Below, one piece after another: positions 1 through 64,000 of a stretch of DNA of 64,000 bases. The stretch's first letter is position 1. Every line of letters starts with the position of its first letter. The notes below the pieces were generated by a model that had not been told where the DNA came from, did not search any database, and was given only the letters and a program-made list of their open reading frames with translations. The stretch lies in contig NC_047081.1 of the NCBI RefSeq assembly GCF_902459465.1, positions 10,974,001-11,038,000 of the forward strand, given 5' to 3'. The position numbers and the translations under genes are program-made. Source of the DNA: Asterias rubens. Lineage: Eukaryota.

Positions 1-72
1 AAGAATATACACCTTTTGAATATTAATGATGCTTCTACTTTCTTGTTTCTTTGCCGTTTTCTTCCTACACAG

Positions 73-3000
73 AACAAATATCACCAAATGTTCCGAGACC
101 TTGTTGACTATTGGTACGAGTGGCTGTTCATGATATCCCTGATGATCCTGTACGTCTGTCTGGTTTTCTTTTTGCCAGTTCCTGGCTGTCCAACGTAAGT
201 AAAGATCAAGTCAAGCATTTCAGATTTTTTGTCCCTTGAAAAAAATCAGAAAAATTGCGATTGGATAGCCTGAGAAGTGTGATGCAGCCTACACCAAATG
301 TTCATGTGGATTGACGGCCTTGAGGTTCTGGTCAGCTGTTCCTCCTTGCCACTCACTGGCTTGGATTTTTATTCAATTTTTGAATATTTGTATATATTTT
401 TTAATTTCTCATTCTGTTCTATTTTTTGTTTGTAAGACTGTATTTGTTGTATTCCTCAAAGTGTTTTGCCAGTGTGAAATGTAAAAAAAAATATTTTGAT
501 AAAATAAATTTATAAAATTTGTTCGCTCGTTTGGGCTTCCCAGTGGCTACTTTGGACCAGGAGGCCCTCTTGTGGGGGAAAACGGTGAGTTGACAAACTG
601 CACGGGAGGCGCTACGGGCTACATCGACAGGTGGATTCTGGGTGAGAACCATCTTTACTCGCATCCAACGTGTCAGAAGGTGTATCACACCACGTTGAAC
701 TATGACCCCGAGGGAATCCTGGGTTCGATTCCATCAATCTTCATTACCTTTCTTGGACTACAGGTAAATAAACCATCTTGAACCCAATTTCATAGAGCTG
801 CTAAGCACAACAATTTGCTTTGCATGAAATTTTTTGCCTTGATAAAAAAAGGATTACCACGCGATTTTCAGGATAAGCAAACAACAGCTGAATACCAGAA
901 ACAAAACCTCAAGAACACAACCACCTTTTAAAAAAATGAAATGTTCACAGATTCATTTTACTGTATACAGCTACTTTTATATAGGATTAAAACAATCCAA
1001 ATGTTTCAAAAACCAAAGGTATACTTTGCCTTTTTAAGGGACAAAAAATGAACTATAATAATGTAATTTTTAAATAATGTATTTTTTGGACAGGCTGGCA
1101 AGATTTTGCTTCTTCATCAGTTCCATGGCAGTAGGATCAAGCGACTTCTACTCTGGAGTCTTATTACCGTGAGTTAACCGCTCTTTACTGCCACCTTTAC
1201 TGCGGTCTTACCGAAGTTGTAAATGGTTTACCGGAGATATGTACGCCATGGCTGAGTGACACATGACACATGTTTCCTTTAGCAAGGTGCTTCACTATGA
1301 CCTCGCCTCACCCAGGGGTATAAAATGAGTAACTGTAAGGGTAGATGTTTGAAAAACGGTAGATGTTTGAAAAAGTCTTTTGAGCGCCACAGCAGCCCAG
1401 GGCTGTATACTCCCCAGGGAGCGGAGAAAGATTACAGGAAAGTTTTTAACCCAATGACCAGGGCACTAATGTATAGCACGTCAGCTTGGGGAATTCGAAC
1501 CCACACCTGCAATTTAACCACTGGACCACAATGACACTGAATAGTTGGTAAGACACTGCTGTAGCATTGCAAAGGTCATTGGTCTGAATCCCACCCAAGT
1601 AATATGCAGGTGTTTTCTTCACAGAACTCGGGTAAGTACCGAGTATACAGTGCTAACACATATCGGTGTGGGTACCCAAATGAATAAGACACTAAACCAG
1701 TGGTAATTCACTGAAACCTCTGCATACTAGTAGTAAAATTAATAAAAACTTAACATTGCTATTGTTATTATCATAATTGAATTTCGAACATGTTTTTTTT
1801 CCTACTTATAATTTCAGGGTGGACCAGCCATTTTGTTGTGTGAGGCATCAAAAGAAGATGGATGGATCCCGGTCAGCAAAAACCTCTGGTGAGAAAAATG
1901 TGTTCTTCACCAGAATCTTAACTTTGTCCATTTTGATGTCCAAACTCTTACAATCTGGCGTTTGAAATTCTTGTTCACAAACAAAACTACCACAAGATAC
2001 ATTTTGTTGGTTGCCTTTAATTACTATCAGCAATGATTGGTTTGTAAACAAATTTATGAACCTGAAATCTTAAGGAGAAAAAAAACATTTGGAAAGAAAC
2101 GAAAGGGTTACATTTTCATGCAAAATTTCTTTGCAGGAAAATAAATAAAGTAAAACAATTAAATTGGGGTTGAATAAAACTTGTTTTTAAAGAGCAGAAT
2201 CTAAAGCTAAAAAATATATAGCCATATGTTGGCGTTCTCCCTATTTGTCAATATCTTTGTTCGGGGTACCTGTCGGAAGCCATACAATCATAAACTGCCA
2301 AGTTTTTTATATAACCTGGGTAGTGGCAGGAGGGGGATCACCTTGTGCCAGTACATGTGATACTCATAGAGTTTCCCTTGTGATTTATTATATATAAATA
2401 AATAAACGTAAGAATAAACAAGATGATGTATTTGTCAACAGGTCCTTGTCATTTGTTTTGGCTCTTGCCGGCACGTCATTCTTATTGCTGACGTTTTGTT
2501 ACATCGTCATCGACATGAAACAGTGGTGGTCTGGGGTGCCGTTCTTCTTTGCTGGTTAGTAGTGCCACATATTATTGCAATTTTGTTTGTTTTTTTGTCT
2601 TTCTGTAATAAAAGCCAAGGGCGCGCCTTTGAAGCAAAGTTCATAACTTAATTTGGTCAAAACAGGCATGATATTCTTCCTACTTTACTCTGATTTCAGA
2701 TTTGTTGTCCCTCGCTAAAATCTGAATAATTGTGATTAAACAGCCTGGAATGTCTTTTAAAACCTACACTTTGCATAAATGTAGGTCAGCCTTTGTACTA
2801 AAAAAAAATTCTTACAATTTGCCAAGGACCAAATATCATGAAGGTCGGATCTTTCATAATCGTAAATACACGACTTGAACCACACAGAAAGATGTTTCTC
2901 ACAGAAATTTTCATATGCGACTCTCATTGTACATGTTTCTTGAAAATTGTGCCTTTAAATCAGCATTACATTATAATCAACAAACTATGACCATACCTTG

Positions 3001-3312
3001 TGTAGCTGTCTATTTCCACTATTAGTTTGGATTCCGTTTTGGTTTTTTGTTTTTGTTTGCAAACCGTGCAAAGTTTTGATGGTTGTGTTTACATTCCAAT
3101 GTAAACACCACTTCTTTTCCCTGTTTTCATTAGGTATGAACCCCATCACACTGTACTGCGGTCATGAAATCTTGATGGGACAGTTCCCGTTCAGCTGGAG
3201 CCCTGTGTACGGCACTCACGCCGAGTTACTCTCCATGAGTCTGCTGTGTTCTTCACTCTGGGTCTGCATCGCTTACTACATGTTCAAGATTAACTTCTTC
3301 GTCAAGATTTGA
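73..3312 (+). CDS. HGSNAT: Heparan-alpha-glucosaminide N-acetyltransferase, last six coding exons (5' part lies outside the window)
   Basis: Exons 73-194, 544-763, 1094-1168, 1818-1888, 2442-2554 and 3134-3312 have GT-AG boundaries and consistent phase. They translate to ...PVPGCPTGYFGPGG...[26 protein letters not shown]...[10 protein letters not shown]...[13 protein letters not shown]...[12 protein letters not shown]...FFVKI*, which matches the HGSNAT C-terminal half I know. Confidence 0.95.
1540..1690 (+). mobile_element. tRNA-derived SINE (family G), degenerate copy
   Basis: Shares gacactgct..gcaaaggtc..B-box-like..cacagaactcgggtaagtaccgagtatacagtgctaacac with the copies at 54140-54300, 53105-53380, 27930-28110(-), 50350-50490(-) and 13700-13800(-). 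Confidence 0.7.
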
Positions 3313-5139
3313 GTGGACAACTGCAATTGTGTTGTTACCTTGTTCTTAGTGATGTACGATCTCGCTGCGCTATTTTTTCCCCCAAAAAAGTCTCAAGTTC
3401 TGTATCCTTTTTTTTGTTATCCAAGTTTACCCCAAACAAGGTTTAAAGCTAACTCTATAAGGGGGCTACAAGAAGAAAATGATTAAACATGAGAGCTGGA
3501 GGAAGGAATTGATATTGCTCTTAATTGATTTTCCATTTTTATCGTAAATTGTTGCAATAATTCAGCATTTGGCTGCTAAATGACAGTTTTGTTATTAACC
3601 ATAAAAACAATAACTGTGTAATACATAACAAAAAACTGTACTTAAATTCTAAAAAGAAATTGTGAAAACAATTGTGTATTTGAATTTGTTTTTGTAATTT
3701 TTGACACTGCATATTTTTTATTTATGAATTGGTATTATTATATATTTCTGGTAATGAACGAAAAGGAGGCCTAATTAAGTGAACTATTCATTGTAGCTTG
3801 CAAGCCTGAAGAAACCTGTAAACAAGGGTAATTGCTAGTGACACAGAAACACCTAGGGTAATAGCTCTGGCAGAATGTAAATCTTTCGTAAATGTAGAAG
3901 AATGACTCATAAATTTACAAGTGGTTTGATTTTTCGGTTGAGTATTTCACTAAGACTAAAAGAGCCCTCTTACATGCATGTACCACAGACTGCCACGAAG
4001 TACCATTCCTTCTAGGCTAGCATCGGGTGCACAGGTTTGTTTGTACATCTGGTCAGGAATTACATGGAGATAACAGGTGTGAGTTGTCTGATGAAAAGGG
4101 TGTATTAATTGAGCCTCTTTCTTTAATGGAGCTTCCCGTAATGTGCAGATTCCTTAAAATGTTTAGAGCTGCTTCCTGTGTAGAAAAATGGGAGGGGAAC
4201 TTTTGTCTTGCCATTCTTTATAATCATCATTTCGCAAAGACATGACAGTCGAGTTTCTGTCAGAAATGCTGTAGCCCTAAACGTTAAAATGAAAGACTGT
4301 CCAATTGTAGTAGATGTGCATGCATGTGCTAACTTAGTAAAAAATAAAATAATATAGTGACATTTATGCTAAAAAGACCCATTATTATGAAAGATCAGTA
4401 TGATGGAAAAGAGACATGTTAACCGGGTTGGGCAATTTGGCTTTAAAAAGCATTTGTTATGAAATAATATAGTAGGACAAATTTGTTTAAAGTAGGATGT
4501 AATGATCGATTCACCCAACTGACTCTTGAAACTGTGTGGTTTTACATTTACTTTATGAACCAATGGGGTCCGCCATTTTGTAGAGTAAAAAAATGTGATT
4601 CCACAAAATGGTGGACTGTATTACAATTTCATGTACGTGTAGTTCAGACGGTAAAAGGAGGGATAGTTATGTGAATCATTATACTTTTAAAACATCTTTT
4701 CAACCATATTAATTTTATGACAAAATGCTTTTATACCCCAAAGTGCCTTACAAAGGCAACGTTCTGCTTATTTGTTATATTTACAAAATGGGATCAGATT
4801 GTAACCGATACCTTGACAATTTCATCACACTTGGAGTTTGGTCTCGATGGCAAGCTTAAAATAAAGTAATTTATTTTTAATATAAAATTAGTTTTAATTA
4901 GGAGTATTGATGAAACTCGGCAAAATAAAAAATAAAACTGCAATTTAAAAGTATTTTTTTCTGACAGTGACATTATTCTTGGATTGAGAGTGCTTTAGCT
5001 ATATTAATGATACAATTTAAATTGAGCATGTTTACGAAGCCAAAATTGAAGACAAAGAGTACAGTTTTTCGATACGTGAAAAAAAATAGTTTTCAACCGT
5101 GTTTGTTTACAGTCCGTCTGGTCCTTTATTTTTTATTTT

Positions 5140-5325
5140 TTGCGCGCCTCATACCCTCACACAAAACAATACACGCACCAAATGCGCATTGTGCATTTAA
5201 TTCAACTTCGTTTCCATGAGGCGTAAGCAGCGTCGATCTCTCGAGTTAGTCACAGGTGACACAATGCACAAAGATGAAACTCCGTGAAAACACCGGAAAC
5301 GAGGACGAGACGCATGCAGACAAAA

Positions 5326-5330
<5 letters not shown>
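5140..5330 (+). promoter_or_regulatory. CpG-enriched KAT8 promoter/5'UTR region
   Basis: Local CpG enrichment upstream of an ATG in strong context (caaaaATGgc). The ATG overlaps a YY1-like AAAATGGC motif. The TSS is not determined. Confidence 0.45.
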
Positions 5331-12601
<7,271 letters not shown>

Positions 12602-13604
12602 GTGTTTCTTGTGGAGGCAGTGTTGAAGAAGTTTGAATTTTTTTAATGTTAATATTATGTACCAGATAAGTTTTTGTTTTGTTTTGTAATATATTGTATA
12701 GATAAAAACCAAATCAAGTACATGTATCAAGGGATGCTTCATTACATCGTAAATAGCTCTTGAGGGTTGGGTGATAGATTGCTAAGTACTCCAAAAATTA
12801 AGGATCATAGAAACTTACGTGGTAAGAAGCACTGCAGCTGTTTGAGAGTACGCATTATTTTGAAGTATTATAGTTTTGAGAAGTTTTCACTCGGGAATCA
12901 TTTGAATCTGTGAATCGATTTATGCTTTCAAACAATTTTTGAGGGTTGAAAGAAAATTTGAGTTTCTGTGTTGTCGATTCGTGAATAATGCAGCCAGCGA
13001 TGAGTCTAATACTCACTTCTCTCTAATGTGAATGGATTTGACGTTCTTGAAAATACTGCTGTATCATTTTTGAACTGTTTTCTCAAGAAGTAGACACTGT
13101 ATTCAGCTGAAACTTTCACATGTGACTTTTATTATATTTTTCTTAATTCTTGTACCAATATATCAGCATAACATTGACAAAAAACAATTCATGAGCCTAT
13201 CTTTAAGTTTGGAAAGTGCTACACTGTGGCTCAAAACATTCTACAGCTTAATTTGACAACTGGTTCAAGTTTGCGAACATGAGCAGTGCAACCAACACCA
13301 GTCAAGACGGAAACAAGTTAATTTGTATAAATTGAAATATATACTGGTTTCGTCTAAGATGGGAAGTTTCGTTGGTTGTTTATGGTTGGTGAAATCTTGA
13401 AATATAAAAATCTTCCCCTAATTAACAAGATTTATGAAGGACAGTTTTCTTGTTTTTTTTTGTTGTTTTTTTTAAAAGAGGAGATGCTTGACGCTCTGTG
13501 AAGTTTTTTTTATACACCCGTCTGCACTTTATCAAAGTTAATCATTTTCCATATTGCTCAGTAGAATGGAGTATTATATGAGTTTGATGTCAATATTGGT
13601 TTTG

Positions 13605-13610
13605 AATAAA
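13605..13610 (+). terminator. Candidate KAT8 polyadenylation signal AATAAA
   Basis: AATAAA about 1 kb after the stop codon, followed by T/GT-rich sequence. Usage is not demonstrated. Confidence 0.35.
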
Positions 13611-14493
13611 AGCTAATGAGATTGTTATTATAATTTATTCCTTTGTAGTTTCCACATTTCTTTAAATTGTTTTAAGGGAGAACTCACAAGTTTGGCATGG
13701 CGGGACATTGTTTGGTTTTACCCATACACCGGTGTGTGTACTGTATACTTGGTACTTTACCCAGTTCTGTGAAAACAATTCACAGGCATATATAATTGAG
13801 CCTTGACAATTTAGAGAAGATGTCTTGCCAACTAATGTTCCAGTGCATTGTTAAAATGTTCTGCTGGACCATGACATGCCAAACGACAGGGAGATTATAT
13901 TTTATGCATGAGTTAACTGACATGAGTGAACCCTTGTGCTCTTGACTCAAATCCAATTTGTCACTTGAGTACATTAAACAAAATGATTTGTTGACATTTG
14001 TGTGAATTTCCCTTCAGAAACATAATTTCAGAATTTAGGTATAAATTACTAAGCACAGTAATATATATATAATGTTATAAAAATTATACTATATACCCTG
14101 ATATCAAATATAGACTAACATCAAAATATATTACTGAATGCTGAAAATTTGAACAACAAAATTACAAATAAAACAAAAATATTACACTATCAGACACAAA
14201 TTTGTACAAAACTGTTTTGCATTGTGCAGACTATGTAATGTGTCATCATGTTAACAAAAAGAACCAAACATTAAATCTTCATTGAGATGGCACTGTCATT
14301 AAGTATGGCACTGTTAAGTATAAAGAAAGAGGACACATCTCAAACCTTGTACATGATGTGTGTACAGATGTATTTTTACAACTCATGAGAATTGATTTGG
14401 AAGTTTAGACACAAAAAATAAAGTTTCCTAAAGTGAGGCCTGGGGGCCTTTCACAAACCCCGGCTTGGGCTCCGGCTCAGGCTCTGCATGCAT

Positions 14494-14735
14494 GAGCCAA
14501 TTTCATAGAGCTGCTTAAGCAAAAAAATTGCTTAAGCACGAAAATAGCTCGCTTATTTTACACATGTTACTGGCCAAAATTTCATGCAACATACTTTGCT
14601 TGTGACTGGTATTTAGCTGTTGTTTACTTAGCATACCAATTGAGTGGAGTCTTGGCCGGTAATCTGATTTTACTAAGCAATGATTTTTTTGCTTAAGCAA
14701 AATTTAGTGCTTAAGCAGCTCTATGAAATTGGGCC
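14494..14735. mobile_element. Harbinger/Tourist-type MITE (family D)
   Basis: TIRs are ccaatttcatagagctgcttaagc and gcttaagcagctctatgaaattgggcc, followed by ctg. Related fragments lie near 780, 11650-11710, 18367-18440, 28690-28830, 41660-41722, 45359-45740, 52580-52725 and 61040-61230. Confidence 0.75.
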
Positions 14736-14935
14736 CTGATGTTCGTGCAATACGCGCTGCTCCAAAATGCAGGTCAAAGACGGAGCTGCAAACACAGCCC
14801 GCAGACCCTAAGCGGGAGCCCAAGCCAAGAAAGGCACCTGCAATGCATTGTGTGAGGTGACTCTTTTTGTTAACAAATGTTACATGGCCTTTATAACATA
14901 GCAATTCCAAGATTAGTTCGTTTTTTATGTTTTAA

Positions 14936-15311
14936 AGTCAGTGGACACTATTGGTAATTGTCATAGACCAGTCTTCTCACTTGGTGTATCTCAACATATG
15001 CATAAAATAACAAACCTGTGAAAATTTAAGCGCGATCGGTCGTCGGAGTTGCGAGATAACTATGAAAGAAAAAAACACCATTGTCACACGAAGTTGTGTG
15101 CTTTTAGATGCTTGATTTCGAGACCTCAAGTTTTAAACTTGAGGTCTCGAAATCGTGGAAAATGACTTTTTTCTCCAAAACTACGTCACTTCAGAGGGAG
15201 CCGTTTCTCACAATGTTTTAATACTATCAACCTCTCCCCATTACTCGTTACCCAATCAAGGTTTTATGCCAATACTAATTTTGAGTAATTACCAATAGTG
15301 TCCACTGCCCT
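14936..15311 (-). mobile_element. Kolobok/T2-type MITE (family A), reverse orientation
   Basis: Ends are ttaa|agtcagtggacactattggtaattg and aattaccaatagtgtccactgcc. The interior is the reverse complement of 10477-10832. Confidence 0.85.
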
Positions 15312-15969
15312 GAAAAAACATCGGTCTCTGAACAGAAAGCTCAAAAAATGAGTGTTCATAAATATCATCTGCTGTGGTGATTTTGAGGCAGTTTAACGCC
15401 AAGCTGGCGTTAAAAGCCAATCTCTTTCATACAAATATTGGTTTTATAATAATAAATTGCACAAATCAAGAAATTATGATTCAGTATTACTAGACGATCA
15501 AACTTATTGTCGCCATCATTGTGAAATGGTTAGCTTGGTAGGATTCGAGCCCACAACCGTATGATTGGTAGTCTAACTCTGATCAGTTGGTAACATTCAA
15601 AGTGCTAATGAGCATGGCACCAACATGGCCTGTCGGCAAGTCGTACAATCTGATTATTGTATAGACCTTTCAAGTTTTTGCCTAATGAGTTTGGCAAACT
15701 ATGGAAAGCAACAAATGCAAAAACAAATAGCCACAGTTTATAACAACAGTAAAACAGATACATCCATTCCAATAATAACGGTGTTGAATTTGTTGGAAAT
15801 AAAGCAACCAGCCATAGGTGGTATTGAATTTAATTTTAAAAGTTTGCAGCAGATATTGAATTTGGCTAACACATTTGTTAACACGACTGAATGTTTTGCT
15901 AACATCCAGCCGCCCGTTTAGCAAAAATGGGAAAGGTCTATACATTACCATCTTGATGACCTTTTGAAC

Positions 15970-18900
15970 TTATGACCTCGGTGTAAGCTTGACCTGAATA
16001 CCACCGCTGGGACGTAGAATCAGCTCCGACAGTGGCAACACTTCGTCTGGAGTCTGCAGGGATTGGATGTTGAACCGTCTCAGGACGGCAGACACCATCA
16101 CCTTCTCTTCCATCATAGCGAAGCGTTGACCTAAAAACAACAGATCAAAATTGATCAAAAACATTTCTCTTTTTTTCTTTTTTTCCAAAATTCAATTCAT
16201 TTTGTCATAAGTAGTTACTAAAAGTAGTAAACTTGCAAGTGCAACTATGTATTTAATTTTGTTGTGGGTATGATGGCTCTGAGAAGATCAGGTGTGGTCG
16301 CGACGTTATGATTCTGTTCGAAAGTACCATAGTTATTAAAACTTTTGTTTTACATGTTTGTTTAAGAGAAAAGGAAAATTCCGAAAAATCACCCAATCTT
16401 TAGGCAAGGGCTCTGTAAACAAAACACAATAGCCACAAAATTGTGCATCGAACTCACCGATACAGTTTCTTGCGCCGGCTGAGAAAGGTACGTAGGCGTA
16501 GGCGTGACGGTTAACGCAATTCTCCGGCAAGAATCTATCGGGATCAAACTCCTCAGGGTTGGGGAATACCTCGGGGTCCCTATGGAGCCCAGTAATCAGG
16601 GCGATAGCATTCACCCCTTTGGGTAACTTGTATCCACCTTTGGGTATAAGAATATCAAGAGGGGCTCGTCAGGCTGTTGATTAACTATTCTGAGGAAGAA
16701 TTCGCCTGAAGGTAATTAGGTTTGGATAGTTTTTCAGTATAAAATCTGAGAAAAGATTCAGCATGAATATTTCCTCAGATTTCTGAGGGTTGGTGTGTCC
16801 GTTCGTGAATGCTGCGGCCAGAGGTGCGGTTGGTACCCTCGCTAAGAGTGGATGGATTCAAAAATATTGCGACAGTTTTGTAACCGTTTTCTCAGCAAGA
16901 GGACACTGTATTCAGCTGATACTTTCACATGTGGCTTTCATTATGTCTTTCTTCATACTACTTGCTAAGGTGCTGTGGATTTTAAGAAATTAGTATAAAA
17001 AAAAATTACAAAAACAATTTTCGTCTCAATGAGACAGAAATTATTTTAGCATGTTTTTACGCAACGGATTCTCCTAAAGAAAAAAAAAAAGCTCTGTGCT
17101 TTCCTTTTTTTTTCTTCTCAAAAACTTGACAACTAATGAAGCTGAAACTACTACAGGTAAATTATGCTACATACATGTACATCTTCATTCAGTGTGTAGC
17201 GACACATTGTCATGCCACAAATGGATTATTAAAAAAAAGAACCCCCTGTGAGGATGGGAAGTTTTTCCACTCACCAATCACACAATCCTCCTCAAGGGTG
17301 CGTCCGATGAAAGGCACAGAGGGATAAATCCTGAGAGTTTCCTTCAAGACGCGGGTCAGGTACGAAAGACGCTGCAGCTGGTCAGACGTTGCTGGCTCAT
17401 CATTGTCACCTAAGAGGGCATTACAGGAACGATGCCAGAATAAAACATCATTTTCACGCGACAACTCACACCTGTTATCTTTATGTCATTCCTTTTCAAA
17501 ACAATGGACTAATCATGCACAAACCAATAGGGCTGCTAACTGCCCCAGGTGGATTAACTGCTCATCCATTGAGTTTAAAGGCACTGTATACGTTTGGTAA
17601 TTGTCAACAACCAGTGTTCTTACTTGGTGTATCCCATCATAAGCATAAAATAACAAGCCTGTGAAAATTTGGGCTCAATTGGTCATCGAAGTTGGACGAA
17701 TTTGTGTGCTTTCAGATAGGAATAAAAGACTTCTAGCTAAAAGTCTTTTAATATTTTAGTGAGAAATTACCTCTTTCTCAAAAAGGTACTTCAAAGGGAA
17801 TCAGTTCCCACAATGTTTTATACTATCAACATCTCTCCAATGCTCGTTACTATGTCAGTTATAAAGTTAATATTTGTTTTGAGTAATTACCAAACATGTA
17901 CCTTCCCTTTAATGACTAAAGTATTCCAATATAAACACACTCACTCCCTGTATACAGGATAACAGCAATGTTACTGGCCCATCGAATCAAATTGTGCCTA
18001 CCAGATCAGGTTACCAGCCAAAATACCATTCAACATATTTATGAATGGTATCCTGTTTATTTTTGCCTACCAGAAAATTGTCAAGCAATATATTTTGCAG
18101 TTTCAGCAGTTGGTAACACTTAAGAAATGTTCTTGTAATATAAGAACTATTTATTTATTTGTTTGTTCCATAAATAAAATGCAAAAATCACAAAATGATT
18201 TTACTCACCAAAGACTTCGTCCAGCTCCTCGTGGACCCTCTGCTGAATCTCGGGATGTCGTCCCAGTAGGTACAGGCACCAAGATGCACCTGCAGCTGTG
18301 GTGTCATGACCCTAAACAAAAACCAGTCATACAAATATCTAGCAAAACCTACGTAATAGAAAAAGAGCCCACTTTCAAAGAGCTACTTAAGCAGAACAAA
18401 ATTACTATTAACACAAAATGTATTTGCTTAGCAGAGTTAGGCAGACCAGGGCCCAATTTCATGGCTCTGCTTACCGCCGAATTCTGCGCTTACGATCACG
18501 ATTCCCCGCTTACGTGCAAGCGCCGAATTTCTGCGCTAGCCTTGTAAGCGTAGAATGCCTAATAAAGTGGAGTACGCATGCGCAGAAGCCAAAATTCGCC
18601 GCTAGCCCGTGAACAACGCTTGCCGTAAGCACAGAATTCTCTGCTTCCGTAAGCGCCAATTCTGTGCTTACGGTAAGCAGAGCCATGAAATTGGGCCCAG
18701 GAGCTCGTATGACTATTTAGTTAGTCGTTGTAACGCTCATGGGGTAAGAGATGGAGCAACTCAAAAAAAGGAATGTGATTTTTGGAGGAGGTCTTGATCC
18801 CAGTTGTTTATAATGCAGGTCCGTGGCAATTTTATCACAAGGATTCATTTCACATCACACAATATTTCGATTTTCAGAGCAACAGCCAACGTTTTGAGAT

Positions 18901-21900
18901 CTCGTGTGAAACAGGCTTTTGAAACTCAGAAACTCTCACCTCGAACATGAAGGTGTCGACCTCCTCTCTGATATCTTCGAACGTGAAGCTGTTGTCCTCG
19001 CGGTGCATGTGTAGCAGGAGGTCCAGAAAGGCCAGACGCCGCTTCTTGGGCTCTTCCACCGATTGCTCATCAATCCCTCTGGGGTAGAGTTCACTGAACT
19101 TGCTATTTCTCTCTTTAATAACCTAGTGTTGTTTTAGTCAAATAAATAATAATAAAATAATAATAGTAGGAAGATGAAAAGAAAGTAACTGTGTTTGGGG
19201 CGTTTTTTTCAGAGGGAAGACAACCAGACTGTATGTATTCAACCAACAGATATTGTTTTTAAGCCTACAGAACAATTTGGCGTGTTGGCACAGTGCAGGG
19301 TTTTAATGACCAAGGAGACGGACACACTTTTCACTCTGTTTGTTTTATCCCCGTGGAAAACAGACTCAGTGTGGCCCCATGACTTTTCTTACCCCACAAT
19401 TACCTGGGCGCACTTTTAAACTGTGTCCCTATTCAATTCAATTCAATTAATCTTTCTCAGATCCCAAAAAGGGTCATTCAAATGCTCGCATTTAATTCCA
19501 CAGGATTTCAGTTGCACATTTCATTACCCCAGGCTTTTACCGCTACCCCGGGTTGTGCCCATTTGCCAGACCAGGGGTAAAGGAACCGTAGTGTGAAAGG
19601 GCCTGCGGTTATTCAGCCCCGGGGACTATCTAGTGAAAAGAGCTAGAGGTTCAGAAGACTCAATCTGAACCATCCCTCTCTCTATTACAAATTGTAGGTT
19701 TGGAAGGTAACTTACTGAGCTTGTAGCATCATGAAGGACTTTCAAGCATCGAGCGTGCTCTTTACCGCTCGGTAACACGGAGTAGAGACCGTCAAACCAA
19801 TACCAAGGGTACTTCTGTCTCTCTTGGATCAACTCACTCATTCTAGAATAGGAATCAATAAAAAACATAATCCTAACTCTAAAACAAATATTATTAACAA
19901 TGATCAAATATAAAGAGAGGAGAGCTGAGAAGAGCAGCGATTTAAAGAGACCAGATGATGGCGGTGACTCCAGGAGTGCGCCACCACTACAACTTGCAGG
20001 CCTGATACTTCACGGAGGCAACGGAGGCGATTGCCTCCGTTGCCCCTTGCCATTGCCTTGGTGCCCTTGAAATGCTCTAGTAGAAATTTACAATTTCCTC
20101 ATAGGGTGCCCTTTGCCAAAGAGAAAATGCCTTGGTGCCCTTGCCTTTTCAAAAATGAAGCATACAGGTCTGAACTTGAGGACGAGGTGTCCACGGCCAG
20201 AAGTCTTTGCCAAATGATGATGAGAAATATAAAGAGCATTCATACCACTAAATAAAATGAACCAATCTGCCGAAAGGAAAGCAACAAAAGGAACAAAGAG
20301 AGTAAAGAAACAAAAAAATTGATATGTTCATACTTCATCCGTAAACGAATGGCAAGGGCATTAAGCTGAGGAACAATCAATACACACTGTTTTCCAATTG
20401 TGACGCAAGAAAATTCGCTTTGCTTCCGCAAAAGTGTGAACACTTAAACTAGTCAGCGGGTCAATCATAGAGAAGTAAACCAAATTTTCTTTTCCCAACT
20501 CACTTTATGACCGACTGTACGTATTCACTCTTCTCGTCCTCCTGCGCACGGATGTTCTTCCCCATTGCCGTTTCTGCAAAAGTTAAAGTTAAATTTTAAA
20601 GAGACCGAATAAGTACTCACTCTGCAGAAGTGCAGTTAATTGTCTACCTTCCGCCCAGGTAGTGATTAAAATACAGGACAGTTCTTTTCAGAACTCGGAA
20701 GTCTTCTGAATTAAAAAAATCTACTCTGTGGTTGTAGAATATAAAGCAAGATCTCTTTAAGAACAATCTCTACCTGGCAAGTAGATACACACATGGTATT
20801 ACCACAAACCAAATATTTATTGATACCTCACCTGCATGCAATACTTGAAATACCGATTACAAACTATACTTACCACAGATAATATCCAAAGAACACTGTG
20901 TTATAATTGGGAATATGTTAAACGCTCGACCGTCTGCCATTGTCGACAGCTTCCGTGCCAAGATGTCAGCCTTTTCATTAAACACAACCCGAAAGTTGTT
21001 CAGGATGCTGAAATGGAATGTTGGCGTCAGGAGCTTACGACGATGAAACCACTTGCTCCCTTTACTGGAAAAATAAAGAGTTCCAGAAAATTGTATTTGT
21101 GCAGGATTTGAAACCTGTGGCTTGGGTCCAGTTTCGAGCTGTGTGACCGACTCTAAACATGGTGCAGGATTTGAAAACCAGTGGCAATTGGGTCCAGTTT
21201 CGAGCTGTGTGACTGACTCTAAACATTTTAGTATTAAGTAGCAAAGGGTATAAACGAAACGCTCAATTGTTTTGTCAAGTATTCCTTGGACAGCTTGCAA
21301 AATGAGCGTCTTTATTAAAATAGACATAACCCCTCTTAGGAATCATCAATTTCTTAAACTATTTTTTTTCTAATCAGCAGGAGAGAGTGCTTCTTAAATT
21401 ATATGCTTTACTGAACTTTTGAGTGTCATTTGTCTGTTTTGAAAAACATCACCAATCCCGGTTAACTTCCTTGCGTCCCTGTATAGAGGTATTTTGAGTT
21501 TACCTTGTAAGTAGGCCTGCTCCTAGCCACGGATGAAGGAAGTCATACACAAAGCTTTTGGTAATGTGCTTTGTACTGTTAAACAGGACCTTTATAAAAC
21601 AATAAAATAACTCAGCAACAATTTATAAAAATAATAGTATTAATACATACTATCAACAGCTCTCCATTGCTCGTTACCAATACAATTTTCTGCTAACAAT
21701 TTTTTTCAGTTATAACCAATAGTGTCCAGTGCCTTTAAACAACAGAAACATAGCTTAGAGTTTTTCTGGTAAACAACAATTAGCAAGATACCAGTGACAA
21801 CTGTAAATTGCAAGGGGAAAAAATTTTTTTTTTATTTACCTCAGCATCTTTCGCATTATGAATGGCAATCATACAAGTTGGTCCAAGCATGATCCGGAAA

Positions 21901-23100
21901 ACTTTGGGATAATCCCGGCAAAATTGTAAGACCTGCTGATAGAATTCTAAAAAAAAAAGATAATTAAAAAGATAATTTTAAGCAAACATGAATATGGCAT
22001 ACATTTTATCCATGCAGATTTAAATTTACCAGGGAAATTTCCATCAATTACGAAGCTCTATGGACGTGTGCGATGTAGTGGCTACAGTTACAACTACGTC
22101 ATCATACATTTAAGTAAAGGACATCCTCAGCAACAGTCGTAGCCGTAGCCCCTGATTCGGTTACGGCCTTTACCTAGTCTGCTGCCACCTAGTGTCAGGT
22201 CTCACAGTCATCCATTGAGAAGCTTGAAATACTTCAGTAGAAATTATTTTCAATTTACTCAATAAGGTTCCCTTGATGGGCCATTCATAATAATCAGTGT
22301 TAAATATTTTTTCGAAATTGTGGGTGGGTGGGTCAAAAGAAATAACTGAAAATCAAAATTATTGTTATTTTTTTTTTTACATGATACAATAAAGAAGGCT
22401 GCTTGATCTGCTCGATGTTTGAGTCCTTTGACCCGATAAATCCGCATCATTATATTGTGGTGTAAATCAATATTTAAAAATCTAAATTTTGGGTGGGTGG
22501 GTGGTTTTTAAATTGACTATTATGAATGGCCCCTTACCAAAGAGAAAATGCCTTGGTGTCCTTGCCTTTCCCAAAACAAAATATACAGGCAAGGGGGTCA
22601 CACGGTTCACAGAGGTCACAGGGCAGGGCCCAATTTCACGGCTCTGCTTACAGTCAGCACAGAATCGGCGCTTACGGAAGCAGGGAATTCAGTGCTTACG
22701 GCAAGCGTATTTCAGGGGTTAGCGGCGAGTTTTGGCTTCTGCGCGTGCGTACTCCACGCTACTAGGCATTCTACGCTTACAAGGCTAGCGCAGAAATTCG
22801 GTTGCACGTACATGTAAGTGGGGAATCGTGATTGTAAGCGCAGAATTCTGCAGTATTAAGCAGAGCCATGAAATTGGGCCCAGGAGACAAAAATGCGGTA
22901 AAAACAATATAACGCAACTTACTGGCAGGGTCCCTGTCAAACATATGAGCATTCCCGACGATCGGGAGGGCAGGAGGACCTGGGATTTCCTTGTTGAAGT
23001 ACTGGAACCGCTTCCATGGTCCGTAGACGAGGTGAATGAGAACATAATACACTGTGAACACCGCAGCTGCTGTTAGAAAGACTGGGAATAGGATGCTCAT
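15970..23100 (-). CDS. CYP4V2: Cytochrome P450 family 4, CYP4V-like, 11 exons, 506 aa
   Basis: Exons 23100-22923, 21946-21840, 21589-21504, 21064-20874, 20573-20504, 19842-19716, 19122-18940, 18311-18209, 17409-17275, 16637-16458 and 16130-15970 total 1521 nt. Motifs: N-terminal membrane anchor and [41 protein letters not shown], heme motif [10 protein letters not shown]. The symbol is the closest human relative; orthology is not proven. Confidence 0.92.
17579..17908 (-). mobile_element. Kolobok/T2-type MITE, divergent subfamily of family A
   Basis: Ends are TTAA|aggcactgtatacgtttggtaatt and aattaccaaacatgtaccttccct|TTAA. The interior aligns by eye with family A. Confidence 0.75.
18450..18697 (+). 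mobile_element. Harbinger-type MITE (family C) with CAG target-site duplication
   Basis: Ends are CAG|ggcccaatttcatggctctgcttacc and ggtaagcagagccatgaaattgggcc|CAG. A reverse copy lies at 22627-22880 and a degenerate copy at 29961-30141. Confidence 0.85.
19997..20172. mobile_element. Short TIR repeat (family E, CAGGCCTG ends)
   Basis: Runs from caggcctg to caggtctg, with aacttg on both flanks. The gccttggtgccc core is shared with 12170-12320, 22536-22590, 25946-26139, 35275-35445, 38490-38545, 42340-42440 and 56230-56345. Confidence 0.7.
20601..20835 (+). repeat. Penelope-type repeat body (no ribozyme core)
   Basis: Aligns by eye with the reverse complement of 48385-48650 (cagttcttttcagaac, aatctctacctggcaagtagatacacac, accacaaaccaaata). 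Confidence 0.65.
21099..21226. repeat. Tandem duplication, 2 copies of about 63 bp
   Basis: gtgcaggatttgaaacc..ttgggtccagtttcgagctgtgtgac(c/t)gactctaaacat occurs at 21099-21160 and again at 21162-21226. Confidence 0.9.
22277..22533. mobile_element. Tourist/Harbinger-type MITE
   Basis: Ends are (t)gggccattcataataatc and gactattatgaatggcccc|TTA, with internal gggtgggtggg tracts. Confidence 0.65.
22627..22880 (-). mobile_element. Harbinger-type MITE (family C) with CAG target-site duplication
   Basis: Ends are CAG|ggcccaatttcacggctctgctta and taagcagagccatgaaattgggcc|CAG. It is the inverted counterpart of 18450-18697. Confidence 0.85.
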
Positions 23101-23915
23101 TTTGATGCTCCGACTCTCTCTCTCTTTTTCTGTATTAGGACGAGTAAAAAAATTAATATGTGCAGCGTCCGGGTTTCTCAAAAATGGGAGGAGGGGCTTT
23201 TTATTTTTTATTTCAAGATGGCCGCCATTCTTTTAAAAATGTCAAATATCCATTGTGTTTTCTACTGCTAAAACACACAATACATAAATGAAACATTTTG
23301 GTCGAGACATTTAGGCAAGCAGATTGTTTTTGCTGAGATCGTTTTAAATAACCTTTTTCGTTAAAAAAAACCCCTAAAAAACAAAAAAAATTGCATAAAA
23401 AACAAAAAAAATTCCCCCGAAAAGTTTGATTTCTTGCATTTTGGCAGCAGAGTTTTCAAACTTAATTTTCCATACACATATCGCTTCAAATCAAAGCGCT
23501 GTATACTGACTGTCTTAAAAAGCACTACTGTACTGGCCTAATTATTAAATTATTGACAAATAATCAAATTACTTCAAAAACATTTCCAATGGACCAATCA
23601 AGTTTTCGTCTGTGGAGGAATTAATTTTCCTTCCTCCATGCATGGTCTGAGCTTTTTCATCCTGCATCCATGAAGGAAGAAATGGTATCCTCCATGCTCC
23701 ATCATGGGAGGTAATCCTACCTTCATGCTCCACCAATGGTCTTTGCAAAGTCTACAATGTCAATAATAGAATACAATGCAATGCAATGCAAATTTGCAAT
23801 CAAGGTCAATGAACAATGTATGAAAAAGAAGCTATCTCTTCTCACTCTCATCTCTTCTCATCTCATTCTCATCTCTCTACAGTCCCCTACACACATGAAT
23901 ATGACTAGTTTTGTT

Positions 23916-24047
23916 GGAAAAGTTTCCGTATGGCGCCACCACTTTTTTATTCGAAATAAAATAATATAGTATCTAATTTACCTGATTGATATATCCCTTT
24001 TTGTAAAAATGAGTGAAAAAGTGGTGGCGCCATACGGAAAGTTATCC
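23916..24047. mobile_element. Family F MITE with perfect 8-bp TSD
   Basis: GTTTTGTT|ggaaaagtttccgtatggcgcc ... ggcgccatacggaaagttatcc|GTTTTGTT. Confidence 0.9.
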
Positions 24048-24299
24048 GTTTTGTTAGTATCAATCATTACTTACAAGTTATACCTCTACATGTACCTCTT
24101 CTCTAGCTCAACACTCCACAACTGTTTCAATTCACGACTGAATGAAACATAACATCCAGTTTTGTTGGGGGGCAGTGGTGTGTGAAGTTGTTGTCTCAAG
24201 AGAGAGATTAAAGAAAGAACAATTGAGAAATTTACCCAACATTTGTTTTAAAAAAATCACAGGAGATCAACGAGAAACTACTCCTAACCCGACGTTTGA

Positions 24300-25083
24300 T
24301 AAAGAAAACCGTTTGTAATTTCTAAAAAAAAGGTCATCATTGCATTCATTTGCGATCGCACATTGCATATTAAACTCTTTACACACCCCCACTCTAGCCC
24401 TAACTGTGTATTGTAAACAAACTCTTCATCATTCCCCCGAAGGTCAACAACCCGCCCGCGGTCAACTCGTGCACGGATAATCGCATCACGTATGGGCATC
24501 ACGCACGCACTTGCGCACCTCACGTACGCACTTCAAAAAACCCAGTCCCGTCCCCACGAATAAAATTGACGCTAGCTTGTACTTTGACCCCATGCATGGA
24601 AACACGTTGCAAACGAATCTTGAATGTATCATGAACACTTTGAGACACTGACGAACTTTCTCACTAAAAATGCAATGAAAATATGACTTACCAAACTCCA
24701 AAATTCAGGTACGTATCTGCGAGTTGTTGATGTTCAGGTTGACGTCAACAATATTCAGTAAAAAATAGAAAAAAACTGCCAATTCGTACGATTTTGGGAT
24801 CGTTTTGAAGAGCGTAAGCTACTCTGTCGAAACAATGCATCAGAAGAGGTCGAGACGCTAACCACGGCGCATGCGCATCAATTTCATTCATGAAAACTGC
24901 CATAAAAGGAGCGTATCCGTGACGTCATAATCAAGCGCTTGGTGAGGCCCTCTCGTGGCTGCACCGTGACCAAGCCGTGTGGGGGATTTTTCGCTGTGTT
25001 GGGGGCCCTCCTATTTTGGCATGTGGCTGGCCTGCGTGTGATCACAAGAGGGCGCTATGCTCTAAATCATTCCCACACAAAAC
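24300..25083. promoter_or_regulatory. CpG-rich promoter region between divergent CYP4V-like and RBM22 genes
   Basis: Motif matches only: CRE palindromes TGACGTCA (24740-24747, 24920-24927), NRF1-like GCGCATGCGCA (24867-24877), CTCF-like CACAAGAGGGCGCTA (25043-25057) and YY1-like AACATGGCG over the RBM22 ATG. Confidence 0.55.
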
Positions 25084-28000
25084 ATGGCGGCGAGCAAAAG
25101 CACGAACACGTACAACCGGCAAAACTGGGAAGAAGCGGTAAGTTTGTTTGGGTTTTAGAGTCTCAAACTTCTGTTCTCCGAAATTATTGTTGACGTTTCG
25201 TGGAGTAATTAATGTTTGATTCTAATGACAAAATGGATTCGTGCTCTGGTAATGTATGGGACTCAAAACGCCATGCACGATTGAAAAATGCACAAACGAC
25301 GGAGGATGCGGTTGTGCGTGGCGGATGCCACCTACTGCAAGTCCATCTCGCCCTTGCAAAGTCGCCCCTCAACCCTAGCCCAATACATTGGACTCCCTCC
25401 ACTTCTTGGCCCTAGCCTAGTCCGAGAATACTGGACACTGTCACTGCCAACCAAGTAGTCAAGATAAATTAAATTGTATTCTTTGTTGTTTTTATTTTGA
25501 ATTTGAATAAATCTGACTCGCATCATTTGAAATTTTGATCATTTAATTTTAATAAATAATTTCGTTACTTTTTTATTCAGGACTTTCCGATTCTTTGCCA
25601 GACATGTCTCGGAGACAACCCGTACATCCGCATGGTAAGAATAGATACAAATCAATTGTAACACTCAGTAAAAATCAAATCAAATTATGTGGTTTAATTT
25701 GAAGTCTGTTTTACTCTTTACTTGTCTATATGTGTGACTAATGTCTTGTTTTATTTTTTTGCCACAGACCAAAGAGAAGTTTGGAAGGGAATGTAAGATT
25801 TGCGATCGTCCCTTCACCATCTTCCGTTGGTGTCCCGGTGCCCGCATGCGATTCAAGAAGACAGAAGTGTGTCAAACATGTAGCAAGATCAAGAATGTCT
25901 GTCAAACATGCCTCCTGGATCTGGAGTATGGTAAGTTGGGAACAGCAGGCCTGGAATTTCATAGATGCCACAGAGGCAATGGCTTCTGTTGCCATTGTCT
26001 TGGCCTTGGGACCCCTTCGGCCTTGGTGCCCTTTCAAAAGTTTCCTAAAGACTTAAAGATTTTCAAATGGAAGTGCCCTTTGCAAAATGAAAATGGCCTT
26101 TGCCCTATCAACATGATCAAAGATGAAATTCCAGGCCTGAAAGTCTGAAACAGATGAAGAAACAAGCAGGGGTCGATTTGGCAAAGGAAAGGTTCATCTT
26201 TATAACTGGGAATTGATCTTAAAAACATTTGGTAATCACTCTTTAAAACTAATTATGGCAACACAAACTTACCTTGTTAAAAGTTTCTGTTGTTTATAAT
26301 TTTTCCTAAACACAGGATTGCCTATACAAGTAAGAGACGCTGCACTGAACATCAAAGATGAAATGCCCAAATCGGAGGTGAACAAGGAGTACTACTCACA
26401 AAACATTGAAAGACAGGTAAGTCTGATCATTCAGAGATGAGAAGTTTTAGAAATTTTATGTAGACCTTTTTATGTCTGCTGGGTATACATTTTTAAATGC
26501 TGCATTTTTTTCTTCTCCAAATTGAATAAGTCTGGCACTTTGATCTACTTATCTAGCTCCAAGGAGGCTACTCCAAAAAGCTCCTTGGAATCTAAAGCTC
26601 CAGGGGTTACCAAAGGTGGAAATGTCATCATTTCAATGTAAATCCTAAGAGCTGGATCCCAATTTCAGACTTTTTTGTCAGCATGGACTCTCACCCCTGA
26701 TCATTAGACAGAGCTTCTGCAGATCCCTTAACGGCAGTGTAACAGTTTGGTTCCAAACACTTTTTTACTGTCCAGATATTTCGGCATTATAGTCACTTGA
26801 GTGGAATTTGAATTTTGTAATCACTCTTTATTTGTATGTTATGTTAAGATTGCAAACGTTGACGGCATTGCAGCGCCTGGGGCCGTCGGTAAGTCACAGG
26901 CACCGAGTGACTTGCTGATGAAGCTCGCTCGGACCACACCCTACTACAAGAGGAATCGACCTCATATCTGCTCCTTTTGGGTCAAAGGGGAATGCCGAAG
27001 AGGGGAGGAGTGCCCCTACAGGTAAGAACCCCTCCTCAATCTTATTTGTTTTATTTTTGTTTTTCCCATGGAATTCAATGGAAAGCAAACCAAGGGTGGA
27101 AAGCTAAAATTAGTCTGGTGCCTTGGAGAGAAACGAAGGGTAGAACTTGTTGTCAATGTGTTAAAAATGAACCTCATAAATAACAATTAAGAAACTATTC
27201 TTTTTTAGCGCATATCACCGTGAGGTCCCTATGCGTTGTCAGTATTTACCTACACGATATTGTGGAGCTTTACATCCCATTCGAAGGACGAAACAGTATT
27301 GTCTCAAATAAGGACACAAGTGTCATGAGCGGGACTTGAATCGACACTCTGCTGATCAGAAACACCAGAGCTCAGTGCTCCTATCCACTTGACCACGACA
27401 CGCCACAATGATATCATGGCATTTCATGCCATGTCAAAGATTCTACCACTTTCAAGAAATGATTTTCATTACAAAGTACATCCCTAAGAATTTATTCAGC
27501 AACACATGTGTATGATTAACCTTGCCGTCAATCTTTACATTCAGACACGAGAGGCCAACCGACCCAGATGATCCCCTGGCCGATCAAAACATCAAGGACC
27601 GTTTCTACGGAGCTAATGACCCGGTGGCCGAGAAGCTGATGCGCCGTGCTGATGCCATGCCGAAGCTGGAACCACCAGACGATAAGAACGTTACGACGTT
27701 GTACGTCGGCGGTCTGGGAGATAAAGTCACCGAAGAAAATCTCAGGTGAGGTGTTATATTTATTTGCCAGGGCAGGGCTTGTAATTTTGAAGAAAAAAAA
27801 TCACATTACAAAATGTAGCAGAATTTTTGAAATACTCTAATAATAACAAAAAACCTTATTGTTAAAATAGTCACCCTCGATCAGAGCTCTAAATGGTCTC
27901 TCTCGACCTTTGCACCGATTTGTACCAGGCACTGTATACTCTCTACTTTCCCGAGTTCTGTGAAAACAATCCCACAGGCAAACTACTTGGGTGGGATTGG

Positions 28001-29894
28001 AACTCATGACCTTTGCATCACTAGAGCAGATGTCTAACCACTATACCAATAGAGCTAGCCCAGTGGCTAGAGGCAGTTTAAATCCTATGTGTTAGCAGTG
28101 GGTACAGCATCGATTTTATAGATATTGAGCAGAAATCAAACTTCAAAATCTTAACAACAACCCTTATTGTTAAAAAAGTCTCTTTAGAACAAAATCCAAG
28201 CTATTTTTCAATGAGTCAAAAACATTGGTTTAAAACATTTTGTTGAATTGTATTGTCTCTTTTGTTTTTGTAGAAACCACTTCTACCAATTTGGAGAGAT
28301 CCGCTCAATCAACGTAGTCCAAAAGCAGCAGTGTGCCTTTGTGACGTTCACAGCCCGCTCTTCAGCAGAGCAAGCAGCCGACTTGTCCTTTCAGAAACTC
28401 ATCCTCAAAGGTCGGAGGTTAAATGTCAAGTGGGGCAAGTCACAAGGTCAGCAGGGCACCGTGGCTAAGATGCCACTGAAGGGCATGGCAGAGCAGCATT
28501 ACGAGCCTGTACCAGGACTGCCTGGGGGTAAGTTGGGGGTGAAAGGAGACTAGGCTAGCATCTCTCTGGATGGGCCAGACTTTTTGATGTGATTGTGGCT
28601 GGGAAGATACTAGGCCGACTTTGAACTGGACCCAAATTAATCTTGCTTTTAAGCACGAAAAAGTAGCTAAACACGACAAAGTTATGCTTACCGGAATAAA
28701 GAAACCAGCTAAACTACCGTGTTGCATGGACATTGTGTGACTGGGAGCCTGCTTATTTCGGCTTAGCAGACAATTTTATCTGTTAGCAATTTTTTTCTGC
28801 TTAAGCAGCTTTACGAAATTCGGCCCTGGATGTCCTGGACAAAGTGTTTGGAGCTGGAATAAAGACTAGGCTGACCCAGTGCCAATGGATATTGCAATAT
28901 TTATTATTACTAAGTGAAGAAATGTTGACTGTAGTCAGTATTGAACATGTTATGGGAATATGAAGACTTTTATCAAGTTGCCTTGATTGTTGTAAAAAGC
29001 TTCATAATGATTTGATCTATAACTTGAACGTTTATCGTCTCCTTTAGCTTTACCATTGCCGCCCGTCCCAGCCGACGGATCATCAAGCAACAACTTCTTC
29101 AACCTTGAAGAGGATACACACCAGTTGCCCCCGTTGCCGCATGGACCACCAGGTGCCATGGGACCCCCAGGTGCCATGGGACCCCCGGGTGGTGGTATGC
29201 CTAGAGGGCCACCAGGTAGAATGCCTAGGGGTCCACCGCCCCATATGATGCGCCACCAGCAACCGCCCCCTCCAGGAGGTAGGTTTGAGTGCCTTTTCAT
29301 ATGATCCTGAAAGCCAAAAACAGGGCTCGAAGTTGGTTGTAAACTCCATAATACTGTAGGGCTTGTAGCTAGCTCAAAATGTTTACTGGACCAAAAATTT
29401 TCTTACAAGACCAAGAAACAAAATGAGAAGAAAACATAACCTGACACCTGCACTCTGTTGCATGTAACATGAACATGTTTGATTGTTTTGTACTTACAAC
29501 AAGCACTGAGGCATGTTTGTCAAGTTTTATCTAATTTTTGTCTTTATTGACTTAATCCAACTGGAGATTTTAGCATAGCAGTAATTAAACATTTCTTCTT
29601 TCTCTCTCTGCAGCATTTGGGTTTGCACCTCCGCCACCCTTCCCACCACCACCGGGATTCCACGGCAGACCTCCCTTCCACCCCGGCGCCCGCCCTCCAC
29701 CTCCAGGGGGACGCCCTCCACCCCCGGGCATGAGGCCCCCGGGCATGAGGCCCCCTCCACCAGCAGGCAGACCGCCTCCACCAGCCGGTCGACCCCCTAT
29801 GGGCAACAGACCTCAGGGACAAGGGGTACATTATCCTTCACAGGATCCACAGCGCATGGGCACAGCAGGCCCTGATACAGCTGCCAAGGAATAG
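25084..29894 (+). CDS. RBM22: Pre-mRNA-splicing factor RBM22 (Cwc2/Slt11 family), 9 exons, 503 aa
   Basis: Exons 25084-25137, 25581-25634, 25768-25930, 26316-26416, 26849-27021, 27545-27745, 28274-28527, 29048-29278 and 29614-29894 total 1512 nt. Motifs: [24 protein letters not shown] finger ([19 protein letters not shown]), RRM ([15 protein letters not shown]) and C-terminal [11 protein letters not shown]. Confidence 0.97.
25946..26139. mobile_element. Short TIR repeat (family E)
   Basis: caggcctggaatttcat ... atgaaattccaggcctg forms a perfect 17-bp TIR. No TSD is visible. Confidence 0.75.
27255..27405 (-). mobile_element. tRNA-derived SINE (family H)
   Basis: Reverse-complement match to 61461-61645 (B-box region, cacttgtgtcct, cgtccttcgaatgggatgtaaagc). 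Confidence 0.65.
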
Positions 29895-30636
29895 TTTTAA
29901 AACAATCGGTGAATCTTGGGGCCATGTCACTCGAGGCATTGCAACGCGAGAGGGCAACCGGGGCCAAATTTCATGCTTCTGCTATTAAACCATAAGCAAT
30001 GAATCGGCGCTTACGTCAAGCGTTTATTACTAGTCGGCAGGGAATTGTTACTTGTGCGTACTCCAAGTTACTAAGGCATTCTTCACTTACACAGCTAGCG
30101 ACAAATGGTATCGGCGGTTAGCAGAGCCATGAAATTGGGCACAGGTTAAGGCAACCACAAAGAAGAAAAGGCATTCACATCCGACTGTTCACATATTTTT
30201 CTATGTGGCTGCAAGACATTGGGACGTAATTTAGTGGGGCTATTACATGTATTCAATTGAGCATTTTTTTAAACCTCATTTGGGTTGGGGGCAAGGGGGG
30301 GGGGGGCAAAGTAATTTTTAAGAGAATCACTGCAAGTACCCTGTCGAGTTTAATGACACAACCCACGATATTCATCGAGTAGTCTTTAAAAGCTGGAGTA
30401 ATTTTTAATTTTCGTTTAAATTTTGTTTAAATTTTTAAAAGAATTGGAGAGTATTAACTAGACACAGTCACTGAAATCCAGTTTGTAATGTCTTTGATAT
30501 ATTAACTCCCGTCTTTATCTGTCCTCATGTCAATTTAAACTTTTTAATCTTTGTTGAATTCCAGAGAAATCAACTTTCTGAGTACTGGCATACCTGTACT
30601 CATTGTCATTTCAAGTATATTTTTTTGATATTTGAA

Positions 30637-30642
30637 AATAAA
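30637..30642 (+). terminator. Candidate RBM22 polyadenylation signal AATAAA
   Basis: AATAAA about 740 nt after the stop codon, followed by a GT-rich tract near 30700. Usage is not demonstrated. Confidence 0.35.
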
Positions 30643-31810
30643 GATGTAATTAAACGGTTTTCGACCACTACGATTAATTTCACATGTTAACAGCTGCATT
30701 CATGTTTCGTCTTTTGTTTGGGTTTTGCTAATGCTTCCTATATAAAGGTCGTACATCAACAGAGGTCAGAGCTCCCAAGCCCGATGTCATTTTGCCCCAA
30801 GTAATCACCCCTAGGGACTAGTCTAGATGGCAGCAGAGTTACAAAGGCCATTTTGAGATATGGCGGACGGACGCAATAAAACAATACTATAAAGTTTGGG
30901 TAAATTTGTCTGTAATCTAGCCACTAACCTCTAGTAGTGATGGACTAGACAAACAATGCTGATTGGCTCCCAAGGGTGACTATTTGGCGTACATGCTTGA
31001 ACAAACGTTTGAGCGCTTGTAAGACACTCGGTACATGCGTGTGAAACTGCAAGTATTTTGACGCGATTTCATTTTAAATGAAGTTCAAAGGTGCCAGTTA
31101 TAGTGTACATGTACATGTAACCACATTTTGGTAAAAGCAGACCATGAGCCATGACTCGATTTCCAGACTATTTATTCTTCAACAGAAATGAAAAACTTGT
31201 TACAAACACTAAATGACAACAGTTGGTGTAAAAGTAACATGTGTAAAACTATTTCTTTGCTTTCATATACACACTTGACTACTTCTTAAAACATGTCAAC
31301 AAAGTTTTAAAAGATTCCTACAGTCAACAGTTTACTGCTATTGAAATATAGTGAACATATTCAAAACACGATCCACATCCAATGTTTCCCTAGGTAAAGG
31401 CCGAGAAAAAGGACGTCAGATAAAAAGTAAGCCGCACCAAAACACGCCCTATACTTTTTAAGTCCCATTGATGATTATTTACAGCGGGGGAAATGTCATG
31501 CCTGATCTAAGGGTTTATCCCACAAAGTTCTGGTATTTTGTGCTACACTTTATGACTTACTTTTAACACTGGAAGCTACAGGTTATAATCTGTCCAATGA
31601 TAAAGTCGTGTTATTTCTTTACAGTTCCAATTATTACACCATGCACATGATTAAAATCAAACAAAAAACATTCAACTACGTTATGATGTATATAACAACA
31701 GACAACAAAAAAAAACTTGAACAGGGAGGGAGGGGGGAGGGGCAAGTGTTGGGGTAAAGTTTAGTAACAGAGGAGTAGTTCAGTTCCACACTACATATAC
31801 TTAGTCTTAA

Positions 31811-32129
31811 AGGTAGGGTCATAGATTGTTTTTTGTTAACGACGAACGTATTGCTGATTTTGTTAACGACGAACGTATTGCTGATTTAAAGGCCAAATTG
31901 TCAGAAAAGATACAATTTAAGTCACCTGTGAAAGTTTCAGCTTTTAATCAATTTCTAATCAACAGGGGCGTTTCAAATAAAATAATTTCGCACAATGCAA
32001 TACAAACCTAGTCTTTATGGAAGAGTAAGCATTTAGAAAGAAAACCAAAATTACCCCGGCTCATTACCAAAATTACCCCGGCTCATTACCAAAATTACAC
32101 CGGGTCATTACCAAAGTATGACCCTACCT
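31811..32129. mobile_element. TTAA-flanked MITE with internal tandem repeats
   Basis: TTAA|aggtagggtcata ... tatgaccctacct|TTAA gives a 13-bp perfect TIR. Inside are a duplicated ttgttaacgacgaacgtattgctgatt and 3 copies of the 22-bp unit accaaaattaccccggctcatt (32044-32109). A left-end fragment also lies near 41008. Confidence 0.85.
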
Positions 32130-32406
32130 TTAACGGGTCGTCAATTCTTCAAAACTAGACAATCTTGCCAAAAAGCTTTGCTTTTCAGTTTCACTGCCTT
32201 GCAGTCTTGGGTCAAGAAGAATATTCCCCAAAAATCAGTCACTTTCCAACTGCAAAATGTGACACAATGTACATGGAATTTACTTAAATTCCTACCAATT
32301 AAAAAATACAAAACAACTTCCCGCAGACATGTGGAAATACAAAAAGAAGAAGATGCATCTCTTGGGGTTAAATTTCCTTGTTGATCCGACAGTTCTTAAA
32401 GAGTTC

Positions 32407-35400
32407 TTAGAATCCCTGGCTGAAGCCGCCACCACTGGACCCGCCCGAGTAGAACCCACCGCTGCTGCCGCCTCCGTGGCTTCCTGAAATTAATTCAAGA
32501 AAGTTGAAAAAAATGGTTTCAATAATTTATTTGATCCTATCTATTTAATCCTATCTAAATGTAGCTGTAAACAATTAAACTATCATTTAATTTTAATGTT
32601 ACATCCAACATGTCTGACCTGTATCCTGATCTTTTTCCAAGCACAAAATTGTTAAGCAATTTTCAGTGAGTATTTTACCTTGGTATCCTGATCCCTGGTT
32701 CTCGAAGCTGGTGTATCCGCCGCCCGATCGCATCCCACCTCCCTGATTGCCGAAGCCGTTGCCTTGGCTACCAAAGCCTTGACTTCCCACCTGACTACTC
32801 TGACCTCCATAGTTTCCTGCACCACCTGAGGAAAGGTACCAGACCGTGTTATATCGTTAACTAAATAAGTATCTCTGAAATTTCCAAAGGCATTTCTTGG
32901 AAGGCCAGATGACCATTTGTTTCACCAAGACGATATTAAAAAGTCTGAATTAACCCTTTCAAGCACCATTTATGTTAGTGATAAATTGATTGTATGGACA
33001 TATTAGTAATTGTTTATTCATAGCACCATCAAGAGTCCATTTTCCCATTCTGAAAACTGTGTGGTCTTGCAATCATTTTTTCCCTTCATTTTACAACTAT
33101 TTTTCTACAGGGATTTAAACTGACTTGATTTGTAAAGATTGAAATTAATGGAGAAAGTAAAGAGGGCTGGTGAAAAAAACTGTTGACTAGCAACTGGTCA
33201 GTGCATGAAAGAGTTGAGATAAACAAATCCCTGTCGGAATCCAATAAAATTCCCCAAATCAGGAAAACATTTTGACCTGATCGAGTGCTCCACTACAGAA
33301 GGCCAACTCTTCTCCGGATATCACCCTCATTCATACTAAATTGTACTGTTCTAAAATTTATGATACATCTTGCATATAACATCATTAGTCATTAATCACT
33401 AACGTCCGTCGATGTTGGTTTTTTCCCATTATCGATATATCGAAAATTTAATATCGAGTATACTCGATATATCGACTATTTCCCGCGCGCAAGATGGAAG
33501 CCTAAAAACAGCACTTGGTATACTCATGGAGGTAGAAATATTCATACCATAGACTGACAGTTTAATAGGGTTACATTTCAACTTGTTTATGTCTGATCCC
33601 CCGAACTTTGTTTGTAGTCCAAACAATTTCAGATTGCGTAGTCCCGCCCCGATTATTTCTGGTTTTACAACAAAGTATGATCGCCGCTACCGCTGGCTTG
33701 GCCAATTGGTGAACGCTCACCACAATTCTCGATTCGTGATTGGCCATGATTGGCCGTCTCAAAATGACACAGAGCCTTTGTGAGTTGCGTGACTCGCCGA
33801 CATTAAGGTGTCAGTTGCCGATGCATTGACGTAGAAGTGTCAATCAAGTTGTCCGACGGGCGCGCGGACTACCTTTACGGTTGAAAATGGTTGAGATAAT
33901 CATCGAAAAAAAATCACTAGAAAGTCCCGCAAAACACAGACCTACCACTCAGCGATCACAATATACAACGCACGCAGCATGCAGTCACATAGTCTCCAAT
34001 AAAGGCTCGTAGTCTTTTTACTTTGCATTCTTTAACCAAGGCAAGAAACATTGAATGCTAGAACGCCCTCTATTGTCGAAATAACGCAGTGCATCACCCG
34101 ATACCGCCTTGACCAAAGACTGCATGTGTCTGCGCATGCTTGGACAAACGGGTTTCCCCCCGAATTGCAATAACCATACACGCTGGTGTGCACGCTTAAA
34201 CCGTACAACAGCATAGTCTTCGCTGGTACGCACGCAATAGCCGACAGCGTGGTCTAATTGCGAAGCATATAGTTCCTCGGAAATGTTAGCTTGTTTACTG
34301 AAAACAACACAACGTTTAGGCCTTATTTGACCAAAATGACGCCATTACGATAGAAAGATTATTGTAAGAGGGGAAGTTTTTGCGTGGTATTTTTGCAAAG
34401 TCAATAATGCTGTGATGAAGACGCATTGATTTTGATCACATGCACAATGGAAAGTTGCATCTTAAACAGCCGACAGGCTAGGGCAGCAGCGGCGGTTTCT
34501 TTTGAGGTTTTACCGTGCGCTCGCCGCGGGGTCGTGAACTTCTGCGGCGGGCCGGCGGCTGATGGCGAAAACACAAAGAACATGCAGACATACTTGCTTG
34601 TAAAACGTATTTTATTTAATAGGGCAACTCAAAATGATGAAACTAAATAACGACGACGGCTTTTCTAATACTCAAACACAGATTTCTTTTAAATTATCGG
34701 ACACTCTTTTGGTATTTTCGATATCATTTAGGAACATCGAAATTTTCAAAACATCGAAATTTTTCGATATGTATCGAAAATCCGATATTACGATATGATT
34801 ATAAAAGTGACATCGGCGATTTCGATGTCAAAAAAATATCGAGTTTTTGAGTATTTTCGATATATCGACGGACGTTATTAATCACCGACAGTTGAAAAGA
34901 AATCTTACCCCCCATGCCTCCCATACTTGGGACGTCTCCGTATCCGCCCCCATCCCCATTGTCGCCATCCTCCTCGGAGTTCAAGAAAAGCTCGATGTAG
35001 CGATGGATCATATGCTCCTTGTCCTTGCCCATGGCGGCCGTTGCATCCCGGTGACTTGTGAAGTCCACGTCGGCCTCGCCGGACGGCTGACCTTTGTTGT
35101 TGAACTTGATGACGACCCGACATGGGACAGCCTTCTTTTCAAACCACTGCCAATTTCAATTCAATATCAAAATTTATTTGTACATTATTGGTGAGAAAAA
35201 GGAGAACAATAAGCGAATATAGAACAATTTTGTTTTACTTTTTATGCTTGAATTCCCTATTCCACTGAGCTTTTGCCAAGGCATGCCTTGAATTTCATCT
35301 TTGAAAGGGCAAGACATTTTCATTGCAAAGGGCACTTCTTCCATTGGAAAATCTGTAAGTCTATGTGAAACTTCTGAAGGGGAACTAAAGCCAAGACCAG

Positions 35401-38400
35401 GAGCAGCAGAGGCCATGGCCTCTACATAACTACAAGCCTGCTATAATCAGGCATGATTTTTGGTCCTTCACAAAAAAGTAGCAACATTTTATCAAGTATA
35501 AGGGCTGACCTACATGTTCCCACCCAATAGGCTTCTAAAGACTTTTCATCAGGCTGGTTAATCCCAATTTTTCTGATTTTATCCAAGGGCACAACAATTT
35601 GAAAAAGAATGTCATGCCTGCTATAGTAATGGTATCATAGGCGATAAAACGATAAAGAAAAGTTGCATCGTCCCTGTTGGATTCACTTACCTCCATGATG
35701 TGTTCCTCGGTAGCGCTGTACGGCAGACCTCTCATATGCACAGAGTGCCCTGTGCTGCTGACGAATCCTGGGGACATGCTGTCACCCCCGGGACCCCCGA
35801 AGCCACCTCCGTAACTCCCGCCACCCCCACTGCTGCTGCTTCCACCAAATCCACTGCCACTGCTTCTCATTCCATATCCACCTGTTCGGATTGTAATCAA
35901 TTATATTTATTATGAATGGAAATTCCACAGGTTCGTTGCACAGAAATTACAAAATAGTAAGATAATAATAATAAGATATTTTTATATTAGGTTCCTAAGC
36001 GTTATGGTGATGATGTCCCATAGACTATTTAGTAAAACCAGGGCAACAGCGCCAAAATACAAAGATACAAGTTTACAAAAATAGGCCATGTCATACAATG
36101 CAATAAAATGAGAGAATAAGCCTCTCGTTGGTTGAATATATTATAACACATTATTTATAACATACTCAAAACTCTTCTTAATGAATTTATTTGTTTATTA
36201 TTAATGGAAATTTGACAGTGGTGTGTGGTTGCACATAGTTACAAAAACTAAAACTATAACTGGCCATTGAAAGCTAGTTGGCCCCGTCATACAATACTAA
36301 GAACGAAAGAATAAGCCCCTGCACAACAACCTACAAAACCACTACAGATGGCAAACTTTTCACTTGGCAATATGATTGAAATCTACAACAAAACTTAAAA
36401 CGCCTGAACAAAATCACAGACCCAATGTGCACTGATTATCGATACACTGTTCATACAAATATAATCGAAAAGCACAAAATCAAAGAACGCACAATTTGTT
36501 ATACAATCAAATTACACTTAGAAACAATAAAGGTAATATACAAGGCAAGTATAAATAATTAAGTTCATCATATAAAAGCAATTAATGGATAAGGGCTACA
36601 CATTGCATGATGAAATAGGATGAAGGTTGGGTAAAGGAACAAAAATAAAAATCCACAAATAAAACATCATTTTACTAAAGCATGTCATTACTAAACCACA
36701 TCAATTTCAACAACCCAACTAAAAAACTCCCCCATTCACTACTCCGCCCGTTCCTACTACACTCACCTCCTCCACTGCCTCGTCCTCTTGACTGCATCAT
36801 CCCGCCCCTCATGCCTCGTCCCCGTCTGTTCATCATCCCCCCTCCCATACCTCCCATGCCTCCAAAGCCTCCGTAGCTATCCATCCCATACATGTTGTCT
36901 TCGTAACCTCCACCTCCGTAGCCGCCTGTCAAACCCATAAAAAAAACAGTCTTGAGATACCTCAGACATAATAGACCCCTTGCGTTGGAGGTCATTGTTG
37001 ACTAAACATGCAAGTGTGAAAGGCAGTCATTGGCTGATAGACGTGCGCAGTGCTTACAGGCATTTCCATTGTTTATCAACAAAGATGGCAGCCAATGACG
37101 TCATGGGCAAAACATGAGGTCGTTGGGGCAATCCATGTGGTCGTTGAGGCAAAGCTTCAACTTTCTAAAGACGGTTTATATTTTCCCTTTGGACAGGACA
37201 GTTGAGGCCAGCTAAGTTCTTACTATTCTCAAGTCAGTGTTTTTTAAAAATTTTTTTACAAAAATTCAAAATAAGATCCTATCCCAAAGAAAGTCATTGG
37301 GTCGATTTCACAAAGATAGTCCTTACTTAGGACTAGTGTTAGGAGTTATTAAAAGCTTAAGATTAGTCCTTGGATAAGACTAGTCTCAACTCTTTGTGAA
37401 ATCACCCGACCTATCAACCCTCTGAGTTTATTAGCACTTCATCCTGCTATATACAGATTTCTTGCTCTCACAAGATAAAATTGAACGTCTTTCAGACAAT
37501 ACCTACCATCGAATCTGTAGCGACGTTCAAAGCCAGAGCTCCCAAGTCCCCTTCCGCCCCTCATGTTGCCCATTCCTCCTCCTCCTCCTCCTCCTCCGAA
37601 GCGATCGTATGGACCAGGTCTAGGGAAGGATCGCTTGGCAGCATTTGACGCACGTCGTACCTCCTCCACGTTACTGCGGAAGATCTCTACATATCTAGGA
37701 AAACAAAGCGGTAACGTCAAAGTTAGCGACAGAGTAACCCTTGAAGCATCTCTGATTAGAGACGCTCACTATCGCAGTTTAAAAACAAAAGAGCCAGAAT
37801 CGTGGACAATTATTCTACACTAGTCAAAAAATGTGTTTCTTTCAATGGCAATAATGTCCTTGGTCATTTCATGTAGAAAGTGCTTTCCAGTGCAAATGAT
37901 TATTTCAGTCCTTTCAAAACCCTTCCATTCAAGTTTGATTTCATAAAAACTAACAAACTTTTAAACTGCCATTCGTTAAAAGATATGGATGGTTTTTGTT
38001 TTTACAAACATGTGAACAAAAAAACAACAAAGTAACTGCTTGCGATTGTTTACAAACTTCAACAAACAAGCAGGCAGCCACCATAAAGTGACACCAATCT
38101 CATTAACCCTGAAGAGGCAAGCTACAATTAAAGTAGACCCAAAAAGGCCAAACACCTTGAACAATGGTAATGTAATTATTACTTCTTTTTGTTTGATACA
38201 GAATTCAGGACTACCGAAAAAGACAGAACAAACTTTGCAACCTTTCAAAGCTTTTTAAAACACAACAAACTGTTTGGAAAAATTGTAATGAGGCCAGAAT
38301 AAAACAGCAAATGTTTGTGGTTCAATGAAAATTATGTGGGTTTTTTAAGTGCTAGTATTGTTGATATTAAAACAGTAAATAAACATTAAGAAATGTTAAC

Positions 38401-41400
38401 ACAAACTTGTTATCTTTCAATGATCCTTTATATTGTATACCTTAAGAAAAATAACTAAAACATTTAAAAACACAAAAATACTCATGCAGCAGGCCTGGAA
38501 TTTCATCTTTTTGAGGGCAAGGCCATTTTTATTTTGCAAGGGCACTGCCGTAAGAAAATCTTAAAAGACTACGGGACACAAAGGCCAACACAAGGGCAAC
38601 AGATGCCACAGCCACTACGTATTCCAGGCCTTATGCAGTGTAGAAAGTGGAAGTTGACCAAAGGAAAACCAGTTAACAGATAGGGGAGGCCTTTAAACAA
38701 AGGACAATGGCATTGACAAGGAAAAGGACACTGACAAGGACATTGACAAACATATGACATCGCCACAGGTAAAAGAAAGGGACAAAAACCCCTTTTTGAA
38801 AAAGGACAAACATTGACACAGGATGACCACTGTGACACACAATGACAAAGAGTGACTGAAACGTGATAGCATGGACATGACAAAACAATGACACAAATGA
38901 CAACAAATGAATTGTAACCACAGAAATAACTGCCCTTTGTAGTCATCACATCATTTCAAGGTTTGTAGTTTTTCCCCACAAAGATGTTGATTGTTTTTTT
39001 TTTTGCTAAAACCAACACACATCATTTCGCTCTAAAAAATCGGAACGAACAAAAACATTCCTTTACAAAAACGTACAGACCTATTTTTCTCAAAGTCATC
39101 GGATGTTTTGCCCAGGTAGAGTATTGAACCCAATAGCAATTCATGCCATTTAAAGTGAGGTTAGAGTTTTGGAGTGTTTCCCAGAAGCATTAGGACTCTA
39201 TCTACTGGAGAAGGAGTACATCACAAAATTGAATTTGACATTTCCCTTCCTGTTTTTAAGATGCATTCAACCTTCATGCGGACACCAATCCGTCACACTT
39301 GAAAGTTTTTAGCTGATTTCAGCATACGCAAACACTTCACCAAGAAGTGATATACATCACTACGGCAACCAATAAAACCAAGTGTTAACGGATAAAAAAG
39401 CTTTAAAGGGAAATAATATGACTTGGGATAGCCTACTATTTAATTTTTTATAAAGAAAATAAATTCAACAAATTTGAAGTGAAAATAGTAACTTTTAAGG
39501 GAATTAAAAACAGCCTAAGATTATCTTTAAGCACACAAAATAATGAGAAAACAAGGGTAACGGTAGCTACCCCACCGCCCTTCCAAGCCCCACCTGTGAC
39601 CCAATTTTTGCATGTGCTTTCCCAAAGCCTGCTCTGCCAGATCCTTGGTTGCAAATTGCACAAAGGCATCCCCGGTGCACTTCCCCTCGTGGTCTTTTGG
39701 CAGGGTTACACCGTTCGCCACTATCTCCAACCCTGTCGTTTGTCAACGCCACCCCAGTACGTTGCCCGATTACCACCCGGTCAGGAACCACACCCGTTGA
39801 TAAACCCGGTCGGTTTAAGTTGATACCCAAATTGAGGGGGGACACACCATACCCGCCAGATCCACCCCGACGATTAAGAACCCAAAAGGGAAGGAGACAA
39901 AAAAAGGATAGGAGGCACAAATCAATAATGATCATAATCTGTTGGGAAAATGGCGTTAACATCAAGCACACAGGTAGTTCATATTTTTGTAAAGCAACTT
40001 ACATAACAACAAAGTTCTATCATCCCCATTATGAAGTCAAATATGCGACACACTTGGGTTTTTTTTTACAAGTAAAAACCACCAAACCAAGAATATTGGT
40101 GATGTTTTGCTCTATACTCGTCGGCCAAACTGAGATCTGTTTTTAGATCAACATACTTTTGTCCGTCGAAGAAAAGCAAGCTGTTTTTTTCTGCCCAAAC
40201 AGTTTTGAATATCTGCCTGGTGACTAGTACATGCTGGATTCTAGAATTCCATACGTTATAGCCTCGGCTGCTTTTCTGCTTTAGAAATTTACCAAATCTT
40301 GGGGCACTATGCCCGGGATCTGAGGGAAAAATGCTTGAATGTTCACACATTGCTCATCAGACACGCAACTTGTAATTGCCCCCAAAAACAGGAAACTGCC
40401 TTGGAAAATTCTCAAAATGTCCCTTCAAAATCACTTACAATGTTCAGGACCCATGGGGACCCTCAACAATGTTTTGCTTGCAACGACAACAACCAATACA
40501 ATTGTTTATTCTATATTAAAAATATTTTTTAGAACTGATCAAAATTGGGCAAAAATTCACAGTAAATGTAGCATTTCAGATTCAAATAGGAATGTACAAT
40601 TAAATACACAAAAAGTTCATTTCAATTTAATTTGTCATACATTGTATTTCATGAAGAAAAACACATATTCTGTCAAGACATAAGTTGAAATAGATAGGTA
40701 CAGAATAACGGTAATGCGATTATAGAAATTTAATTTTAATGGAGGAGCGACCGAGGTTTTACCCGTGAGGAGAGCACTTCCATCAGAAAATCATGTCTTG
40801 GGCATCCAAGGAAAGGGGGAACAATGCAACCGGCTCAAATAAAATTCAAGTCCAGTCGTAGAATTTGAGAATGTTTTTCAGAATTTTAATATGAAATGTA
40901 TTTTTCAGTATTCCAACAAAAGGTTTGAAATGGAACTCTTGTTTTTTTTCTCAATAAAAAATTCAAATGCCTATAATTAGTTTCAAAATCTACACCTTGA
41001 TATCTCTAAGGTAGGGTCATAGATTTGTCAACGTAGTGTTGATTCAAAGGCAAAACTTAAAAGGAAGGCAGCATCTCTTGCCACTGCTGTGCTTCTCACC
41101 AGTAAGTTTTTACGGATCTTAATTTTGTTTTGAGTGTTAACTAATCTAGATTCTACTTCTAGATGAGAAGTTCTTGGGGGGGGGGGGGGGGGGTTCAGTC
41201 ACAGAGGACTGTTTCTGTAATCAATCTGCCATGGCAATGAGACGTACCTTGGAAGAACTGCATAATTTCTTCTTTGGAGCATTCATAGGGTATGCCACGC
41301 ATCCTTATGCATCCTTCGTTGTCCTTAAAGGATGCTGCGCCGCTACGCCTGGTTACCCACTCCATTTCACCAATCTTAGATCGGAACACTGTATTAAGAG

Positions 41401-42550
41401 GGAGGGAGAAGGGAATAAATTGTTATAAATTACTGCCTGGGTCACTGCACGTAAGGCCTAAATGTCAGCATAAGGGGGTGTAAAGGCATGTATTGAAAAC
41501 TCCCGTTTTGAATGTAGAAACCCAGCGTCGTAACAGTGACTGTGTCTTTTTATCTTTGTGCCTGTAAGCCCATGGCAACACTTTTAGCAACAGCCACAGA
41601 ATAAGGTTACAAGGTTAACTAACAATTCACATGTACAATCTGTCACTAGTATATTGCTTATTTTTGCTTAGCAAAAACTTGCAGGCAACTTGTCTGCCGA
41701 AGCATCTCTATGAAACTGGGCCTAGGTCTTCGGAATGCTTACCTTCAACGTAGCGTTGTCCCATGTCCTTCTTGTGTTTGGTCATTGCATTCTCCATGTC
41801 CTCTTCCGTCTCAAACTCTATGAAGCATTCCCCGCTGGGACGGCCGGCTGGTGTGAATGTGAAGTGAATCCCATCTTTGCCATTCAAGATGTTGCTTTCT
41901 GCCGAGTTCAAGAATATTAAATGTTTGCCAGCATTGTCTGCAATAGAATCTTGTTTTACATTCCACCATCTTTAAAGGATTTGGGTACTTTTTGTAACAC
42001 AAAACTAGCACCTCAGCACGTAATATTTTAAGGGAAGCTTTCTTAGTCATTATCTTCAAACTGCGCAAGTTTAATGTAAATCTGTGGACATTGTTTTTTG
42101 TGTTAGAAAAAAGTACCCAGACCCTTTAAAAGCTAATGATTTTTATTTTCATTCAAAGGTTTGCATATGTATGTATCAATTTAACAAATCTGGGAAGTTT
42201 TGTGTTTATAAGTTCGAAGAAAATTAAGCAAAGATGGCAGCTTGGACTTTGCTGTGTCTACCATGTACGAATAATAATAATAATAATAAGACTTGTAATG
42301 CGCACATATCCACCCTGCTGGGTGTTCAAGGCGCAGTATGCTTCGTTTTTGAATTGGCAAGGGCACCCAGGCATTTCTCCATGGTAAAGAGCACCCTACG
42401 AGGAATATGTGCTAAAGGGTACCAAGGGGCTGGGACAAAGGCATTACCTCCGAAAAATGTTGAGATGTCCTCTTCTGTGCTGGACCAGGGAAGTCCTCTC
42501 GCTCTGACGACAAAGCCATCTTCTTCCTCTGTTCCTGGTGCGGCACTCAT
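32407..42550 (-). CDS. HNRNPH1: Heterogeneous nuclear ribonucleoprotein H/F family (three qRRMs plus Gly/Tyr/Arg-rich regions), 10 coding exons, 512 aa
   Basis: Exons 42550-42448, 41898-41743, 41388-41248, 39732-39594, 37694-37507, 36925-36767, 35881-35691, 35146-34909, 32825-32679 and 32483-32407 total 1539 nt. qRRM signatures: [80 protein letters not shown]; linker RPGPYDR. A UTR acceptor lies at 42577. Likely co-ortholog of vertebrate HNRNPF/H1/H2/H3. Confidence 0.95.
33400..34877. mobile_element. Non-autonomous hAT-like DNA transposon, 1478 bp
   Basis: Perfect 8-bp TSD TTAATCAC (33392-33399 and 34878-34885), perfect 14-bp TIR TAACGTCCGTCGAT, and many subterminal CGATAT/ATCG motifs at both ends. 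No transposase ORF. Confidence 0.88.
42270..42336 (-). mobile_element. LINE (L2-type) 3' tail fragment with (ATT)n
   Basis: 49 nt are identical to the reverse complement of 60109-60157, followed by an (ATT)n tail. Confidence 0.75.
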
Positions 42551-43370
42551 GATGTCTGTTGATATGATTTGATTGGTCTGTGGATATCAAGATAGAAAAT
42601 TGAGACATGTGGAAACAATAGCATGGATGAAGTCAGCTAATCCAACTAGGTAGGAGCGAATGCAGGATTCTGTATTTAGCTTTTCCTTTTTATAGATCGT
42701 TCAATCATTTTTTGAAAAAGGAATATTCCATTCATGACTCAGGTAAATAAGATACTATTTTATTTGGATTCTATAATTTCATAATGAATGATTGAAAGAG
42801 TGGTGACAGGATACTTTTCTGCCAAACTGCCCGTAGCCGTAGGGAGTTAGGACTCAAGAGCCTTCAACTTTTTTATTTGGTAAGCTGAAAACACAGGTTC
42901 TAAGCGGGTCCTGATTGGGGCTAAATCGGGAAAATTGCGGTTTAAACCAACTAAAATGTGTCCACTTTAGTCCCTACAATACAATCATGTAAGTATCTCC
43001 ACCTCTCCTTGGAATTGCCTTTGGATATTTATAAAAAATAACAGGCCTACATTCCTAATTTGTAAGTTAAAAATATTCAATTGACGTTTTATCGTTTACT
43101 AAAAACTAAGCAGAGCGCAACCATTTTGGAATGATCCCTAAATCAAGTACGTTATCAATATCATGCCAAGCAAATCATTTGTGTCACTGTTATATTCCTT
43201 TTTGTAAAAATGAGAGAAATACAAAAGGTGGTGGCAGGATACGGAAAGTTTTCCAAACCTTTAATTGGAAAAGTTACAGTATGGCACCACCACTTTTTTT
43301 AAATAGTATCTAATTTACTTGAAACAATGAGAATGGGATTGAGATACCTACCTTTATCTAAGGCTTTTTG

Positions 43371-43501
43371 GGAAAAGTTTCCGTATGGCGCCACCACTAT
43401 TTCATTGATATGAAATAATATAGTATCTAATTTACCTCAATGAGATATCCCTTTTTGTAAAAATGAGTGAAAAAGTGGTGGCGCCATACGGAAAGTTATC
43501 C
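43371..43501. mobile_element. Family F MITE with perfect 8-bp TSD, inside a cluster of degenerate copies (43190-43590)
   Basis: GCTTTTTG|ggaaaagtttccgtatggcg ... cgccatacggaaagttatcc|GCTTTTTG. Confidence 0.9.
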
Positions 43502-43699
43502 GCTTTTTGTAAAAAAGAATGAGTGAAAAAGTGGTGGCACCACACACACAAAAATGACACATGCCATAAAAAATAAGGAAAGTTATCCCTTTAATTTTAA
43601 ACAGGGGGGAAACACAAGAATTACTCGATCAATGCAGGCAGCCAAAATTTAAATAACGAAGTCAAAATGAACGATATAAAACAATAAGAAAGCCAACAG

Positions 43700-44200
43700 C
43701 ACAAGTTGTGTTGTGCCACAACATGCGAGTGCCCCGCTGTCCGGAAACTGGACCCACATCATTCGTGCGTACAAAGAAATCGCCTTTCACACTCGGTGCT
43801 CGGCAAGCGTCCACAACGGGGTGATTTTGTCAACCAATTTTCACTTCAATATACACCCTTCCCGCCCTTAAAACCATGCATGTATAGACAAAAATTCATA
43901 TTATCATTAATATTATATTAAACTTTGGTTTATTTCGATACAAACGTAAAATTTACCAAAAATAACGTACACACCTATTTCCCCTCCCGGCTTCTTTCTT
44001 TTCAATTTCAGCGTGGCTTTTTATTTTCGCAATGCGTTAAAAACCTCTATAGTGCGCATGCGCATATACCTCGACTCGTATGATCGGTAGTTTCCGGATT
44101 CTTTCGGGAAGAAATTGGCGCCAAGATGGTGCGCTACACTTTGAAGCGCATGAACTTTCCCCATGGCAACAAGAAACTTAATGCTCATTTCGGACAACTT
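43700..44200 (-). promoter_or_regulatory. Probable promoter and non-coding first exon of the hnRNP H/F gene
   Basis: CpG-rich region with NRF1-like TGCGCATGCGCA (44053-44064) and ETS-like CCGGA motifs. There is a possible minus-strand donor near 43974. The exact TSS is unknown. Confidence 0.5.
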
Positions 44201-45898
44201 AACTTTTTGATTTTTTTTTTTCGATTTGTATCGGATTGGTGCTTTTGCCAAAATTGACTTCATGCTGACTTTCTTCATGGAACATCCCTCCACTTCCCAT
44301 GCAAAGGCCTCCAACTTGAAAGCCTGGGGGGTGCAAATTACAAACACTCAGTTTTGTATCGCATTGTCTTCATTACCTTACATTTTTTTAAATGTGACAC
44401 TCCATATCCAGCTCCAGCTACCATGGAGAAGTCATGCGCGATAGGTGTTCCTTTGACTTCAGTGACGAGGGCGCTGTTTACAGCTTGTGAGGTCATTTTA
44501 ATGCAATCGATGCCTTTCAAAGAAACACTACCGGGACTCTTTTTCTAAAGCTTTCTATACAAAGAAGTACCGAGACTATCTTGACACTGCCAGCAAATGT
44601 CTTTGAATACTAGCTGTACTTATGACCCTGTATATAAGAAAATATCTTTTAAAAAATAAAGAAAAAATGTGACAAAAAGGAGTCCATACAACAGCAGTAA
44701 TGTGAATTTAGCGTGAACTGCCTATTTTATTTCACAAACTCTAAAAGTGAAATGACACTTGACATGTTACAACTTCTTCTTAAAATAAAACATTTACATG
44801 CGTTATTTGAATGCAATCTTGTACCCCGAATGTTTTTTCTGAAAATGGTTATTATTGGTGAAGAGTGAAAACCTGGGCCAGAGCCGCTCAACTGAAAATT
44901 TGCTCAATAGTTATTCTCAGATTCATCAAAATTATGTCAGGTTTTTGTGTTTAAACCTAATTCACAAGCCCTCTTTTGGCGACACTATATTTGTTTACCT
45001 ATAGCCTTTCACCTGTTATTAGTTAAAACATCTTCTGGATAAAAATATCTATCTTAAGCAATGTGCTTAAAAATAATGATGTTACATTAGATAGACTTTT
45101 GAACATTGCTTTTAATTACATACTAAAATTAAAACAGTCTAGTGAACATCTTCATACACCAAATTTATTGAATAATATTTTGTTTTTAAAATAATAGTCG
45201 GACATGTAAACAAAGCAACACCGTGCATACTTGATACATCGTCTTCACGAGATGATCTAACGCCATCTTGGTCATATCTCCTGACCCATTCCCAAAGGAC
45301 ATTTACTCAAAGCATAACAGGGACCAGACTATTGTCAATGGTTAAGTAAAAAATCCAGGGCCCAATTTCACAATGCGTGTAAGCACAAATATAGGCCTAT
45401 ACTCTAGCAAAGAAAGGTGTTGTTTAACAGAAACAGGTTGCCAGCCAAAATTACATTAAGTTAACATTGTTGTGACTGGTTCCCCACTCGATAAGTCTGT
45501 TTGTTTAGATGATCTTCCCATCAAGGGAACTCGACAAACTCCCACAAGGGGATATAAACACCAAGCTGGCAACAACCAATCTCACTCATACAAACATTGG
45601 TTTAACGTCTATGATTATGAATTGCACAAATCAAGAAATTGTGATTCAGTATCTAGATGACAATATTTATTCTATTGTTTGTGCTGAGCAAAGATATTTT
45701 CCTGCAGTATTTATGCTAAACAGCTTTATGAGATAGGGCCCTAGTCCTTTTTCCAAACCTCGGCTTGGACTCTGTCACCAAGTTTGGAGCAGTGTACATT
45801 TTGTACGATTTTCAAACACCAAATAGAGTCCCTGAGACAGAGTCTAAGTCAAGGTTTGGAGAAAGGCCCCATTCCTGGGTGAAATCATTGACCTTTAA

Positions 45899-46285
45899 AG
45901 GCAGTGGACACTATTGGTAATTGCTCAAAATAATTATTGGCATAAAACCTTTCTTGGTGACGAGTAATGGGGAGAGGTTGATGGTAAAAACACTGTGAGA
46001 AACAGCTCCCTCTGAAGTGCCTTAAAACTGATAGTTTTCGAGATAGATGTAATTTTCCACGAATTTGATTTTGAGACCTCAGGTTTAGAACTTGAGGTCT
46101 CGGAATCAACCATCTAAACGCACGCAACTTCGTGTGACAAGGGTGTTTTTTTCTTTCATTGTTATTTTGCAACTTCGATGACCGATTGAGCTCAAATTTT
46201 CACAGGTTTGTTATTTTATGTATATGTTGAGATACACCAAATGTGAAGGCTAGTCTTTGACAATTACCAATAGTGTCCACTGCCT
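45899..46285 (+). mobile_element. Kolobok/T2-type MITE (family A), best-preserved copy
   Basis: TTAA on both sides and a perfect 25-bp TIR AGGCAGTGGACACTATTGGTAATTG. Confidence 0.92.
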
Positions 46286-48384
46286 TTAAGTAATCAATAC
46301 AAGAATCAGATTTCAGAGTGTAAATCTTATTCCCAAATTAAATATGTACAGCAACAATTTTGGCATTTTAAATCCACTTTATGTGAAGGCTGGGTATCAA
46401 ATTCAATGAAAAACTAAAAAATATTTCAAAAATGCAAAAGGGGGAAATCTGCTCAGAACTTTTTTTCGTCAGATACAATTTTTAAATAACAGCAACAACA
46501 ACAACCCCTTGTGACACTGCCTCCTCCTGCATTCTTACTGCTTGACCTACATTTCATAGAGCTGCTACTTTTCAAGCCGAAATTTAACTTAACAATTTCC
46601 TGCTTAGCCAAACTAAGCAGGAAACCAGTGAAGAACAGTTTGAGTAATAAAGTATTTTCACTGGTAACCTTGTCCTGGTAAGCCGTCGTTTTGTGGTAAG
46701 CTACTTTTTAGCTTAATTTTCAGATGTACGTGTATTGCATTAGATAGGTGGGAGGTTGGGGGTATGTTCAGTACTGACAGCTAATCACCTAGTCTTGGTA
46801 CAAGGTGCTCCTTGTTTAACTTTCACGCACAGCGCAACCAACTCACCAATAGTGCCCGCTACCACCCAGCAAGAAATGGTCCAAGATGTTTCTCTTGGTG
46901 GTATCTCTACTAATGGTTCGAGTGCTATACCATAGGTTTGTGGCGGACGCTACTGTGTGAGTTGAATGAGCGGATGCGTGCAAGGTAAACGAGAAACGTC
47001 TTGCAGCAAGACTTTAAATCACCAAGATCTCTTAACAATCAATTGTTACAATTGCACACTATTCTGCAGCATTTATCATGTCTTCCCTCACTGCAGAATT
47101 GCTCCACACTTTGATGCACATTAATTCTGTTAGTAAGTTAAATAGTATCCTTTAACAATTTTGGTTTTACCCATAAATATCCTTTTAATGCCCGATTTAT
47201 TTTAAGAAAAGATTTGGTCAATGAGAAAGAAATGAGCTGAATAAGTACAATGCCCAGGAGGTGCAGTGCATACTTCTGCTTTACTTTTTTTTTTTTCCCG
47301 ATCATCTCATCGGGGCTGGTCTAAGTGCAAGACCTTGTTATTCACTATCACTCAACTATATCATGATCCTGATCCACTTTTCCTCACCGCACACATTACT
47401 ATAGAACGATAGCAGGCAAACTTCAAGATCACCACACTCAAAACATTCTTGCTGGCTGGATTGCAGCTTACAGAAACACCCTCTAACGGTGGAATACTTG
47501 CACAAGTTTAGCGTTGAGTGTACAGGGGCTATGGTATTGCCATAGAGGTTTTATTAACTCAACATGAACGTCTTGCACCAAGACTACATAAGGACATGTT
47601 ATTTGCTTCAACTCTGAAAGGCAAGGTGATATGAATTGCGTCTCATTGGATTTACTCACTAATAACAGTAGTAATCATACTTAAGCTATGGTAAACCGTT
47701 GTACAGTTTAAATCTAAGCGCAGACTCAACACTGTCTATCTAGTTTGGTTCCCTAAATAATCAAGGTAATACCAGTGCCAAAACCTTGATACAGAAAAAG
47801 GGGCCAGCCTCTCTTTCTACAAGTCTAGCATTGGTCCCCAAAAAGAACATCCATAATATATATTAATTGACATTTTGTTTCCTGAAACCTGACCTACTTA
47901 TGGATTTAGAGTGATGAACAATGCCTATTAAGCCAGGGGTAAATTTCACAAGGATAGTCATAACTAAGAACTAGTATTAAACATATTTAGGGTCTTAACT
48001 CGTTGTGACATCCACCTCTGGTCTATTAGATTACAGTATCTTTCAGTGCGTCTGTAAGAGGACAAATAGTAATAATAATCATTTATAACCAGATTTGTAT
48101 AGCGCCATTCCAACAAGATCACGGCGCTCAATATAGTGAGTCGTCATGAATAATTAAATTACTAGGCCCTACTGGAACCTGATGGCACCATCAAATGCTG
48201 AAAACTGATGTGGCTACAAACTAAACTTTAGCCTCAAAGCTTACTTCCATGATGGAGACCTGAGCCCAACTTCATTACTCTGCTAACCGTAAGCAAAGAA
48301 TCAACGCTTATGTCCTTGCTTTTCAGAAAGTGTTATTCACGGGTTAGCAGGAAAGTTTTATATAGGATTTGAGGCATTGCATGG

Positions 48385-48692
48385 TGAGTTATCAATGTAT
48401 ATTTGGTTTGCGGTAACACCACGTGTGTATCTACTTGCCAGGTAGAGTTGTTCTTAGGGAACTGTCTTGCTTTATTCTACTGCCGTGGAGTAGATAATCG
48501 GAGGTTTGGGAGACTTCTCAGTTCTGAAAAGAACTGTCTTGCTTTTAACTATTACCAGGGCGGATGGTATAGAAATTAGACTGGACTACTACTTTAGCTT
48601 ATAGGATCGTAATTAACTGTACTGCCGCGGAGTCAGTTCTGAAATTGGTCTCAACGTTTTCGACTAGCTTGCTCTAGTCATCGTCAGGAAAG
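48385..48692 (-). repeat. Penelope-type repeat with a hammerhead motif at its 5' end (48649-48691)
   Basis: Minus strand reads ctttc CTGACGA t GACTAG agcaag CTAGTC GAAAA CGTT gagacc. The body matches 20601-20835. A core-deleted copy lies at 52845-52917. Confidence 0.65.
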
Positions 48693-50195
48693 TTTTACTT
48701 GTTAATGTGGGCATGCCTACTCCGCGTTACTCTGCATTCTTCGTTACACAGCTAACGCAGAAACTCCCCACTTACTCAGTAAGTACAGAATGATGATTGT
48801 AAGGGCGAGGCAGTGTTTCCTCAAAAGGAAATCTGCGAGGGAAGTTTCTGTTTCTAATGGAACATTTGAAGGAACGTTAAGACGATGACTAAGAAGTTCA
48901 CTTCGCGCTAATGTGCAGCATAATCTAGGCTTAAACCTCTGTAATACAACAACTGTCTGATATAATGACGGAACTATTGCACACTCATAAAACCAATATT
49001 CAATAATAATAATAATAATAATAGTAGTAATACAGATAATATTTTATCAAGTGGTCACCTAAAATACATAAATAGTTTTAACATAAATGTACTTACATCC
49101 AAATGAATTTTTAAAAAGGGATCACTTTTAATGTTAAATTATTCTAAAATGATAATGCTATCATAATAAGTGGTAATTAATTTTGACTAAGGCTCGTGTG
49201 GCAAACATCACCGATAGTGTTTTTATTAGCCGCATTTAAAGACACACCATTTAGCTACAAAACACAAACAACTGATTATGAGGAGCGCTAAAAGGTCCCC
49301 CGAGGTTTAATTGATGAAACACGGATCAAACCGCAATTCTAGGATGTGTAAAAAATCCATTAATAGATCTTGAATGAATGAAAATGAACTTTAATCAAAA
49401 ACATTTTGAGAGCATGTTTAACATTACATGTAGCTACCTTATTTTAAAAACTTTATTAGCTTTTTCCAAAAATATTACATAATTTAATTTTTGGTCAAGG
49501 TTTTTTTTTCATATTAACCTAAGTGAAAGGCGACACAGTTCCAGTTCTTCATTTAACAGTTCTTTAAACATTTGTGTTGAAACACTGCAACAAACTCGAA
49601 TGAACATTTCTGTTTTCGCACTACACATGCTTGCGCTTGGAACTTCTGGGTTATAAATATCTTCCCTTCCTAACTCAGCACCACTATATACATATATTAG
49701 TCATGATTACAAGACTTTCAATTCATTTCATTCGATTGGAGCCCCCCTACCTGTAAACCAATGAATGAGGCCCTCTATGCGTTGACCCAAATGTTGTGCA
49801 GAATGGCAACAGAGGGCAGTACAACAGCAGTTATGTATATCAAGCAAGGTGAGTGAGTCTACGTTTAAACCAACAAGTTAGTCTACGTCGTGTATCTCTA
49901 ACATAGCTTTCACAAACGCTTTACTCTTATCAGGGAAAATCTAGGAACAGGTTGGTGACATCTAAGATAGATTTTTAACATTGTATCTTTTAAGACTACT
50001 TCGCCTACCTACAGACTGGTGGACAAAGTATCAGGTATTACATTATTTAGCACAAGCAAGTGTTTAAGGGTGATAGTAAGTACATGGCATTCCTCACCCT
50101 GTATGTTAACGTACTGCGAATGAACAAGATCTGGTACCTGTACTTCTTGCTGACTCAATACCTTGATCTCTGCATTGATGTGTGGGTTTTGGCAC

Positions 50196-53100
50196 TCACA
50201 TGTCGGGTAGCAGGCCAGTCTTATTGAGATGATCTGTGAGCTGTTTATACACTAACAATTGGTCCTCCGCCTCCAGTTGGAAAATTTGCTGCACCAGTTT
50301 CTGGTAATGGGAAGATCTGGAGCCAAAAGTGAAATTATGTTAACCCTACATTTTGTTTTTTGTTACCCATATACACTGATGTGTGTTAGCACTGTATACT
50401 CAGTACCTTTGCAATTCTAGAGCAGTGTCAAACCAACTACACCACCGAGATTGCCCAGTGGCTAGAGGCAGTGAGAACACTATGTTAACCCTCTCGCTAC
50501 CAAACTGTTTAAATTTTTAAAACAACCACTGGTTACTGCACTGTCTGACTGGTCATGCGTGAGGCAAGTTATCTTACACAACAGCAGACATGTGGTCAGA
50601 GGACAACTCTATTTCCACCTGACAAAGACCCTAGGCTCTCTTGTAACCACTTGATTGTTTTAATCCTATATAAATATTAGATACACGTTCCACTGGTATT
50701 AAGCTGTGTTGTTACCAACCAGTGACCTCTGACACTCCAAATGGTATGGCGTGCCAAGAGGTAAACAGAATTAAAAGGCACACAAATGTTCATGTCACCA
50801 CAAAACTAACCTGTAACAATTTCATTTCAAAAGTGGGCGCGTTTTATTTTTTAGATATTCCTGAATAAACCAGCGATTATGTCCTTGCAGAAATAGCTTA
50901 CTTTTATTGTATGTTTCTTTATAATGTTGCCTATAATATATCAGCATTTTGTTGACAAAAACCAACCTTTGACCCTACTTTGAAAGACAGAAACATTGAC
51001 TTACTTGAGGAAGGTGTGTAGGTACACATACAAGAAGGATGCCATGAGAAATTGACAGTCAAAACGGTCCATGATTCCTCCATGCCCTGGGATCACATCA
51101 CCAAAGTCCTTCAAATATACAACCAAAATAAGGCACTTGTTTATCACCTTTTCCAACAAAGCAGAACTTTCTGCAGATTCAGGGAGATTAAGCCGCTCTG
51201 TACTATACACAAAGCATTAAGCAAGCAAAACTTTCAAATTCAATTCAATTCAAAATTGGTTTATTTTTATATAAAAATACAACACCAAATAAAAAGTCAC
51301 AGACTAATGGCATTTGATTAACAACAAAATTACATCAAAAATATATGTACAAGAATACTATGTTAAATACAATATTAAAAATATTACTTGAGTTAAACAG
51401 ACACACAGGAATTGAGAAAACATCATTAAAAAGGGTGGGGAAAATATTTGTGGACACAAAATTAAAAAGAAACAAAGGCGAACTTGTAAGTGGGTCAAAT
51501 CCTCTGGCAGGCAACCAACAGGTTCTGAAGGTCCAAATCTGGCATGATTCACCTGCCTCGGAAGTCTCTGATCTCCCAGGTACACAACCCTACTGGGGAG
51601 GCCCCGGAAGTTATTTCACCCCACACACAGTAACCAAAGCGAACGATCACATTGTCCCTACCTAGGTCCCTATTCAACTGGGTTTTGGTGGAACATTTCA
51701 ACAATACCCAAGGGTTTTACCGCTTCCCGCTACTTCAGAGCAGGGTTGACTATTCCATGGGGTATGCCCATTTCCTACGGTAGCTCAGGGGTATAGCAAT
51801 CTAAGTGTGAAAGAGCTGGCCGCTGGGGAATAGAGTTGTGTGAATAGGGCTAGAGAACAATGTCAGATGTTTTGACTTTGTCTGGTAACCTACCTTGATC
51901 TTGAAGGCTCTCTTGAATCCGCTTGCAAAGAATCCTCCGAAAGGACTGACCAGTGACGCAAAGAGGCCAATCATAGCAGCATGTAAGTAAGCCGGCAGGG
52001 TGGTAAACGTCTCCCAGTGGATGCCAATCTGAAATATATAGAGATTCAATGAAAGTGAGAGAGTAAGGGAGAACGGAATTTTGGAAACCTCTTCGGGGGC
52101 CAACTTCACAAAGGGCCAAGATTGATCTTAACTGCAAATAAAGTCGGATGTCACTATACAAATCTCTAAAGGAATACTTGCGATGAATTTTATTGCATAG
52201 TGAAATCGGCCCCTGGGTTTGTTAAACATAAGAACTGCATATTATTGTTATTATGTAGAAATGCAAGGAAGTAAGCAAACAAACGAACAACAACAAAATC
52301 AACAAGTTTAGAAGTTAAGCCTTACCTGGCCTAGAGCTGCCTGAACAACCATGGGTACGTTGAACTCTCTTGGTTGGTACGTACTAGAAGGTTCACATTC
52401 CATCACAAACACACCTCGTTCCTCGTTAAACTGCAAAAAAAAAAATCATCATCAACCCCCCTCAATTGTTGTTTGTTTATTATTAGTTATTTAGTTTTGT
52501 TGTTGTTGGCATTAGTATTACCAATCAGTGTTAGGTCGTTTCACTTTAAATATTATTCTACAACTTAAGCGTCATTAATTAGTGTTTTGCTAAGCAAAAA
52601 TGAGCAGAAAACCAGTCACAAACAGTACACGTTAATTGTATTGTGGCTGATAACCTTTTTCTACAAAGCATAATTTTTTTGACTTTAGCTACTTTTTGTC
52701 TTATAGCAACTCTATGCATCTGGGCCCGTTAAGACAAGTGCTTTAAGATGGCGGTAGGCAAAGCGCTACATACAATCTGTGTTTTATTATTGGTAAATTT
52801 TAACTAAGAGGGATTTGCTGTAAAACAAAGTGAAAACCTCTTTTGAGTAGCGTTAATTCTGAAAAGAACCGGTGGTTCACGCCTCAACGTTTCGATCAAT
52901 ATGTTTTGATCGGGAGACCGCAAACCTCTTTTAGTTATACTTCAACTAGCAAAGTTTCAAATGCTACAGATTAATTGTACTCACCTCAGGTGGACAAATG
53001 AAGAATTCATATCTCTTCAAGAGACTGGCAAGCTGAGGAAACAGAGAGAAACAACAATTAATATTTTCTAATGCTTCTATTTTCTGTATTCCTTTAACTC

Positions 53101-56100
53101 CAAATTGGTAAGACACTGCTCTAGAATGGGAGACTTTCTGGGACGATAGAGGGCAGCAGACTTACCGGGTAAATCCATTGTTCTCAGAATTATGCGCATG
53201 TTCAGAACTACGTAAACAATGGAAATTTACCCGGTATGTCTGCTGCCACCTAGCGTTGGAAAGTCTCCTATTGCAAAGCTCATGGGTTCGAATTACATGA
53301 TACACCTGTGATTTTGTTCACAAAGCTTGGGTAAGTACCGAGTATACAGTGCTAACACACATCGGTGTATATGGGTAAAACTAAAAAATAATATTAATTC
53401 GACAAACTTACAAATACAATGAAGATGACAGTGGAGAAGCAAGCTCCGATGAACCCTTCCCAGGTTTTCTTGGGAGAAAGTTTGATCAGAGACGTCCGGC
53501 CAAAGAAGAATCCTGTTCGGAAGAACAAAACAAAAAAATCAATCAATCAAAAAAAGTTTGCTCTAAGACGCTACATAGTTGAATAGTAAGTAAGCCTGCT
53601 AGAACAGGTGAGATTTTAGGAGTGTCTTGAAAGATGTAAGTAAGCTGCCATTTTTTAATTTGTACAGAAAGCTTATTCCACATTTTAGGGATATATACGG
53701 AGGATGATTTCTCTGAAAAGTTGAATGGCAAGTTCTTGGCACAACAAAAAAGGGAGCAAGAGGAAGACGAACAAAGATGTCTTTGTTAAGATCTCAATTT
53801 GAGCATGTCCGTGATATATCAAGGAGCTTGTTTATGGTCAAGGAATTGTTGTTGCTAAATAAATTCTGCAACTGGAAATTAAATTTTAAATATTTCTTGG
53901 ATTTGAAAGTATTGTCTTGGTTGTAACACTTATGCCCTTGAGCAAGATACTGAACTAGAGCGACCTTCGGAGTGGGGGTTTGGGAAAGAAAAAAGGGTAA
54001 TGAATTCTGAAATTTTATTTTGAGGTGGGTATTAAACTCTTTCTCAGATGGAAATTTGTATCGGGGATAAAGAATATTAATTTGTTTTTTTTACCCCTTT
54101 ACACCGATGTGTGTTTGCACTCTTTACTCGATGGTTACCCGGGCAACCTCGGTGGTCTGGTTGGTATGACACTGCTCTAGAAACGCAAAGGTCGTGGGTT
54201 CAAATTCCACCCGAGTAATATGCCTGTGATTTTTTTTCACAGAGCTTGGGTACCGCTGAGTATACAGTGCTAATACACATCTTTGTGTTTGGGTAAAAAC
54301 AATTTTTTTAAAATCCTTCTTACCAAACATGTACGCCATGATGTCGTTACAGATGACCGCAGTCGTGGAGAGCAAGAACCAAATCAAACCCTCAAACATG
54401 CTCTGCACGATCAGGTTAGACTGTGTGACCACAATCAGCAGAGCTATGTGCGTCCAGCCAAACTACCGACAAGGAAATCAAAGAGATTTAAGTTGGGAAG
54501 GGTTAACAAAATTGAGGGAAAAAAAGAGAAAAAAAAAAAGTTATTTTTGTTGCTAGTTTGCTTCAGTCTCGTTGCACATTAAATGCTGAGCAGGACTATA
54601 TATTTCTGTATTCCTATTGCGCTTGAGGGATCACTAACACAATGCAAACCCTTCATGACTTACCAGCGTGAATTGCACAAGGTATTGTGACTTCCTAAGG
54701 GACAGTACAAACAGCATGAAACCTGGAAAACAAAAGCAAATATCACAATTAAAAACACACTTATACTTTACAAACAATAATCCACAATAAATTGTTTGTA
54801 TAGGTATGAGGTTCAAGGGGAATGTTACAACCCTAACATCTAAAGGGCATTTCCGTTTCGGATATTTGTTTTCTTTCTACTGGGGCATTCCAAGGGAGAG
54901 AAGGAACAGGAGTGTGTTCAACTCGCTGGCTATCGTTACTAAGAGTTAATAATAAATAAGACTTATAAAGAGCATTTTACGAAGATACAATGGGCTGGTA
55001 TAAAGAAAGCTACGAAAAAGTAGATGCGCTTTTAATTTACTCTTGAATGTCTGGAATGAGTTGGGTACGGTGATCTATAACAATTAAAAAACATTTCACA
55101 TACCAAACATGTACAGCCAGAAGGCAATGAAGCGATAGTAGTCAATGAATGGCTGCAAAAACTCCTGTAAAATGAAAAACAGAAATAAAGTTCAGTTTGC
55201 TAAGTCATTGTGTCACACTTGCAATAAATGTGAATGGCACATAAAAGAAACCGTCTTTCCTCAAAGCAACACTAGCTCAATACATTTCTAATGTGATCCT
55301 AGATAACTATTGGAGCAAGTTTGTAAGAAGGGAGTGTGGTTTACTGTGGGATTCTATCACACTTTGGCCACAAAACTATGCTTCCGTCATGCATTATCGC
55401 AAATAATTCCATGTATCATTGCGAACTGCATCAGAGTTGGCTCATAAATTGTTCAGTGACTGGCAAACAGGACCAGTTAGCTTGTCATTTCACTTAGTCC
55501 TTCTTTCCTTTTTTTTTTTTTACTGTCATTTGGCCAGTTAACCACTGTTACGGGACAACACTGCAGCATTATTCTTTATGTGAATTACTTGGTGTGTATT
55601 TTCATCCTAAAACGCATTGCGCATACATGTACGCATTATGCACCAAATAATGATAACAGTGGCTTCTTATGATGGACACATGGTTTTCTGGCTACAAAGA
55701 GAATACGGGGGTAAGCAATTTGTTCCTTGCACCTGCCTGATTTTTTGCACCCGTAGATTTAACCACGGTATGGTGGAGGACGGATTGAGGTGGAGGATGG
55801 AGTGGGTTGGAGGAGAAATTATTCAAAGGGATTTAAAGTTGGATAAAAACACCCACCAGATCCCTATGGAGAACAATCCCGAAGTAGTCCTTCATGCTCT
55901 GGCCATACACAAAGTAATTGGCCGAGAGGAGAAAGTACCAGCTGAGGGTGCGGAACCAGGGAAGATCCTGCGAGCGATAGACGGCATGCCCGATGGTGAT
56001 GATCTCATGAAAGCACATCATCTCTATTAAGAGCACCTGTGTCCCGCAGCAAGAAGTAAAACAAAAACAATCGATAAGAACAATCAGTATCACTCCATCT

Positions 56101-58298
56101 GTTCATTAGAGATAACATCTTATAACAATAACAGTGGCTTCTTATATACAGCGCTCATGTCCATCACTCAGTGAGGCTCAAGACGCTTCAACATTCAGCA
56201 TTTTTAATGCAAGGTATTGTGTAGCTTGAGGTAATGAGAACAATTCCTCTGGTCTTGGTGCCCCTTCAAAAGTTTCCAATAGACTCTTAAGATTGTACAC
56301 TGGAAGCGCCTGTCAAAAATGCCCTCTCAAAGTTGAAATTCCAGGTGTGATATTTGTTTATTACGGTCTATAACAATTTTAAAAGTTCTAATCTTAATTG
56401 GCCCTTTATCCAAATATCTTTCTCATGAAGTAGGCTTATCCTGACTAGTCTATCAGTTTTCACCTACCACACCCATTTTACCTACTAAGAAGCACAACTA
56501 AGAAGAATTGTTTTTGGCATTAACTTACCAAACAAGTCAGTGCGACCGGGCCCACATATATGATTAACGAAAACGCCATGACCATAATGATGGAGAAACC
56601 GCCACGGATAAACCAATTCTGCCATCTGAAACGGGAATAACAAGAGTACTAAATAAAAATTTGAAGTATATTGTAGTACGTCACCATTTGGAGAACCGAA
56701 CAACACATGGGACTAAATTTAATAGCAATCTGTTGATACAACTGAGGAAACTTCCTAAGGAAAACATTTGTGTTAAACTGATGGGTAAGTATATTTTGAT
56801 ACTCAAGCTCAGAATTGCATTACCAGACTCGAAGTCAACATTTGAATATAATTGCTTTCTGTTAAAGAAACTGGAAACTATTGGTAATTGTCAAAGACCA
56901 GTCTTCTCACTTGGTGTGTCTCAACATTATGCATATAATAACAAACATGTGAAAATTTGAGCTGAAATCGATCGTAAAAGTTGCAAGATAATAATGAAAG
57001 AAAAAACACCCTTGTCACACGAAGTTATGTGCTTTCAGATGCTTGATTTTGAGACCTCAAATTCTAAATCTGAGGTCTCAAATTCAAATTCGTGGAAAAT
57101 TACTTTTCTCAAAACTATGTTACTTCAGAGGGAGCCGTTTCTCACAATGTTTATATTATCAACAGCTCTCCACATCTCGTTAAAAAGTCATGTTTTATGC
57201 TAATAATTATTTTGAGTAATTACCAATAGTGTCCACTGCCATACTGGTATTATTATTCAATTGAAAAACACAAAGATTGCCGGATTTGTTATTCTTTTTT
57301 GTTAGGTTATGAGTTTACTGGACCGAGGCTGAAATCACTGGCCTCGGTCCAGTGTCAATATCGAGCCTTGGGTTCTTCTTGTGGCAGGATTATTGTTCAG
57401 GGAGCGTGCGATCCTTACCGTGGGGATAATCCCTTAAGAATAGTCGGTACTGTATCTTTCTGCGGAGCGATGGGAGGATCTGCAATCTGTGGGTGACCAA
57501 TCTCTTCAGGTGGAGTGCATCCAGAGGCGGGTTTCTGAATAATAAAGTAAACGACAAGGGGGTGAGAAACTTCTCCACTTTCATGGTAGAGGACTCGATT
57601 GGAAAATGAGTCAGAACTAAATTTTACCTCATAATAATAATAACAAAGTCATAAATACTAGGATAAACAATAACATTCTTTTAAACAAATTAAATAGTTT
57701 GGTTTTAATGTTTTTGAGATGTTCTTGAGATGTTCTTTCAAACTCAAAGAATCTTTGGCAATTAGCATCTTTCTTCAAAATCTAAATTCAGCCTTTCTTT
57801 TAGTTACAATGTGATTTTGAATAAACCTCTAAAATTAAAGTAAGCATGAAATGGAGGAATGAAATATGAATGAGTGAATAAAAAAGTCCTTATTATTAGT
57901 TACTAATTAATATTATTAATATTATATATTATATATGACTATCTTATTTAATATTAAAATATTATATTAATATATATACTTCAAAAACATTTTTTTTTAT
58001 GCACCAGAAATATTGAACATTCACAATAGACCACATTATAATAATGCAATAATATTATTCTCCATGTCCATCATGTCATGTCTTTGATTTGCTTGGTGTG
58101 AAAGCTCTTCTTACTCTATTTGTTTATCATCCCACCCTGCGTACATACCTCTCCTGATTCTGCCACAGGCTTCTTCTCCTCCTCAGCAGCCGATGATTGC
58201 GGGTCTTTTTTCTCTTCGGCTACAACTGCCGTCTTATTTTCCCCCTCGTTTGCCGCTTTTTCTCCACCCAGGGGTTCCCGATGCCGTAGCTCACTCAT
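50196..58298 (-). CDS. CDS2: Phosphatidate cytidylyltransferase (CDP-diacylglycerol synthase), 13 exons, 471 aa
   Basis: Exons 58298-58149, 57534-57419, 56625-56529, 56036-55857, 55164-55104, 54722-54664, 54462-54324, 53512-53412, 53032-52985, 52430-52326, 52028-51894, 51108-51005 and 50316-50196 total 1416 nt. Motifs: [97 protein letters not shown]. Co-ortholog of CDS1/CDS2. Confidence 0.96.
53128..53269. mobile_element. 142-bp palindromic MITE inserted into a family G SINE
   Basis: Ends are (g/a)ggagactttc and gaaagtctcct, with long imperfect arms (gcagcagacttaccgggtaaat / atttacccggtatgtctgctgc). Removing it plus one AT restores the SINE sequence ctctagaattgcaaag. Confidence 0.75.
54140..54300 (+). 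mobile_element. tRNA-derived SINE (family G), best copy
   Basis: Pol III A-box-like TGGTCTGGTTGG (54153-54164) and B-box-like GGTTCAAATTCC (54197-54208), followed by a non-tRNA body shared with at least five other copies. Confidence 0.75.
56866..57240 (-). mobile_element. Kolobok/T2-type MITE (family A)
   Basis: Ends are ttaa|agaaactggaaactattggtaattg and aattaccaatagtgtccactgcc, with the family A interior. Confidence 0.82.
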
Positions 58299-59869
58299 TG
58301 TGGCTCAATTCCTAAACCCTAATAGAGGAACCTTTCGTCTCAAAAACGCTTTCTGCCGTACAAAAACAGCTATTTTAAGCGACGTTTCTTCGACACATCC
58401 ATCGGTCGTCGCAGGTCAACAAAAATTAATGAAAATAACGATATAGTTTCCAGACGTCATTAGAGTTTGTGTGGGTGTTTACTGTTATTTTTTGTCTGCA
58501 TAGATCTCCACTAATATTGAGCAGCCTTGTTCCTGCGGTCAACCCTGCACGTACATGATACAACGTATGGAGTCGATGTTTTCTTTTAAATGAAAGCGAG
58601 GTTGAATTATCGTCAGGGGGAGGAAACCTGACTAATTTTGCCACGATATAAGATTTCTGCAATGTGATTTGTTGATGTTTTTTAAGACCCATCTTCAGTA
58701 ATCTTGTCTGTTCAGTGGACTGGACCATTTCTTTTATTGTAAAATCGCACCATGCATGGCCGGCTGAGATGGGGAGATGGGGCGGGGTGCAATCGGTGCG
58801 CTAGGCTAGTGGATGATTGGGGCGATTGCATAATAATTAATTACAACAAAATAGTGGCCCGTAGAAAGTCGTTGTCACAAGTCCTCTATGATTGATTTAA
58901 TGGCCATTTTGGTCAGGATCAAGTGAAACAAAAAAATAAGAAGAAAAACCCACAAGGAGGAACAGTAAAATTGATAGGGAGAACAAAATGAACAACGAAT
59001 TAATGTTCAACCCCTATATATTTTACCCTGGTGACAAATGAGGGCAATGTAAAACAATTGCAGTCAGCAGAGACAAAAAATTAAAAAAAAAAAACACCCC
59101 TCCGGCCCTTCCGTTAACAGTTTCTTACAGTTATTTATAAACCCCTCTTGTCCTATTCTGAACTGCATTTGCGTTTTGTAAACTTGCATTCAACCATGGA
59201 GGAAAATACTTGTTTCTCTCATGAGACAACTTCTTGCAAAATATAATGAATATTCATTGTTTAATTTGCATAACATACATACTGCCTGGCGACTGCTTTT
59301 TCTCCTGGACTTTTTTCAAAGTGAATTTGTTTTAAACAATTGAAAGAAAAAAACATAAATGGAGAGTTCAACTGTTGTTTTAACATAAAAATGCTTCTTT
59401 TATTTTCTTCAAAAATTAAACAAGTTTACATTCACCTTTAAAAATATATTTTAACACCAAACAAAAATATGATCTTTACAAACCATTTATAACAAATTCG
59501 GGATTTCATAAAATCATGCAATTCTGTATAATTCCTAATAATGAGATGGCACACAGTGTGCAAAAACCAAGCCAAAACTCCCAAATGAATGTTGTTTGCT
59601 TATCAAATAGATGCAAATAAAAGCTTTCAGATTTTGTTTTAATTAGGCTCATACAAGTTAAAAGTTTGTCAACCTGTTTAAGACATCCCATCACGTTCTT
59701 ATCATGACTCAAAAATCCTCAGGAGATCAAAAGAAGCTCTTCAAGATAATTGGTAAGTTGTTGCCCAAAACCCCTGTCCTTCCATCCACTTCCATCTACT
59801 AAGTTAGAACTAGTCCTAACTCTTTGTGAAATCGACCCCAGGACTTAGCAAATGAGTTCCAGAAATTCT

Positions 59870-60172
59870 TTGTCACCAAGATTTCAGACATCCGCTCAAC
59901 ATTTTCATCAGTCCCTTAATAAACAGGTGACAGGTCTTTTTCTTCAGCCGTGCCACGCATCTGGAACTCTCTACCACTTAATCTTTGATCCTGTCTTTGT
60001 ACCACAAAATTCAAGTCTCTTCTCAAAACTTATCTTATGTCACAGGTTTTCAATGACTAATTTTGTTGTGTCTGTTTTTCTTTGTGTTGTGTTTTGTTTT
60101 TAGTTTTACTGCGCCTTGAACACCCAGCAGGGTGGATATGTGCGCATTACAAGTCTTATTATTATTATTTTT
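59870..60172 (+). mobile_element. 5'-truncated L2/CR1-group LINE 3' end
   Basis: From 59926 it reads GDRSFSSAVPRIWNSLPLNL*SCLCTTKFKSLLKTYLMSQVFND*, the typical L2/CR1 ORF2 C-terminus with one stop. A 3'UTR with stem-loop CACCC-agca-GGGTG and an (ATT)n tail follows. Confidence 0.8.
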
Positions 60173-60696
60173 ATGGCTGATGCCTCGGAGTTGTCAAAAA
60201 TAATAATTGTTGGCTTTTTAGGATGAGGCATGACTGTCATACTTGTCTACACTTTTATAGAAAAGCAAACTTATATACTTCAAATATTTCCAAAAGTTTT
60301 CTAATTCAAACTAATAAATACAAAATAAAAATATTAAAAGTTCCAGAAAAACTTTCCTTAAATTCTGAGTAAAGTAAAAAGTAGTACTGTTCAACATTAA
60401 TTAGAGGCTAAGTTGCAGGTTGTTAGTATCCTTTGTGTACAAAAGTGGTATGTCAATTTTCAATGGTAGATGAAATCAAATTATATAATTTACTTCTAAA
60501 GGTAAGCAAACATTTAAGCTTAAAATTAACCCAACATAGTACGTTTCAAAAAAGTCAGTACAAACTTACTTTTAAAATATAGAAAAAAGCTTATCTCTGC
60601 ACTTTTTAGATCCCTGTAATAAAGCACTATATAAAAATTTGTTATTTCTATTATTATGTGCTGACAACAAACCATAGGCGCATTGCCAACAAACTG

Positions 60697-61230
60697 TGCC
60701 CAAATTTCATAAAGTCTGTAAGCATAAAAACTTGTTAAGCACAAAAAGATCTTGCTAAACCAAAACTGGTTACCAGCCACAATTTCATAAAGTTTACATT
60801 GTTCAACTGGTGCCCCACTCATTTTTTGCTAAGCAAATAAATTTGCTGAGCAGTATTTTCTGCATAACAGTTTTTAAACTAGACCCAGGGGTATAATTTC
60901 ATAGAGATAGTCCTAACTTAGGGCTAGTCTTAGCAACCTTTTATAACAAACTGAAGGCTAGTCCTCAGCTATAACAAGTACCTGATAGTCCTAAATTGAG
61001 ATAAGACTATGTCTTAACTTTTTGTGAAATCCAACCCTGCGCACAATTTCATAAAGCTATTTAGCAGAAGATACTGCTTGACAAAATTCCTTGCTATGCA
61101 AAAAATTAGTGGGGCACTAGTCGCAACAGTGTTAACTTTATGGAATGTTGGCTGGTAACCTGTTTTCCTCAGCAAGCTTTCCCTTGGCTTAGCAGATTTT
61201 TGTGCTTACTGGCTTTATGAAATTGGGCCC
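60697..61230. mobile_element. Three abutting Harbinger-type MITEs
   Basis: Units at about 60697-60885, 60889-61037 (gggt..atttca..tgaaat..accc type, also at 37299-37407, 47935-48015, 59805-59839) and 61040-61230, separated by cag/ctg-like trinucleotides. Confidence 0.65.
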
Positions 61231-61280
61231 TGGTCCCTTGCTGCTTTCTCGGCGCTAGATTTACAATATCATGTGACAGG

Positions 61281-62855
61281 TCAGAGTTCCCTCTTTGACT
61301 TTATCCTGTCCGTTCTGTTGTCTATTTGACAAATGCACGCTTCCTTTTGTGTGTCTATGTATGTTTGGCACCCCAGCTCCAAGACGGCCATCACCATCAT
61401 CTGAACAGTCATCTGACAACCTTAGAGAAAGTAAACAAGTATAAAATAAAATTAAGTGGAAGTGTCGAGCCGTGCGGTTAAAGAGCACTGACTTCAAACT
61501 CTTGTGTTTCTGTCCAGCAGAGTGTGGGTTCAAGTCCCAGTCACTTGTGTCATTATTCCTTGTGCAAGACACTTCTTCATTGCTTCGTCCTTTGGATGGG
61601 ACGTAAAGCCGTTTGTCCTGTGTGTTGTGTAATGCATGCAAAGAAAATTCAAGGCCCCCGTCTTAAGTCTAGTATTTTACCTTCAAGCTCTTCACTGTTG
61701 AAATTCATTACTCCTTTCATGACATCACACACCCCATCAAGGCACTTGGCAAATTGATCCTCACACGTCAGCTTAGGCATGCCGCACTGTCCATAACATT
61801 TGTCGTGCTTATTGCAGCATTTTTCAACGCCGGGCAATGAAGACAGATCAAACTGTAGGGTGGGTGGGAACAATAACAACAATAATAAGAACACATAATC
61901 TTTGTGTAACTTTCTCAACACCCAAGCATCTTAAGATACATCTTGAAACTGTCTCAGTCCTCACAGGTACCTATGTTTACACGTTGATAAAGAGAACAAG
62001 CCTGCATGAAACTTCACAGAGGCAACGAGACGAGGGTGAGTACAAACTTACAATTTCCTCAAAGTCAAAGGGTATTTCCTCCCAAGACGTCTGGGGATAG
62101 AAATTTTACCTGTATTCCATAAGCACCACAGCCATTAACTTCAGGACTGTACCCAGGTCTCTTCATTGCTGTCCCACCTGTACAAAAAAAGTAAGGTTTT
62201 TTACGGTCTAGCTTCAGTTATTTAAATTATAGCCATGACATAACAAACATAGGCCTCGCTTAAGAGTTATAACATGTCAGGCTCAGCCAAGTCCTCTGAC
62301 ATTATAACTAATTAATAAGCAAGGCCTAAGTTGGCCGACCAAGGGCTCAAATTTTACCCTGTACAACCACACAAGTCTGAGGCCAGTGATTTTAGTGTCG
62401 GGCCTGTTCAACTCGATCGAGGCAGGACAAGTCATCTGGCGACCTCACCTTGGTTTTGGGTTTTTTTTTCTCGAGATGTTTAACGTTTTATCTTGTTTAA
62501 CTCAGAATCAGATGATATATTTCTCTCGGTAAAAATGAGTGAAAATGTGGTGGCAGGATACAGAAACTTTACCGGTATTTCAAATCCGTAAATACTCACC
62601 ATTTTTACAAGTAAAGATGCATTCGTCCACCTCCCCTCCGATGTCATTCTGTCCACTTACGATTTTGGCGGCTTTGGAAGCCGTTTTCAAACCCAATGCA
62701 ATATTGTCGGCAATGGTCGCAAAATCATTCATATACTCCCCGAAACGTTTGTCATTTGCAGCATGGTTGTTACTAGCTACTTTCAGTTGCTTTGTGAAAG
62801 AAAGATGTAGACAAACAATTGCTAACACTTCTAAGAACGTGTTTTTGAGGATCAT
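61281..62855 (-). CDS. PLA2G12A: Group XII secretory phospholipase A2, 4 exons, 211 aa
   Basis: Exons 62855-62600, 62177-62110, 61852-61681 and 61420-61281 total 636 nt. Signal-peptide-like N-terminus, ECIFTCKNG, Ca-loop NGCGAYG, catalytic CCNKHDKCY (His-Asp intact), LGC..Y...Q..AC.C and C-terminal KREL. Confidence 0.9.
61461..61645 (+). mobile_element. tRNA-derived SINE (family H)
   Basis: Degenerate A box, B box GGTTCAAGTCCC (61527-61538), then ccttgtgcaagacactt and cgtcctttggatgggacgtaaagccg. A reverse copy lies at 27255-27405. Confidence 0.7.
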
Positions 62856-63153
62856 GATGGTTGGAAAAAGTTTAGTTTACCAGCAGGAAACGGGTCGTGC
62901 AACAAAACGCAAGTTGATGCTGACCGACACACAACAAATCCAAATTTTAACAGTGAACAGGAAGGGCGCCCTCTACCGAACTGAATCCTAACATTGAACT
63001 AATTATGCCCTCTCCAAAAGGATTATTTCAAAAGAGGAAAGAAAGCCCGAATTCCATATATAAATTAATATAACGCCCCTCCAAGAGGGATAACCCAACT
63101 TGTGTGGCCATGGCCAAGGCTAGGGAATCTCTTGCCTTGGCCACACCAAAGTG

Positions 63154-63902
63154 GGAAGGCACTTAATACTAAACTCCACAGCGGTTCGCCCCATCGGAGA
63201 ATACCCGAGCGAGAATGACCTTATGACGTCATTTTGCATATGCTTGCATCTTTTAGACATGAAAATATTAACAACCAGGTCCTAGTGGTTAGTCCACTCT
63301 TATGTAACAACTCCCCAAACCTGCTGCTACAAAATTAATGTACTTTAATATAGAGGTATGAAGCAGTACTGATCTTTTAGACATGAACATATTAACAACC
63401 AGGTCCTAGTGGTTAGTCCACTCTTATGTAACAACTCCCCAAACCTGCTGCTACAAATGTACTTGAATAAAGATGTCTGAAGCAGTGCTTGCATCTTTCA
63501 TAAACAACCAGGTCCCAGTGGTTAGTCCACTCTTATGTAACAACTCCCCAAACCTGCTGCTACAAATGTACTTGAATAAAGAGGTCTGAAGCAGTACTTG
63601 CATCTTTTAGACATGAAATCATTAACAACCAGGTCCTAAGTGGTTAGTCCACTCCTATGTAACAACTCCCCAAACCTAGCCTGCTGCTACAAAATATGTA
63701 CTTGAATAAAGAGGTCTGAAGCAGTACTTGCATCTTTTAGACATGAAATCATTAACAGAACAAGGTCCTAGTGGTTAGTCCACTCTTATGTAACAACTCC
63801 CCAAACCTGCTGCGTGGGGGATCGTCGCGAACCGTGCCGGAATATTCCGAGAGCACACGAAAAGTTCCGAACCGCTGTAGAGGTTAGTTTTTAGTGCCTT
63901 CC
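63154..63902. mobile_element. TIR-bounded element enclosing a tandem array
   Basis: 35-bp inverted repeats at 63154-63188 and 63868-63902 (31/35 identical). Confidence 0.7.
63243..63812. repeat. Tandem array, about 5 units of 109-130 bp
   Basis: The anchor aacaaccaggtcc (degenerate in the last unit) recurs at about 63270, 63394, 63503, 63624 and 63754. Each unit contains gtggttagtccactcttatgtaacaactccccaaacctgctgc. Confidence 0.95.
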
Positions 63903-64000
63903 ACAGCCACAAATAAGAGGGAAAGAGAGTCCGAATTCCATATGGCCCTTTTCGAAACCACGGCTTCGGCTTCAGTATCGGCTCAGGCAAGCTTGGCATC

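What the first reader, a model, noticed from the sequence alone, without database searches (positions are those of the whole stretch)
39560..39890. G-run-flanked 139-nt frameshifting exon: apparent deep conservation of the hnRNP H autoregulatory switch
Seen: coding exon 4 (39732-39594) is 139 nt and ends CACAG|GTGGGG, followed by GGG and GGGG runs. Its acceptor (ggcgttgacaaacgacag) has no polypyrimidine tract and is preceded by nine GGG/GGGG runs in about 135 nt (plus-strand C-runs from 39752 to 39883), unlike the other acceptors of this gene. Skipping joins CAA G|AT ATG TAG, a premature stop at 37689-37687 with five junctions downstream, which is an NMD substrate. Known: hnRNP H/F qRRMs bind G-runs, and human HNRNPH1 autoregulates through skipping of the equivalent 139-nt qRRM2 exon with NMD. 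Inference: the feedback loop predates vertebrates and is retained here with an unusually explicit G-run architecture, possibly G-quadruplex-forming.
Basis: partly seen in the sequence, partly recalled or inferred. Interest (0 to 1): 0.72.

Follow-up and report, generated by a model that had tools for sequence, protein, structure and literature searches.

The report
G-run-wrapped frameshifting hnRNP H exon
A 139-base exon of a sea-star hnRNP H/F gene is surrounded by G-triplet motifs of the kind this protein family binds, and the same exon with the same motif layout occurs from hydrozoans to sharks, which suggests but does not prove that the self-limiting splicing switch known in the human gene dates back to early animals.

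Summary
Exon 4 (39732-39594, minus strand, 139 nt) of the only detectable hnRNP H/F gene is real. RNA contigs from four studies join it to exons 3 and 5. It encodes the second half of qRRM2.

- **G-runs:** nine lie upstream (39883-39752), four in the exon and three at or after the GUGGGG donor.
- **Not an artefact:** the upstream block is single copy, not a tandem repeat, unstructured, and has no Rfam match.
- **Skipping:** it gives ...QFFQDM-stop, with five junctions downstream.

New here:
1. The acceptor has a 204-nt AG-free zone, and its pyrimidine tract is displaced to 39915-39884. This suggests a distant branch point.
2. Between this genome and Asterias amurensis, the longest identical stretch of the whole gene (525 nt) is centred on exon 4.
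3. In seven other species (brachiopod, annelid, two hydrozoans, shark, sawfly, spider) the exon is also 139 nt. GGG precedes the acceptor in 7/7, against 3/50 other acceptors. The donor is GTGGG in 6/7, against 0/50. Glycine codons in the exon are GGG in 72% of cases, against 13% elsewhere.

Not shown: no exon 3-5 joint appeared in the contigs, and protein binding was not tested. G-quadruplex potential is weak. The ancient cis-architecture is well supported. The feedback loop remains inferred.

The parts
32407..42550 (-). Coding part of the hnRNP H/F ortholog: 10 coding exons, 512 aa, three qRRM domains.
   Evidence: The exon map was transferred from the exact spliced model of A. amurensis protein P0154. 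The window CDS is open and all introns are GT-AG. Exons 1-5 are confirmed by RNA contigs. Three RRM_1 hits in Pfam. Colinear with annelid, tick and hydrozoan proteins.
41248..41388 (-). Exon 3 (141 nt), the first half of qRRM2. It ends CAA G in phase 1.
   Evidence: Joints 41743>41388 and 41248>39732 in four runs.
41176..41193 (-). C18 homopolymer 55 nt into intron 3, the same intron that ends in the G-run block. Its role is unknown.
   Evidence: It is C11 at the same place in A. amurensis.
39448..39972 (-). A 525-nt island with no difference from A. amurensis. It is the longest such stretch in the gene and is centred on exon 4.
   Evidence: The rest of intron 3 differs at 7.5 per 100 and the rest of intron 4 at 3.4 per 100.
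39735..39938 (-). AG-exclusion zone of 204 nt upstream of the exon 4 acceptor.
   Evidence: The other acceptors of the gene have 23-111 nt, and 0 of 20000 shuffles reach 204. In 190 kb of background, 1 of 21511 AG-free gaps is 200 nt or longer.
39884..39915 (-). Displaced polypyrimidine tract (80-90% C/T) at about -150 to -185, preceded by a TTGAT branch-point-like motif.
   Evidence: The branch point itself was not mapped.
39752..39883 (-). Upstream block of nine G3-4 runs, mostly YGGGU, between the displaced tract and the acceptor AG.
   Evidence: Single copy. No tandem repeat. Folds no better than shuffles, z = +1.37. No Rfam match. Zero substitutions against A. amurensis.
39594..39732 (-). 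Exon 4, 139 nt, the second half of qRRM2. It holds four exonic G-runs.
   Evidence: Aligns without gaps to human hnRNP H and F qRRM2 chains, E = 1.7e-18 and 3.1e-16. The exonic G-run positions are shared across phyla.
39570..39593 (-). Donor GUGGGG followed by GGG and GGGG. With the last exonic GGG it forms the only G4-like motif of the locus (39602-39570).
   Evidence: The donor is GTGGG in 7 of 8 species, against 0 of 58 other donors.
37507..37694 (-). Exon 5. When exon 4 is skipped, the TAG at 37689-37687 is in frame.
   Evidence: Five exon junctions lie downstream and the stop is 912 nt before the last junction in the A. amurensis model.

Best explanation
Exon 4 is the sea-star ortholog of the 139-nt cassette exon through which vertebrate HNRNPH1 and HNRNPH3 limit their own expression. 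The exon has a deliberately poor context. Its donor is GUGGGG. Its acceptor AG is separated from its polypyrimidine tract, and probably from its branch point, by about 150 nt. About sixteen G-runs surround it within 330 nt.

The gene's own product is the only hnRNP H/F-type protein detected in this genome. When abundant, it is proposed to occupy these G-runs and hinder recognition of both splice sites, so that exon 3 is joined to exon 5. That shifts the frame, places a stop two codons after the junction, and sends the mRNA to nonsense-mediated decay. The result is a negative feedback on protein level.

Shown here:
- gene identity
- exon structure and its inclusion in RNA
- the G-run, AG-free-zone and pyrimidine-tract anatomy
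- purifying selection on the flanks
- conservation of the exon and its G-run code across at least five phyla

Inferred:
- that skipping occurs
- that the protein binds these runs
- that binding represses inclusion
- that the skipped mRNA is degraded
For: Identity and homology:
-.
- The exon is 139 nt with the same boundaries (AG|GGTTG...CACAG|GT) in Asterias, Lingula, Capitella, Hydractinia, Hydra, Stegostoma, Cephus and Trichonephila.
- The same boundaries also occur in four metagenome contigs.

Motif conservation, leaving Asterias out:

| Feature | 139-nt exon | Other sites of the same genes | p |
|---|---|---|---|
| GGG in the last 50 nt of the upstream intron | 7/7 | 3/50 | 4.5e-7 |
| GGGT within 28 nt of the acceptor | 7/7 | 1/50 | 3e-8 |
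| GGG in the first 50 nt downstream | 6/7 | 3/50 | 1.5e-5 |
| Donor GTGGG | 6/7 | 0/50 | 1.9e-7 |
| Weak AAG acceptor | 4/7 | 2/50 | 1.2e-3 |
| Glycine codons that are GGG | 23/32 | 23/171 (non-glycine-rich rest) | 5.5e-11 |

Selection within sea stars:
- The 525-nt identical island is centred on the exon.
- The G-run block has 0 substitutions where about 12 are expected.

Consequence of skipping:
- A premature stop arises in all 8 species, with 3-6 junctions downstream.

Literature:
- Human and mouse HNRPH1 exon 5 and HNRPH3 exon 3 carry a conserved 5' splice-site GGGG, are skipped, and shift the frame (PMC1079783).
- HNRNPH1 binds near this exon. Poly-G mutations raise inclusion, and the skipped form is NMD-sensitive (10.1101/686956; PMC13001508).
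Against: - No exon 3-5 joint was listed in four RNA-type runs. Only the inclusion junctions were seen. The runs were Logan contigs, their 'RNA' label is a guess, and six joints were not shown.
- The exonic UAGG that accompanies the GGGG in mammals is absent from the Asterias exon.
- G-runs near splice sites can also enhance splicing. In the GRIN1 exon studied in PMC1079783, hnRNP H was proposed to buffer against silencing by hnRNP A1. The sign of the effect therefore cannot be read from the sequence.
- Capitella lacks the GTGGG donor.
Confidence: 0.55

Rival explanations
1. The G-runs are splicing enhancers, not silencers. They compensate for intrinsically weak splice sites so that an essential exon is always included. 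This could work through hnRNP H/F itself, giving positive or neutral feedback, or through another factor. There would be no regulated skipping.
For: Only exon-included junctions were seen in four runs. G triplets close to splice sites are classical intronic enhancers (established knowledge, not tested here). In PMC1079783, hnRNP H was proposed to buffer against hnRNP A1-mediated silencing at a GGGG donor.
Against: In human HNRNPH1, mutation of these poly-G motifs increases inclusion. Keeping weak sites (GTGGG donor, AAG acceptors, G-runs inside the pyrimidine-tract region) for hundreds of millions of years in an essential domain exon is hard to explain without regulation. A frameshifting length and an early in-frame stop are kept in all 8 species.
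Confidence: 0.25
2. The conserved G-rich island serves something other than hnRNP H/F-dependent splicing. Candidates are binding by another G-run or G4-binding protein, a DNA-level element (enhancer, R-loop or G4 on the non-template strand), or a pausing site for RNA polymerase that affects exon definition.
For: The identical island (525 nt) is wider than the G-run block. A G4-like motif overlaps the donor. A C18 tract lies in the same intron.
Against: The conserved features are strand-specific and tied to the splice sites and to synonymous codon positions of the exon. The upstream runs fit no G4 motif and the G4 is not part of the best fold. There is no Rfam family and no excess structure.
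Confidence: 0.1
3. The Asterias nine-run block is a chance or neutral expansion of G-rich sequence, with no function beyond the one or two acceptor-proximal GGG seen in other phyla.
For: Other species have only 1-3 GGG in the last 50 nt. G-run clusters of 8 or more occur about three times in 380 kb of strand elsewhere in the genome.
Against: There are zero substitutions in 158 nt against A. amurensis, where the rest of the intron has 7.5 per 100. AG dinucleotides are absent over 204 nt, which 0 of 20000 shuffles reach. The block is not repetitive.
Confidence: 0.08

Closest known systems
Human/mouse HNRNPH1 exon 4 (exon 5 in older numbering) and HNRNPH3 exon 3: autoregulatory skipping coupled to NMD
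   Same: Orthologous gene. Same exon (second half of qRRM2, same phases; 139 nt in the shark H1-like gene and in the H3-like contig). GGGG in the donor. Poly-G motifs in both flanking introns and in the exon. Skipping shifts the frame to an early stop.
   Different: The Asterias exon lacks the exonic UAGG. It has a much larger upstream array (nine runs) inside a 204-nt AG-free zone with a displaced pyrimidine tract. Skipping, NMD sensitivity and binding are demonstrated in mammals but not here.
C. elegans hrpf-1 (hnRNP F/H ortholog) exon 5 skipping with NMD (PMC2265522)
   Same: An invertebrate hnRNP F/H gene whose cassette-exon skipping gives a premature stop and an NMD substrate. It is developmentally regulated and conserved in C. 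briggsae.
   Different: The skipped product keeps two of the three RRMs, so this is a later exon and not the qRRM2 exon. No G-run code or autoregulation was reported there.
PTBP1 exon 11 and other hnRNP/SR autoregulatory AS-NMD switches
   Same: A splicing regulator binds its own pre-mRNA around one exon and drives an unproductive, NMD-targeted isoform (cited within PMC1079783). PTB-regulated exons typically have distant branch points with repressor sites between the branch point and the AG (my knowledge, not tested here).
   Different: A different protein family and motif (pyrimidine tracts against G-runs). For most such switches, the specific event has not been traced beyond vertebrates.

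Membership tests
hnRNP H/F autoregulatory 139-nt cassette (HNRNPH1/H3 type) | The host gene is an hnRNP H/F family member with three quasi-RRMs. | tested here: met
   PDB matches to hnRNP H, H2 and F qRRM2. Colinear alignment with named hnRNP H/F proteins. Three RRM_1 stretches. The only other weak genomic match is an ESRP-like gene.
hnRNP H/F autoregulatory 139-nt cassette (HNRNPH1/H3 type) | The exon encodes the second half of qRRM2, has conserved boundaries, and its length is not divisible by 3. | tested here: met
   139 nt with AG|GGTTG...CACAG|GT in the window and in 8 of 8 modelled species, including a shark H1-like gene.
hnRNP H/F autoregulatory 139-nt cassette (HNRNPH1/H3 type) | [quoted passage not shown] 2005). 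| tested here: met
   The donor is CAG|GTGGGG. The motif is described in PMC1079783.
hnRNP H/F autoregulatory 139-nt cassette (HNRNPH1/H3 type) | Exonic UAGG motif accompanying the GGGG (Han et al. 2005). | tested here: not met
   There is no TAGG in 39732-39594. It is present as ATAGGGCAC in Lingula, the shark and the metagenome contigs.
hnRNP H/F autoregulatory 139-nt cassette (HNRNPH1/H3 type) | Poly-G motifs in both flanking introns close to the exon. | tested here: met
   Nine upstream and three downstream. Enrichment over the other introns holds across species.
hnRNP H/F autoregulatory 139-nt cassette (HNRNPH1/H3 type) | Skipping creates a premature stop upstream of exon junctions. | tested here: met
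   The TAG at 37689-37687 lies two codons after the junction, with five junctions downstream.
hnRNP H/F autoregulatory 139-nt cassette (HNRNPH1/H3 type) | A skipped isoform exists and is stabilised when NMD is blocked. | tested here: inconclusive
   No 41248>37694 joint was listed among the contigs of four runs. Contigs drop rare variants, and no raw reads or NMD-inhibited samples were available.
hnRNP H/F autoregulatory 139-nt cassette (HNRNPH1/H3 type) | The protein binds these G-runs and lowers inclusion of its own exon. | not testable with these tools
   This needs CLIP or EMSA, plus knock-down or overexpression.
Exons with distant branch points (long AG-exclusion zone) | An AG-free zone far longer than usual, with the pyrimidine tract at its upstream end. 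| tested here: met
   204 nt, against 23-111 nt for the other acceptors. The tract is at 39915-39884.
Exons with distant branch points (long AG-exclusion zone) | An experimentally mapped branch point more than 100 nt upstream. | not testable with these tools
   Candidates are TTGAT at about -187, TTAAT at about -137, and a proximal CTGAC at about -48. These were read from the sequence, and none has been mapped.
RNA G-quadruplex | Four G3+ runs with short loops (7 nt or less). | tested here: not met
   The upstream block has loops of 8-22 nt. The donor motif at 39602-39570 needs one 8-nt loop, and no three-layer G4 appears in the minimum-energy fold.

The most novel reading that the evidence does not exclude
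The hnRNP H/F self-limiting switch is a single homologous event that has been kept since before cnidarians and bilaterians split. It consists of a 139-nt frameshifting qRRM2 exon with a GUGGG donor, GGGU next to a weak acceptor, and G-runs held at synonymous glycine positions. That would make it one of the oldest autoregulatory splicing-NMD circuits whose intronic cis-code is still recognisable. Sea stars would have elaborated it into a nine-run array placed between a distant branch point and the acceptor.
Probability: 0.45. Interest if true: 0.8.

Novelty: new member of a known kind. Interest (0 to 1): 0.62.

Why it matters
Autoregulation of splicing factors by unproductive splicing is common. 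For most factors, however, the specific event can be followed only within vertebrates, and conservation across kingdoms has been attributed to repeated reinvention.

Here one exon keeps its length, phase, unusual donor, weak acceptor and G-run code, including synonymous sites and intron bases, in echinoderms, brachiopods, annelids, arthropods, chordates and hydrozoans. If the switch works as it does in humans, three things follow:
- It gives a rare case of intronic regulatory sequence traceable across roughly the whole of eumetazoan history.
- It offers simple invertebrate models (sea star or Hydra embryos) for a loop whose disruption is linked to lymphoma and whose paralog is involved in neurodevelopmental disease.
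- The Asterias layout, with G-runs filling the space between a displaced pyrimidine tract and the AG, is a clean natural test bed for how hnRNP H/F blocks a 3' splice site.

Tried and rejected
1. My error: the single search of protein representatives was sent with window:39594-39731, one base out of frame. It returned only a wrong-frame ORF (P0001, from a marine metagenome scaffold 99.7% identical to the window) and an unrelated repeat protein. It gave no information on homologs.
2. The search for homologous proteins with the 71-aa stop-free stretch around exon 4 found no candidates, because of the length filter.
An alignment of the gene's three qRRM halves worked.
4. Alignment A3 stacked the paralogous RRM fragments and was discarded. 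A4 was used instead.
5. Genomic loci could not be had for Owenia (withheld), Limulus or Callorhinchus (isoform not on record). No sea urchin, hemichordate, amphioxus or mollusc ortholog was among the 120 listed hits, so those lineages are untested.
The background therefore rests on 190 kb.
7. The idea that the G-run block is a transposon, a minisatellite or a structured or known RNA was rejected.
8. The conserved, highly covered stretch at 39140-39260 was rejected as a hidden RNA gene. It is a dispersed repeat with at least 40 genomic copies.
9. Four literature searches for a prior report of invertebrate or cnidarian conservation of this exon's G-run code found none in the held library. This is not proof that none exists.
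10. No exon 3-5 joint was seen in the contigs. This is no verdict either way.
Full report
**What is there**

On the minus strand, the window carries a 10-exon gene (CDS 42550-32407, 512 aa). All its introns are GT-AG. I obtained the exon map in two steps. First I built an exact spliced model of the NCBI protein 'heterogeneous nuclear ribonucleoprotein F-like [Asterias amurensis]' (P0154) on its own locus (L010). Then I transferred that model by alignment.

The window differs from that locus by 3-10 substitutions per 100 in introns. So it comes from a close relative, a sea star of or near the genus Asterias. The genome is 417.6 Mb.

- The protein has three RRM-type domains.
- It is colinear with annelid, tick and hydrozoan hnRNP H/F proteins.
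- A six-frame search of the whole genome with the exon 4 peptide finds only this gene and a weak ESRP-like match with a different exon structure. This is therefore the only detectable H/F-type gene.

**The observation**

Exon 4 is 39732-39594, 139 nt. It encodes LEIVANG...KLGH(R), which aligns without gaps to qRRM2 of human hnRNP H (E = 1.7e-18) and hnRNP F (E = 3.1e-16).

Contigs of four runs from four studies carry the joints of exons 1-2, 2-3, 3-4 (41248>39732) and 4-5 (39594>37694).

- The donor is CAG|GTGGGG, followed by GGG and GGGG.
- The acceptor ...acgacag| has only 30-35% pyrimidines in its last 20 nt.
- Nine G3-4 runs precede it between 39883 and 39752.
- Shuffles of the same 158 nt reach nine runs once in 5000.
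- It is the densest non-coding G-run window of the 64 kb on either strand.
- In 190 kb from 19 other chromosomes, only 0.24% of 150-nt windows hold eight or more runs. Those come from three loci, mostly low-complexity or tandem-repeat sequence.

The block is single copy and not a tandem repeat. It folds no better than shuffled sequence (z = +1.37) and matches no Rfam family.

Skipping exon 4 reads ...QFFQ-D-M-stop (TAG 37689-37687). That gives a 135-aa product with five junctions downstream.

1. The 'missing' polypyrimidine tract is displaced, not absent.
   - A 32-nt tract of 80-90% C/T lies at 39915-39884.
   - From the AG at 39940-39939 down to the acceptor there is no AG dinucleotide for 204 nt.
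   - The other acceptors of the gene have 23-111 nt, and none of 20000 composition-matched shuffles reaches 204.
   - In the background sample, one AG-free gap in 21511 is that long.
   - A long AG-free zone headed by a pyrimidine tract is the signature of a distant branch point (my knowledge). The G-run array would then sit between the branch point and tract on one side and the AG on the other. A proximal CTGAC at about -48 is an alternative, and the branch point is unmapped.
2. Between the window and A. amurensis, the longest stretch without any difference in the whole gene is 525 nt (39448-39972), centred on exon 4.
   - It covers 240 nt of upstream intron and 146 nt of downstream intron.
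   - The G-run block has 0 substitutions where the rest of intron 3 has 7.5 per 100.
3. The exon itself holds four G-runs.

**Related sequences**

A scan of metagenome contigs gave four genomic contigs with the orthologous exon. It also gave one spliced hydrozoan-like transcript, whose ORF let me pass the length filter of the protein search.

From the named hits I fetched genomic loci and built exact spliced models for eight species:
- Asterias amurensis (sea star)
- Lingula (brachiopod)
- Capitella (annelid)
- Hydractinia and Hydra (hydrozoans)
- Stegostoma (shark, H1-like gene)
- Cephus (sawfly)
- Trichonephila (spider)

All eight have a 139-nt exon at the same place, with the same boundaries (AG|GGTTG...CACAG|GT).

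The hypothesis arose in the Asterias lineage, so I left it out of the test. The other seven species give the following, compared with the other introns and exons of the same genes:

| Feature | 139-nt exon | Other sites | p |
|---|---|---|---|
| GGG in the last 50 nt of the upstream intron | 7/7 | 3/50 | 4.5e-7 |
| GGGT within 28 nt of the acceptor | 7/7 | 1/50 | 3e-8 |
| GGG in the first 50 nt downstream | 6/7 | 3/50 | 1.5e-5 |
| Donor GTGGG | 6/7 | 0/50 | 1.9e-7 |
| Poor AAG acceptor | 4/7 | 2/50 | 1.2e-3 |
| Glycine codons that are GGG | 23/32 | 23/171 (outside glycine-rich regions) | 5.5e-11 |

- Capitella is the one exception for the GTGGG donor.
- The exonic G-runs fall at the same four positions of the exon across species.
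- The AG-free zone of this acceptor is longer than the gene median in every species (54-204 nt against a median of 35).
- Skipping gives a premature stop in all eight species, with 3-6 junctions downstream. In five species the stop lies two codons after the junction.

So the exon, its unusual splice sites and its G-run code are shared by cnidarians and bilaterians. The nine-run array and the displaced tract are an elaboration seen so far only in Asterias.

**What is known**

- Han et al. 2005 (PMC1079783) found that human and mouse HNRPH1 exon 5 and HNRPH3 exon 3 carry a conserved exonic UAGG and a 5' splice-site GGGG. The exons are skipped in tissues and shift the frame to a premature stop. 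The authors proposed autoregulation.
- Pararajalingam et al. (10.1101/686956) showed four things about HNRNPH1. It binds near this exon, which they number exon 4. Lymphoma mutations in the flanking and exonic poly-G motifs raise inclusion. The skipped form accumulates under cycloheximide. A negative feedback model fits these data.
- A 2026 preprint confirms the NMD sensitivity (PMC13001508).
- In C. elegans, the ortholog hrpf-1 has an NMD-coupled cassette exon. It lies after the second RRM, so it is a different exon (PMC2265522).
- I found no report of conservation of the qRRM2-exon G-run code outside vertebrates in the held library.

**How it most likely works**

The exon is kept hard to recognise and is coated with binding sites for the gene's own product. 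High protein level would favour exon 3-5 joining, a frameshift and decay.

- The steps shown are the anatomy, the RNA inclusion junctions, the selection on the flanks and the cross-phylum conservation.
- The steps inferred are the existence of the skipped isoform in sea stars, the binding, its repressive sign, and NMD.
- No exon 3-5 joint was listed. However, all four runs were assembled contigs of guessed RNA type, which lose minor isoforms, and six joints were not displayed. This is no verdict.
- The main rival is that the G-runs act as enhancers that secure constitutive inclusion of a weak exon.
- The Asterias exon also lacks the UAGG half of the mammalian motif pair.
- G-quadruplex formation is poorly supported. 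The upstream runs are too far apart, and the one G4-like motif across the donor (39602-39570) is not favoured in the predicted fold.

**Verdict**

The claim that the architecture predates vertebrates is well supported and understated, since the architecture reaches hydrozoans. The claim of a working feedback loop in the sea star remains an inference, which I hold at about 0.55.

It is a new member of a known kind of switch. Its comparative dimension appears to be unreported.

Noticed in passing
window 41176-41193 (minus strand, intron 3): A C18 homopolymer lies 55 nt downstream of the exon 3 donor, in the same intron that ends with the nine G-runs. It is C11 at the same place in A. amurensis. 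It is the only C-run of 7 or more in the gene. It might bind poly-C-binding proteins or pair with the G-runs. This was not examined.
   Followed up: partly
window 39140-39260 (intron 4): A dispersed repeat of about 110 nt with at least 40 copies at 73-92% identity across the genome. It explains the very high RNA-contig depth in the 39140-39313 bin. It sits inside a 270-nt stretch (39146-39415) that is identical in A. amurensis.
   Followed up: yes
window 41924-42445 (intron 1) and 38444-38617 (intron 4): Contig depth in the thousands, with many loose ends and strand-switch joints in all four runs. These are probably high-copy repeats or transposon fragments that are transcribed elsewhere.
   Followed up: no
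exon 5 start, window 37694-37687, and the same place in L011, L012, L013, L017: In 5 of 8 species, the first codons of the next exon (Tyr, Val/Ile-xTA, Glu-GAx) place a TAG in the shifted frame exactly two codons after the skip junction. This may be a conserved hidden stop, or chance.
   Followed up: partly
L014 8534-8558, L016 9712-9736, L017 5692-5716, L007 about 1640-1670: Shark, Hydra, spider and an H3-like vertebrate contig share an almost identical weak acceptor, TTGGGTT(G/A)AAG|GGTTGGA. This is intron sequence that is recognisable between cnidarians and vertebrates.
   Followed up: partly
G000:C4:4347745-4347855 (L003): An ESRP-like gene is the only other genomic match to the exon 4 peptide. 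Its RRM half is not split at the same place and runs on through RYIEIFRS within one exon.
   Followed up: partly
L004 (ENA metagenome scaffold, 1069 nt): A marine metagenome scaffold is 99.7% identical to window 38897-39966. A prokaryote-style gene call on it produced a spurious 92-aa 'protein' (P0001), which reads the G-run block and exon 4 in the wrong frame.
   Followed up: yes
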